Shown here: piece after piece, positions 1 through 51,508 of the stretch
Layout: each line of letters starts with the position of its first letter
Numbering within the stretch: position 1 is the first letter of the stretch
From: an uncultured delta proteobacterium
GTDB taxonomy: Bacteria > Desulfobacterota > Syntrophorhabdia > Syntrophorhabdales > Syntrophorhabdaceae
Length of the DNA stretch: 51,508 bases
Assembly (NCBI GenBank): GCA_903822335.1
Contig: CAIJOT010000150.1
Location: 1-51,508 of the forward strand
Direction: 5' to 3'
Notes under the pieces: generated by a model
The model's database searches: none
Seen by the model: only the letters and a program-made list of their open reading frames with translations
What the model was told of the DNA's origin: nothing
Position numbers and translations under genes: made by a program

Positions 1-420
1 AACCCTCTTTTTTAAACCCCCTATCTTCCGGAGGTACGGGAGGTTCGTGATCTCTCCCGATGGGACCTTGAATATCGTGAGACCCAACTTCCTTAATAGG
101 TCAATGCTCTCAAGGTCAAAAGGCGATGAGAGAAAGATGATGCCTTTTTGCCTGCAGTAATCGAACAATTGCTTGTGCTCATTCATCCCAAACTCAAGCT
201 TTCTCAACATCTCAAACTGGGATTCGTTCCTTCCGGTTGTCTTCTTCTGGTATTCTGCCTTTGGTGCAAAACCTGTGACCAGCTGTTCAGCCTTGAAGGT
301 CTGAAATTTTATCGCGTCCGCCCCGGTTTTTATTGCCGCATCTATCATCTTTTTTGCTGTTTGAATGCTTCCGTTATGGTTAACACCGGCTTCTGCTATA
401 ATGAATATCTTATGTTTCAT
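1..420 (-). CDS. Nonulosonic acid synthase of the NeuB/LegI/PseI family, N-terminal 140 codons (3' part lies outside the window)
   Basis: Open-ended, so absent from the ORF track. The reverse complement from the ATG at 420-418 reads MKHKIFIIAEAGVNHNGSIQTAKKMIDAAIKTGADAIKFQTFKAEQLV..., a typical NeuB-family N-terminus. An ATGA overlap joins it to the stop of the upstream gene (417-420). Confidence 0.85.
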   Translation of the reverse strand, partial: MKHKIFIIAEAGVNHNGSIQTAKKMIDAAIKTGADAIKFQTFKAEQLVTGFAPKAEYQKKTTGRNESQFEMLRKLEFGMNEHKQLFDYCRQKGIIFLSSPFDLESIDLLRKLGLTIFKVPSGEITNLPYLRKIGGLKKRV

Positions 421-1049
421 TTTTTGGCTTTTTCACCGTAGAACTTCTCATTTGATGCAACATTAACAGGTACGGTTACTCCGCTTGCAATAAACGCATA
501 ATCGCCAATCTTTATGCCCTGAACGGTCCTGCTCTGGCTCCCAAAGAAAACACCTTTCCCTATCTGTGTACCACCATTGGGGATTGCACCTGTTGCAATA
601 TGAGAGTGATCTTTAATCGTCACATCATGCTCAATAATAGCGCCTGTATTGATGATACAGTTTTTCCCTATCTTTGCCCCGGCATTGATAACTGCCCGAT
701 GCATCACTATCGTTCCTTCTCCAATCTTTGCATTCTTCGATACAACTGCATAAGGGGATTGGATGACAGGAAATTTCGCTCCAAGTATTTTTAATTCCTC
801 AAATTTAGCTTCTCTCTGCCTTGCATTTTTAATCATCCCGAAGGTTATCAGGCAGTTCTTATATTCTTTGATTAATTTTGGAAGGTCTCTGTCAGTGCCT
901 ATAATCTCATACCCGAGTACTTTCTTACGCTGTTTTTTCGTGTCATTGTCTACTATCCCTGCAATCTCAAATTTATCTTCCGCTTCAATGACATCAATGC
1001 AGGACTTGCAATGCCCTCCACCTCCAATGAGGATGATATTTTTTTTCAT
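417..1049 (-). CDS. NeuD/PglB-family sugar N/O-acetyltransferase (left-handed beta-helix); LegH-like position in the operon
   Basis: N-terminal MKKNIILIGGGGHCKSCIDVIE Rossmann-like segment followed by hexapeptide repeats (IGEGTIVMHRAVINAGAKIGKNCIINTGAIIEHD). Lies between the aminotransferase/rSAM genes and the NeuB-type gene. Confidence 0.8.
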   Translation of the reverse strand: MKKNIILIGGGGHCKSCIDVIEAEDKFEIAGIVDNDTKKQRKKVLGYEIIGTDRDLPKLIKEYKNCLITFGMIKNARQREAKFEELKILGAKFPVIQSPYAVVSKNAKIGEGTIVMHRAVINAGAKIGKNCIINTGAIIEHDVTIKDHSHIATGAIPNGGTQIGKGVFFGSQSRTVQGIKIGDYAFIASGVTVPVNVASNEKFYGEKAKK

Positions 1050-1082
1050 GGCCTTATTCTATATGGAATATTATCTTAACAA

Positions 1083-2471
1083 TTATGATTGTCTAAATCC
1101 TCGAAAATCGCTATCCAACTCAAAATAAAGTTTTCTAATTTGTTTTTTATATTCGATCTTTTTCTTTTCGAAATAGTTCTCAATCAGTATTGAATTTGCC
1201 TCAAATAAACATTCATGGAATTCAGAATTAGTTAAATCGGTAAAATTGACTGCGACTAAATCAGAATTGGTATGTTTATGTTCATAAAAATCCTCGCAAT
1301 CTTTCAGCAAACCTTTTTCAATGGCATAATAATACAATGGAGTTCCGGGATATGGCGTAACGGGTCGGATTGTTCTCATCTGGGCTCCATCATCGTATTT
1401 TAACAAAAAATCAACGCCTTTCCTTAACGTTTCGCGGGTTTCTCCGATATTTCCGAAAATAATGTTGAACCCTGGACTGATACCTACCTCTAATGTAGCC
1501 TCAATTCCTTTCACAACTTGTTTTGTTGTTAGTGCCTTGTTCATGTTTTTTAGAATCTGATCATCAAAAGCCTCAATACCATAATTGATGAATACACATC
1601 CAGCCGTTTTCATTAAATTAAGGATATCCTTCGTTGCAAAATTCAACCTGCCATTGCATTGCCATTTAATATTCAATTTGTGCTTTATAAAATCATTGCA
1701 AAGGTATATCATCCTTTCTTTCGATGACATTAACAGCTCATCACCGAAAACAATATAAGTTGCTCCGTAATCTTTCTTTAGCATTTTTATTTCTTCAATA
1801 ATACTTTCATTGCTTCGGGGACGAAAACCCTTATCCATCCTATAGCAAAAGTTACATTTAAACGTGCACCCCCTCCCGGAAAGTACAGGAATAGCAAAAT
1901 CGTTATTATTACATTTCGGCGGGCGTAACAACCTATAATATTCCATAGGAAACAATTTATATGCTGGGAATGAAATGGTATTTACATCTTCAATCAATGG
2001 CCTCCGATTATTAACTACATATTTGCTGCCATCTCGAAATGCCATTCCCTTAATACCGTAAAAGGACTTTTTGCTTTTTAAAGCATTCAGCAATTCTATA
2101 ACAGTTATTTCGCCTTCCCCCATAACTACTGCATCTGCTCCTGTTTTGCGCATGAAAAACTCCGACTCAGGAGTAGGCCCATGACCGCCTATTATAAAAT
2201 ATGGTCGATTTTTTGACCTATTAATGGCCTCTGATATTTTTAATGTTTTTCTATATTGATAATAACCAGATATAAAATTCAATCCAACAACATCAAATTT
2301 ATTATTATCTAAATATTGTTGAAGATGGCTTTCAGGGTAATGATGCAAATCTTGATTATATATTTCAACTTCATATCCATTTTTGAGTAATACTGCTGAT
2401 ATGTACCCTAATCCAAAAGGGAACCAGTGGACATAGGAATCATTATCATATACGATGAGTAAAACCCTCAT
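1083..2471 (-). CDS. B12-binding-domain radical SAM enzyme (class B type)
   Basis: N-terminal cobalamin-binding-like domain (MRVLLIVYDND...GGHGPT) and a CxxxCxxC cluster motif (GRGCTFKCNFCY). ATGA overlap with the legC-like stop at 2468-2471. Very AT-rich: 16/60 and 13/60 G+C in two sampled 60-nt lines. Confidence 0.8.
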   Translation of the reverse strand: MRVLLIVYDNDSYVHWFPFGLGYISAVLLKNGYEVEIYNQDLHHYPESHLQQYLDNNKFDVVGLNFISGYYQYRKTLKISEAINRSKNRPYFIIGGHGPTPESEFFMRKTGADAVVMGEGEITVIELLNALKSKKSFYGIKGMAFRDGSKYVVNNRRPLIEDVNTISFPAYKLFPMEYYRLLRPPKCNNNDFAIPVLSGRGCTFKCNFCYRMDKGFRPRSNESIIEEIKMLKKDYGATYIVFGDELLMSSKERMIYLCNDFIKHKLNIKWQCNGRLNFATKDILNLMKTAGCVFINYGIEAFDDQILKNMNKALTTKQVVKGIEATLEVGISPGFNIIFGNIGETRETLRKGVDFLLKYDDGAQMRTIRPVTPYPGTPLYYYAIEKGLLKDCEDFYEHKHTNSDLVAVNFTDLTNSEFHECLFEANSILIENYFEKKKIEYKKQIRKLYFELDSDFRGFRQS

Positions 2472-3670
2472 GAAACCTCCTTGTCAATTCGGATGTCTTG
2501 AAGCGCCAGTTTAGGACTGCTGGGAATATTTATAATCCGCCGCTCCAAGCTTTCAGCCGTTGACAAGTCCATCTTTGGACAATCTTTGTACATAGGTAAT
2601 TTATGCATTAATGTCCACACGGGCCGCATTATGATATTGTGGGTATGCGCTGCTTCGAGGAGCTTATCCCGTTGGTCCACACAGGCATTGTCAAGCAGGA
2701 GAAGATTGAGCCAGTAGTTACTCCTCGCAAAATCAGGCTCTTTAAAAAAGGAAACACCCTCGATATCGCTCATGGCAGCTTCGTACTTGGATGCCAGGAT
2801 TCGCTTCTTCTCAAGAAAACTGTGGAGTTCTTCCATCTGTGCGCATCCCAGGGCAGCGTTGATATTTGGGAGTCTGTAGTTGTAACCCACAGAATCATGC
2901 CGGTATTCCCATCGGTGAGGGATTTTGGCAGTGGCAGTGAGGTACTTAATCTTCTCACCCAGGGTCTCATCGTTTGTCAGGACTGCTCCGCCGCCGCCTG
3001 TGGTGACAATTTTATTGCCATTGAAGCTGAGTACAGAACATTTTCCCCAGTTACCCGTGTGTCTGCCCTTGTAATAGGACCCGAGGGACTCTGCTGCGTC
3101 TTCTATCATCTCGATGCCGTAGGCCCTGCACAAATCGGCCAGAGGATCAATGTCAACGGGGTGACCGAAGGTGTGCATGGGGACAACTACCCGGATATAA
3201 TGTCCCGTCTTTTTATTAAAACACCCATCATCACGGATCTCCGCAATCTCGCCGAGATATGACGCAAGCTTTGCCGGATTGATCCCCAAGGTCTTCTCTT
3301 CGCTGTCAATAAAATGCGGGGTTCCTCCACAGTAAGTCACGGCATTTGCCGTTGCTACAAAGGTGAGTGCAGGCACCATTACCTCGTCCTTATATCCGAC
3401 CCCGGCCATCTTCAGGCCGATATGGAGGGCTGCCGTCCCGTTGACAAGGGCCACCGCCTTTTTTACGCCCGTAAACTCCGCCAGTACGTTTTCAAATTGA
3501 TCAACAAATTTACCGAGGTATGATACCCAGCCTGTATCAATACACTCCCTCACATAGTTCCACTCGTTTCCTCCGAAATAGGGCTCGTGGAGTCCCACAG
3601 GGCGATCGCTTTCAGGGAGTACATCCCTTATTGCCCCTATGATCCTTTCAATGAGAAGTTTCTCTCTCAC
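2468..3670 (-). CDS. DegT/DnrJ/EryC1-family PLP aminotransferase, LegC-like
   Basis: N-terminus LHEPYFGGNEWNYVRECIDTGWVSYLGKFVDQFE and the SFNGNK lysine region are typical of LegC/PglE-type sugar aminotransferases. 4-nt overlap with the upstream dehydratase gene. Confidence 0.8.
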   Translation of the reverse strand: MREKLLIERIIGAIRDVLPESDRPVGLHEPYFGGNEWNYVRECIDTGWVSYLGKFVDQFENVLAEFTGVKKAVALVNGTAALHIGLKMAGVGYKDEVMVPALTFVATANAVTYCGGTPHFIDSEEKTLGINPAKLASYLGEIAEIRDDGCFNKKTGHYIRVVVPMHTFGHPVDIDPLADLCRAYGIEMIEDAAESLGSYYKGRHTGNWGKCSVLSFNGNKIVTTGGGGAVLTNDETLGEKIKYLTATAKIPHRWEYRHDSVGYNYRLPNINAALGCAQMEELHSFLEKKRILASKYEAAMSDIEGVSFFKEPDFARSNYWLNLLLLDNACVDQRDKLLEAAHTHNIIMRPVWTLMHKLPMYKDCPKMDLSTAESLERRIINIPSSPKLALQDIRIDKEVS

Positions 3671-4668
3671 AGGTTGTATATATGGGCCTTATAACCCTTC
3701 AGGTTTTCTGGTCTCAGAAACCATTCCACTGTTTCCATAAGCCCTCTCCTCAGCCCCGACAAGCCTGCATACTCCGGCTGCCATCCGGTAAGCTCACTGG
3801 CCTTCTTAATATCCGCCAGAAGCCTCTCCACCTCGCTCTCATCAGGCCTGATCCGGTCCTCATCAGAAGAGATCTCGATGGATGCGCCCATTACCTCTGC
3901 GATGAGCTTTGCTGTATCACCGATGGATATTTCAAAGTTACTCCCCGCGTTTATCACCTCACCAACAGAGTCTTCTGATTCGGCCACAGCGATAAAAGCA
4001 CGGACAATATCCCTCACATAGCTGAAATCCCTGGTGGGATGGAGGGAACCAAGCTTAATCGTGCACTGCCCTGTTGCGATCTGGGTAATGATCGTGGGGA
4101 TCACCGCCCTGGCAGACTGACGCGGCCCGTAAGTATTAAAAGGACGGATAATAGCCACGGGGGTGCCAAAGGAATAGTAAAAAGACATGGCAATCTGATC
4201 GGCTCCTATCTTTGAAGCAGAATAAGGGGATTGTCCTTTAAGGGGATGATCCTCGGTTATTGGTACATATTGGGCCGTGCCGTATACCTCACTTGTAGAG
4301 GTATGCACTATCTTTTCTATGCACAACTCCCTTGCAGCCTGTACGATATTGAGAGTCCCCTTTACGTTCGTATCAATATAAGTATCGGGTGAGTGGTATG
4401 AATAAGGTATAGCAATGAGTGCAGCCAGATGGAATACCACATCACACCCCTTCAGGGCATTTTTTACTCCGTGGGGATCGCGGACATCACCGGCAAAGAC
4501 ATCTATGCTTTCTGCAATCCCGGATTCCACATGGTCAAGCCATCCCCAGGAATTAAAGGAGTTGTAGAGCACAAAGGCGCGCACATCATGACCCCTTCTA
4601 ACCAGCTCCTCCACGAGGTGGCTCCCGATAAAACCATCAGCACCGGTAACAAGTATCTTTTTACTGAT
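3667..4668 (-). CDS. NAD-dependent sugar-nucleotide 4,6-dehydratase (SDR family), LegB-like; start codon uncertain
   Basis: The ORF track starts at GTG 4614, but the Rossmann motif KKILVTGADGFIGSHL is encoded in frame upstream (4615-4662). There is no ATG/GTG/TTG before the in-frame stop, so I extend to ATC at 4668-4666. RAFVLYNSFNSWGWLD and YSASK are typical of LegB-like dehydratases. Confidence 0.75.
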   Translation of the reverse strand: MSKKILVTGADGFIGSHLVEELVRRGHDVRAFVLYNSFNSWGWLDHVESGIAESIDVFAGDVRDPHGVKNALKGCDVVFHLAALIAIPYSYHSPDTYIDTNVKGTLNIVQAARELCIEKIVHTSTSEVYGTAQYVPITEDHPLKGQSPYSASKIGADQIAMSFYYSFGTPVAIIRPFNTYGPRQSARAVIPTIITQIATGQCTIKLGSLHPTRDFSYVRDIVRAFIAVAESEDSVGEVINAGSNFEISIGDTAKLIAEVMGASIEISSDEDRIRPDESEVERLLADIKKASELTGWQPEYAGLSGLRRGLMETVEWFLRPENLKGYKAHIYNL

Positions 4669-4715
4669 CGTATTGATATTCCTTCCCCCTGTTGTTACAA
4701 AATCCCTTTCATTTT

Positions 4716-4952
4716 TTACCCTAAAGGATACATTTCGTTTTTAATAATACCAAGCTTAGAAACATCTTCCATACCCGGAGGGTTCTCCACACTTAGATAA
4801 CCATTCGGCAGCCCGCTTTTATCTTTTCTGGACTTATTGTCACGATACCTCAGCTCCTGGAAGTAGCTACACTTCTCCGGGGTCTTTCGGATAGCCAGCA
4901 TCGTATAAGATCGTACCGTCTCGGTTAAAAAAAGGGCAATCTTTTTTACCAT
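4716..4952 (-). CDS. Hypothetical 78-aa ORF at the head of the nonulosonic acid operon (may be non-coding leader)
   Basis: ORF only. I recognise no motif. It lies between the ops-like element and legB. Confidence 0.2.
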   Translation of the reverse strand: MVKKIALFLTETVRSYTMLAIRKTPEKCSYFQELRYRDNKSRKDKSGLPNGYLSVENPPGMEDVSKLGIIKNEMYPLG

Positions 4953-5028
4953 ATGAATCTTTTCACGTTAAAGTTTTCTACGGTACAAGAATCGCGCCAT
5001 ATCCCTTAAAAAGTATAGTTTTTATAAG

Positions 5029-5036
5029 CTACCGCC
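5029..5036 (-). promoter_or_regulatory. ops-like element (GGCGGTAG on the sense strand of the minus-strand operon)
   Basis: Plus strand reads CTACCGCC, so the sense strand reads GGCGGTAGCTTA. It lies in the 198-nt AT-rich leader between the GT39 stop and the first ORF of the leg-type operon. Confidence 0.3.
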
Positions 5037-5105
5037 ATTAGATAATCATATAACATCATAATATTATTATATAATTATACATATGTTTGAGTTGTGTCAG
5101 CATTA

Positions 5106-5134
5106 ATATTACACTAAATCACAAACTTTCTCAA
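5106..5134 (-). promoter_or_regulatory. Putative sigma70-type promoter for the nonulosonic acid operon (TTGAGA-17-TAATAT)
   Basis: Read on the minus strand: TTGAGA (5134-5129), a 17-nt spacer, then TAATAT (5111-5106), about 70 nt upstream of the ops-like motif. Confidence 0.3.
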
Positions 5135-5150
5135 TTACAAAACGGTAATA

Positions 5151-6557
5151 TCATCCGTCATTTAACCTGTATATTTTTACAAACTCGCTTTTATCTTTAA
5201 ACTCCACTACAAGTTTAAAACCTGTCAAGCAGCCATCTTGAAATAAAGGATTGTTGACCAACCTATCATCAAAGACAAGATATTTTGCACCGGTCTTTCT
5301 CGTAAACCCAGCCCATTGGGAACAATCCTTTACTTCTTTTAATGCAGATATATTTATATATTCACCTTTTGCATAAAAAGGCACAACAGGCAATCTTGAA
5401 ATTATCTTATTGCCCGGGTCGGTCTCTAACAGAAATAATCCTGCTTGCTTATGAAATGCCCTCCCCTTATTCTGCAGGGTTATGCCCTGAAAAATAGAAG
5501 CAACTATAATCACAGTAAATACTGTATAATAGAGCTGATTTTTATGCCTGTACCGTTCAAAGAATTCTTTCAATACATACATGCCTTCTATTGAAAAAAC
5601 CATTAATACCGGAATGAATTCCACCGAGTATCTTTTGGTTGAATGAGGGGCAAAAACAACCCTGGCAATAATATGAAGAACAACCAGCACGATTAACAAC
5701 ATTCTGTAAGATGGTTCAACCCTTTTAAACCCAAGAACCGCAAGTATAAAAAGAGGCGGAAAGATGGCCTCAAAGAAATTGTAAACAACAAAAGGGAACC
5801 TTCTTAAAAGCTGCAAAGAAGATTCAAAGGGATACTTGTAAGTATAGGCAACTATCTCATTGTTTACAAGGCTTTCAGCCACCCCTACCTTTTTCGTGAT
5901 CGTCCATAAACCTGTTTCAAGTTTCAAATAGTACACATAAGGAAAAGCAAACAAGGCAATACATGCAAGAAGAATGCATATATGGGAAAATCTTTTCTCT
6001 TTTACCAGCAAGAAGCAGAATGGCAGGGCGTATATAATGTACTCTGCCTTATTAAGATAGGTAAGGGCAAGAAACACACCGGATAGTCCGATACTTGTTT
6101 TGTCTTCTTCCTTCCAGCCTTTATAGAAGAAAAATACTGTAGCAGCAAAGAGACACGTTGTCATGGATTCGGAAAGCACCTGGACAGAATACCTTACAAG
6201 ATAGGGATGGATAGCTACAAAGAATGCTCCATAGAGCGCTTTTTTTTCTCCAAAATATTTTTTTAAAAAAAGAAATGTGAAATAAATGAGCAAAATCCCG
6301 AAAATAAATGAGACAATCCTTCCTGCAATTTCGAGATCTTTAACAAAAAAACTGAACCCACCGAGAAATACAGGATAAAGTGGATGTGAAATACCCTTGA
6401 GACCTTCAAAAATAGCGCCCTTTGCAAAGCTCCCTGCCATCTGGGCATAGCCAATCCCATCCAGTTCAATTGCAGAGGCTGTTATAAAGTCAAAAAGTCT
6501 GACCATACACCCAAGACAGATTATGGAAAAAAAAATTGTTTTTTCACTCTTTTGCAT
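5151..6557 (-). CDS. Polytopic membrane glycosyltransferase, GT39/ArnT-PMT-like (family 39/83 type)
   Basis: 468 aa with many hydrophobic helices, an N-terminal loop with ELDGIGYAQMA and a soluble C-terminal tail. Sits in a glycan-gene context. Confidence 0.6.
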   Translation of the reverse strand: MQKSEKTIFFSIICLGCMVRLFDFITASAIELDGIGYAQMAGSFAKGAIFEGLKGISHPLYPVFLGGFSFFVKDLEIAGRIVSFIFGILLIYFTFLFLKKYFGEKKALYGAFFVAIHPYLVRYSVQVLSESMTTCLFAATVFFFYKGWKEEDKTSIGLSGVFLALTYLNKAEYIIYALPFCFLLVKEKRFSHICILLACIALFAFPYVYYLKLETGLWTITKKVGVAESLVNNEIVAYTYKYPFESSLQLLRRFPFVVYNFFEAIFPPLFILAVLGFKRVEPSYRMLLIVLVVLHIIARVVFAPHSTKRYSVEFIPVLMVFSIEGMYVLKEFFERYRHKNQLYYTVFTVIIVASIFQGITLQNKGRAFHKQAGLFLLETDPGNKIISRLPVVPFYAKGEYINISALKEVKDCSQWAGFTRKTGAKYLVFDDRLVNNPLFQDGCLTGFKLVVEFKDKSEFVKIYRLNDG

Positions 6558-7315
6558 TAATTGCCTTTCCTGGCGTGAATAATCAGTATCTCACCTTCAA
6601 GAAGCTCCTTCGACACAAGATATTTATCATTGGGGGCCTTTTTTCGGGTAAGTGATATGATAAGGGATTTTATAACAGGATAAAGGATACCCAAGCGCTT
6701 CGCTTTCACATACCGGTTCGTATAAATATTGACAATCCCGAGACTGGCCTTGTTCAACGCATACCTCAACTCGTTGAAGGTCATGGGGTTTATATGTTCA
6801 TGCTCATACTCAGGAGGCGTATGGCGAAAATCATCTCCTAATTTAATAAAGCGGAAAAAATCGTGATAGCCGTAAAAGAGGAACCTCGTGCGGCTCTTAA
6901 TCGACATGATATTCGGGGTTGTGATAATAAGGCTTCCACCGGCCTTCAGTACACGAGCAAATTCCCTCACGCACAAGAAGGGATTTTCGAGATGTTCTAT
7001 GCCTTCTATTGATACAACATAATCAAAGGAGTCATTCTCAAAGGGAAGTTCCTTATTAAGGTCAACTTTTTTAAAGGGTATACCAGTGAGTTTAAAGTAG
7101 TGTTCATCAATATCCACACCAACAACATCGTGGCTACTGCTTAACTTTTGAGATAGAGCCCCTTCTCTTGCAGGTGCATCGAGAAGCCTTCCTGCCGGCA
7201 TGGTTTTGAGGATTGAGAGAACCTTCTCCTGTGTCCCGGGAGCATTCTTATCAACGAGTATATGTTCTCTGTTGTGTTCTGCTCCGTTGCCCATTGTTTC
7301 ATCTCCCTCTTGCAT
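6557..7315 (-). CDS. Class I SAM-dependent methyltransferase
   Basis: Motif I region LLDAPAREGALS, then FDYVVSIEGIEHLENP and LKAGGSLIITTPN. Paralog of 9669-10385. Confidence 0.75.
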   Translation of the reverse strand: MQEGDETMGNGAEHNREHILVDKNAPGTQEKVLSILKTMPAGRLLDAPAREGALSQKLSSSHDVVGVDIDEHYFKLTGIPFKKVDLNKELPFENDSFDYVVSIEGIEHLENPFLCVREFARVLKAGGSLIITTPNIMSIKSRTRFLFYGYHDFFRFIKLGDDFRHTPPEYEHEHINPMTFNELRYALNKASLGIVNIYTNRYVKAKRLGILYPVIKSLIISLTRKKAPNDKYLVSKELLEGEILIIHARKGN

Positions 7316-8411
7316 GCTTTTTTAAAATTTCTTCTAATCCTTTTCCGGTTCTCTCCAGCGAATATTTTTGTGCTACTTCAAAACCACGTTTGATAATAGA
7401 ATTCCGGAATTCCTTATTTTGTGCTATCTCAACAACTCCTTTAGCAATTTCCTGTGGTTTATGGACGTCAACAAAGTATGCATAATCATGGGCCGGATCA
7501 AAGGCAAGAAATGGAGAAACCCTGGTAAGGATTATAGGTGTGCCAGAGGCCATGGCCTCAACAGGGGGCAGTCCGAAACCTTCAATTTCAGTGGAGGCAG
7601 CAATGAGGATATGGCTCTCCCGGTATAGGTCTGCCATTTCTTTCTCGGAAATCCTTACAAAAAATCTATCCACCACCCCTGATTTTTTTTCTGCCTCTGT
7701 TATATCTGCAGGGGATACTCTGGTAAGAAAAACTTTTACCCCTTCTGCCTTTAAGATCCTTACTGCTTCCCAGATATCAGGGATGGCTTTGTATTCTATG
7801 TTTGCATTCCCTACAGAAAGTATTTTTATTGCCCCGGAATAGGCCGGTTCTTTTTCTTTCGGATAGAAAACTGTCAAGTCAATACCATTGGGAAGAAGAT
7901 AAGAGGGAATATTAAGCCTGTTCTTCAGGCTGTTCAAAAGATGGGGGGAAATAACAATTTTTATTGTGGGGAGCCTGTAAAGGGAGTCAAACCTTTTAAG
8001 TTTTCTCTTCCAACCTAAAATTTTTTTCATGTATTGTATTCTTGTCGCCATACCCTTTGGCCGAAAGCGACTGGGGATAACGTCTCCTCTTATTCTTTCT
8101 AACACATAATCGGGTTCAAAACCCTGCATGAAATGGAATAGAGGAATTCCTCTCTTGTGTGCGATTTTCCATAGTTCTTCTACATCTTTAGGGGTTGTAA
8201 CCACAATTGCTTCAGCATCTGGAACATATCTATCAGTAAAGGAAGGAACTATTTCCGGTTTAGCCTTAAATTCCCATTCTTCATCAATGAACCGCGCTAT
8301 AAGGTGCACTTCATGGCCCATATTTCTTAGAAGTTCCACATGCTGAAAAAAGACCTTCACACCCCCTGTCATACCCACATGACGGATGGCATATACTATC
8401 TTCATCTTCAC
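7299..8411 (-). CDS. GT4-family (GT-B) glycosyltransferase
   Basis: C-terminal EGFGLPPVEAMASGTPII (E-x7-E type motif). Overlaps both neighbouring genes. Confidence 0.8.
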   Translation of the reverse strand: MKMKIVYAIRHVGMTGGVKVFFQHVELLRNMGHEVHLIARFIDEEWEFKAKPEIVPSFTDRYVPDAEAIVVTTPKDVEELWKIAHKRGIPLFHFMQGFEPDYVLERIRGDVIPSRFRPKGMATRIQYMKKILGWKRKLKRFDSLYRLPTIKIVISPHLLNSLKNRLNIPSYLLPNGIDLTVFYPKEKEPAYSGAIKILSVGNANIEYKAIPDIWEAVRILKAEGVKVFLTRVSPADITEAEKKSGVVDRFFVRISEKEMADLYRESHILIAASTEIEGFGLPPVEAMASGTPIILTRVSPFLAFDPAHDYAYFVDVHKPQEIAKGVVEIAQNKEFRNSIIKRGFEVAQKYSLERTGKGLEEILKKHARGR

Positions 8412-9652
8412 CTTATAGCGCCTTTATGATTCTTGCCTGCCCTGCTGTTCCTTGCTAATACTGAATAAAGAATCTTGGTAATTCTCTCTGATGCCTTACC
8501 GTCACCATAAGGATTTACAGATTTTGACATCTTTTCGTAAAGAACCTGATTCTCCAACAATTCTATTGTGTTTTTCACTATGGTGTCTTCGTCAGTTCCT
8601 ACGAGCTTCACAACACCCGCCTCTATACCTTCCGGCCTCTCGGTTGTATTTCTCATAACCAACACTGGTTTACTAAGTGAAGGGGCTTCTTCCTGAATAC
8701 CACCTGAATCAGTCAGAATTAAATATGAACTATTCATTAAAAAAACAAATTGCTCATATTCGAGCGGTTCAATAAGGTGGATATTGTCTATTCCGCCCAG
8801 TATCCTCTTTACGGGACCCTGGACATTCGGGTTTAAATGAACAGGATACACTATTTCTATATCACCCCTTTCCTCGGCAATTGTTCTCAAAGCCTGGCAG
8901 ATATTTTCAAATCCCTCACCAAAGCTTTCTCTTCTGTGACAGGTAACCAGAATCAGTTGCGAGTTGCGAGTTGCGAGTTTCGAGTTCCAAGTTCCAAGTT
9001 CCAAGTTATACTGCTTTTTGAAATAATCCTGATAAGCCTTTCTGCTGACTGCTGACTGCTGACTACTGACTACCTGTAGGAGCGCATCTATCACCGTATT
9101 TCCTGTTACCCAAATGTTCTCAGAAGGAATGCCTTCTTTCAGGAGGTTAGACTTACTCCATTCTGTCGGGGCAAAGTGGTAATCGGTTAAAACGCTCAAC
9201 AGATGCCTATTCCTTTCCTCAGGGAAAGGATTATATTTGTTATAAGTCCGTAGTCCTGCTTCAACGTGACCCACAGGTACTTTCAAATAAAAAGCTGCGA
9301 GTCCTGCAATAAATGCAGTCGTGGTATCCCCCTGTACCAGCACAATATCGGGTTGCACTTTTTCAATAACTTTCTTTAGACCCTTGAGGGATTTTATTGT
9401 TATATCAAATAAATCCTGATTCTCCTTCATAATATTCAAATCATAATCAGGGAAGATGTCAAAGATAGCGAGCACCTGGTCCAGCATCTTTCTGTGCTGG
9501 GCTGTAACACATACTATAGTTGCAAATTTTGAGTTATACTCTTTGAGCTTTTTAATCACAGGAACCAGTTTAATGGCTTCCGGTCTTGTGCCAAATACCA
9601 TGAGAACCTTTTTTTTAAAATAAATTGCAGCCTCCTTATGAAAATATTTCAT
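8408..9652 (-). CDS. wecB: UDP-N-acetylglucosamine 2-epimerase (non-hydrolysing), with two in-frame heptamer-repeat-encoded insertions
   Basis: VFGTRPEAIKLVPV, HVEAGLRT, LVTCHRRESFG and TDSGGIQEEAPSL are canonical WecB motifs. Confidence 0.9.
   Translation of the reverse strand: MKYFHKEAAIYFKKKVLMVFGTRPEAIKLVPVIKKLKEYNSKFATIVCVTAQHRKMLDQVLAIFDIFPDYDLNIMKENQDLFDITIKSLKGLKKVIEKVQPDIVLVQGDTTTAFIAGLAAFYLKVPVGHVEAGLRTYNKYNPFPEERNRHLLSVLTDYHFAPTEWSKSNLLKEGIPSENIWVTGNTVIDALLQVVSSQQSAVSRKAYQDYFKKQYNLELGTWNSKLATRNSQLILVTCHRRESFGEGFENICQALRTIAEERGDIEIVYPVHLNPNVQGPVKRILGGIDNIHLIEPLEYEQFVFLMNSSYLILTDSGGIQEEAPSLSKPVLVMRNTTERPEGIEAGVVKLVGTDEDTIVKNTIELLENQVLYEKMSKSVNPYGDGKASERITKILYSVLARNSRAGKNHKGAIR
8955..9007. 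repeat. Heptanucleotide tandem array inside wecB: AGTTGCG x3, AGTTTCG, AGTTCCA x3
   Basis: Read directly from the sequence. Encodes ...NLELGTWNSKLATRNSQL... on the minus strand, just before the conserved LVTCHRRE. Confidence 0.95.
9042..9073. repeat. Heptanucleotide tandem array inside wecB: CTGCTGA x3, CTACTGA, CTACC
   Basis: Read directly from the sequence. Encodes QVVSSQQSAVSR on the minus strand. Confidence 0.95.
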
Positions 9653-9668
9653 TACGAGGTTAAAGAAC

Positions 9669-10385
9669 TCATTCTTTTCGGGCCATAAAAATCAAATCTT
9701 CACCATCAAGCATGGTATCCGATAGATAGAAAGGGTCTCCGGGAAACCTTTTTTTTGTCTTGTGTTTAATGATTAACTTGATGAGAGGATGGATCAGCTT
9801 CCACTTTCTTACTGCTTTATTCATCTCGATTTTTTCCACAGCAAAACCATACTTTGAAAGGATATGTCTCATCTCGCCATAAAAAACAGGATTGATGTGC
9901 TGGTGGTCGTATTCTTCGATAACGTGTCTTGATTGTCCCCTTACTGGCCCGAAATATCTGAAATAATCGAGATAACTACAGAAGAGGAATCTCAGACGTG
10001 ATTTAACTGTCATTACATTAGGGGTTGTTATAATCAAAAAACCGTCCTTTTTCAGGACCCTTGCGCATTCTCTAACCAGGTGATGCGGATTTTCTATATG
10101 CTCAACCCCTTCAATACAGATTATATAATCGAAACTGTTACTCGTGAAGGGGAGATTGCTGTTCAAGTCAAGCTGCGTAGCTCTTTCGTTCCTATATAAT
10201 ATGTTATCTACCTCAAAATCACCGAGAAAGACCTTGAATCCAATGGCTTCGAGATTTTTTGAAAATGTCCCCTGCCCTGATGGAACATCCAGAACGGTCC
10301 CTCTTTGTTTTTTATTCATAAAATGCAGAATCAACTCATTCGTACCACTTAAGGCATAGTTCTTCAGTCCATTCATAACCTTCAT
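9669..10385 (-). CDS. Class I SAM-dependent methyltransferase (paralog of 6557-7315)
   Basis: VLDVPSGQGTFS, FDYIICIEGVEHIENP, LKKDGFLIITTPNVMTVKSRLRFLF. The two proteins align along their whole length. Confidence 0.75.
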   Translation of the reverse strand: MKVMNGLKNYALSGTNELILHFMNKKQRGTVLDVPSGQGTFSKNLEAIGFKVFLGDFEVDNILYRNERATQLDLNSNLPFTSNSFDYIICIEGVEHIENPHHLVRECARVLKKDGFLIITTPNVMTVKSRLRFLFCSYLDYFRYFGPVRGQSRHVIEEYDHQHINPVFYGEMRHILSKYGFAVEKIEMNKAVRKWKLIHPLIKLIIKHKTKKRFPGDPFYLSDTMLDGEDLIFMARKE

Positions 10386-11689
10386 CTTCCACTAATTTTC
10401 ATGCCTTCAATATATAAAGAGGGAGAACCACAAACCCCATAAAACTTCAGGTCTGTGCCAACTTCCCTCACGTTGTTCAATAAATCAAATATGTTCCCTG
10501 AAAATATTACCCCTTTGAATGGCTGTTCTGTCCCATTCTTTAATACATGGCCAACTGCTCCAAGAGAAAAATCACCGGTGATTGGATTTGCAGTATGTGT
10601 CCCCATCAACTCCTCGATAACAATGCCTTCTGACAAAGACTTTCCTATATCCCTTTCTCCTTTTTCTATAAAACAACCTCTCGGTGCACAAAGGGGTGGC
10701 TCTTTCACCCCGCTTCTCACCCCATTTCCGGTTGATACTTTGCTAAATTTTTTTCCATAATAAGTATCATAAAGAAACGCTTCGAAATATCCATTTTTCA
10801 CAAGAATGGTCTCTCCTGACGGTACACCTTCACCGTCAAAAGGGAAACTACCCATCCCTTCTATCCCCGAATCCATAATATTTATGGTATCGGAAAAGCA
10901 TTTTACCCCAATCTTATCCTTGAGTTTTGTCTTATTCTTGTAAAGACTTTCAGCAAGAAAAGAACCGGAAAGTATACTTAACATCTCACAAGAAGCCTGA
11001 GGGGTGAGAATCCCCTCATAAGTCCCTGTATGGATCTGTTCACTAAAGAGAAAAGAGATTGCCTTTTTTGCTATATCCATACCTAATGCTCTTCCATCTA
11101 TTTCTTTGAATGAGTGGGCCCATGACCAGTCATACCAGGAGACCTCATCTTTGTCCTTTGCGACACATAGCGCAACAAGGGTATATAATGTCTTTCTGCC
11201 TTCTGCTCTCAACCCATTGGAATTGATAATCCTAACCTGAATCTCAGTTTCCTGGAGTTGACAGTTCCTCGTTGCAACGATCCTTTTATCATAATCCAGT
11301 ATTGTCTTTTCCATTTCTAAAAGTAGAGCGGCTTTCTGTTCGTCATCAACTTTCAATCCTTCGCTATCATACAGATTCAGTGATGGATAACTGTTATATT
11401 GTCTTGAAAAGCCAGCATCATTATCAGTCTCCATAAACAATATCAGTGTTGTTGCATTCTCTAACAACGAATCTACAGCCTCATGCCCCCTGTCATAGGT
11501 GTATGAAAATACGATTTTGTTATCCTTAATAGCCCTCAGGGCAATCCCTTCTTCCTCTTTCAATTCTACACCATATAATTCCTTGTCCCTGCTCTCATAT
11601 TTTTTTACCTTCTCCTTCATGAAGAAAAGTTCATAGCAGTTCATAGCCTCTCTTATACCATCTTCAGTGCTGGTATGTTCCATAGCCAT
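10382..11689 (-). CDS. TldD/PmbA-family metalloprotease
   Basis: 435 aa. The C-terminal GNGVRSG...ELMGTHTANPITGDFSLGAVG is typical of PmbA/TldD. ATGA overlap with the downstream methyltransferase. Confidence 0.75.
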   Translation of the reverse strand: MAMEHTSTEDGIREAMNCYELFFMKEKVKKYESRDKELYGVELKEEEGIALRAIKDNKIVFSYTYDRGHEAVDSLLENATTLILFMETDNDAGFSRQYNSYPSLNLYDSEGLKVDDEQKAALLLEMEKTILDYDKRIVATRNCQLQETEIQVRIINSNGLRAEGRKTLYTLVALCVAKDKDEVSWYDWSWAHSFKEIDGRALGMDIAKKAISFLFSEQIHTGTYEGILTPQASCEMLSILSGSFLAESLYKNKTKLKDKIGVKCFSDTINIMDSGIEGMGSFPFDGEGVPSGETILVKNGYFEAFLYDTYYGKKFSKVSTGNGVRSGVKEPPLCAPRGCFIEKGERDIGKSLSEGIVIEELMGTHTANPITGDFSLGAVGHVLKNGTEQPFKGVIFSGNIFDLLNNVREVGTDLKFYGVCGSPSLYIEGMKISGR

Positions 11690-11754
11690 CTCCTTGAAAA
11701 TGAAATATGAAAAAATATTATAGGTTACATGTTATTTGTTGCAGGATAAAACCT

Positions 11755-11775
11755 GAAACTCGTAACTCGCAACTG
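11755..11775. repeat. Heptamer array GAAACTC GTAACTC GCAACTG (reverse complement of the GTTNCGA family)
   Basis: Lies in the intergenic region between pmbA and the GNAT gene. The 12-mer GTTGCGAGTTAC (minus strand, 11774-11763) is identical to 37245-37256 on the plus strand. Confidence 0.85.
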
Positions 11776-11792
11776 TTCATCTTTTGTATCCA

Positions 11793-12242
11793 TCAAACCT
11801 TCATAATCATTGCAATTTCATCACATTCCGGAAACTTAGGGCATCTTATACAATCAGACCATATCTTCTGGGGAAGTTCCTTTTTATCTACAGACAGAAA
11901 GCCACATTTTTTAAAAAATCTATCCTGGTAGGTAAGGAGGAATATCTTTCCTATCTTTAAACTTTTTGCCTCCTCAACGCAGGCCTCAACAATCTTTTTA
12001 CCGATACCGTTCAGCCTTGTTGGCTCGACCACACATACAGACCTTATCTCTGCAAGGTCTTCCCAGCATATATGCAATGCACCCATCCCTAAAATATTCC
12101 CCTCTTCTTCATAAATAAAATAATCCCGCATATTATCGTACAATTCACCCAAAGACCTCGCCAGCATCTCGCCGCGGGATGCAGAAAGGTTTATAATACC
12201 ATGGATCTTCTTCACATCTTCAATGCACGCTTTTCTCAACAT
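11793..12242 (-). CDS. GNAT-family N-acetyltransferase (short ArgA-like amino-acid acetyltransferase type)
   Basis: 149 aa. RLNGIGKKIVEACVEEA matches the acetyl-CoA motif (R/Q-x-x-G-x-G/A). Overlaps the recN 3' end by 23 nt. Confidence 0.7.
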   Translation of the reverse strand: MLRKACIEDVKKIHGIINLSASRGEMLARSLGELYDNMRDYFIYEEEGNILGMGALHICWEDLAEIRSVCVVEPTRLNGIGKKIVEACVEEAKSLKIGKIFLLTYQDRFFKKCGFLSVDKKELPQKIWSDCIRCPKFPECDEIAMIMKV

Positions 12243-13839
12243 TCTGGAGCATCTCCTCTGCCCTTTGTAGTGTTTTTTCTGTTATTGTTGTGCCGCCTGA
12301 CATTCGTGCTATCTCAGCTACCCTCTCGCCCTCTGAGAGTTTTTTAATACCAGTTTTTGTAGCTTCCCGCTCAAAATATTTTTCTACGAGAAAGTGATGG
12401 TCACCGTATACTGCTATCTGGGGAAGATGGGTGATGCATATAACCTGATGTTTTTTCGCAAGGTCCTTCAGCCGTCTACCCACCATATCGGCAACCCTCC
12501 CACCAATACCTGCATCCACCTCATCAAAAATCAATGTCTTTTCTTCTTCGCCCCCAATAACCTTCTTAATTGCAAGCATTATTCTCGACAACTCCCCACC
12601 TGATGCGATCTTTCTCAAAGGTTTCAGAGGTTCTCCAGGGTTTGTACTAATCATGAACTCGATATCATCTCTGCCATCTTCATCAATACTGCCCTTATCT
12701 GCTATCTCAATCTCAAACTTCAATCCCTTCATGGAAAGAAAGCTGAGCTCATCAACGATTGCCTTCTCAATAGCCCCTGTTCCTTTTTTCCTCTTCATAG
12801 TCAGTCTATCTGCAAGCTTTCCCACTTCACTTTCGAGAGAGCTCTTCTTCTTCTCAAGTTCCCCTATATTTTCAGAAAGGGTTGTAAGATATGCAAGCCT
12901 TTCCTTTGCTGATGCTTCATACTCTTCAATATCCCCATAAGTCTTACCATATTTATTTTTAAGCTCATAAATTTTTGATAATCTTTCCTCGAGCATCTGT
13001 AGTTCATCGGGTTCGTATAACAAACCCTTTTCAATATCCTTTATCTCCATCAACACATCTTCCACATCAAAGGATATTGATTCTATCCTGTTTTTCAATT
13101 TATCAATAGCTTCAATATTGCTGAAGGACTTAAGCAAACCAGTAAACCTTTTCAGATTCACATGGACGGAATTTTCACCTTCATACAGGCTGTCTACCAC
13201 AACCCCAAGGCTACTCTTTATCTTCTCAGCATCTTTCAATATCTTCAGCCTCTCTTTTATAAGTTCCTCTTCACCCTCCTTTATGTTCTCCCTCTCAATT
13301 TCCTCCACCTGAAACTCTAACAGGGCAATTTCCTTGCCCCTCCCCTCTACCTCTTTCTTCTTCCTCTCCAACTCTCCTTCAACCTTCTTTAACATCCCTA
13401 CTTTTTCCCCAAGGAATTGTCTTTCTCCATCAAGGGAAAGAAGGCTATCAATAATCCCTGTATAACTTTCCTTATTGAGAAGATATTGAAATTCATTCTG
13501 GCCGTATATATTGATAAGCATATTCCCCGTCTCTTCTAATCTACTCAATGTCACAGGGTTATCATTCAGGAATGCCCTCGACCTGCCCGATATACCCATT
13601 ATCCTCCGTAACACAAACTCGTCAGCACTATAAAAAAAATGCCCAATGACTTCAGCCTGTTGCGCATTGCTCCTGATCATATCAGATGAAGTCTTCGCAT
13701 TCATCAGCGTTGAAAGGGCATTTATTATGATCGACTTGCCTGCTCCTGTTTCTCCTGTTATCACATTAAACCCTTCCCCAAACTCTACCTGCAGTTCATC
13801 TATTATCGCAAAACCTTTCACCTTAAGAAAGGTCAGCAT
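12220..13839 (-). CDS. recN: DNA repair protein RecN
   Basis: Walker A ITGETGAGKSIIINAL, a long coiled-coil middle, the signature ASGGELSRIMLAIK and Walker B LIFDEVDAGIGG. Confidence 0.9.
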   Translation of the reverse strand: MLTFLKVKGFAIIDELQVEFGEGFNVITGETGAGKSIIINALSTLMNAKTSSDMIRSNAQQAEVIGHFFYSADEFVLRRIMGISGRSRAFLNDNPVTLSRLEETGNMLINIYGQNEFQYLLNKESYTGIIDSLLSLDGERQFLGEKVGMLKKVEGELERKKKEVEGRGKEIALLEFQVEEIERENIKEGEEELIKERLKILKDAEKIKSSLGVVVDSLYEGENSVHVNLKRFTGLLKSFSNIEAIDKLKNRIESISFDVEDVLMEIKDIEKGLLYEPDELQMLEERLSKIYELKNKYGKTYGDIEEYEASAKERLAYLTTLSENIGELEKKKSSLESEVGKLADRLTMKRKKGTGAIEKAIVDELSFLSMKGLKFEIEIADKGSIDEDGRDDIEFMISTNPGEPLKPLRKIASGGELSRIMLAIKKVIGGEEEKTLIFDEVDAGIGGRVADMVGRRLKDLAKKHQVICITHLPQIAVYGDHHFLVEKYFEREATKTGIKKLSEGERVAEIARMSGGTTITEKTLQRAEEMLQNVEKSVH

Positions 13840-13841
13840 CG

Positions 13842-14708
13842 TTACCTTTCACCCCATTTCAATTTTGTCCTTAAGATTTCAAAGTACCCTTTTGATAAAG
13901 ATTTAATAAGGCTTACGGTATGGGAAGATTTCTTTACCAACACTTCATCACCGTATTCCAAGGGAAAACCAATCTGTCCATTGAGGGTCAGGACAACCCT
14001 TTCATCCTTTGATTTTAGTACCGCTTTAATGACCACCTCTTCGGGTAGTATGATAGGCCTGTTCGTAAGCATATGGGGGCATATAGGCGTAACAATAATG
14101 TTCTTTAAAGAAGGGTACAGTATTGGCCCCCCTGCTGCCAGTGAATAACCGGTAGAACCTGTCGGTGTTGAAAATATTAGACCATCAGCCTTGTAGGTTG
14201 TCAGGTATTCGTCATTTACATACGTTTCTATATCGATAATCCTTGCGAGGGCATCCTTTGTGATTACCGCATCGTTCAAAATTGTAAATTCAAACACCTC
14301 GTCTTTCTCCCTTCTCACCCTCACGTCGAGCATTATCCTCTTCGATATATCGTATTCACCTCTTAAAATATGCTCTATCATTGATGGCAGTTCTTCCACA
14401 GAAATCTCTGTTAAAAAACCAAGCCCTCCAAGATTCACTCCAAGAATTGGCACATCCTTCCCCCGCAATTGCCTCGAAACACTGAGCAATGTCCCGTCCC
14501 CACCAAGAACTATAATCAGGTTTGCTTCCTCACCAACATGCTCCATCTCCAGATACTTTTCATAACCCAATATCCTTGCTGATTCCTCGTCCATATAGAT
14601 ATCGTTATACCCACCAAATCTCTCTATAATATGTCCTGCTATTCTCGTTGCGTCTTCTTTTCTTCTCTTGCATATAATATGGATATTTTTCATTGAATTA
14701 TCCCTCAA
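13842..14708 (-). CDS. nadK: NAD+ kinase
   Basis: The GGDGTLL motif, NLGGLGFL and TPTGSTGYSLAAGGP. The nadK-recN linkage is conserved in many bacteria. Confidence 0.9.
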   Translation of the reverse strand: MRDNSMKNIHIICKRRKEDATRIAGHIIERFGGYNDIYMDEESARILGYEKYLEMEHVGEEANLIIVLGGDGTLLSVSRQLRGKDVPILGVNLGGLGFLTEISVEELPSMIEHILRGEYDISKRIMLDVRVRREKDEVFEFTILNDAVITKDALARIIDIETYVNDEYLTTYKADGLIFSTPTGSTGYSLAAGGPILYPSLKNIIVTPICPHMLTNRPIILPEEVVIKAVLKSKDERVVLTLNGQIGFPLEYGDEVLVKKSSHTVSLIKSLSKGYFEILRTKLKWGER

Positions 14709-14752
14709 GTTCTGTAACTCATAAAACGTAACAGATTTTTATAGTTCTCAAC

Positions 14753-15781
14753 TTATGCATATCTCTCTTTCAGATACAGTGAAAGTTCATTAAGCAGCTC
14801 AAAAGACTTCTCTACCGTGGCTGTTTTGTCCGTATTCATCAGATTACATGTTGCCGGTGCAAGCAGGCTTTGCTGAACAATCATATGTATATCCAGCCCC
14901 TTTTTTTCCAATATCTTCCACATACTTTCAAGCCTTTTCACAATACTTTGTAAATCCTCCTTTGAAAACTCTTCATAATATGTGGGCACAATCCCCCAAC
15001 TCACAATGTTTCCTCTCTTTAAAAAATCCACCACCTTATCATAAGTAACAAAGATATCTCCAAAGGCATAGGCATTAAAGGATAGTATCTCTATATTCAG
15101 GGAAAGCAAAAAGTCCCAATCAGGCCTCCCGCATAAATGGAGCCCTCTCGTCCCATCAATACCATCATAAAAATCCATCAATTCCTTTTTTGCCTTTATG
15201 TTATCGTAGCCACACATAGCATTAAAAATAAATTCAAGCCCTGGGTCATCAACCCATACAAAGGCCCTATCATTCTTCTCTTTTAACTCTCTGCGCTGCA
15301 TATTGACCTTCTTCTGAATGAATGAATACGCAAGGGCACGCATCTCATCATTATAAACTATAGGCCTATCATTCTCATCTACTATTTTTAAAGCAAGACT
15401 CACAGGACTGATTACCTGGCCCCTTATTGCTTTATAAGAAGACAGATCCATCGACAAAAAACGCCTGTAGACAAGGGAGAACCTATCGGACATTGCAAAG
15501 GTCTGAAGATTATCCTCTCTCTCGAGATATTGAGGTATCTCTTCCATAAACCTGTCGGTATCCACAAAGATTCTCATGTGTTCTTCATCTATCACAACGC
15601 CTGGAAAATGTTCCATAGCCTGGACATACATATCCTCATAATAGGAAAGTTTTGGAAGTTGTGGCCAGAAAGGGATATCCATTGTGAAAGCAAGACGTAA
15701 TGCTTCATCCACATCTTCATGGGGCGTGATCCCCATTGCAGTCGTGGAAAGCCCTCCTTTCAACCCTGTCCTTCCATCCAT
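14753..15781 (-). CDS. MetE/UROD-like TIM-barrel Zn-methyltransferase-family protein (short core-MetE-like)
   Basis: 342 aa. Has IPFWPQLPK, an H-x-C motif (LHLCG) and a C-terminal Cys (PATCN), resembling the MetE zinc ligands. Paralog of 36223-37221. Confidence 0.45.
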   Translation of the reverse strand: MDGRTGLKGGLSTTAMGITPHEDVDEALRLAFTMDIPFWPQLPKLSYYEDMYVQAMEHFPGVVIDEEHMRIFVDTDRFMEEIPQYLEREDNLQTFAMSDRFSLVYRRFLSMDLSSYKAIRGQVISPVSLALKIVDENDRPIVYNDEMRALAYSFIQKKVNMQRRELKEKNDRAFVWVDDPGLEFIFNAMCGYDNIKAKKELMDFYDGIDGTRGLHLCGRPDWDFLLSLNIEILSFNAYAFGDIFVTYDKVVDFLKRGNIVSWGIVPTYYEEFSKEDLQSIVKRLESMWKILEKKGLDIHMIVQQSLLAPATCNLMNTDKTATVEKSFELLNELSLYLKERYA

Positions 15782-15883
15782 ATAAAATCCTTAACAGAAG
15801 AGTGGAGTATTGTCAATTTATAATGACACCAAATGGATAACTATATAATTTTCTTTTCACTACCTATGTTTTTATGATAATTT

Positions 15884-16120
15884 ATGAACATGTTCGGCAT
15901 CGGTCTTCCAGAGCTTATAGTAATCATGGTTGTGGCTTTAATTGTTGTTGGACCCTCTAAGCTGCCGGAACTTGCAAAATCTCTTGGAAAGGCTTTCAAT
16001 GAATTCAGAAGGATGGCAGATGAGGTAAAGGAAACGTTAGAGGAAGAAGTCTTTAAAGAAGAAGAAAAGAAAGAGGATGTTACAGAACTCAGCAGGGAAA
16101 ATGATAAAAAGGAATCATGA
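15884..16120 (+). CDS. tatA: Twin-arginine translocase subunit TatA/E
   Basis: [41 protein letters not shown]. The start may be at 15890. Confidence 0.9.
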
Positions 16121-16854
16121 CCGAGGAAAAACAACCGTTCCTTTCACACTTAAAGGAATTACGAGATAGAATATTAATCTGCATCTACGCACTCGCTATA
16201 GCCTTTATTTTCACCTATTATTTTAAAGAGAGAATCTTTGACTTCCTCATGCAACCATTTATAAGGGTAATGCCGGCAAAGAGTGCGTTTATATTTACAG
16301 GCATTACTGAAGCCTTTATCACATATTTCAAAATATCCATCGTAACAGCCACGTTTATTGCAGCTCCTGTAATCCTTTACGAATTCTGGATGTTTGTTGC
16401 TCCTGGTCTCCATGAAAAAGAAAAGAGGTATGTATTTCCTTTTATTCTTTTTGGCAGTATCCTTTTTCTTTGTGGTGCGCTGTTCTGTTATTATTTTGTG
16501 ATGCCATACATATACAAATTTTTTGTGAGCTATGCAGCAGAATTCATCATACCCATGCCAGCCCTGAAGAATTATATGAGCCTTACCCTGAAGATGCTTA
16601 TCATGTTTGGATTGATATTTGAACTGCCCCTCGTAGCATTCTATCTTTCCAGGGCTGGTATTATAAACTCCAAGATGCTTTCCACAAAAAGAAGATACGC
16701 AATACTCGGTATATTTATACTCAGCGCTATTATTACCCCTCCTGATGTGGCAAGCCAGCTTCTCATGGGCATACCTTTATGGGGACTCTATGAAATCAGC
16801 ATTCTCATAGCAAGAATCTTTGGAAAGAAGGAGATTATAGATGAAAAGGCTTAA
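16117..16854 (+). CDS. tatC: Twin-arginine translocase subunit TatC
   Basis: [12 protein letters not shown] at the N-terminus, six predicted TM segments and an ATGA overlap with tatA. Confidence 0.9.
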
Positions 16855-18019
16855 TATTGTGATACTTGCAGCAGGTAAAGGCGAAAGGATGTTGTCAAGT
16901 AAACCAAAGGTCATGCATGAAATCCTCGGGAAACCAATGGTGGGATATGTGATTGAAAGGGCAAAGGAGCTTTCGCCAGATAATATCGTTGTGGTAATTG
17001 GTTATGGAAGAGAAAAGATAGAAACATACTTGAAAGCTTACCATGTACACTATTCGGTACAGAAAGAACAAAAAGGTACTGCCCATGCCCTTCTCACCGC
17101 CAAAAAGTTCATCAAAGATGGCGATATCCTTGTTCTCTATGGAGACGTTCCCTTAATAGAACATTCCACGCTTAGAAGCTTTCTCGCATTTTATGAGCAA
17201 TTCAAAAGCATTACCTTTATGACCACAGATGTGGACAATCCAAAAGGATATGGAAGGGTAATAATGCATAAGGATGAGATTCAGGAAATTGTGGAAGACG
17301 TTGATGCTACACCGGACATAAAACAGATAAAAAGAATAAATACAGGCATATGTATCATCCCGGGTAAGCTGTTTCATCTCCTGAAAACTATCAAATCGGA
17401 TAACAAAAAGGGCGAGTACTATCTCACCGATATATGCAAGATTGCAAAGAGAGAAGGTCTCACAGTGAAGGGATACCAGCATCAAAAATCCTCAGAGGTT
17501 TTAGGGATTAACACGAGGAAGGAGCTTCTGGAAGCTCATTTTACAATAAAGGAGAGAATCCTTGAAGAACATATGCAAAATGGGGTGACACTTCTTGACA
17601 GGAACATCTATGTTGAAAATAATGTAAAGATAGGTAAGGATACAACAATCTTCCCGAACTGTTATATAATGGGTGATACCACAATTGGAGAAAATGTTGT
17701 GATTGGCCCGAATGTAATCATAAAAGATTCGAAGATACACAATAATGTGAGCATAGAAGGGTTTGTTGTCATGGAAGGGGTGGAAATGGAAGAAGGTGCA
17801 AAAGCAGGGCCTTTTTCCAGATTAAGACCTGCTACCCATCTCGGTAAGGATGTCAGGGTAGGCAGCTTTGTCGAGGTAAAAAATTCAATACTCCGTGAAG
17901 ACACAAATGCAAACCATCTTTCCTATATCGGAGATGCAGAAATAGGGAAGCACGTTAACATCGGGGCAGGCACTATTACTTGTAACTACAATAGGAGGAG
18001 AAAAAAGTGTGCGGAATAG
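16841..18019 (+). CDS. glmU: GlmU (UDP-GlcNAc diphosphorylase / GlcN-1-P acetyltransferase), C-terminally truncated relative to canonical GlmU
   Basis: ILAAGKGERM, the LbH domain and HLSYIGDAEIGKHVNIGAGTITCNY are all canonical. The ORF stops 10 codons after CNY, whereas E. coli GlmU continues for about 70 residues. Confidence 0.8.
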   Translation: MKRLNIVILAAGKGERMLSSKPKVMHEILGKPMVGYVIERAKELSPDNIVVVIGYGREKIETYLKAYHVHYSVQKEQKGTAHALLTAKKFIKDGDILVLYGDVPLIEHSTLRSFLAFYEQFKSITFMTTDVDNPKGYGRVIMHKDEIQEIVEDVDATPDIKQIKRINTGICIIPGKLFHLLKTIKSDNKKGEYYLTDICKIAKREGLTVKGYQHQKSSEVLGINTRKELLEAHFTIKERILEEHMQNGVTLLDRNIYVENNVKIGKDTTIFPNCYIMGDTTIGENVVIGPNVIIKDSKIHNNVSIEGFVVMEGVEMEEGAKAGPFSRLRPATHLGKDVRVGSFVEVKNSILREDTNANHLSYIGDAEIGKHVNIGAGTITCNYNRRRKKCAE

Positions 18020-19830
18020 TAGGGTATAAAGGGAAAAACGAAGCATGCGATATATTGATAGAGGCTTTGAAGCGATTGGAGTACAGGGGTTATGATTCTG
18101 CCGGCATTGCATTGTGGAATGAAGGAAGAATAGCGATTGAGAGGAAAAAAGGTAAGGTAGATGATTTAAAAAAGATCGTGTACAACAACGACAGCTTTAA
18201 AGGGAAAATGGGGCTTGCCCACACAAGATGGGCAACCCACGGGACACCTTCAGAGCGGAACGCCCATCCTCATAAGGCTGATGATGTGGTAGTTGTCCAT
18301 AACGGTATTATCGAAAACTATATAGAATTAAAAACAAAACTGAAAGATGAAGGCCATAAATTCCTTTCCGATACAGACACGGAGGTTATTCCCCATCTCA
18401 TCACAAACCACTTGAGGAAGGGTATGAATTTCATAGATGCCGTCAGGGCAACCCTTAAGGAACTGAAAGGTTCTTATGCCCTTGGCATTATAAAGGAGAC
18501 AGAGAAGACTTTGATCGCCGCTAAAAAGGAAAGTCCGCTGATTGTTGGTGTGGGTGAGGGAGAATATTTCATCGCCAGCGATGTTCCTGCCATTATCAAC
18601 AGAACAAACAGGTTCATATTCCTTGAAGACAACGATGTAGCAATTTTTAAGGACGGAACATTACTCTTGATCAATGTGGACGGCAAAGAAGTGCAAAGAA
18701 AGGTTCACGAGGTTTATTGGACAGAGGCAATGGCAGAAAAGGGCGGTTATAAACATTTCATGCTGAAAGAGATCTTTGAACAACCAAGGGCAATCTCTGA
18801 CACATTGATAGGAAGGATCAAAGAAGAAAAAGGTCTGGTTGAGTTTGAAGAGTTAAAACTACCCGATATAAGCAAGATGAAAAAGATCTGGATGATAGCA
18901 TGCGGGACATCTTACCATGCCTGTATAATAGGAAAGCACATGTTCGAGGCCAATCTCAGAATACCTGTGGAAACGGATATTGCCTCTGAATTCCGTTACA
19001 GAGACCCCATACTGGGCAAGAACGATATGTTGATACTCGTTTCCCAGTCAGGAGAGACAGCCGATACCATCGCTGCCATGAAAGAGGGGAAAAAGAGAGG
19101 TGCTTACACTTTGTCAGTATGCAACGTGCTTGGAAGCACCCTGGCCAGAGAAGCAGATGGGGTCATTTTCACCCATGCAGGCCCGGAGATAGGCGTGGCA
19201 TCCACAAAAGCCTTTACAACCCAGATTTCTGTCCTCTTCATGCTCATGCTCCACATAGGAAAAAAACTCGGGAAAATGCAGAGTGATGAGATAAGGAATA
19301 GCATTGGTGAGATAAAAAAGATACCCCACAAGATTCAAACAATCCTTGATATGTCAAACGTCATAGAGGAGCTTGCGAGGAAGTATATGGGATTTAAAGA
19401 TTTTCTCTACCTCGGAAGGGGCATCAACTACCCTACTGTCCAGGAAGGGGCACTGAAATTGAAAGAGATTTCCTATATCCACGCAGAAGCATACGCAGCC
19501 GGGGAAATGAAGCATGGGCCAATTGCCCTGATAGATGAGAATTTACCTGTAGTATTTGTGTCTCCCAATGACCATACCTACAAGAAGACATGTGGAAACA
19601 TGGAGGAGGTTATCACAAGGAGAGGCAGGATCCTGCTATTCACTGACGACAACTCTCATGAGATGGCAAGCAGGGTGGACAACCTTTTTATATTGCCGAA
19701 AACAATCTATGAACTCCAACCGATACTCTCTGTTGTTCCTCTCCAGCTACTCGCCTATTATATTGCAAATTTCTTAGGAACAGACGTTGACCAGCCTCGC
19801 AACCTTGCAAAAAGCGTAACGGTGGAGTAA
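18007..19830 (+). CDS. glmS: Glutamine--fructose-6-phosphate aminotransferase
   Basis: GTG start followed by CGIVGY (N-terminal nucleophile Cys), two SIS domains and the C-terminal DQPRNLAKSVTVE. Confidence 0.95.
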   Translation: MCGIVGYKGKNEACDILIEALKRLEYRGYDSAGIALWNEGRIAIERKKGKVDDLKKIVYNNDSFKGKMGLAHTRWATHGTPSERNAHPHKADDVVVVHNGIIENYIELKTKLKDEGHKFLSDTDTEVIPHLITNHLRKGMNFIDAVRATLKELKGSYALGIIKETEKTLIAAKKESPLIVGVGEGEYFIASDVPAIINRTNRFIFLEDNDVAIFKDGTLLLINVDGKEVQRKVHEVYWTEAMAEKGGYKHFMLKEIFEQPRAISDTLIGRIKEEKGLVEFEELKLPDISKMKKIWMIACGTSYHACIIGKHMFEANLRIPVETDIASEFRYRDPILGKNDMLILVSQSGETADTIAAMKEGKKRGAYTLSVCNVLGSTLAREADGVIFTHAGPEIGVASTKAFTTQISVLFMLMLHIGKKLGKMQSDEIRNSIGEIKKIPHKIQTILDMSNVIEELARKYMGFKDFLYLGRGINYPTVQEGALKLKEISYIHAEAYAAGEMKHGPIALIDENLPVVFVSPNDHTYKKTCGNMEEVITRRGRILLFTDDNSHEMASRVDNLFILPKTIYELQPILSVVPLQLLAYYIANFLGTDVDQPRNLAKSVTVE

Positions 19831-20021
19831 CTTCGAGCTACCTGAACAAACATTTCTCTTTCCATTTCCCAACAGTTCTTGTATTTATTTAAGTGTTGGG
19901 CATACATGACCCTTATATAACATTTCCTACTCGTTTTCTAAATACATCTAAAAACCATATAATAATTATCCTGAAGTCAATATTTTATTCTCATAGAGAT
20001 ATAAATAAAGAAAATATTTAT

Positions 20022-20051
20022 TTGACATTTACAATAATATAATGATATATT
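20022..20051 (+). promoter_or_regulatory. Putative sigma70-type promoter of the GHKL cassette (TTGACA-18-TATATT)
   Basis: TTGACA at 20022-20027 and TATATT at 20046-20051, about 30 nt upstream of the ORF1 ATG. An AGGGG SD lies at 20072-20076. Confidence 0.5.
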
Positions 20052-20081
20052 GAAACTATAAAGCTATTATCAGGGGTATTT

Positions 20082-20300
20082 ATGGAACAGGAAAGCAGAC
20101 ATGAAAGGTTCAAAAGGATAGCTGCAAAGAGAACCAATGAGATATTAGAGAAAATCAGGATACTTGGAAATTGTTCGAATAAGAGTTCTTATGAATACAC
20201 AGAGGAGGAAATTAATAAGATTTTTTCGGAGATTGACAAACAGTTGAAACTCACAAAGGCAAAATTTTTAGCAGGAAAGAGAGAAAGATTTAAATTGTGA
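20082..20300 (+). CDS. Small (72 aa) Lys/Glu-rich helical protein of unknown function, first gene of the GHKL cassette
   Basis: Good SD (AGGGG, 5-nt spacer). The sequence RFKRIAAKRTNEILEKIRILGN...EEEINKIFSEIDKQLKLTKAKF looks like two amphipathic helices. No family recognised. Confidence 0.55.
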   Translation: MEQESRHERFKRIAAKRTNEILEKIRILGNCSNKSSYEYTEEEINKIFSEIDKQLKLTKAKFLAGKRERFKL

Positions 20301-20328
20301 AAATAGATAGAAAAAAGGGGGTCAATAT

Positions 20329-22107
20329 ATGCCAATTAAAATAGGTATATCACCAAAAATAATTCTTTCTATTGCAACGCTTTATAATGATGTCAATAGA
20401 ATTTTCATGGAGTATATTGATAATTCCCTTGATAGTGCTGAAGATTTATACTCGGTAGAAGAAAATTCATACAAACGCCCTGTAGAGATTGCTCTGATTA
20501 TACAAGGCAGAGATTTCAGGGGTGGTCAGGTTCAAATTATTGATAACTGTATAGGTATAACAAATTTTTCAAAAGTTGTTCAAAGTATAGGATTTTCAGA
20601 CAAAAAAGTAAAAGCTCAACCCTGGATAAATGGTCAATTTGGTTACGGAATTTATTCTTTTTTGGCTTGTTGTGAAAAACTCGAAATAACATCAAAACTG
20701 CAAAAGGAGGATGCTCTTTACATACCAATTAATAGAGATCAATTTGAAGCAGAAAGGCAGGAAGATGTTGTTTTCCCTGATCCTAAGAAAGTGAGAAAAT
20801 TTGATTTTGAGTCTGGTACAAAAGTATGCCTTTCAAATTTTGATAAGACTTGTTGGCGACAAGTTGATATTGTTGAACTCAAAAGTGAAATTGAAAAACA
20901 TTTTGAGTTGTTGTTGGCAAGAAAAAACTTGTCTATAAAATTGATAAAAAAAGATGATTCTATTTTCAACCAAGATGAAGAAATAATATGCAAGTCCTTT
21001 GATTATGGACAATATGATGGTGAGGTTTGGGAGGATTATGCAGAAACATTATCATTTTCATGGGGTAAAAAAAATCCAGTAAGGACAACAATTAAACCAA
21101 GAAAACCTATACACGTGTATATAAAAATTACCACAGGGAAGGAGATAAACAAGAGGCCAGTATTTATTTCTAAAGGTAGAAGAATTGGTGAGATAAAAGA
21201 TATAAAATCATTCAAATCGTCACACAAAAGTGATTTATGGGATCATCCGAATGTAACAGGATATGTTGACTTGTCAGATTTTTTAGACCCAACAATAGCA
21301 CGGAATGATTTTAGAAACAATAATAATTCCAAAGCATTATACAATTATTTGATTGAGATAGAACCATTGATTTTGGATGAAATAAAAAATGTGAACAAAA
21401 AAGCAGAAGAAAGACATTATCAAGAACTCGAAGATAAGTTAAACGAAGCGTTATCAAAATTAGCACGCATAGACTCCATGATGTATCGAACAGACTATAT
21501 ATCAGGAGACAAAGTAAATTTGGAAAAAAATGGAATAGGCAAACACATTGATGAAGAATCTGGTGGTAAAGATCATGGCAAAGATAGAGATGGATCTCGT
21601 TCAGGTAAAGGTGTTGGGGACAGTCTTGGTGATGGTAAAGGAATTGATAATGGTTTCGGAGGATTGCCTGGTGGTGATAAAGGTGGCGACAATGCATTAA
21701 ACAAAGAGGCTTCTAATCCATTCGAAGATACCGGTTTTAAAGGTCAGGAAAAAAGAAAAAGTGGTTTTAATATTAGAATTGTAGACAGAGAGCCCGATAT
21801 TGATAATGAGACAAAAAAACCAATTCGTTCGAGTTTAATTGGAAATGAAATAACGATATTCAAACAACACACTGATTTTCAAGATCGAGTTGATGTTTCA
21901 AGGAAAAGAGAGGCAAAGATAACACAACGCTTAATAACTTATTTAGCAGGAGAAATTACAGTCCATTACAAAGACAAATTTCATAACAAAAATGGTCAGC
22001 CAGAATATAATAAAAAACTTTTTATCGATCTCGTAAGCTTCGTTTATGAATTTGAAAAGATGTTAAAAGATTTATCAGGTAAAAATTTGGCTGATTTGAA
22101 TAGTTAG
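20329..22107 (+). CDS. GHKL-superfamily (MORC/paraMORC, HATPase_c_3-like) ATPase with a Gly/Asp/Lys-rich linker and an unassigned C-terminal domain
   Basis: Bergerat motifs occur in order: EYIDNSLDS (aa 28-36), DNCIGIT (72-78), GQFGYGIYS (102-110), GTKV (163-166). A GGGGG SD sits 7 nt upstream of the ATG. Confidence 0.75.
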   Translation: MPIKIGISPKIILSIATLYNDVNRIFMEYIDNSLDSAEDLYSVEENSYKRPVEIALIIQGRDFRGGQVQIIDNCIGITNFSKVVQSIGFSDKKVKAQPWINGQFGYGIYSFLACCEKLEITSKLQKEDALYIPINRDQFEAERQEDVVFPDPKKVRKFDFESGTKVCLSNFDKTCWRQVDIVELKSEIEKHFELLLARKNLSIKLIKKDDSIFNQDEEIICKSFDYGQYDGEVWEDYAETLSFSWGKKNPVRTTIKPRKPIHVYIKITTGKEINKRPVFISKGRRIGEIKDIKSFKSSHKSDLWDHPNVTGYVDLSDFLDPTIARNDFRNNNNSKALYNYLIEIEPLILDEIKNVNKKAEERHYQELEDKLNEALSKLARIDSMMYRTDYISGDKVNLEKNGIGKHIDEESGGKDHGKDRDGSRSGKGVGDSLGDGKGIDNGFGGLPGGDKGGDNALNKEASNPFEDTGFKGQEKRKSGFNIRIVDREPDIDNETKKPIRSSLIGNEITIFKQHTDFQDRVDVSRKREAKITQRLITYLAGEITVHYKDKFHNKNGQPEYNKKLFIDLVSFVYEFEKMLKDLSGKNLADLNS

Positions 22108-22109
22108 CA

Positions 22110-22991
22110 ATGAATATCGGTGTTTTAATAGAACAGATTACCCCTTTATACAACAACTACAAAAGAAACAAGAAAGATATTTCTGCTGTTAAGGCACTTG
22201 AAATTATGTGGGATATCGGTGAGATATTAAGCAGTTATATAAAAAAAGAAAACATAGCCCCACACACTTTATTTTGGAGTGTATACGGAAAAAGTGAAGG
22301 GATAAAGAATATTCCACAAAAAAGTTATATAACAAGAGAGTTTCAAAACCGTTGTTATAGAATCAGAAAGATATTCAAAGACAGGAAAGATATAGATAAT
22401 ATTTTTCACAACTTAAAAAGTTTTACAGCGTTCAGAGAATCAATGCCTTTTTTTGATAATCATCGATATAAATTGAAAGGCAAAGAGCAAAACAACTTGG
22501 TTAAATTGCTTAATAGCGATGTGCCTCTAATTGAAATAATGAAAAAAATAAAAGAATTACAAACAAAAAAGATTGGTATTAAAAACCCTCGTAACCAAAG
22601 ATTACATGAAGTCGAAAAAGAAAAAGAAATTTTTATAAATTTTTATAATTTTATATATAGAATTATAAAGGCAGGAAATTATCAGCTTCTATTAAGTGAA
22701 TTAAAAGGCATAGATATTAAATATATTGAAGTATTATCGAAGAATACTGGTGCATTAACACAAGAAGGGCTGAAAATGTTTAAGTTAGAAATACCAAACA
22801 ATCTTTCATCGCCTTGGGTTGAATATAGTGATGTGGTTAAAAAATTAATTAATCAGAAAGACCCAAAATTAAGAAGGAGATTTAGGAGGTTAATTCCAGT
22901 TGAAAGAATATCAAATCTGGCTAATATGCTCTATGCATTGTTGTCAGAAGAAAATTATAACAGTATGGCAAGAAAAATGAGCGTGCCTTGA
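22110..22991 (+). CDS. Uncharacterised 293-aa helical protein, third gene of the GHKL cassette; contains an RNQRLH (HEPN-like Rx4H) motif
   Basis: The start is 2 nt after the ORF2 stop, suggesting coupling. Lys/Asn-rich. The N-terminal ~110 aa loosely resemble DUF1016/YhcG N-terminal helical regions. RNQRLH at aa 161-166. Confidence 0.55.
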   Translation: MNIGVLIEQITPLYNNYKRNKKDISAVKALEIMWDIGEILSSYIKKENIAPHTLFWSVYGKSEGIKNIPQKSYITREFQNRCYRIRKIFKDRKDIDNIFHNLKSFTAFRESMPFFDNHRYKLKGKEQNNLVKLLNSDVPLIEIMKKIKELQTKKIGIKNPRNQRLHEVEKEKEIFINFYNFIYRIIKAGNYQLLLSELKGIDIKYIEVLSKNTGALTQEGLKMFKLEIPNNLSSPWVEYSDVVKKLINQKDPKLRRRFRRLIPVERISNLANMLYALLSEENYNSMARKMSVP

Positions 22992-23071
22992 AAAAGAAAA
23001 TATTTTTATACAGGTTGGATGTAAATTCGAACGGACTGAGTGTTAACTTTTTAAAGGAATGTTGTTAGCGA

Positions 23072-24115
23072 ATGTTCAAGCCTAATTTCAAATATACCCA
23101 TAAAATAGTGAATAATCTAACACAGATTTCTGTTGCAAGGGAGTTGATTCTCAACTCTCCTTTGATCCCTAAATGGGAAGTAACGCTACGCCGTGAGGCA
23201 ATTATACGGAGCGCTCATTGTTCCACCAGCATCGAAGGCAACAGGCTATCCCTTGAACAGGTAAGTGATTTAGCCCATGGCCGTGAAGTGATGGCAACCC
23301 GAAAAGACAGGCAAGAAGTCCTGAATTATTTGGGCGTGTTGGAAAACACTGAAAAATTAGCTCCCGGGAAGATAATTACAGAAAATACCATATTAAATAT
23401 ACACAAATTATTAACACAGGAAACACTTGAGAGTCCTTCTGATTGTGGAGTATATCGCAATCGTTATGTAGTAGTAGCAAACAGGCTGACAGGCGAAATC
23501 ACCTTTAGACCTCCCTCTAACGAATATGTCCCTTCTCTGATAAGAGAACTGACGGAATGGTTAAATTCCTCTGAGGCAAATGAACTTGACCCTGTACTTG
23601 AGGCAGGAATATCCCACTATGAGTTTGTAAGAATCCATCCGTTTGTTGACGGTAATGGTAGAACCGCCCGGGTGTTGGCAAGTTTAATACTTTATCTGAG
23701 AGGTTTTGATATTAAGCAGTTTTTCTGTCTTGATGATTACTATGATACAGACAGACAATCATATTACAGGGCCTTACAAAGGGTCAATCAAGAGACACTG
23801 GATTTGACGGTATGGCTTGAATATTTTGTTGAAGGAGTTAATTTAAGTATAACTGCGGTGAAGGAGAGGGTAATAAGGCTCAGTAGCGAGAGATTAAGAA
23901 AAACAAGAAAAGGACAGATTGCCTTAACAGAAAAACAGATGAGGATTATCGAATTTATAAACAAGAATGGAAAAATAACAAACAAAGATATAAGAGAAAT
24001 GTTTAGATATTCATCTCAAGCCGCACATAAAGAGATTTTAAAGCTGGTTAAATTAGATGTGATTAATCCTGTTGGAAAGGGAAGAGCTTTCTCATACCAG
24101 ATAAAATCAAGTTGA
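23072..24115 (+). CDS. Fic/DOC-family protein (Fido domain) with N-terminal inhibitory motif and C-terminal winged-helix domain
   Basis: HPFVDGNGRTAR (aa 189-200) is the canonical Fic motif. STSIEG (aa 51-56) fits the (S/T)xxxE(G/N) inhibitory helix. The C-terminal EKQMRIIEFINKNGKITNKDIREMF looks like a wHTH. Confidence 0.9.
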   Translation: MFKPNFKYTHKIVNNLTQISVARELILNSPLIPKWEVTLRREAIIRSAHCSTSIEGNRLSLEQVSDLAHGREVMATRKDRQEVLNYLGVLENTEKLAPGKIITENTILNIHKLLTQETLESPSDCGVYRNRYVVVANRLTGEITFRPPSNEYVPSLIRELTEWLNSSEANELDPVLEAGISHYEFVRIHPFVDGNGRTARVLASLILYLRGFDIKQFFCLDDYYDTDRQSYYRALQRVNQETLDLTVWLEYFVEGVNLSITAVKERVIRLSSERLRKTRKGQIALTEKQMRIIEFINKNGKITNKDIREMFRYSSQAAHKEILKLVKLDVINPVGKGRAFSYQIKSS

Positions 24116-24146
24116 TGATTAGGTTGATTATTAGGTTGATGATTTT
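24111..24146. repeat. 12-bp tandem repeat x3 (GTTGATGATTAG / GTTGATTATTAG / GTTGATGATTTT)
   Basis: Read directly from the sequence. The first unit overlaps the last sense codon and the TGA stop of the Fic gene. Confidence 0.9.
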
Positions 24147-24190
24147 GTCTTAATAGAGGATAGGGATAAGGTTTTCGACATTCCCTTCTT

Positions 24191-24817
24191 TCATCTCATC
24201 TTCTTCAGTATCTGATTCGTCTCGTCCAGGTCAAATACGTTGGGGTCAAATTCGCCACCGAGCCATTCCATTGTGTCTTCATATTCGGGGTGTTTCGGGT
24301 TCTTTATAATCTCCAGCATGTCATAATAGCTGTATATGCCGCCGCAGTCTTCCGGGGGACAAGCGCTCTCGCCCTCCAGACAGACTGGACGCCCCGAAAA
24401 CCTCTCGTGATTGTCCATTATCTTCTCAACCTTTATCTTATGCTCCCACCCATCGCCAAAATCGTAGACATACACGAATGAACTCTTTGCTACAGGAGCA
24501 ATTTCATAAAGACGGACCCTGTTTTCGTTCTTCGACCTGTCCATCTCCATTTCAGGATCAGGGTCAGCGTAGGAAACATCTTTTACGATAAATTCATGGA
24601 GGTGAGAATCCGTCCAGTCCATAACGTTCTGGATAATTCGGTGCAGTTTTCCGAGGGTTGTATTGCCTGACACGAGGACCTGCCGCCATATCTCCGGATT
24701 GCTATCCATCAGGGATATCTTTAACTGATAGACCTTCTCTTTATCGTTGTTTGCTTTGGTGTGCAACGGCTTTTCGCCTTCTTTTTTCTCCCATTTTCCC
24801 TGCACTACTTTTCCCAT
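24191..24817 (-). CDS. Plasmid pRiA4b ORF-3-family protein
   Basis: YQLKISLMDSNPEIWRQVLVSGNTTLGKLHRIIQNVMDWTDSHLHEF and YVYDFGDGWEHKI are characteristic of this family. Confidence 0.75.
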   Translation of the reverse strand: MGKVVQGKWEKKEGEKPLHTKANNDKEKVYQLKISLMDSNPEIWRQVLVSGNTTLGKLHRIIQNVMDWTDSHLHEFIVKDVSYADPDPEMEMDRSKNENRVRLYEIAPVAKSSFVYVYDFGDGWEHKIKVEKIMDNHERFSGRPVCLEGESACPPEDCGGIYSYYDMLEIIKNPKHPEYEDTMEWLGGEFDPNVFDLDETNQILKKMR

Positions 24818-24866
24818 CTAACTATCCTCCATTATTAATATTTCCAACGTTACTCAAAACATATTG

Positions 24867-24908
24867 GATTCCCATTCGCAATTCGATAATTGTCATTCGT
24901 CACTCCAT
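24867..24908. repeat. Degenerate heptamer array (GATTCCC ATTCGCA ATTCGAT AATTGTC ATTCGTC ACTCCAT)
   Basis: 7-nt periodicity read directly. Lies in the intergenic region between the pRiA4b-ORF3 gene start and the uvrC stop. Confidence 0.7.
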
Positions 24909-25014
24909 TCACTTATTCCCACCTTTATTACCACGTTTTTCCCAGAGGGCTTTTCGGCCTGTTCTCTGACACACAATCTTCCCTTCGTCAAACTCATAAT
25001 TAAATGAAATTAGC

Positions 25015-26661
25015 TCATGGATCGTAGCTATCAGCCTTCAGCATATTATTATGATGTAAATTAGTCAGGTCTTCTTTCTTCTTCCACCTTTTATGTGACA
25101 ATAAGGCAAATCTGTGTGCCTCATCCCTCATCTTCACTATCTCTTTAAACACAGGTGAAGTCTTCGGTAGTAAGAGGGGGTTTTTCCTTAAAGGGAGATA
25201 TATCAGGTCTTCCATCCTTTTTCTCCTCTGACCTTTCGCAATCCCCACCACGCCTGTATCAACATTGAATTCCCGCAGCGCCTTCAATACAGCAGAAAGA
25301 TGGCCTTTCCCACCGTCAATGAGCAGCAAATCAGGTAAAGGTCGTATCTTCTCATCCTTTACCCTCCTTCGTATTACCTCACCCATCATGGCAATATCAT
25401 CCATCGAAGAAGCGCCCCTTATATGAAATACCCTGTAGGCACTCTTTTTTGCTTGAAAATCTTCAAATACCACCATCACACCAGAAGGATTCTTCCCATG
25501 GATATGGGATATATCGTATACCTCAATCCTTGAAGGCTCCCTTCTCAGATGCATCGCCTCTTTAAAAGCTTTTTCTATGGCAACAGGTTCAGTTTCATGA
25601 AGATTTTCAACAGCAAGGGCAATCATCTCCTTTGATGCCTTACCTGAAGGCCCGTATAGCCTTACGGAACCACTCTTTCTCTCCCTCAAATACTTCTCGA
25701 GGAACAGCATATCTTCAATCTTCTCGGACAGGATTATCTCATCAGGTATGGGTCTTATACTGTAATACTGAAACAAAAACGACGACAGGACCTCTTTGAA
25801 TGCCGTTGCTAAAAGTGGCTCTCTGAATAACCTTTTTGATATCAGCAACCCCTTCCTGAAGTTGAGGAGTACACCTTTTAATCCCTTTTCCTCCTCCAGA
25901 AAAGCCCACACATCCCTATTTTTTCCAAGGTGCTCATGAACATGCTGTTTTTCAACCATCTCTTGTATGGCGACATATCTCTCTTTCAATGCCCTCGCCT
26001 CTTCAAAATTCCAGCTTTCAGCAGCCTTCGATATGCGTTGCTCCAGTTTTTTCAAAAGGTTTTCATCCTTCCCTGAGAGAAAATCTACCAATTCATCAAC
26101 GATTGCCTTATATGCCTTTTCTTCTATTCTTTCTGTGCATGGTGCAAGACATTTTCCCAACTGAAAAAGTATGCACGCCCTCTTCCGTTTTTTAAAGACA
26201 GTATTCTTACATCTCCTGATGGGATACAATCCCTGCACGATTTTTAACACATCCTTCACATCCTTTGCATGGGGATAGGGCCCAAAATATAAAGCTCCGT
26301 CATCCTTAATTTCCCTTGTCACGTAGAGGGCGGGGAAATTGTCCTTCAGGGTGAGCTTCAAAGAGATATAGGTTTTATTATCCTTGAGATTTACATTATA
26401 CCTTGGTGTATGTTCCTTGATGAGGTTGTTCTCTAAAAGAAAGGCCTCTTTTTCGTTGCCCGTTACCACAACATCAATGTGCTCTATTCTCTTCACAAGA
26501 CGTTCTGTCTTGACATCCTTTTTTCCTTCACCAAAATAACTCCTTACCCGATCCTTTATGTGCCTCGCTTTCCCAATATATAAAATCTTTTTATCTCTGT
26601 CGCTGAATATGTAAACTCCCGATGTGTCTGGTAAGCTGTTTATGATTGTCTCATCAATCAA
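25015..26661 (-). CDS. uvrC: Excinuclease ABC subunit C, lacking the C-terminal (HhH)2 domain
   Basis: GIY-YIG N-terminus (GVYIFSD...ILYIGKA), a UVR domain and an RNase-H-like endonuclease domain ending MRDEAHRFAL. Only 27 non-HhH residues follow. Confidence 0.85.
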   Translation of the reverse strand: MIDETIINSLPDTSGVYIFSDRDKKILYIGKARHIKDRVRSYFGEGKKDVKTERLVKRIEHIDVVVTGNEKEAFLLENNLIKEHTPRYNVNLKDNKTYISLKLTLKDNFPALYVTREIKDDGALYFGPYPHAKDVKDVLKIVQGLYPIRRCKNTVFKKRKRACILFQLGKCLAPCTERIEEKAYKAIVDELVDFLSGKDENLLKKLEQRISKAAESWNFEEARALKERYVAIQEMVEKQHVHEHLGKNRDVWAFLEEEKGLKGVLLNFRKGLLISKRLFREPLLATAFKEVLSSFLFQYYSIRPIPDEIILSEKIEDMLFLEKYLRERKSGSVRLYGPSGKASKEMIALAVENLHETEPVAIEKAFKEAMHLRREPSRIEVYDISHIHGKNPSGVMVVFEDFQAKKSAYRVFHIRGASSMDDIAMMGEVIRRRVKDEKIRPLPDLLLIDGGKGHLSAVLKALREFNVDTGVVGIAKGQRRKRMEDLIYLPLRKNPLLLPKTSPVFKEIVKMRDEAHRFALLSHKRWKKKEDLTNLHHNNMLKADSYDP

Positions 26662-26681
26662 AGGTTAATACTCCACACCTA

Positions 26682-26716
26682 TATTCTATGCTCTACGCTG
26701 TACGCTATACACTGGT
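26682..26716. repeat. Heptamer array (TATTCTA TGCTCTA CGCTGTA CGCTATA CACTGGT)
   Basis: Fills most of the 55-nt uvrB-uvrC intergenic spacer. 7-nt periodicity read directly. Confidence 0.8.
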
Positions 26717-28705
26717 TTAAAGGGTTAACTCCATCTGTTCAAGCTTCAACAGCCGGTCCCTTAATTGGGCTGCCTTCTCAAAATCCCACCTTTTTGCCGC
26801 TCCATTGATCTCTTTCTTTAATTTTTTGACCATCCTTGACAATTTCTTCGGTTCTATGCCTTTTTCATCAAGCTCATCAAGGGAAACATCATAATAATCC
26901 TTCTCATAAATGGATGAAAGAATGTCCACTACGTCTTTTTTGATTCCTTCAGGTGTTATCCCGTTTTTCTTGTTGTATTCCTCCTGGATTTTCCTTCTCC
27001 TTTCCGTTTCATAAATTGCCCTTTTCATGGACGTTGTCATCACATCAGCAAACATGAGGACCCTGCCGTTGATATTCCGTGCTGTCCTCCCGCATGTCTG
27101 GATAAGTGATGTCTCAGAACGGAGGAATCCCTCCTTATCGGCATCGAGTATTGCAACGAGGGATACTTCAGGAAGGTCAAGGCCTTCCCTTAACAGGTTC
27201 ACACCGACGATGACATCAAACTTCCCCAGCCTCAAATCCCTCACAATGGCAACCCGTTCGAGAGTATCAATGTCAGAATGGAGATACTTCGCCTTTATGC
27301 CTGCATCGAGGAGAAAATCTGTCAGGTCTTCGGCAAATCTCTTTGTAAGCGTGGTAACAAGCACCCTCTCCTTATTTTTAACAACCTTGTTAATCTCGGG
27401 CAGTAAGGTGTCTACCTGGTTCTTTGCTTCTTTTACCTCGATGAGGGGGTCCATGAGGCCTGTGGGTCTTATAACCTGCTCTATCACATGGCTTTTAGCC
27501 TTTTCCAACTCGTAACGTGCAGGGGTAGCCGATATATAGAGAACCTGCCTTTCCCTCTCCTCAAACTCTTCGAAGGTCAATGGCCTGTTATCCAGGGCAG
27601 AAGGAAGTCTGAATCCGTATTCCACGAGCGTTGTCTTTCTCGACCTGTCACCCCGGTACATACCTATAAGCTGTGGGACTGTGACATGGCTTTCATCAAT
27701 CATAATGAGGCCATCCTTTGGCAGATAATCCATAAGGGTTGGCGGTGGCTCTCCTTGTTTTCTCCCCGTGAGATGCCTCGAATAGTTTTCTATGCCCTGA
27801 CAATAGCCAATCTCCCTGAGCATCTCAAGATCATACTTCGTCCTCATCTCGAGCCTCTGTGCCTCAAGGAGCTTATTCTGTGATTTCAATATCTGGAGGT
27901 GCTCCTTTAATTCTCCCTCGATAGACTTTACTGCTGATTCAAGTGTTTCCCTCGGAGTTACATAATGGGTTGCCGGGTATATCGTGCATCTTTTCAGTTT
28001 TTCAATCACCCTTCCGTTCAAAGGGTCAATGGCGTAAATCGCAGATACCCTTTCCTCGCTGAGGATCACCCGGAATGCCTTATTCTCTTCATAGGCTGGA
28101 AAAATATCTATCGTCTCACCCCTGATTCTGAACTTACCCCTGTAGAAATCCATATCATTTCTCTCATACTGGCATTGTATGAGTTTGTCGAGGAGGGTTG
28201 GCCTTGTGATGTGTTGTCCATCTTCAAGATAGACGAGCATGCCATAGTAAGCCTCCGGTGAACCAAGCCCATAGATGCATGATACGCTTGCCACGATAAT
28301 CACGTCATCCCTCTCAAAAAGTGCATTCGTTGCAAGCAACCTCAATTTGTCAATCTCTTCGTTGATCGAGGCATCCTTTTCTATGTATGTGTCTGTTTGT
28401 GGTTTATATGCTTCAGGCTGGTAGTAATCATAATAGCTTACAAAGAAGTGCACCTCATTTTCAGGGAAAAGGGTCTTGAATTCAGTATAAAGCTGGGCCG
28501 CAAGTGTCTTGTTGTGGGATATGACAAGGGTGGGTCTCTGAACCCTTTCAATCACATTTGCCATGGTGAATGTCTTTCCTGAACCTGTTACCCCAAGCAA
28601 GACCTGATGGTGTATACCCTGTTGTATGTTTTTTGTGAGTTTTTCAATCGCCTCAGGCTGATCGCCCTTTGGCATATAGTCACTTACAAGTCTGAACATA
28701 CCCAT
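26717..28705 (-). CDS. uvrB: Excinuclease ABC subunit B
   Basis: [12 protein letters not shown] Walker A, DESH box, helicase motifs and a C-terminal UVR domain ([17 protein letters not shown]). Confidence 0.95.
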
Positions 28706-28778
28706 AACGCTATATTCTAATGTTCTTTTGCCCCCTTGTCAAAAGAGACAAAAACAATAGAAGCTTGAATCTGTCTTG

Positions 28779-28787
28779 TGTTATAAT
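28779..28787 (+). promoter_or_regulatory. Extended -10 promoter element (TGtTATAAT) upstream of the PNPOx-like gene
   Basis: A perfect TATAAT at 28782-28787 is preceded by TGn. It lies 49 nt upstream of the ATG at 28836, which has an AGGAGG SD. Confidence 0.4.
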
Positions 28788-28835
28788 AAGCATATTGCAA
28801 GGTGCAGGGTATTTATCTTTTAAAGGAGGTATCAT

Positions 28836-29261
28836 ATGTCCATAAAATTAATGGAATATTTCAACAAACAACCAAGGCTCGGAAGTTTCAGTACGGCAAA
28901 TAAGGATGGCAAAGTGAACGTCGCATATTTCGGCTCACCCCGTATGATTGACGAAAAGACGATTGTCATGGGATTGGGCAAGAACAGAACCTTTGTATAC
29001 CTACAGGAAAATCCGAACGGGGTCTTTATGATTATGGAACCAGGGAAAACCCCTACAGAGTGGAAAGGGGTCAGGCTCTATGTGAAAATGACAGATTGTC
29101 AGACTGCAGGAGAGAAGCTTGACGCTTTTAGGGCTCAGGTAACGAAGGTGGTTGGAGAGGCAGCAGCCAAACTCATTCATGCTGTGGTAGCCTTTGAAAT
29201 CATTGAAATAAAACCTCTTGCTGATTTCGGACAGGGATGGGAAAAATCAATCGGTACATAG
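28836..29261 (+). CDS. Pyridoxamine 5'-phosphate oxidase-like FMN-binding split-barrel protein
   Basis: 141 aa. The pattern PRLGSFSTANKDGKVNVAYFGS...NRTFVYLQENPNGVFMI is typical of the PNPOx-like family. Confidence 0.6.
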   Translation: MSIKLMEYFNKQPRLGSFSTANKDGKVNVAYFGSPRMIDEKTIVMGLGKNRTFVYLQENPNGVFMIMEPGKTPTEWKGVRLYVKMTDCQTAGEKLDAFRAQVTKVVGEAAAKLIHAVVAFEIIEIKPLADFGQGWEKSIGT

Positions 29262-29285
29262 GTCACAATCTAATCCTTCATTCCT

Positions 29286-29486
29286 CTAATCCAGTATAAT
29301 GACCTTCCCTTCCCTTTTGTCTTTCATCATCTTCTGCAACGATTCAAGGCACCCAACATTCTTATGCGTGGAAGCCTTCCATGAATCTACATAGACCTTC
29401 ATGTTATGGCACAATCCACAGAAAAAAGGCATCTCTGAAATCTTATAAGCTGCAATGACAATTAAGAGCGAAGCATAAAAAGACAA
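29286..29486 (-). pseudogene. Decayed, truncated NrfH/NapC-family membrane cytochrome c remnant
   Basis: A TM helix is followed by [20 protein letters not shown] (first CxxCH, with NrfH-like spacing). The second heme motif has degenerated to GCLESL, and a stop follows ~60 aa after the TTG start. Confidence 0.5.
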
Positions 29487-29634
29487 AGGAAAGAAAAACA
29501 GTGATAGCCTTTTTATGCTGAATTGTTCCTCTTTTAGATTCTGTATAGAAGTCTCTCAGAAAATCTTTTACAATTTTGTAAAGATTACCGGGTGTACCTT
29601 GTATTTTTACCCCCATACTTTCGTTACAAAATCA

Positions 29635-29663
29635 TATGGGGCAGATATATGATCCGCCCCATA
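29635..29663 (-). terminator. Rho-independent terminator after atpE
   Basis: The minus strand reads TATGGGGC-13 nt-GCCCCATA followed by TGATTTTGT. It starts 7 nt after the atpE stop. Confidence 0.6.
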
Positions 29664-29669
29664 ACCCGT

Positions 29670-29996
29670 TTAGAGTTTAAAGATTAAAAGCAAAGAAACA
29701 ACGAGAGAATATATTACGAGTGATTCTATCATTGCCAGACCGATAATCATCGGGGTTACTATCTTACCAGCAGCACCCGGGTTTCTGGCAATGCCGTCTA
29801 ATGCTGATGCTATAGCCTTTGACTGTCCGAGAGCTCCTCCGAAAGCTGCAATAGCAACACCAAAACCTGCCGCAAGTGCTACCATCTGCTTAACCGCTGA
29901 ATCAAGACCTTTTGCCTCTTCAGCAGCCATTGCAAAACCAAAAGAAAAGCTAACAAAAATCCCAAGGAGCATCATGACTAATAGGAATTTTTTCAT
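29670..29996 (-). CDS. atpE: F0F1 ATP synthase subunit c with signal-peptide-like N-terminal extension
   Basis: GALGQSKAIASALDGIARNPGAAG...GLAMIESLVIYSLVV is the canonical c-subunit hairpin with the essential Glu. About 30 extra N-terminal residues read MKKFLLVMMLLGIFVSFSFGFAMA. Confidence 0.9.
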   Translation of the reverse strand: MKKFLLVMMLLGIFVSFSFGFAMAAEEAKGLDSAVKQMVALAAGFGVAIAAFGGALGQSKAIASALDGIARNPGAAGKIVTPMIIGLAMIESLVIYSLVVSLLLIFKL

Positions 29997-30024
29997 TACA
30001 TCTCACCCCTTTCTTATATATTTT

Positions 30025-30723
30025 TTAATGTTCTTCATGGGAAATTGCCCCAGAAAAATATGCCATTGATAAAAGCATAAACACAAAGGTTTGAACAAAT
30101 GCCACAAATAACCCGAGGAACATAACCGGCAGAGGAACCATCAAAGGAACGAGACCAAAAAATATGGCTGTTACGAGGTGGTCACCCGTGATATTCCCAA
30201 AAAGCCTTAAACCTAACGATAAGGGTCTTGCCATATGCCCGATGAGTTCTATGGGAACCATCAAAGGAGCAAGCCACCAGAAAGGTCCCACGAACTGCTT
30301 TAGATATTTTATACCATGCTCCCTGAAACCATAGTAGTGTGTCATCATAAAGACTGTGAGAGAACATGCGAATGTGGTATTCACATTATCAGTGGCAGGT
30401 AAAAAACCCGGTACAAGTCCGGAGAGGTTATTGAAAAGTATGAAAAGGGCAAGGGTTCCAACAATCAATACAAACTCTTTACCCCTCGGACCCATCGTAT
30501 CCACTATGATATTGGAAAGGGTTTCTACTATCATTTCAACAAAATTCCTGAATGTGATTTTAGGCTCAGGGACAATCTCATCCTCAGTTCTTCTCAACTG
30601 TCTGTAACCAAGCACCACGATTATAAGCAGTATTACTGATACAATGATAGCATTTGATACATGGGGGGGTAACTTTTTTAAAAATGGGAATAAAGACGCC
30701 CATGTAAATACTTCATGCTCCAT
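30025..30723 (-). CDS. atpB: F0F1 ATP synthase subunit a
   Basis: SLGLRLFGNITGDH (conserved Arg) and the overall TM pattern. Confidence 0.9.
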   Translation of the reverse strand: MEHEVFTWASLFPFLKKLPPHVSNAIIVSVILLIIVVLGYRQLRRTEDEIVPEPKITFRNFVEMIVETLSNIIVDTMGPRGKEFVLIVGTLALFILFNNLSGLVPGFLPATDNVNTTFACSLTVFMMTHYYGFREHGIKYLKQFVGPFWWLAPLMVPIELIGHMARPLSLGLRLFGNITGDHLVTAIFFGLVPLMVPLPVMFLGLFVAFVQTFVFMLLSMAYFSGAISHEEH

Positions 30724-31117
30724 CCTTTTGCCTCCTTTTTGCCGCAGGACCCCAAAACATAATGACCTGATTTATTACAACAGAAAGAAAGACTGTTGAT
30801 AGCCCGATAAGGAAAAAGATCACATCTATGTCTCCATAGATAATGATTACACACAAAAGTCCTGCAAGGATAAGAAATTTTAATGGTAGTTTTATGAGGA
30901 TATTTTTTTTACTGACCGTTGATTGGAGAAAACCACCCTCTATTATTTTTTTCAAGAATCTGAAATTCAATGTCATGATAGAGCTCGCAACTGCAAAGCT
31001 AAACAGGTACTTGAACTCTCTCATGATCACTAAAGACAGGATAGACCCGAGAACAAGAATGAAAACATTTATATGCTCAATATCACTTGCTGTTGTCTCT
31101 TTCATCTTCTTTTGCAA
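30713..31117 (-). CDS. atpI: ATP synthase protein I-like small membrane protein
   Basis: Position immediately upstream of atpB. About 130 aa with four hydrophobic segments. The start is uncertain. Confidence 0.5.
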   Translation of the reverse strand: MQKKMKETTASDIEHINVFILVLGSILSLVIMREFKYLFSFAVASSIMTLNFRFLKKIIEGGFLQSTVSKKNILIKLPLKFLILAGLLCVIIIYGDIDVIFFLIGLSTVFLSVVINQVIMFWGPAAKRRQKDGA

Positions 31118-31334
31118 TCTTCTTTAGCAAAACGTATATCGTCTTCATGGCAGCCACAATACCAAAAATCATAAATATAATCGTCAGGTATGGATATGTC
31201 TTAAAAAAAGAATCGAGGAAATAACCAATTGCAATACCTATGGCTACGGAGAGCCCCATCTCCAAGCCAAGCGAACTGTAGCTTATAAGAGATTTGACTA
31301 CATCCCTTTTGCTGTCTGATAAAGACATAACCAT
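31083..31334 (-). CDS. AtpZ/AtpI-family small membrane protein (start trimmed to the internal Met)
   Basis: LGLEMGLSVAIGIAIGYFLDSFF...IIFMIFGIVAA is typical of AtpZ. The ORF-track N-terminal extension (to 31439) looks non-coding. Confidence 0.55.
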   Translation of the reverse strand: MVMSLSDSKRDVVKSLISYSSLGLEMGLSVAIGIAIGYFLDSFFKTYPYLTIIFMIFGIVAAMKTIYVLLKKIAKEDERDNSK

Positions 31335-31603
31335 TACAGACCCATCTTTTTTAACATAAGGGGCACCTTTAGTCAACGTATTTTTATTTTTTTGTAAACC
31401 CAGTGTTATCAAGGGTATACAGACAAATTCAAGATTCAAGGGTAAAGAGACAAGAAGGATGGAAAATGTTATTCTTAATATAAAACAGATTACATCTCGT
31501 GAAAGGGAGGTAAACCCCCACGTGAAATAGGGGATTTACATCCCGCGTTCGTTTCAATACGACAAAAAATTATTTTAGCCTATATAGCTCTCCCTGTTGG
31601 TGC

Positions 31604-31861
31604 TTATTTCTGTAATAAGCCCTTGCTCTCCCCAAAAGGCAAAACGGGGAAAGTTTCAAATACCATAACGTCTATCCATTCCGCTCTGCTCGCAATTAAC
31701 CCTCTCGAATCAGTATCCACAACATTAAAATATCGGCAACCTTGGAGGTCAAGAAACTCAAAGATTACTTTCACGCCCTTAGGCCACTTCCACTTTGCCC
31801 TTCTTTTTGACACTTCCTTTTCATCTTCCGGTGCCCACGTGCAGATGTTCATAAAATACAT
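31604..31861 (-). CDS. Small DUF3303-like protein (85 aa; start trimmed)
   Basis: The ATG at 31861-31859 is preceded by AAAGGGGGA with a 6-nt spacer. The longer ORF-track version runs up to the tRNA gene. MYFMNICTW.PEDEKEV...FNVVDTD...EWIDVMVFETFPV fits DUF3303 as I remember it. Confidence 0.5.
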   Translation of the reverse strand: MYFMNICTWAPEDEKEVSKRRAKWKWPKGVKVIFEFLDLQGCRYFNVVDTDSRGLIASRAEWIDVMVFETFPVLPFGESKGLLQK

Positions 31862-31994
31862 AATCAATCCCCCTTTTAAATGTATTTTACTTCTATTAAC
31901 AAGTATAGCAGATAAAAAACCATTTTGTACAAAGACATATAAAAAAATTTCTTTTGAATTTCTCTCCATTGGTATGTTATAAAAAATCACCTTT

Positions 31995-32068
31995 GGGCCG
32001 TTAGCTCAGTCCGGCAGAGCAGTTGACTCTTAATCAATTGGTCGAAGGTTCAAATCCTTCACGGCCCA
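31995..32068 (+). tRNA. tRNA-Lys (anticodon CTT)
   Basis: GGGCCGT acceptor stem pairing with ACGGCCC. D arm TAGCTCAGTCCGGCAGAGCA, anticodon loop CT-CTT-AA, T arm GAAGGTTCAAATCCTTC. No CCA is encoded. Confidence 0.9.
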
Positions 32069-32170
32069 TATAATTTGAGATAACTTTATTGCCTATGGCT
32101 TACCTAATCACACAAATATATCTGACATTACAAGAAGGTTCTTTAAATTTTTTAATAAGAATACACTGGG

Positions 32171-33484
32171 ATGAGTGCGAAAAATAAAAAAATTGCTGTT
32201 CTGATAAGTGGCACAATTCTTCTGTGCATGCTGTGGGTCAACTTCCTCTATGCAGAAAAACTCACCCTCCCCTCTGGTTTAAAGATTGTTACGGAAGAGA
32301 ACAGACTTATCAAGATTAAACAACATGAAGCATCTATATCTGAAGCTGATACACTGATTGCACGTTCCGGACTTTTACCCCATATCAATGCTTACTATAC
32401 CCAGAACTACATAGAGCATCAGCCAGGCACCAGAATCGGACCACAGACTGTCTACACCGCAGAAAAGAGCTATTACACATATACACTAAGCGTTCAGCAG
32501 ATACTCTATGACTTCAAAGGAATATCGTCCCTCCATGAGGCAAGTAAAAAGATTTTTGAAACAAAAATAATTGACCTCAGCAGGGTAAAAAATTTCATAG
32601 CCTTGCAATTTGCCCTGACCTATTTTGAGTTACTTGAATCCGAAAAGATGATTGCTGTTTCCGAGAAAGAGAAGGAGAGACTTGAGTCCCATCTGAAAGT
32701 TACAAAACACCTCTATACAGAAGGCGCTATAACAAAGAACGAGCTTCTTCAGGCAGAGGTTAGGTTGTCTGATGCAAAACAAAAACTATTAACGGCAAGG
32801 AATATGAAAAAAATAAATACTTCGAGGTTGAACAACTTACTTGCAAAATCCTTGACTTCTCCTTTAGAAATTGAGGAGGTTACGAGGACCATACCGGTTT
32901 CATTTGAGCTAAATCAAGCCTTTGAACAGGCTGAAAAGGAAAGACATGAAGTGAGAATCGTCGATACGACCTTAGAAGCCGTAAACCTTGAAGGGACTTC
33001 AAGGAAATCGGAATACTTCCCAAAATTTTTCGCTGAAGGGAAGTACAATTATTTAAAGAACAAATACCAGCTCTTTGAAGGAAACTGGTCAGTTATGCTC
33101 GGGATGAACTTTAATCTTTTGAGTGGAGGCAGCACAAAAGCGGAACTATCCAAAATAACGCTACAAAAGATGAAAATACTCATTGAAAGAAAAAAGCTGA
33201 TAGATGACATCAAACTTGAAGTGGAAAGATACTACCTTGAACTGGTCAATGCACAGGAGAAGGTCAAGGTTACAAAAGATGCAATATCACAGGCAGAAGA
33301 GAATCTCAGGATCAATAATATAAAATATTCAGAAGGTATCGGCACAGCAACCGACGTGATTGACGCAATAACCCTCTTAACCATTGCTGAAACAAACTAT
33401 TATAAATCACTGTACGACCTGTTCAGGGCAGAAGCAGGTTTTATGTATTCAACGGGTAAGGATTTATTAGAGGTATACAGATAA
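32171..33484 (+). CDS. TolC-family outer-membrane efflux protein
   Basis: Signal-like N-terminus, two repeated OEP coiled-coil halves and operon context with an MFP and an MFS pump. Confidence 0.8.
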   Translation: MSAKNKKIAVLISGTILLCMLWVNFLYAEKLTLPSGLKIVTEENRLIKIKQHEASISEADTLIARSGLLPHINAYYTQNYIEHQPGTRIGPQTVYTAEKSYYTYTLSVQQILYDFKGISSLHEASKKIFETKIIDLSRVKNFIALQFALTYFELLESEKMIAVSEKEKERLESHLKVTKHLYTEGAITKNELLQAEVRLSDAKQKLLTARNMKKINTSRLNNLLAKSLTSPLEIEEVTRTIPVSFELNQAFEQAEKERHEVRIVDTTLEAVNLEGTSRKSEYFPKFFAEGKYNYLKNKYQLFEGNWSVMLGMNFNLLSGGSTKAELSKITLQKMKILIERKKLIDDIKLEVERYYLELVNAQEKVKVTKDAISQAEENLRINNIKYSEGIGTATDVIDAITLLTIAETNYYKSLYDLFRAEAGFMYSTGKDLLEVYR

Positions 33485-33486
33485 CG

Positions 33487-34578
33487 ATGGATGAAACAAA
33501 CAACAATATGAATACAAAAAGAAAAGGTCTGCTCCTTTTCGGGATTGTGACTTTTGGCATTCTTTGCCTTATCTTCCTTTTCCTCTACCTCCATTACAAG
33601 GCAACACATATCGCCACAGATAATGCCTTTGTTGAAGGAAGGATCCATGTGATAGCCTCAAAGGTTGGCGGAACAGTTAAAACAATACATGTGAGGGACA
33701 ATCAACCCGTAAAAAAAGGTGACCTTCTCATAGAGATTGACGAAGTTGACTACAATATCAAGGTCAAAGAGGCATCCACCGCCCTTGAAACTGAAAAGAT
33801 TAGGCTTTCCGAAACCCAGAACAAATCCGAAGCAGCAAAAAAACAGCTTCAGGAAATAAAGGCTTCAGTGGACACGGCAAAGGCTAATGTAGAACTCCAG
33901 GATTCCAATGTCCGTCAGGCGAAACTTGACATGAAGAGGGCTGAAAATCTCTTTAAAAATGATGCTATTTCAAAAGAAAGGTATGAAAAAACACAGACCG
34001 CCCTTGAGGTCTCTGAGGCCCAGTTAAAGGCAGCACGGGAGCATGTGAAACAGTTAGAGGCATCCCAGGAGGCTCAACTTTCAATCATCAAACAGGCTGA
34101 AGCTGCAATTACCACGCAAAGTGCAACAATAAAACAACGGCAAACCTTACTTGAGGGCAGCCTTCTGAATAAAAGTTATGTAAAAATCTATACCCCGACA
34201 GATGGGTATGTAACAAAAAAATCCGTGGAAGTGGGAAACCAGATAAGCATCGGGCTACCATTGCTCGCCGTTGTGCCCCTTGACGATATCTGGATAGTTG
34301 CAAACTACAAGGAAACACAGCTACAGAAGATAAAACCAGGACATAAAGTAAAAATACAGGTAGACGCATATTCTAAAAAAACATTAACAGGTGTCGTAGA
34401 CAGCATAATGGCAGGAACAGGCACAACCTTTTCCCTGTTTCCCCCTGAAAATGCTACCGGTAACTATGTGAAGGTAGTCCAGAGAATACCTGTTAAGATC
34501 ATCCTCGATAAGGATACCGATAAAGAACAAACCCTGAGAATAGGTATGTCTGTCATACCAACCGTGATCGTTCGTTAA
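33487..34578 (+). CDS. HlyD/EmrA-family membrane fusion protein
   Basis: Single N-terminal TM, a lipoyl-like GGTVKTIHVRDNQPVKKGDLLIEID, a long coiled coil and a C-terminal barrel. Confidence 0.85.
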   Translation: MDETNNNMNTKRKGLLLFGIVTFGILCLIFLFLYLHYKATHIATDNAFVEGRIHVIASKVGGTVKTIHVRDNQPVKKGDLLIEIDEVDYNIKVKEASTALETEKIRLSETQNKSEAAKKQLQEIKASVDTAKANVELQDSNVRQAKLDMKRAENLFKNDAISKERYEKTQTALEVSEAQLKAAREHVKQLEASQEAQLSIIKQAEAAITTQSATIKQRQTLLEGSLLNKSYVKIYTPTDGYVTKKSVEVGNQISIGLPLLAVVPLDDIWIVANYKETQLQKIKPGHKVKIQVDAYSKKTLTGVVDSIMAGTGTTFSLFPPENATGNYVKVVQRIPVKIILDKDTDKEQTLRIGMSVIPTVIVR

Positions 34579-36089
34579 TGAATAAATGGATTGTTGCTAT
34601 TACCGTAATGCTCCCGACGCTGATCGAGATAATAGACATGTCAGTGGTAAACGTCTCCCTGGATCATATACGGGGAAGTCTCTCTGCAGGTCTCGACGAA
34701 TCCACATGGTCTATCACAATGTACCTCGTATCAAACGCAATCATCATACCTATTACCGGGTGGTTAAGTAAACGCTTTGGAAGAAAACGCTACCTCAATT
34801 TCTCAATAGCCCTTTTCACCTTCAGTTCGCTCATGTGCGGATTCTCATGGAACATTCAGAGCCTCATCGTCTTCCGGGTATTTCAGGGCATTGGCGGTGG
34901 TGCGCTCCAGCCCATATCGCAGTCTATACTTCTTGAAACCTTCTCGCCACGCGAGCACGGCATCGCAATGGCTTTCTTCGGGACAGGCATCATGTTCGGA
35001 CCTATTGTCGGTCCCTTGCTTGGGGGCTGGATTACTGATAACTGGTCGTGGCAATGGATCTTCTTCATAAACATCCCTATCGGCATAATCTCCATAATCA
35101 TGAGCATGCTCTTCATAAAAGACCCTCACTATATGCAGAGAACGAAAATGAAGATGGACTATCCAGGTTTAGCCTTTATTGCCCTTGGTCTCGGATGTCT
35201 TCAGGTATTGCTTGACCAGGGACAAAGAGAGGATTGGTTTTCATCAAATATGATTACCTGGTTAACGGTTATCTCTTTCACATCCTTGATACTGTTTTTA
35301 GTGGTCGAGTTGAAGAGCAAACAGCCGGTCATCAACCTAAAAATATTTAAAAACATCTCCTTTTCCTCAGGCAATATGATCCTGTTTTTCACTTTTTTTT
35401 GTATGTTTGCGAGTATTGTCCTTCTTCCTGTATACCTCCAGACCCTGATGGGCTATACAGCAACCCTCGCTGGTTTCGTACTCGGTCCTGGTGGTTTTGC
35501 ATCAATTTTAGCCCTTTCAATTGCAGGCAGGCTTGTTACAAGGGTAAACCCAAAGATCCTTCTGTTATTCGGACTCTCAGTATGTTCCTATTCAACATTC
35601 ACGATGGCAAATTTTAACCTCTATGCAGATTTTTTCTCAATCATGTGGCCAAGAATAACACTCGGTTTAGGTATGGGATTCATCTTCATACCCGTCACAA
35701 TCCTTACCCTCTCAACAATAAAAAAGGAGGAGATGAGCAACGCAACAGCCCTGTTCAATCTTATCAGGAATCTCGGCGGAAGCTTTGGCGTAGCTTTCGT
35801 GACAACAGTGCTTGCGAGAAGGGCACAGATCCACCAGTTGAGTCTTGTTGAGCATCTTACCGTTTTTGACATTCCATACCAGATAGGTCTGGAAAAAATA
35901 AAAGTTCTCCTTCATTATAGGGGTTTTGTTGATGCCATCTCACAGAAGGTAGCAAACGCCATAATCTATAAAGACCTCATAAGGCAAGCGACTATGATTT
36001 CATTCAATGACACCTTCTTTTTATTAGGGATACTGTTGCTGTGCACTCTCCCGCTTATCCTGTTGCTCAAAAGACCCAGGCGTGGATAG
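34578..36089 (+). CDS. MFS DHA2-family (EmrB/QacA type, 14-TMS) drug efflux transporter
   Basis: LDHIRGSLSA, GWLSKRFGRKR (motif A) and FRVFQGIGGGAL. 503 aa. The start overlaps the emrA-like stop. Confidence 0.85.
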   Translation: MNKWIVAITVMLPTLIEIIDMSVVNVSLDHIRGSLSAGLDESTWSITMYLVSNAIIIPITGWLSKRFGRKRYLNFSIALFTFSSLMCGFSWNIQSLIVFRVFQGIGGGALQPISQSILLETFSPREHGIAMAFFGTGIMFGPIVGPLLGGWITDNWSWQWIFFINIPIGIISIIMSMLFIKDPHYMQRTKMKMDYPGLAFIALGLGCLQVLLDQGQREDWFSSNMITWLTVISFTSLILFLVVELKSKQPVINLKIFKNISFSSGNMILFFTFFCMFASIVLLPVYLQTLMGYTATLAGFVLGPGGFASILALSIAGRLVTRVNPKILLLFGLSVCSYSTFTMANFNLYADFFSIMWPRITLGLGMGFIFIPVTILTLSTIKKEEMSNATALFNLIRNLGGSFGVAFVTTVLARRAQIHQLSLVEHLTVFDIPYQIGLEKIKVLLHYRGFVDAISQKVANAIIYKDLIRQATMISFNDTFFLLGILLLCTLPLILLLKRPRRG

Positions 36090-36130
36090 GTATTAAGGAG
36101 TATGGAGTAAGCGCTAAGCAGAATGCAAAA
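36089..36130. repeat. Degenerate heptamer array (GGTATTA AGGAGTA TGGAGTA AGCGCTA AGCAGAA TGCAAAA)
   Basis: 7-nt periodicity starting at the last base of the MFS gene stop codon. Weaker than the other arrays. Confidence 0.5.
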
Positions 36131-36222
36131 GGCGGGTGGTAGACAAGAACATCCTATTTACATACACATAAAGAGTGTGTTAAAAATTGCTTAAAAAAAT
36201 AATGCCTCGAGGTTGACGAAGA

Positions 36223-37221
36223 ATGATTACCGGTATTGGAAGTTTCCCTTTCACAGAAGCAGATGAAGCAATAGATTTAATATTTTCTACATGCAGGGAA
36301 ATACCCTTCTGGCCGCAACTGCCAAAAAGGTCACCTATTGAAAACATGTATATCCCCTTTCTCGAATCAGTTCCCTGTGTTGTTATTGACGAAACACAAG
36401 GCACAGTAGTTATAGATACAGAAAAAACACAAGGAATAGAACAATTCTATGAGAATTTTTATAGTGAAAAACTCGATGCCTTTGCCATCTCAGATAAAAT
36501 GGCGCCTGGTTTCTATAGATTTTTAGAAAGGCTTAAAGAGATTAAGGACGATACAAAATTCATCAAAGGCCAGCTCACGGGACCCTTCAGCATGGGGTTG
36601 GGGCTTAAGGATGAAAAAGGCAAACCTATTATATATAACTACGGATTTTTTGATATGATTAAAAAAGCTCTGAATATGAAGGCAAAATGGATGATAGCTA
36701 CCATAAAAGCATCATATCCTGAAAAGGATGTCATAATATTCTTTGATGAACCTTATCTCGTTTCCTTTGGCTCGGCCTATATATCTGTCTCTAAAGAGGA
36801 TACTGTCGCCCTTTTAAACGAGGTATCGGGAGGGCTCAAAGCAAAAAGGGGTATTCACTGCTGTGGAAATACAGACTGGTCAGTATTATTCAATGTTGAT
36901 ACTGATATTATCAACTACGACGCTTTCAACTTCTTGGAGACCATCTTTTATTTCAAGGAAGACCTTGCAAGGTTTCTGAAAAAGGGCGGCCACGTATCCC
37001 CAGGTATTGTTCCTTCCTCTGAAAAGGTATTGGATACCTCAATAGATGATATTTTGAACTTACGGGAAAAATTTTGTGAAAGCATCGATACGATAAATCC
37101 TGAAACGGATAAGATAGATTGGCTATTCACAACAAGTTGCGGGCTGGGTAGTCTGAATCCTGCTGAAGCACAGAGGTCAATGGAACTGCTGAAGGAATTG
37201 TCAGAAATTCAAAAGATGTGA
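36223..37221 (+). CDS. MetE/UROD-like TIM-barrel Zn-methyltransferase-family protein (paralog of 14753-15781)
   Basis: Shares IPFWPQLPK, H-x-C (IHCCG) and TSCGLGSL (MetE-like DCGL motif) with the other copy. Confidence 0.45.
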   Translation: MITGIGSFPFTEADEAIDLIFSTCREIPFWPQLPKRSPIENMYIPFLESVPCVVIDETQGTVVIDTEKTQGIEQFYENFYSEKLDAFAISDKMAPGFYRFLERLKEIKDDTKFIKGQLTGPFSMGLGLKDEKGKPIIYNYGFFDMIKKALNMKAKWMIATIKASYPEKDVIIFFDEPYLVSFGSAYISVSKEDTVALLNEVSGGLKAKRGIHCCGNTDWSVLFNVDTDIINYDAFNFLETIFYFKEDLARFLKKGGHVSPGIVPSSEKVLDTSIDDILNLREKFCESIDTINPETDKIDWLFTTSCGLGSLNPAEAQRSMELLKELSEIQKM

Positions 37222-37244
37222 AGATGAGAATTTGAGCAATAGAC

Positions 37245-37312
37245 GTTGCGAGTTACAAGTTGCGGCGAGTCTAAAAAGCTGAATGCGGAACACGTAACCC
37301 GAAACATGGAAC
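37245..37312. repeat. Heptamer arrays in inverted orientation: GTTGCGA GTTACAA GTTGCGG (plus strand), then GCGGAAC ACGTAAC CCGAAAC ATGGAAC (= GTTNCNN on the minus strand)
   Basis: Read directly from the sequence. They occupy most of the 97-nt spacer between convergent genes. Confidence 0.85.
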
Positions 37313-37318
37313 TTCATG

Positions 37319-38161
37319 CTATAGGCCACGGTATTTTTCTAAAAACTTTTTTACCCCTTCGCTGTATACCTTGCCTGAGATAAGGAACCCCTCGTTGTGT
37401 CCGCCTTTGATTTCCAGAAACTCTTTAGGCAATGAAGCGTTTTCATAAAGCGATTTGCCAAATTTATAAGGTATTACCTCATCTTCAGGGCTGTGAATGA
37501 TCAATTTGGGGCATTTAATGAAGCGAATTTTTTCTACAGTTGAGTATTTGAACTTTGATAGGTATCTCACAGGGAGCCATGGATAAAGCTTCGCTGCAAG
37601 TTCCGGTATAGATGTAAAACTCGACTCTATAATCAGACAGGCAGGGTTCTTTTTCAACGCAATCTCCGCTGCTATTGCGCCTCCCAGTGAACGGCCAAAG
37701 ATTACAATGTTTTCAGGTGATTTCTTTTTTACATTGACCAGATAATCCCATGTAGCCTCAGCATCAAGGTATGTTCCCTTTTCAGATGGCTTTCCTTCGC
37801 TCTTTCCATAACCTCTGTAATCAAAGATTAATACGCTGAAATTGAGGCTGTGAAAAATCCCAACGGAATCCAATCTGTGGGATATGTTCCCTGCATTACC
37901 GTGACAGAAAAGAACTGTTCCTTTTTCATCTTTTGCCGGAATATACCAGCCGGAAATGGTAATTCCGTCTTCTGTCTGAAAATTCACCTCTTCATATGCA
38001 AGGCCTATATTTTGGGGAGTCCGGAATACATCTCTCTCAGGCGCATAGAGCATTGTTCCCTGCTTGAGATACAGGACGACCATTATGACCAGATAGGACA
38101 AACACAGAATGATTATTGTATCTATTAGTATTTTCTGCATACCTTTCTTCCCTTTCTTCAC
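37319..38161 (-). CDS. Alpha/beta hydrolase with N-terminal membrane anchor
   Basis: HGNAGNISHR, DYRGYGKSEG and the nucleophile elbow GRSLGGA. Has an N-terminal TM helix. Confidence 0.8.
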   Translation of the reverse strand: MKKGKKGMQKILIDTIIILCLSYLVIMVVLYLKQGTMLYAPERDVFRTPQNIGLAYEEVNFQTEDGITISGWYIPAKDEKGTVLFCHGNAGNISHRLDSVGIFHSLNFSVLIFDYRGYGKSEGKPSEKGTYLDAEATWDYLVNVKKKSPENIVIFGRSLGGAIAAEIALKKNPACLIIESSFTSIPELAAKLYPWLPVRYLSKFKYSTVEKIRFIKCPKLIIHSPEDEVIPYKFGKSLYENASLPKEFLEIKGGHNEGFLISGKVYSEGVKKFLEKYRGL

Positions 38162-38170
38162 AACGTAAAA

Positions 38171-38722
38171 TTATACCAAATGCTGTTGGAGTTTCTCTCT
38201 GATAAGGCCGGTTAACCTTTCTGCAGCTACATCTAAGGTTTGACTGTTTTCAAAGACAATATCAACATGGTCAAATTCTTCAAATTCCTTCTTGAGGGAG
38301 AGGTACATACCGAAAGGGTCTCCCAGAATATGTTCTGTCCTCTCATCGCTTGTTAGCCTCTCTCGTATAATCTCCTCATCTGTCTTTACCCAGATAATGA
38401 TATATCCTCCAAAATATTTTTTAGCCCCATCAAATAAAATCTGCCTCGGTAATCTTTTATGGAGAGTCTCATCAACAATCAAGTGCTCGTTCGTCTTTGA
38501 TAATTCAACAAAATCTTCAACTGCCCTGTTGAACATTACCATCCTCGCTTCATCTGGAAATGGCACATTATACTTCAGGTTATATTCTAAACGTGGATCA
38601 GCGTGGACAACTTCTTTCTTCACCTTATCTACCTCGTAGTAAGGGGTTTGTAATGTTCTGGCAACCATCTTTGCCAGAGAAGTTTTTCCCGTACCTATAA
38701 GTCCACCAAAAAAGATAACCAT
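38171..38722 (-). CDS. P-loop NTPase / small-molecule kinase-like protein (AAA_33-like); start trimmed
   Basis: Walker A GGLIGTGKTSLAK sits right after the internal Met. A TAATG overlap joins it to the upstream gene's stop. The ORF-track extension is Cys-rich and overlaps that gene. Confidence 0.65.
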   Translation of the reverse strand: MVIFFGGLIGTGKTSLAKMVARTLQTPYYEVDKVKKEVVHADPRLEYNLKYNVPFPDEARMVMFNRAVEDFVELSKTNEHLIVDETLHKRLPRQILFDGAKKYFGGYIIIWVKTDEEIIRERLTSDERTEHILGDPFGMYLSLKKEFEEFDHVDIVFENSQTLDVAAERLTGLIREKLQQHLV

Positions 38723-39081
38723 TATTCCTTCTTCACAAAAGTTTGAGCAATCCTGATTATCAGAACCGCAGCAAATCCCCACGCAAAGGGGAGCCAAACC
38801 GGAATATTGAGGAAAGTGGGAAGCGTGTACTTCCAGATACCAGTCTTTGTGGCTATTATTTCTGCTGTAGGGCCGAGGATTGCACCAGCAACATATAAAA
38901 CATGGTCTTCCCTGTTGGGCCAGAAATAATACCTTATCAGGTAAGAAACAAGCAGGATTACTGTTACTACAACGTTATGTTTCCAGAATAGCACAACGAG
39001 AAATATAACGAACCAGAAAATGAACAAATCCCTGCCTAAGGCTAATTTTTCGTTTTGTTTCATTGTTTCTACCTTAATCAA
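38722..39081 (-). CDS. Small integral membrane protein (3-4 TM), function unknown
   Basis: Hydrophobic segments FIFWFVIFLVVLF, VVVTVILLVSYLI and VWLPFAWGFAAVLII. First gene of a three-gene minus-strand operon. Confidence 0.5.
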   Translation of the reverse strand: MIKVETMKQNEKLALGRDLFIFWFVIFLVVLFWKHNVVVTVILLVSYLIRYYFWPNREDHVLYVAGAILGPTAEIIATKTGIWKYTLPTFLNIPVWLPFAWGFAAVLIIRIAQTFVKKE

Positions 39082-39217
39082 TTGTAAAGTATCTTACCTA
39101 TTGGAAAATGACTTGAGGTATCCAAAATCTCATGCAATAATGAACAACATACCCTATCCAAGAGGTGCCCAATGAATGTAACACAAAGCTCCCCTCCTTT
39201 CAAGCCCATTTCTACTC

Positions 39218-40063
39218 ATGGTAAGACTGTTACGTATGGAGATTACCTTTATGGTTTCAACAAATAACATATCTCCTGATTACTCACATATTGACCGAAC
39301 AACAATCCTTCACAACATATTTTTTCCCTTCAATTACTACACAGAGTGCCCAGAGAACGCCTTTGACCTTTCTGTTCCGGTAGATAATGGTATTTCTGTT
39401 TCATGCCGTTTTTATGTGGGGAATGATACATGGCCATGGATTTTGTTTTTCCATGGTAACGGAGAAGTGGTGAGTGATTATGACGAAACTGCACCACTAT
39501 ACATGCAAAGGGGACTTAACCTCGTCGTTGCAGATTACCGGGGTTATGGCAAAAGTAGCGGAGTTCCAACGTTAACGGATACTGTTCGCGATGCCCATAT
39601 CATCTTTCAAGCAATAAAAGAAGAACTTGCAAAAGGGGGCTTTAAACACGACCTGTGGATTATGGGAAGGTCTCTCGGGAGCGTTTCCGCACTGGAACTT
39701 GCCTACCACTATCAGGATAGTATCAAGGGGCTTATCATAGAAAGCGGCTTTCCAAGTATTGTAAGCATCCTCACACACCTTGACATACCTACTTACAATA
39801 TAGACCTGGAACAGATATACCTGGATTGCGTTCACATGATACGGGGGATTTCTATTCCTACCCTGATCATCCATGGCGAATATGATACCCTCGTTCCCCT
39901 AAAAGAGGCTCAGGATTTATATCAATACATCGGAACAAAGGAAAAACAGCTACTGATAATCCTCAAGGCAAATCATAATGATATATTTTTTGTTGGCTTT
40001 GACCAGTACTTCGATGCGCTACACGGGTTTATCGAGGCAACGGACAGATCGAAAAAGGAATGA
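39218..40063 (+). CDS. Alpha/beta hydrolase (paralog of 37319-38161, no membrane anchor)
   Basis: FHGNGEVVSDY, DYRGYGKSSG, GRSLGSV and HGEYDTLVP. The start could be one of several Mets between 39218 and 39251. Confidence 0.8.
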   Translation: MVRLLRMEITFMVSTNNISPDYSHIDRTTILHNIFFPFNYYTECPENAFDLSVPVDNGISVSCRFYVGNDTWPWILFFHGNGEVVSDYDETAPLYMQRGLNLVVADYRGYGKSSGVPTLTDTVRDAHIIFQAIKEELAKGGFKHDLWIMGRSLGSVSALELAYHYQDSIKGLIIESGFPSIVSILTHLDIPTYNIDLEQIYLDCVHMIRGISIPTLIIHGEYDTLVPLKEAQDLYQYIGTKEKQLLIILKANHNDIFFVGFDQYFDALHGFIEATDRSKKE

Positions 40064-40069
40064 AAATTT

Positions 40070-40780
40070 CTACATATGCGTGTCTCTGTCATTAAGGAAT
40101 TTTTTATAAATCTGATAATGACTCGTATCTTCATACCTGATTTGTTGAACAGGCGCATGGTCAAAGCTATATATCGTGGCATCAGGCAAGGCGAGTAAAA
40201 TAGGCGAGTGGGTGGCAATAATAAATTGAGCATGACCATTCTGACCCACATCTTCAAGTACGTTAAGCAATTCCAACTGTGTCTTCGGTGAAAGTGCATT
40301 TTCTGGCTCATCTAAAAGATAAAGTCCTTTTTTTTGAAAACGACTCTTAAAATATGACATGTGGCATTGTCCATGGGATTGTGTCATTAGAGATTTGCCG
40401 CCAAAATAGTCAAGAACCTTAGGAGAAGCTACTGCCCATTGATCAAGGATATTCGTAAAATGCTGAAAAATTGCAGAGGCAAAAAATGATCCAGGTACCA
40501 CTCCATCCGTCCATTCTACACTGATAAACCTATAGAGTTCTTCCTCGTATCTATTCAACTCAAATCGGCGCTCTTCAACAGGTTCCCATATATGGATATT
40601 ACATCTACGTGCTATAGCCTCAATCAGCGTTGATTTTCCTGTACCGTTTTCCCCCACAAAGAAGGTAACTGGTGTATTAAATGCTATCAATCTGGTTATA
40701 TGAAAATTGTGCAAATTGAATGGGTAACAGTCTTTCGCAGGATATTTTTCGGGGAAAAGCGTTATCTTTCTTAAATGCAC
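40070..40780 (-). CDS. Stand-alone ABC-type/AAA_21-like ATPase (COG3910-like)
   Basis: Walker A GENGTGKSTLIEAIA, a Q-loop-like SHGQ, Walker B LYLLDEPENALSP and ATHSP (H-loop). Confidence 0.7.
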   Translation of the reverse strand: MHLRKITLFPEKYPAKDCYPFNLHNFHITRLIAFNTPVTFFVGENGTGKSTLIEAIARRCNIHIWEPVEERRFELNRYEEELYRFISVEWTDGVVPGSFFASAIFQHFTNILDQWAVASPKVLDYFGGKSLMTQSHGQCHMSYFKSRFQKKGLYLLDEPENALSPKTQLELLNVLEDVGQNGHAQFIIATHSPILLALPDATIYSFDHAPVQQIRYEDTSHYQIYKKFLNDRDTHM

Positions 40781-40818
40781 TGTATGTCTCCTTTTTTATT
40801 CATTTTCCTGTTATGGTA

Positions 40819-43251
40819 TCAGATGGGTACAGGGGACACATGCCATATCTTTTTAGCATACTCAAGAACTGCCCTGTCACTTGAAAATTTTCCTGAACGT
40901 GCCACATTGAGTATAGCCATCTTTGTCCACTTGTCCTTTTTCTGGTACTCTTCGCTTACCTTTTCCTGACAACTGATATATGAAGCGTAATCAGCTAAGA
41001 CAAAATACCTGTCTCCCTCTAAAAGGGTTTTGATGATAGGGTAAAACAAACCATGATTATCCGGTGAAAAGTGACCTTCTAACAGCTGGTTGATAACCTG
41101 TCGAAGCTCCCCATCTTTTTCATAATACTCCTGAGGATTGTAAGTAGAATGCATCTCTGCAATCTCCTTTGCCATAAGTCCAAAAAGAAAGAAGTTCTCC
41201 TCACCTGCTTCCTCCCTTATCTCTATATTAGCTCCGTCGAGTGTGCCGATTGTTAAAGCACCGTTTAAGGCAAATTTCATATTTCCTGTTCCGGATGCTT
41301 CAAGACCTGCTGTAGAAATTTGCTCAGACAGGTCTGCCGCTGGAATGATGCGCTGTGCCAGAGAAACATTATAATTAGGAACAAATATTACCTGTAACTT
41401 TTCATTCACCACAGGATTCGCATTTATCACATCCCCAACAGCATGTATAAGCTTGATGATTAGTTTGCACAAAAAATATCCAGGTGCTGATTTCCCTGCA
41501 AAAAGTATTGTCCTCGGCGTAAACGTTTCGTCCATCCTTCCTTCCCTGATCCTGTTATACAAGGTGATAGCATGGAAGATATTCAAAATCTGGCGTTTGT
41601 ACTCGTGCAATCTTTTTACCTGACAGTCTAAAAGGAAGGGGGAGCGAAAAGACAGTTTGCATGTCCATCCTAAATAGTTGGACAGGGCGTTTTTATTCGC
41701 TTCCTTAACCTCACGGAATCGCTTACAAAATTCGCTGTCATCTGCCAATGATTCTAATTTTTTCAACTTGTGGAGGTCTTTTATCCAGGCATCTCCAATC
41801 GCTTCAGTAATAAGTTTTGCAAGCCTCGGGTTGGATTCGAGAAGCCAGCGTCTATGGGTAATGCCATTGGTGACATTCTGAAACCTCTCAGGAAAAAGTG
41901 TAAATAAATCATTAAAAACATTCTCTTTCAAAATACCGGAATGGAGCTCTGAGACTCCATTTACAGCATGGCTTCCTACGATTGCGAGACGGGCCATGTG
42001 TACCCTTCCTTCCCCTCCATCTGTGATAATGGACATCTTTTTTTTGCGTTCCTCTTCTCCAGGGAATTTACAATCAACCTGTATCAAAAACCTCCTGTTA
42101 ATCTCCTGAATAATTTGGAGATGACGGGGCAATAAGGAGCCCATCAGTTCTTCAGACCATGTCTCAAGAGCTTCCTCAAGGATTGTATGGTTGGTATAGG
42201 CAAAGGTCTTTATTGTCATCTCCCATGATACATCCCATTCAAGTCCCTCTTCATCCACGAGAATCCGCATAAGTTCTGCTATGGCAATAGAAGGGTGGGT
42301 GTCGTTGAGCTGGATAGAAACCTTATCAGGAAAAGATCCATAGTCTTTATGAAACTTCCTGTATCTTCTGATAATATCTCTGAGCGTTGCTGAAACAAAG
42401 AAATACTGTTGTTTAAGCCTCAACTCCTTCCCTGCCATGGATTGGTCGTCAGGATAGAGTACCTTGGAGATGTTTTCACTATTGTTTTTATTTTCCACAG
42501 CCTTTATGTAATCACCGCTGTTGAAGTACTCCAGGTCAAAATCCCTGGTGGATTTTGCAGACCATAGACGAAGGGTATTGACTGTATTGTTATGGAATCC
42601 AGGGATAGGATAGTCATAGGCCATTGCCATAACCTCTTCTGTATCGGTCCATACCATACGTAACCTGCCACTCCCATACACAATAGGATTGACTTTACCA
42701 TAAAACCGAACGGGATACAGAAGCTCTGGTCTCTGAAATTCCCATGGATTACCATACCTCAACCAGTTGTCAGGGGTCTCAACCTGATACCCATCTTTAA
42801 TCCTCTGGGAAAATATACCATATTCGTACCGTATACCATAACCATAGCCAGGGTATTGCAGGGTTGCCATAGAATCGAGAAAACAGGCAGCCAGTCTTCC
42901 TAATCCTCCGTTTCCCAATCCCGTATCCCACTCAAGCTCTATAATCTCTTCGTAAGATAATCCAAAAACATCCAACATCTGTTCATATTCTTTCCGTAGG
43001 CCAAGGTTGTTTATATAACTTTCTAATAGTTTCCCCATGAGAAACTCGAGGGAAAGATAGTATATCCTCTTTGTGTCAACATCGTAATACTGTTGCTGGG
43101 TTTTAATCCAATTCTCTGCCAGATGGTCCCTTACAGACAGGGCAAAGGCATGCATCTTATCTTTTTGTGTCGCAGAGTACCTGTCTTTTGCGAGAGAATA
43201 TGCAAGATGGTCCAGGAGGGATTCCCGAAACACTTTCTTAGACCTTGCCAT
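40819..43251 (-). CDS. glgP: Glycogen/alpha-glucan phosphorylase
   Basis: 810 aa. EASGTGNMKFALNGALTIGTLDGANIE is the PLP-lysine signature. Confidence 0.95.
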   Translation of the reverse strand: MARSKKVFRESLLDHLAYSLAKDRYSATQKDKMHAFALSVRDHLAENWIKTQQQYYDVDTKRIYYLSLEFLMGKLLESYINNLGLRKEYEQMLDVFGLSYEEIIELEWDTGLGNGGLGRLAACFLDSMATLQYPGYGYGIRYEYGIFSQRIKDGYQVETPDNWLRYGNPWEFQRPELLYPVRFYGKVNPIVYGSGRLRMVWTDTEEVMAMAYDYPIPGFHNNTVNTLRLWSAKSTRDFDLEYFNSGDYIKAVENKNNSENISKVLYPDDQSMAGKELRLKQQYFFVSATLRDIIRRYRKFHKDYGSFPDKVSIQLNDTHPSIAIAELMRILVDEEGLEWDVSWEMTIKTFAYTNHTILEEALETWSEELMGSLLPRHLQIIQEINRRFLIQVDCKFPGEEERKKKMSIITDGGEGRVHMARLAIVGSHAVNGVSELHSGILKENVFNDLFTLFPERFQNVTNGITHRRWLLESNPRLAKLITEAIGDAWIKDLHKLKKLESLADDSEFCKRFREVKEANKNALSNYLGWTCKLSFRSPFLLDCQVKRLHEYKRQILNIFHAITLYNRIREGRMDETFTPRTILFAGKSAPGYFLCKLIIKLIHAVGDVINANPVVNEKLQVIFVPNYNVSLAQRIIPAADLSEQISTAGLEASGTGNMKFALNGALTIGTLDGANIEIREEAGEENFFLFGLMAKEIAEMHSTYNPQEYYEKDGELRQVINQLLEGHFSPDNHGLFYPIIKTLLEGDRYFVLADYASYISCQEKVSEEYQKKDKWTKMAILNVARSGKFSSDRAVLEYAKKIWHVSPVPI

Positions 43252-43442
43252 AAAAACACCCCCATTTCTTCATTCAAAAACCTGTAATAATTTTACAATA
43301 TCATTTTTTATCTGTATGTGCAAAAAAGATGCAACACAATAAAACAAACTCTAAAACTTAGAATTTTGAATTTAGTATCATATGGTATACAATATCAAAA
43401 TCTGGAAGGCAATATATGGTAAATAAAAGGAGGTTAGAAAAA

Positions 43443-44468
43443 ATGAAGGCAATGGTGTTAAATAAAATCTGCAAACTTGAGGAAAATCAGCATCCTCTTG
43501 AATTAATGGACTTACCCATCCCGGTTCCAGAAGAAAAGGAGATATTGATAAAAATCTCAGCCTGTGGCGTCTGCCATACTGAACTGGATGAAATTGAAGG
43601 CAGGATACCTCCCTCAGAATTTCCTATTATCCTTGGACATCAGATTGTTGGAAAGGTTGACAAAACAGGCAGTAAAGTAACTAAATTTAAAATCAATGAC
43701 AGGGTGGGGATTGCGTGGATTAATTCTGCTTGTGGGAAATGCACGTTCTGTATTGAAGGCAATGATAACCTTTGTGAACAGTTTAAAGCAACAGGCAGGG
43801 ATGTCCAGGGAGGCTATGCAGAATATACTACCATCTCAGAGGACTTTGCCTATACCATTCCCGAATTATTTTCTGACCTTGAAGCAGCCCCCCTCTTGTG
43901 TGCCGGCACAATTGGTTACAGGTCACTGAGATTAACGGGCATGAAAGATGGAGAAAACTTAGGGCTTGTGGGATTCGGGGCTTCAGCCCACCTTGTAATT
44001 CAGATGGCAAGACATAGATACCCCAATTCAAAAATCTTTGTATTTGCAAGAAATGAAGGAGAAAGAAGGTTTGCGAAAAAACTTGGAGCCTTTTGGGCTG
44101 GCAATATTGATGATGAACCACCAGAAAAATTACATTGCGCCATTGATACAACGCCTGCCTGGAGGCCAATCGTTGAAGCCCTGAAGAATTTGAATCAAGG
44201 AGGAAGGCTGGTTATTAACGCAATTCGAAAAGAAGAAATAGACAAAGGATCCCTTTTAAAACTGGATTACACGGCACACCTCTGGCTCGAAAAGGAAATA
44301 AAGAGCGTGGCAAATGTAGCAAAACAGGATGTCATTGATTTTCTCCAGTTAGCGGCTGAAATCCCTATCAAACCCGAGGTTCAGGAATTTAAACTGGAAG
44401 AAGCAAATAGAGCCCTTGTCGAGCTTAAAGAAAGTAAAATCCGGGGAGCTAAAGTCTTAAGAATTTAA
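43443..44468 (+). CDS. Zinc-dependent alcohol dehydrogenase (MDR family); start trimmed to MKAMVL
   Basis: GVCHTELDEIEG (catalytic Zn), CGKCTFCIEGNDNLC (structural Zn) and GFGASAH (NAD). An AAGGAGG SD lies 9 nt upstream of the ATG at 43443. Confidence 0.85.
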   Translation: MKAMVLNKICKLEENQHPLELMDLPIPVPEEKEILIKISACGVCHTELDEIEGRIPPSEFPIILGHQIVGKVDKTGSKVTKFKINDRVGIAWINSACGKCTFCIEGNDNLCEQFKATGRDVQGGYAEYTTISEDFAYTIPELFSDLEAAPLLCAGTIGYRSLRLTGMKDGENLGLVGFGASAHLVIQMARHRYPNSKIFVFARNEGERRFAKKLGAFWAGNIDDEPPEKLHCAIDTTPAWRPIVEALKNLNQGGRLVINAIRKEEIDKGSLLKLDYTAHLWLEKEIKSVANVAKQDVIDFLQLAAEIPIKPEVQEFKLEEANRALVELKESKIRGAKVLRI

Positions 44469-44510
44469 CTCACTGTCATTTTCAAAAAGTCTTTACTCTT
44501 TCTCTGTCCC

Positions 44511-45425
44511 TTATATTAACCTCACACGAAACTTTTCAACAAAGTGGTCAGGATAATAGGAAAGCTTTGCCTCACGCAATCCAGGTATGCCTAAATCCTG
44601 TTCCCTGTTGATATAAAACACATCCTGCCAGCATTTCTCACAACATTGCTGGTTGATAATAGGATACAAACCTGCAATCTCTGGATTAGCTTTCTCGATA
44701 TGAACAACGGCAGTTTGATCATTCAACAACTCGCCTATGGTGAATGCTTCTACCCTCCCTTCAATCGTAACTACACCTCCCTGGACTTCTAAGACATCGT
44801 AGTGAGCTAAAATCTCCCGGATTGCTTCCCACTCGCCCAAAAGGTTCAGGTCTTCTTCACAACGACGTAACTTACACCACTTTTCCTGGAGTTCCAGACA
44901 AGCATCTATATGTTCATCCTTTAAGGGAACATATGCAAATTCATAGGAGCGGAGTAACTGATTGATATGGTTTCTTTTAGAACGATATTTATTGCCTGAC
45001 AGTTGGACAAGGTCTTCCCTGAGATAGACATAGTCAAAGTGATCTCTCGTTGGTTCAATGGACAGATTCTTCATCCCATAAAGTTCCGAAATCAGCCTGC
45101 TATCGGCCTTTTCAATATACGGCTGTATTTCCCCCTTATCCTCCTGAAACCACTTTAAAAATATACGGGTAACATCCTGCCTCGATGTGGGCCCTATGGG
45201 CTGCATCGCATACATGCTATTTTTACCTTCAGCACACATTACTAAAAGCCAATCTTTGTATATCGACCATTGGAATTGATAGTGAGAGCGCCAGATAAAA
45301 AGATTGGTGAATGTCCATTCAGAGGTCTGGGGTTTATACTGTCTGAGGGCCTCACGAAAAATATCACGATCCTCCAGCTCTATAGGCTTAAATTCAGGAA
45401 ATTCAGGTTTGTTCGACATGGACAT
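44511..45425 (-). CDS. DUF2156 (lysyl-phosphatidylglycerol-synthase C-terminal-like, GNAT fold) protein
   Basis: EWTFTNLFIWRSHY, GNKYRSKRNHIN and the overall ~300-aa architecture are typical of DUF2156. Confidence 0.65.
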   Translation of the reverse strand: MSMSNKPEFPEFKPIELEDRDIFREALRQYKPQTSEWTFTNLFIWRSHYQFQWSIYKDWLLVMCAEGKNSMYAMQPIGPTSRQDVTRIFLKWFQEDKGEIQPYIEKADSRLISELYGMKNLSIEPTRDHFDYVYLREDLVQLSGNKYRSKRNHINQLLRSYEFAYVPLKDEHIDACLELQEKWCKLRRCEEDLNLLGEWEAIREILAHYDVLEVQGGVVTIEGRVEAFTIGELLNDQTAVVHIEKANPEIAGLYPIINQQCCEKCWQDVFYINREQDLGIPGLREAKLSYYPDHFVEKFRVRLI

Positions 45426-45696
45426 AATTCAATACAAAAACGGCAGATTTGTCAAATAATATACACAATAGAATGGCGGCAGATTATAAGGGACATACCC
45501 TTATTGTGAATAAGCAATTGAAGAAAAAAACGTCAAGCAGTCAGGATACAGATTCGTGAGGGAATTTGAAGAAATTTACTTCAAAGATAAAAAAATCAGG
45601 CCCGGGAAATGAAGAGATGAAGAAAAATGTTAAAGGTATTATGAACATCAGTAAAACAGCAGAACGTAGAGGATTCTGACATCTTGTTTACTCCCC

Positions 45697-46401
45697 TTAG
45701 ACACCGAGATAAGCTGTTTTCACATGTTCATTGTTCAGCAATGACTCGCCTGTCCCCTGTATGACTATTCTGCCATTCTCAAGCACATAAGCCCGGTCGG
45801 CTATTGCGAGCGTCTGTTTTACGTTCTGCTCTACAATTAATACAGTGGTACCCTCTTCTTTGATCCTTTTAATGACATTAAAAATATCTTTTACAAGGAT
45901 GGGGGAAAGGCCAAGAGACGGTTCATCAAACATTTGTAATTTTGGTTTGCCCATAAGCCCTCTGCCTATGGCCAGCATTTGCTGTTCACCACCGCTCAAG
46001 GTACCTGCAAGCTGCTTCTTCCGTTCAAGAAGTCTGGGGAATATTTCATAGACCAGCGCCCTTGTTTTTCCCCTATCAGTTTTTGCTTCCCCCTTTAACG
46101 AACCCATGTCAAGGTTCTCTTCAACGGTCATTTCCACAAAAAGCCTTCTTCCCTCCGGAACATGTACTATCCCTGTTTCGATAAGCTTGTATGGCTCCAC
46201 CTTGTGTATGGCTATACCGTTGAACAATATTTCACCTTTTTTCGGCCTTAATATGCCTGATATTGTTTTTAAGGTTGTTGATTTCCCTGCACCGTTTGCG
46301 CCAATGAGGGCAACAATCTCACTTTGTTTTACCTCAAAAGAGATATCCCAGATTACCTGAACATCGCCATAGAAAACATCAATATTTTTTATCTCAAGCA
46401 T
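45697..46401 (-). CDS. livF: Branched-chain amino acid ABC transporter ATP-binding protein LivF-type (start trimmed)
   Basis: GANGAGKSTTLK, LSGGEQQMLAIGR and C-terminal [16 protein letters not shown] is the typical start. Confidence 0.85.
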   Translation of the reverse strand: MLEIKNIDVFYGDVQVIWDISFEVKQSEIVALIGANGAGKSTTLKTISGILRPKKGEILFNGIAIHKVEPYKLIETGIVHVPEGRRLFVEMTVEENLDMGSLKGEAKTDRGKTRALVYEIFPRLLERKKQLAGTLSGGEQQMLAIGRGLMGKPKLQMFDEPSLGLSPILVKDIFNVIKRIKEEGTTVLIVEQNVKQTLAIADRAYVLENGRIVIQGTGESLLNNEHVKTAYLGV

Positions 46402-47119
46402 TGTGTGCCTCTCCCAGATAAGCTTCAATCACAACGGGATTACGGCCGATTTCTAACGGTGTTCCTTCTGCTATTTTCTGGCCATAGCTCAACACAACAA
46501 TCCTGTCAGAGATAGACATGATCACCCTCATATGGTGTTCGATTATCAGTATTGTTATTCCCTTATCCGTTCTTATCTTGTTTACGATCTCTATCTGTTC
46601 GTTAATTTCTGTAGGATTAAGCCCTGCAAAAGACTCATCAAGCAGAATAATCTCAGGTTTTGTGGCAAGGGCACGGGCAATTTCAAGCCTCTTTCTTTTG
46701 CCAAGCGGCAAACCTTTTGATATAAACATTCTGTCCTCATAAAGATTTGTAAACTTCAGCACTTCCATGGAAATTTCTTCAGCCTGAGCCTTACTCTTTG
46801 TGCGTATAAAGGCAGAAGCTATTACGTTGTCGAGAGTGGACATTCTCTGTAAAGGTTTTACTACCTGAAAAGTTCTTGCAACCCCAAGCTTGCACAAGAC
46901 GTGAGGTTTCAGGTTTGATACCTTTTCCCCTTTTAAAAGGACATCGCCCTTAGTGGGTGGGTAAAACCCGTTGATTACATTAAACATTGTTGTTTTACCA
47001 GCGCCATTCGGCCCGATAAGGCCAAGGATCTCCCCTTTGTTCAAAACAAAAGAAACATCCGTGAGAGCTGCGAGCCCACCAAATTGCTTAGAAACGTTTC
47101 TGACCTCAATTAAACTCAT
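46394..47119 (-). CDS. livG: Branched-chain amino acid ABC transporter ATP-binding protein LivG-type
   Basis: [36 protein letters not shown] and C-terminal AYLGE. Confidence 0.85.
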
Positions 47120-48062
47120 GATGACACTCCCTTTTTGCCCTTGAAAGAGGTTTAATCAGTTTTCGGAAATCACCAACAATACCATTCGGGAGGAACATGA
47201 TAATAAGAATCAGTATAATACCAAATATTGTCTGATGGGCAGCCCCTATAAAAGGGATAGAGCGTATTTCTTCGGCAAGAAAAACCATGATTACCGCACC
47301 TACAATGGGACCCCAGTATGTGGCAGCGCCTCCAACCATAACAACCACAACAGTAGCAATTGATACTTCAGAGAGTGGAAATACTGTAGATGGGTCAATA
47401 TAACCCATATAATTCATATAATAGGCGCCTGCGATTCCGGTTAAAACCCCGCTTATACAGAGAGAGATCGTTTTGTAAAAGGTCGTGTTTATCCCAAGCG
47501 ATTCTGCTGCATCCTGGTCCTCCCTGATTGCAACAAAATAGTATCCAAGCTTTGATTCCATGACCATCTTAATCAGTATGTACGTTCCGGCAGCAATCAG
47601 GAGAATTATGTAAAAATACCACGTTTTATCAACCCATGTCCTTTCTCTGAGCATAATACCCATGTTGCCCTTGGTAAAGTCTACAAGGTTTTCTGCTGCT
47701 ACTCTGCAAATTTCTCCAAGCGCAAGGGTTGCAAGGGCAAAATAGGCGCCTCTCAGCCGAAGGCAAATATATCCAACGATAAGTGATAGTGCTGTGAGTA
47801 TCAACACACAAACAGGTAGCCCCCACCAGGCGGATATGCCAAGGTGCTGGTAGAGAAGCCCCGCTGCATATGCACCCATACCAAAGAATGCAGCGTGACC
47901 AAAAGAAACCTGACCTGTATATCCGCCGAGGATATTCCAACCCATACCGATTACAGACCATATGAGAACGAGTATGAGTATGTGCATAACATAGGTGCTT
48001 AAGCCAAAGAATGGCACAATACACAGGAGGGCAAAAACTATGAGGGGAAGGAATTTTTTCAT
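47106..48062 (-). CDS. livM: Branched-chain amino acid ABC transporter permease LivM-type (start trimmed)
   Basis: [16 protein letters not shown] is the LivM signature. The ATG at 48062 is preceded by AGAGGAGG and overlaps the livH stop. Confidence 0.85.
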
Positions 48063-48982
48063 TTTCCTAACCTCCTCTTTCTGAGAATCGATGCAACCCC
48101 TCCAGGGAGAAATACAAGGGCTGCCACGAATATTGAGAATCTTCCTGCGGGTGCCCACCCCATACCAATATATGTAGCTGTCATAGATTCAAAAATTCCG
48201 AGGATCAGACCACCAATGATTGCTCCATCTGTGGAACCCATGCCACCTATGACAGCAATAACGAATCCGATGTTTGTAAATTGTTTTCCCAGTGCAGGGT
48301 ATAAATAATAAATGGGGAGAAAAAGACAGCCTGCGACGGCAACCAGGACCAACCCGATGCCAAAGGTGACCATTCTCACCCAGTTTACGTTTACACCCAT
48401 AAGGAGCGCTGCATCAAGGTCCTGTGATGTTGCCCTTATGGATTTACCTGTATCTGTCTTGGTGAGGAATATCCATAAAGCTATTGTAATCATGACAGCA
48501 ATGATGAACGATAATGTCCACGGCATGGAAAGGGATAGCTCTACAGGAGAATTTTTCCAGAAATCAGTCAGATACCAGGCGCTTGATGCATAGCTTACCG
48601 GAGTAGAACGATAGTCGCCTGTGAAAAACACCGTTGCAAGGTTCGAAAACACCATAGCCAGACCCACTGTGAGTATTACCTGATTATGAGGTAGTATAGA
48701 GTCTACTTTCATTACAGGCGTTAAAAGATATTTTTGTATCCCAAGCCCGAACAAGAACATCGCAGGGGCAGCGATAAAGACAGAAACATACGGGTCTATA
48801 CCAAAGAAAGTAAAGAGCCAGTATGCAATATACATGGCTATCATCATAAAATCCCCATGGGCAAGGTTGATGACCCTCATAACCCCCATGATAAGCGCCA
48901 TACCAAGAGCTATCAGGGCATAAAGTCCGCCTAATAGAAACCCGGATATGAGCGTCTGAAGAAAAAGTTCAAGCTGGGCCAT
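48059..48982 (-). CDS. livH: Branched-chain amino acid ABC transporter permease LivH-type
   Basis: INLAHGDFMMIAMY is the LivH signature. 8-9 TM segments. Confidence 0.85.
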   Translation of the reverse strand: MAQLELFLQTLISGFLLGGLYALIALGMALIMGVMRVINLAHGDFMMIAMYIAYWLFTFFGIDPYVSVFIAAPAMFLFGLGIQKYLLTPVMKVDSILPHNQVILTVGLAMVFSNLATVFFTGDYRSTPVSYASSAWYLTDFWKNSPVELSLSMPWTLSFIIAVMITIALWIFLTKTDTGKSIRATSQDLDAALLMGVNVNWVRMVTFGIGLVLVAVAGCLFLPIYYLYPALGKQFTNIGFVIAVIGGMGSTDGAIIGGLILGIFESMTATYIGMGWAPAGRFSIFVAALVFLPGGVASILRKRRLGK

Positions 48983-49001
48983 TAATCCCCCTTATATTAC
49001 T

Positions 49002-50192
49002 TTACTTTCTTTCCCTCCACTTCGGTATGGGATATACATATTTTGCGCTTGCATATTTTTGTGGCCAGATGGTTTCGTGTTTACCCTTAATTACCTGCAT
49101 TACAAGGGTCTCCATAAAGTTCTGGTTCGTATAGCCCTCTTTGTCTTCAAATTTTATAGGACCAAAGGCTGTCATCATGTTCGTTGCTTTAAAGGCAGCA
49201 CGGATATCATCAGGTTTCCAGGATTTTGCCCGTTCTAAAACGTCCTTTATGATATAAAGGGCTGAGTATGCCTCTGCGCCATGATAAGAGGGATAATCTT
49301 TGTACATCTTTTTGTATTTTTCCGCATACTCTCTTGAACCTGGATAAGCTATTTGTTGGCTCCAGAGAGTGGCTGTCATCACCAATTCTGAGGCCTCTTT
49401 TGCATTTTGTATAAATTCAGGGATTGCAAAACCTGCAGCGCCGCCTGCATAAAGGTTCGCATCAATTCTCAATTCTTTTATCTGCCTCATAAGAAGCGCT
49501 GCATCCATGACATAAGACACCATGTAAATAACATCCGGTTTTGCTGCTTTAACCTTCGACAAGATTGGTTTAAAATCCACAGCGCCTTTTTCATACTGTT
49601 CTTTTACAAGGACTTTTATGCCCACTTTAGCTGCCTGTTTCACCATGTCCTCAGCGCCTGATGTACCGAAATCGGAACTTTCATAAAGTATTGCAATTGT
49701 TTTTGGTTTTACAACTTCCTTCAGAAAGGACATAAGCCCTGTTGCATAATAGGCATTTGTGGGGTTCATACGAAAAACATATTTGTAGTTCTGCTGGGTA
49801 ATATCATCTGTTGCACCGGTAACTACCATATAAGGAATCTTCCTTTCCTCGGCTACTGCTGCAACGGCCTTCGAACAGGAAGAGCTGTACTCACCGAAAA
49901 CAACAGGTTGTTTTTTGACATCAATAAGCCTCTCGACTATTGAGCGTGATACTTCCGGTTTTCCTTGAGAATCCTCAAATTCCAAAACTACTTTTTTCCC
50001 TTTAATGCCTCCCTTTGCATTGATCTCCCCCAGGGCAATTTCGTATGATTTTTTCTCGATTTCGCCAAATTTAGCGTTAGTACCGGTGAGAGGAAGTGGA
50101 ATACCCAGCTTCAATACATTCTGTGCAAAAGCTTGGGGTGCAAAAATACTTAATAAAAACAAGCAACTAACAATTGCCGAGAAACGTTTCAT
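49002..50192 (-). CDS. Periplasmic substrate-binding protein of the LivJ/LivK (Peripla_BP_6) family
   Basis: Signal peptide (MKRFSAIVSCLFLLSIFAPQAFA), then LKLGIPLPLTGTNAKFG. First gene of the liv operon. Confidence 0.85.
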   Translation of the reverse strand: MKRFSAIVSCLFLLSIFAPQAFAQNVLKLGIPLPLTGTNAKFGEIEKKSYEIALGEINAKGGIKGKKVVLEFEDSQGKPEVSRSIVERLIDVKKQPVVFGEYSSSCSKAVAAVAEERKIPYMVVTGATDDITQQNYKYVFRMNPTNAYYATGLMSFLKEVVKPKTIAILYESSDFGTSGAEDMVKQAAKVGIKVLVKEQYEKGAVDFKPILSKVKAAKPDVIYMVSYVMDAALLMRQIKELRIDANLYAGGAAGFAIPEFIQNAKEASELVMTATLWSQQIAYPGSREYAEKYKKMYKDYPSYHGAEAYSALYIIKDVLERAKSWKPDDIRAAFKATNMMTAFGPIKFEDKEGYTNQNFMETLVMQVIKGKHETIWPQKYASAKYVYPIPKWRERK

Positions 50193-50304
50193 ATAATCCT
50201 CCTTGGTAGAAAATTATGTATTGGAATGCTCTGGAGTAGTAAAACTTTTCTGATATAAATTTCCCTGGCATAGGAATATCATGTTTTTTTTAATATCTAA
50301 AAAA

Positions 50305-50324
50305 ACTTTTGTCAATACAAAAGT
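50305..50324. promoter_or_regulatory. Perfect 20-bp palindrome (ACTTTTGT-CAAT-ACAAAAGT), candidate operator in a divergent promoter region
   Basis: Read directly from the sequence. Lies between the liv operon start (50192) and the HExxH membrane protein gene (50406). Confidence 0.35.
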
Positions 50325-50405
50325 ATCATGCAAATCTTGTTGGTGGTGACATGAATACTGAATAATATTGCAAAAGACCAACATGCATACTATCATATTA
50401 TTGTT

Positions 50406-50909
50406 GTGAAACCGGTATCAAGAATAAGTTTGGTCATTTTCATCATAGTGGCCATCCTTTTCTGGATACATGCTATTGTGAGTGAAAATGGTTTTCTTTT
50501 ACTGGATCATATCAACCTTCCCTTCCATGAATTTGGGCATATCTTCTTCGGCATTCTCGGGGAAAGGATTGCTATATGGGGTGGCACTATATCTCAGCTT
50601 GCGATCCCCTTTATGCTGCTGGTAAGTTTCTGGATAAAAAAAGAGCCATTAGGTATTGCCTTCTGTGCTTTCTGGTTTGGAGAAAATCTTCTCAATATTT
50701 CTGCCTATATTGCTGATGCACAAATTATGGCATTACCCCTTGTTGGCGGTGGGGAACATGACTGGAACACAATCCTTTCAGGGTTTAATATGCTTCAATA
50801 TACTACAACAATAGCAAAGACTGTGAAGATATTCGGCTGGCTTATCATGATTGCTGCGGTATTATGGCTTACTTTTGTTGCCCTCTTTGTACAATCTGAA
50901 GAAGAATAG
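50406..50909 (+). CDS. Small polytopic membrane protein with an HExxH motif (HEFGH), possible intramembrane metalloprotease-like protein
   Basis: GTG start, 167 aa, 4-5 TM segments. HEFGH sits at the end of the first cytoplasmic/loop segment, with GGGEHDWN later. Confidence 0.5.
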   Translation: MKPVSRISLVIFIIVAILFWIHAIVSENGFLLLDHINLPFHEFGHIFFGILGERIAIWGGTISQLAIPFMLLVSFWIKKEPLGIAFCAFWFGENLLNISAYIADAQIMALPLVGGGEHDWNTILSGFNMLQYTTTIAKTVKIFGWLIMIAAVLWLTFVALFVQSEEE

Positions 50910-51032
50910 GTATTGTGTTAAGAAACAACCTGCAAAAAAAATACAATATTGTTAACTATAAGAATTGACAAGGAAAAGATAAAAATGTTAAGAATACTTT
51001 CTGAATTTATTTCATATTCTTTTGGAGTTTAG

Positions 51033-51508
51033 TTGGCTATAAATTTGCAGAAAAAAGAACAGGTTGAGAAAGAAACGTTAGATATATTAAGACACAGCAC
51101 CTCTCATCTTATGGCACAGGCAGTAAAAGAACTCTTTCCTGAGGTAAAAGTGGCAATCGGTCCATCAATAGAAAATGGTTTTTATTATGATTTCGATTAT
51201 GCACCGGGATTCACGGAAGAAGACTTAGAGAAGATTGAACAACGCATGAAAGACATAGTGAAGATGGATATACCCATTGAAAGAAAGATGGTAAGAAAAG
51301 AAGAAGCCCTTGAATTGTTTAAAAAGTCAGGCGAAACATTCAAAGTTGAATTACTGGATGGCATAGACGACCACGAGGTAAGTATTTATACACAAGGAAA
51401 ATTTACAGATTTATGCAGGGGTCCACACCTCCCATCAACAGGGAAAATCAAAGCGTTCAAGCTCCTGAGCCTTGCCGGAGCATACTGGAGGGGAAATGAA
51501 AAAAATAA
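51033..51508 (+). CDS. thrS: Threonine--tRNA ligase, 5' part (runs off the window); apparently lacks the N-terminal TGS domain
   Basis: Open-ended, so absent from the ORF track. The frame reads ...[40 protein letters not shown]...[27 protein letters not shown], the ThrS N2/editing domain. An in-frame TAG at 51030-51032 leaves only TTG starts at 51033 or 51045. Confidence 0.85.

Follow-up and report, generated by a model that had tools for sequence, protein, structure and literature searches.

Three forward-strand genes, ORF1, ORF2, and ORF3, form a compact cassette inserted between glmS and uvrC in the window, i.e., the whole stretch of 51,508 nt that was analyzed, and are followed by a gene for a Fic protein (Table 1). 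The arrangement described in an earlier sequence-only reading was recovered, with gaps of 28 nt between ORF1 and ORF2 and 2 nt between ORF2 and ORF3 and with G-run SD sites preceding ORF1 (cAGGGGtattt-ATG) and ORF2 (aaGGGGGtcaatat-ATG). The low G+C content noted then was also confirmed (0.306, versus a window median of 0.407), and the cassette is the 2.9-kb stretch of lowest GC in the whole window. GC3 is 0.23 in ORF2 and 0.26 in ORF3, 0.49 in glmS and 0.46 in uvrC, and intermediate in the Fic gene (0.35). The lowest GC in the window, the insertion between glmS and uvrC, and the patchy phyletic spread of ORF2, with 50 to 67% identity across phyla, all indicate that the cassette was acquired horizontally. 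No terminator-like site was found in the cassette region or between ORF3 and the Fic gene.

As previously reported, no nuclease, methylase, helicase, or transposase domain was detectable in ORF1 to ORF3, and ORF1 and ORF3, which had been assigned to no family, gave zero matches in Pfam, NCBIfam, and PADLOC. The PADLOC scan of the three proteins returned 0 families at an E value of ≤1, and PHROG matches of ORF1 and ORF3 were weak and only to families of unknown function (for ORF1, phrog_35258; E = 3.7e-4). Motifs of N6/N4, Dam, and C5 methyltransferases were present in no ORF of the 51.5-kb window, which also contains no adjacent Mod and Res genes of the Type III kind.

Table 1. Features of the cassette and its surroundings (window coordinates)
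Feature	Coordinates	Strand	Remarks
Putative operator, degenerate palindrome copy TAGAGATATAAATA	19994..20007	+	3 mismatches to the 14-bp TATTTATATAAATA
Sigma-70-type promoter, TTGACA-18-TATATT	20022..20051	+	extended -10 TG
ORF1	20082-20300	+	72 aa
ORF2	20329-22107	+	592 aa
GHKL (Bergerat-fold) ATP-binding domain, ORF2 residues 1-230	20329..21018	+	motifs I-IV intact
S5-like transducer middle domain (predicted), ORF2 residues 231-381	21019..21471	+	basic (pI 9.7)
Acidic Gly/Asp-rich segment, ORF2 residues 386-470	21484..21738	+	25% Gly; family-variable
Alpha/beta C-terminal domain, ORF2 residues 471-592	21739..22107	+	conserved; basic (pI 9.4)
ORF3	22110-22991	+	293 aa
Fic-wHTH gene, SoFic-like	23072..24115	+	80 nt 3' of cassette

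ORF2 is predicted to be an ATPase composed of GHKL and transducer domains, whose nearest structural relatives are Hsp90, MORC3, and MutL/PMS1. The Bergerat-fold motifs lie at the residues and coordinates originally assigned to them (E28/N32/D35, D72-NCIG76, G102-QFGYG107, and G163-T164), and motifs I to IV are present in the order characteristic of the GHKL superfamily. Across 68 homologues, E28, N32, D35, D72, G102, and G107 are invariant, and G76, G105, G163, and T164 are ≥90% conserved. The only Pfam match of ORF2 was HATPase_c_3 (residues 22 to 156; 30.7 bits with a cut-off of 25). In the predicted structure (pLDDT 78.9), the ATP-lid region (residues 87 to 106) is disordered. Foldseek aligned this model with Hsp90 (E = 2.5e-14 over ~410 to 460 columns), MORC3 (5ix1; E = 5.5e-12; TM(target) 0.53), and the N-terminal domain of PMS1 (3h4l; E = 1e-11; TM(target) 0.57).

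The middle domain was called as a transducer from its secondary structure, its pLDDT, and the alignments with Hsp90, MORC3, and PMS1 over ~380 to 460 columns. It ends in a 50-residue helix (332 to 381) and contains a KGRR motif (K282 to R285) in which K282, the glycine, R284, and R285 vary little or not at all across the 68 homologues; in MutL and Hsp90, a basic residue of the transducer (K307 and R380, respectively) touches the ATP gamma-phosphate. Residues 408 to 438, in the acidic segment, are disordered in the model. The C-terminal domain has seven invariant residues (R500, S501, H514, E542, H546, Y547, and K548), with D549 conserved at ≥90%, and no detectable relative; its profile retrieved nothing from PDB sequences. 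Two ExxxH motifs, inspected with a view to a paraMORC2 assignment, are present in ORF2, E187-H191 (E187 ≥90% conserved and H191 invariant) and E542-H546 (both invariant), neither of which is clearly inside the predicted transducer.

The designation of ORF2 as a MORC/GHKL-type protein was upheld for GHKL, on the motifs and HATPase_c_3, and not for MORC, as the MORC-defining S5-domain motif GhXhhpXXRhl (PMC2292703) had no match in ORF2 in a regular-expression search. The HxH motif occurs nowhere in ORF2, TIR gave no match, and the RE-fold (DUF4263) E-D-ExK nuclease of paraMORC3/Shedu type I-D had no Pfam or PADLOC match. Given that Hsp90/HtpG and the N-terminal domains of the MutL family match ORF2 best in structure and sequence, the protein might be a housekeeping chaperone or repair ATPase, i.e., an Hsp90/HtpG or MutL paralogue with unrelated neighbors. 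However, it is just 12 to 17% identical to these matches and patchily distributed, the flanking genes have twice its GC3, its C-terminal domain is unique, ORF3 is a conserved partner, and its neighbors are restriction-modification (R-M) and recombinase genes. Such a housekeeping role is highly improbable and is effectively refuted by the comparative data.

ORF3 is a basic (pI 9.8), all-alpha protein in which conserved Arg and aromatic residues are abundant, with the motifs KSYITREFQNRCYRIR, KNPRTQRL, and RRRFRRLIP. Its predicted structure (pLDDT 89.5) had no Foldseek match in PDB or BFVD, and no sequence relative was found. The family comprises 169 clusters among 1.84 billion proteins, and no informative fusions were seen across these clusters. 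Of 43 loci that could be judged, 29 have ORF3 directly downstream of ORF2, and for 28 of these the gap is approximately -29 to +14 nt. ORF3 is best read as an orphan family and an obligate ORF2 partner in most clades. The ORF2-ORF3 module occurs in more than 10 phyla, including Nitrospirota, Patescibacteria, Bacteroidota, Ignavibacteriota, Omnitrophota, Actinomycetota, and Acidobacteriota, and all hosts are uncultured MAGs. When co-occurrence was checked, as the sequence-only reading had proposed, ORF2 homologues proved not to be stand-alone housekeeping genes, ORF3 being the usual next gene and ORF1 frequently lying 5'. The fixed triad envisaged by that reading survives only in its ORF2-ORF3 core, whereas ORF1 is separately distributed and also leads other cargos. 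Roughly half to two-thirds of the ORF2-ORF3 loci have no ORF1, which therefore seems dispensable for the core.

The basic ORF1 protein (pI 9.7) has an invariant LGNCSN turn and, by its sequence pattern, apparently consists of two helices. Compared with homologues heading other cargo, the gene has ~40 synonymous and 3 to 5 nonsynonymous codon differences, and ORF1 is under extreme purifying selection. It is the first gene before GHKL cargo in 25 of 38 nonredundant loci and leads at least six mutually very divergent types of GHKL ATPase, one of them the PADLOC candidate PDC-M33. Other cargos led by ORF1 include methyltransferases, Fic genes, TA pairs, and a DUF4007/P-loop pair; no GHKL gene lies between or near at these loci, and at one of them (L135) ORF1 is directly 5' of Fic with a 24-nt gap. 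ORF1 is often translationally coupled to the following gene through 4-nt overlaps. Neither an HTH nor an RHH signature was found in ORF1, 35 family members matched no HTH family, and sequence searches found no relative among PDB sequences and no recognizable DNA-binding fold.

The promoter proposed upstream of ORF1 was located where it had been placed and is the best of the region, with 11 of 12 matches. The window copy of the palindrome is in the canonical register, 14 nt 5' of the -35 box and 88 nt 5' of the ATG, and with 3 mismatches is by itself not above chance. In the family, 34 of 77 distinct regions upstream of ORF1 contain TATTTATATAAATA with ≤2 mismatches (a perfect copy in 16), versus ~5% of shuffles, and the palindrome lies 14 nt from TTGACA in 23 of 26 cases; identity is 0.90 in the palindrome versus 0.35 in the adjacent 30 nt. 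The window promoter spacer starts with TTTACAATAA, which is related to a conserved second site, TTTATAAATA, and TTGACATTTATAAATA is found with ≤2 mismatches at 24 of 77 loci versus 1 of 1,540 shuffles. Divergent-ORF1 clades carry different palindromes, which overlap the -35 box, and the operator and promoter accompany ORF1 whatever the cargo. A palindromic operator at a fixed promoter position, as in R-M controller (C) protein systems, is a property of the ORF1 family.

ORF1 is a putative autoregulator or small subunit. In the second role, ORF1 would be a stoichiometric subunit or adaptor of GHKL complexes, acting in dimerization or lid locking in the manner of an Hsp90 co-chaperone, and the palindrome would be bound by another factor. 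Co-occurrence with so many divergent GHKL families, frequent translational coupling, the absence of an HTH or RHH signature, and conservation far above that of usual regulators are all consistent with a subunit. We nevertheless consider this possible but doubtful, as ORF1 precedes Fic, TA, methyltransferase, and DUF4007/P-loop genes without a nearby GHKL gene and is absent from many ORF2-ORF3 loci, the operator and promoter follow it across cargos, and divergent-ORF1 clades have palindromes of their own.

The product of the adjacent Fic gene matches the PADLOC SoFic model (E = 9.9e-58; residues 29 to 342) and Pfam Fic (1.5e-21) and HTH_24, and its translation reads as a class II Fic protein with an internal SxxxEG inhibitory motif. 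Fic is present in 9 of 38 nonredundant ORF1-led loci and, as a recurrent 3' neighbor of ORF1-led arrays, probably belongs with the cassette rather than being incidental.

Proximity to defense genes, a second check suggested at the outset, gave a positive result in raw counts, the neighbors of ORF2-ORF3 loci being rich in DNA methyltransferases, Type III Res, recombinases, and Abi/BREX-type ATPases. The 104 nearest neighbors include 12 methyltransferases and 8 tyrosine and 4 serine recombinases (raw counts), and AbiEii-like AAA_21 and BrxC/D genes are also among them. Five-gene operons of the form [ORF1]-ORF2-ORF3-Mod-Res (Type III) are found in L009-L014, Mod-Res lies upstream of ORF2-ORF3 in L017, and Dam-linked arrays occur in L059-L063, each arrangement being inherited as a stable clade; L007 has Type ISP and AAA_13 genes. 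In other clades, the core is firmly coupled to methyltransferase modules of the Type III or Dam kind, which the clade of the window lacks. These tight and stable linkages would suit a non-autonomous accessory motor or looping module of R-M systems, the role put forward by Iyer et al. for MORC and paraMORC proteins (PMC2292703), in which case the window copy would be either a remnant or a helper of some unlinked R-M system. Such dependence is unlikely: a methyltransferase lies within a few genes at only 11 of 53 loci, none is adjacent in the window's clade (L001-L004, L025, and L034) or many others, the window itself lacks methyltransferase motifs, and the independent joining of different methyltransferase classes better fits the fusion of autonomous modules.

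The recombinases among the neighbors may instead indicate that the cassette serves a mobile element, as addiction/maintenance, superinfection-exclusion, or counter-defense cargo beside integrases. In an Ignavibacteria clade, the ATPase gene is next to an excisionase-sized gene and a tyrosine integrase; ORF1-PDC-M33 adjoins a temperate-phage integrase and, on a viral contig, a serine recombinase; ORF1-like genes are solitary in lytic cyanophages; and TA pairs and a Fic gene are downstream of ORF1 at several loci. The window copy and many others, however, are in chromosomal islands without a recombinase, att repeats, or tRNA, and the ORF2 family is represented by 2 loci in 2.9 million viral contigs and by none in 72,556 plasmids or 50,697 phage genomes. 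Integrase-proximal spots are, moreover, a classic place for prophage-encoded host-defense genes, and this context fits host defense equally and so separates neither reading. Overall, service to a mobile element seems improbable.

A computational study of 2008 described GHKL ATPases in R-M operons and conceived GHKL+S5 ATPases as DNA-looping parts of R-M systems (Iyer, Abhiman & Aravind; PMC2292703). The claim that the system is undescribed is accurate in that no PADLOC model matches ORF1 to ORF3, but the general class is known (PMC2292703) and PDC-M33 is a sister branch. Like paraMORC and prokaryotic MORC proteins (PMC2292703), ORF2 has an N-terminal GHKL domain with intact ATP motifs, an S5-type transducer, a family-specific C-terminal extension, and a sporadic, laterally mobile distribution, and, as for paraMORC, some clades are operon linked to Type III Res (ResIII + RE nuclease) helicases and N6/N4 or Dam methyltransferases. 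Unlike paraMORC3, paraMORC4, and paraMORC5, it lacks a C-terminal RE-fold nuclease, TIR, and HxH, respectively. Its constant partner is the orphan helical ORF3 rather than a helicase or nuclease, R-M genes are absent at most ORF2-ORF3 loci, including the window, and the ORF1 leader and operator are outside the paraMORC description (PMC2292703). GHKL-fused Shedu (type I-D; VcSduA = paraMORC3), which shares the GHKL ATPase and clamp-like middle domain, is a validated anti-phage system in which the ATPase motif I glutamate is needed for defense (PMC12137116). Shedu is, in contrast, a single gene with a C-terminal DUF4263 PD-(D/E)xK nuclease in one polypeptide (PMC12137116), whereas ORF2 has no nuclease domain and relies on a separate partner gene.

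PDC-M33 comprises M33A (GHKL type, ~630 aa), M33B (~290 aa), and M33C (~250 to 350 aa). It resembles the window cassette in having an ORF1-family leader, 46 to 49% identical to ORF1 of the window, followed by a GHKL-motif protein of ~600 to 640 aa and a protein of ~290 aa, and in its accessory positions near integrases or recombinases. Homology was nevertheless undetectable between ORF2 and M33A (hhalign E = 0.13) and between ORF3 and M33B (E = 0.41), the acidic M33B contrasts with the strongly basic ORF3, and M33C is absent from the window cassette. PDC-M33 models were unmatched by the window proteins, and only the ORF1-type leader is common to both. The C proteins of R-M systems have an Xre-type HTH, are encoded by a small first operon gene, and have palindromic operators at or overlapping the promoter. 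By analogy, ORF1 would resemble these and other defense-heading regulators in being small and first, in its palindromic sites, and in belonging to a module common to different cargos; it differs in that no HTH is detectable in this putative DNA binder and in being conserved far more than its own cargo.

The locus is interpreted, with a probability of roughly 0.55, as a conflict cassette, most likely directed against phage or mobile DNA, that consists of two separable modules, the promoter-operator with ORF1 and the cargo ORF2 and ORF3. By sequence comparison, it is probably a defense or conflict locus within the paraMORC/R-M-associated GHKL class and one of a large group of probable anti-phage or restriction-linked systems, most of them uncatalogued, in many uncultured phyla. 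ORF1 would bind the palindromic operator TATTTATATAAATA and the related site in the promoter spacer and would control expression of any downstream cargo, resembling C proteins or defense-heading regulators. ORF2, as a member of the MutL/Hsp90/MORC/paraMORC class, would dimerize upon ATP binding and use two basic domains, the middle and the C-terminal one, to clamp or loop DNA, and ORF3 may be a nucleic-acid-binding specificity or effector partner. The basic charge of ORF1, ORF3, and these two ORF2 domains favors this scheme. As no nuclease domain is recognizable, the output would be non-nucleolytic, with foreign DNA trapped, compacted, or blocked, or would depend on ORF3 or the C-terminal domain of ORF2 harboring a cryptic active site. 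The failure to find a nuclease, TIR, or other effector domain in ORF1 to ORF3 counts against a defense function, as does the absence of a methyltransferase from the window and the closest clade, given the need for self/non-self discrimination. A more ambitious proposal, which is rather unlikely, is that ORF1 and its operator mark a large, hitherto overlooked supra-family of bacterial immune loci, in which this one highly conserved regulator or adaptor drives exchangeable GHKL cargos from at least six families (PDC-M33 alone being catalogued), and that ORF2-ORF3 carries out nuclease-free, ATP-driven clamping, compaction, or silencing. If true, such silencing would be a prokaryotic counterpart, and possible antecedent, of eukaryotic MORC-mediated transposon silencing.

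To our knowledge, almost none of the GHKL/paraMORC ATPases have been studied, and the validated examples all carry an obvious nuclease. The locus defines a widespread ATPase-partner pair without a recognizable effector, in a class predicted in 2008 to be restriction-system components (PMC2292703). If ORF2-ORF3 protects cells, its mechanism would be informative, whether it turns out to trap DNA without nucleolysis or to use a new catalytic fold. The ORF1-operator module suggests toxic cargo under a shared regulatory logic. As at least six GHKL cassettes with no other relationship, PDC-M33 among them, are connected through it, as are methyltransferase, Fic, and TA genes, it is a usable search anchor for new conflict systems in poorly sampled phyla (e.g., Nitrospirota and CPR), and a temperate phage of Clostridium innocuum carries PDC-M33 relatives that offer a tractable experimental way in.

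The best-supported reading of the cassette is that of a horizontally acquired conflict cassette, in which ORF1 and its operator would form a control module and the GHKL ATPase (ORF2) with its partner ORF3 would form the cargo. The three co-directional ORFs, with spacings of 28 and 2 nt, are exactly as the sequence-only reading had placed them. G-rich Shine-Dalgarno sites are present 5' of both ORF1 and ORF2, as had been described, and the proposed TTGACA-18-TATATT promoter is the top promoter-like site of the region (11/12 matches, with an extended -10 TG); the interval 19700-24300 contains no terminator-like site. The low G+C content is genuine, the cassette being the window minimum for 2.9-kb stretches (0.306 versus a median of 0.407). 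GC3 is 0.23 in ORF2 and 0.26 in ORF3, compared with 0.49 in glmS and 0.46 in uvrC, and is intermediate (0.35) in the downstream Fic gene. Two more low-GC kilobase bins are found at window positions 1001-2000 and 5001-6000 (0.345 and 0.347).

Features of the cassette and its downstream neighbors in the window
Feature	Position	Strand	Product length
Copy of the 14-bp palindrome	19994-20007		
Promoter	20022-20051		
ORF1	20082-20300	+	72 aa
ORF2	20329-22107	+	592 aa
ORF3	22110-22991	+	293 aa
Fic-wHTH gene	23072-24115	+	
PRiA4_ORF3-domain gene	24191-24817	-	

All contigs with this exact ORF2 share the order glmU-glmS, ORF1-3, Fic, PRiA4_ORF3, uvrC-uvrB. The PRiA4_ORF3-domain gene, between Fic and uvrC (Pfam, 1.3e-67), has an unusually high GC content (0.467; GC3 of 0.57). 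Neither the cassette nor the flanks share this composition, so a composite island is probable. A search of the island borders for att-like repeats, tRNA genes, and Rfam families found none.

The Bergerat motifs reported for ORF2 are located at the residues originally assigned and are invariant or nearly so across 68 homologues. The sole Pfam match is HATPase_c_3 (30.7 bits; cut-off, 25). An AlphaFold2 model built from 68 sequences (pLDDT of 78.9) divides into five parts. The N-terminal GHKL domain is followed by a basic middle domain, a helix of 50 residues (332-381), an acidic Gly/Asp-rich segment in which residues 408-438 are disordered, and a conserved basic alpha/beta C-terminal domain. 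Foldseek aligned residues 1 to ~400 with Hsp90 (E value of 2.5e-14), MORC3 (5.5e-12), and the N-terminal domain of MutL-family PMS1 (1e-11), which, on the model, makes ORF2 a GHKL-plus-transducer ATPase. The earlier label “MORC/GHKL-type” therefore holds for GHKL, given the motifs and the Foldseek matches, including MORC3, but not strictly for MORC, as the defining S5 motif (GhXhhpXXRhl) is absent. The C-terminal domains that define paraMORC3-5 (nuclease, TIR, and HxH) are also absent. No family had been recognized beyond residue ~230; the Foldseek alignment reaches ~400. A profile search of PDB sequences found no relative of the C-terminal domain. The HYKD sequence in this domain was rejected as a PLD-type HKD motif, having the wrong spacing and sitting in a predicted helix, and the HEF_HK/paraMORC two-component-like family (PMC8011034) was rejected as a match owing to its different architecture. 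By analogy with MutL, Hsp90, and MORC, and with a 2008 proposal for GHKL proteins of restriction-modification (R-M) systems, ORF2 would probably undergo ATP-driven dimerization, clamping or looping DNA.

ORF3 is a strongly basic protein (pI 9.8) with Arg and aromatic residues at invariant positions; its confident model (pLDDT of 89.5) is all-helical. Foldseek searches with this model gave no match in PDB (best E value of 1.1) or BFVD (best E value of 0.39), and the fold is apparently new as modeled. For both ORF1 and ORF3, the absence of a recognizable family was upheld: neither has a match in Pfam, NCBIfam, or PADLOC or in profile searches of PDB sequences, and their sole PHROG matches are weak and to families of unknown function. 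When 1.84 billion representative proteins were searched exhaustively with an ORF3 profile, only 169 clusters were retrieved, nearly all of them stand-alone proteins of ~290 aa, and no fusion informative on function was seen. Two candidate identities, a HEPN protein (Rx4H, R161-H166) and a PD-(D/E)xK nuclease, were rejected, as the His is unconserved and the all-alpha fold lacks an acidic triad. ORF3 is probably the nucleic acid-binding specificity or effector subunit of ORF2.

ORF2 has hundreds of full-length homologues (50-67% identity), none of them named. Scanning a single genome for each species gave 69 loci, all in metagenome-assembled genomes, from Nitrospirota, Patescibacteria, Bacteroidota, Ignavibacteriota, Omnitrophota, Actinomycetota, Acidobacteriota, and others. 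A full-length ATPase and sufficient downstream sequence are available for 43 loci; in 29 of these, an ORF3 homologue is immediately 3' of the ATPase, nearly always abutting or overlapping. An ORF1 homologue is upstream in 17 of 51 loci by HMM (tblastn added a few). Those 29 loci, and the R-M and recombinase genes among the neighbors, argue against ORF2 homologues being mostly stand-alone housekeeping genes. The 104 nearest neighbors of at least 150 aa include 12 DNA methyltransferases, eight tyrosine recombinases, and four serine recombinases, as well as ResIII, AbiEii-like AAA_21, BrxC/D, and ordinary housekeeping genes.

One alternative is that the module is an accessory of R-M systems. Six loci (L009-L014) have the array [ORF1]-ORF2-ORF3-Mod(N6_N4)-Res(ResIII + RE_endonuc), with intergenic gaps of a few nucleotides; by gene content, the ORF2-ORF3 core is here joined to an entire Type III R-M system. 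ORF1 was found in L011-L014 and not detected in L009 and L010. Mod-Res sits upstream in L017, a Dam-class methyltransferase is present in L059-L063, a Type ISP enzyme and an AAA_13 ATPase flank L007, and a helicase-nuclease flanks L016. In the ATPase tree, however, methyltransferase linkage is clade specific, and methyltransferases are consistently missing from the clade of the window (L001-L004, L025, and L034). No recognizable nuclease is encoded in the cassette and, in agreement with the sequence-only reading, no ORF with methyltransferase motifs was found across the whole window. ORF2-ORF3 is therefore read as an autonomous core that was joined several times to R-M modules.

Alternatively, the module may serve a mobile element. 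Recombinases are among the neighbors. The ORF2 family has virtually no members in sequenced plasmids or phages and is very rare among viral contigs. The loci without ORF3 mostly form a single Ignavibacteria clade with a divergent ATPase (L031, L032, L041, L045, L048-L050, and L055). These have an unannotated gene of ~225-260 aa on the 5' side and an excisionase-sized gene (~100 aa) and a tyrosine integrase on the 3' side, flanks that suggest carriage of these ATPases at the ends of integrative elements. An RNA polymerase alpha-CTD-like plus sigma-70 region 4-like protein is encoded in L059-L062 and lies between ORF1 and ORF2 in L059. Proteins of this type, of ~450-680 aa, sit inside some ORF1-led GHKL arrays (L059 4601-5959, L100, L101, and L133), which hints at a connection to the transcription machinery.

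ORF1 is a module of its own. Its product is a basic (pI 9.7) and apparently two-helix protein, as judged from its sequence, with an invariant LGNCSN turn. More than 700 homologues were found, the best 120 at 88-99% identity, while ORF2 and ORF3 of the same loci are merely ~60% identical to the window copies. Across its 72 codons, ORF1 differs from those of L001, L002, and L070 by 37-43 synonymous and 3-5 non-synonymous changes, indicating extreme purifying selection; recent recombination or transfer as the source of its 96% identity is ruled out by synonymous sites near saturation.

Conservation extends to the sequence upstream. The perfect 14-bp palindrome TATTTATATAAATA occurs with at most two mismatches in 34 of 77 distinct ORF1 upstream regions (16 exact), compared with ~5% of shuffles, and its distance to the -35 box is fixed at 14 nt in 23 of 26 cases. 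A related sequence, TTTATAAATA, lies directly 3' of the -35 box, and the combined 16-mer has at most two mismatches in 24 of 77 regions versus 1 of 1,540 shuffles. Identity is 0.90 over the palindrome and 0.35 (unconserved) over the 30 nt just upstream. The window copy is in register, with three mismatches, and alone is not above chance. The palindromes of CPR-type loci, whose ORF1 has only 50-60% identity, are different and overlap the -35 box (e.g., in L066, L014, and L013). Those of L066 (~55 nt upstream of ORF1; 23-nt arms, the longest), L012, L013, L014, and L059 are centered on a TTGACA-like box. Their dissimilarity to the Nitrospirota-type operator is consistent with co-evolving operator specificity. 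As ORF1 is the sole constant gene behind the promoter, we infer that it binds these sites.

ORF1 homologues with at least 85% identity lead quite different operons, whose genes include proteins designated p211, p228, G453, G754, and G796: ORF1-p211-G754; ORF1-p228 and then a G453-like ATPase, in some cases with an RpoA-like protein or methyltransferase; ORF1-ORF6N-methyltransferase-p228-G796-Fic; ORF1-methyltransferase-G453 with additional genes; ORF1 and then a protein of 836 or 780 aa; ORF1-DUF4007 and then a P-loop protein; ORF1 and then TA pairs; and ORF1 with Fic directly behind. In L161 (366-5066), the ORF1 homologue precedes a non-GHKL cargo of a DUF4007 protein (306 aa) and a P-loop (GTGKS) protein (1157 aa). 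Of the non-redundant ORF1-led loci, 38 have 2.5 kb or more of downstream sequence; a GHKL ATPase is present in 25 of these, Fic in nine, and a methyltransferase in seven. Bergerat motifs occur in G754, G796, G453, and the large proteins of L141/L167, in the last three cases spotted by eye or regular expression, and these proteins are mutually very divergent. G754 has a sub-threshold HATPase_c_3 match (17.3 bits; cut-off, 25), and its family is collinear with that of ORF2 over ~320 columns (hhalign E value of 6.6e-4). Homology between ORF3 and p211 or p228 was undetectable. An alternative to the regulator role is that ORF1 is a structural subunit.

ORF1 relatives (46-49% identity) are also found beside the integrase of NatCom_9291, a temperate C. 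innocuum phage, and beside a serine recombinase on an IMG/VR contig. Both precede matches to the three proteins of the PADLOC phage defense candidate PDC-M33 (M33A, M33B, and M33C; phage E values of 5e-205, 6e-98, and 1e-193), which are 34-38% identical between phage and contig. M33A has GHKL motifs, like ORF2, whereas homology of ORF2 to M33A and of ORF3 to M33B is undetectable. ORF1-like proteins (~37% identity) are encoded by lytic, T4-like cyanophages of Synechococcus (MT162466.1 [L172 4001-4273] and 11 other records), where the genes stand alone among small hypothetical ORFs with no GHKL gene nearby; these could be phage mimics or inhibitors of ORF1-dependent systems.

The Fic neighbor (PADLOC SoFic, 9.9e-58) recurs behind a different ORF1-led cassette in L085 (12485-13524) as two pieces, an N-terminal piece (12485-12775; 82% identity) and a separate C-terminal ORF (12856-13524; 70%), the split reflecting a frameshift/pseudogene or else an assembly error. 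Ten other ORF1-led arrays close with an unrelated class II Fic of ~250 aa, which in L135 starts 24 nt past ORF1; besides the window and L085, the Fic-ending arrays are L098, L112, L113, L120, L135-L137, L145, L148, and L158. Recurrence of two unrelated Fic families at the 3' side points to a possible variable cargo slot between ORF1 and Fic. Among ORF2-ORF3 loci, Fic never occurs outside the window's own ORF1 clade and thus seems to go with the ORF1 module or the type of island, not with the ATPase core. The class I Fic antitoxin role considered for ORF1 was rejected: [ST]xxxE[GN] is absent from its sequence and alignment, and both Fic types hold their own inhibitory motif.

GHKL/paraMORC ATPases in R-M and defense contexts are already known, and one sister branch is a PADLOC candidate. 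The literature searched contained no name for the triad of the window, as had been asserted, no mention of PDC-M33, and no description of the ORF2-ORF3 pair, the apparently new ORF3 fold, ORF1, for all its very high conservation, and its operator, or the leader position that ORF1 shares across many GHKL cargos, PDC-M33 among them. The function of the cassette is entirely inferred; the comparative evidence is solid and provides a useful search handle.
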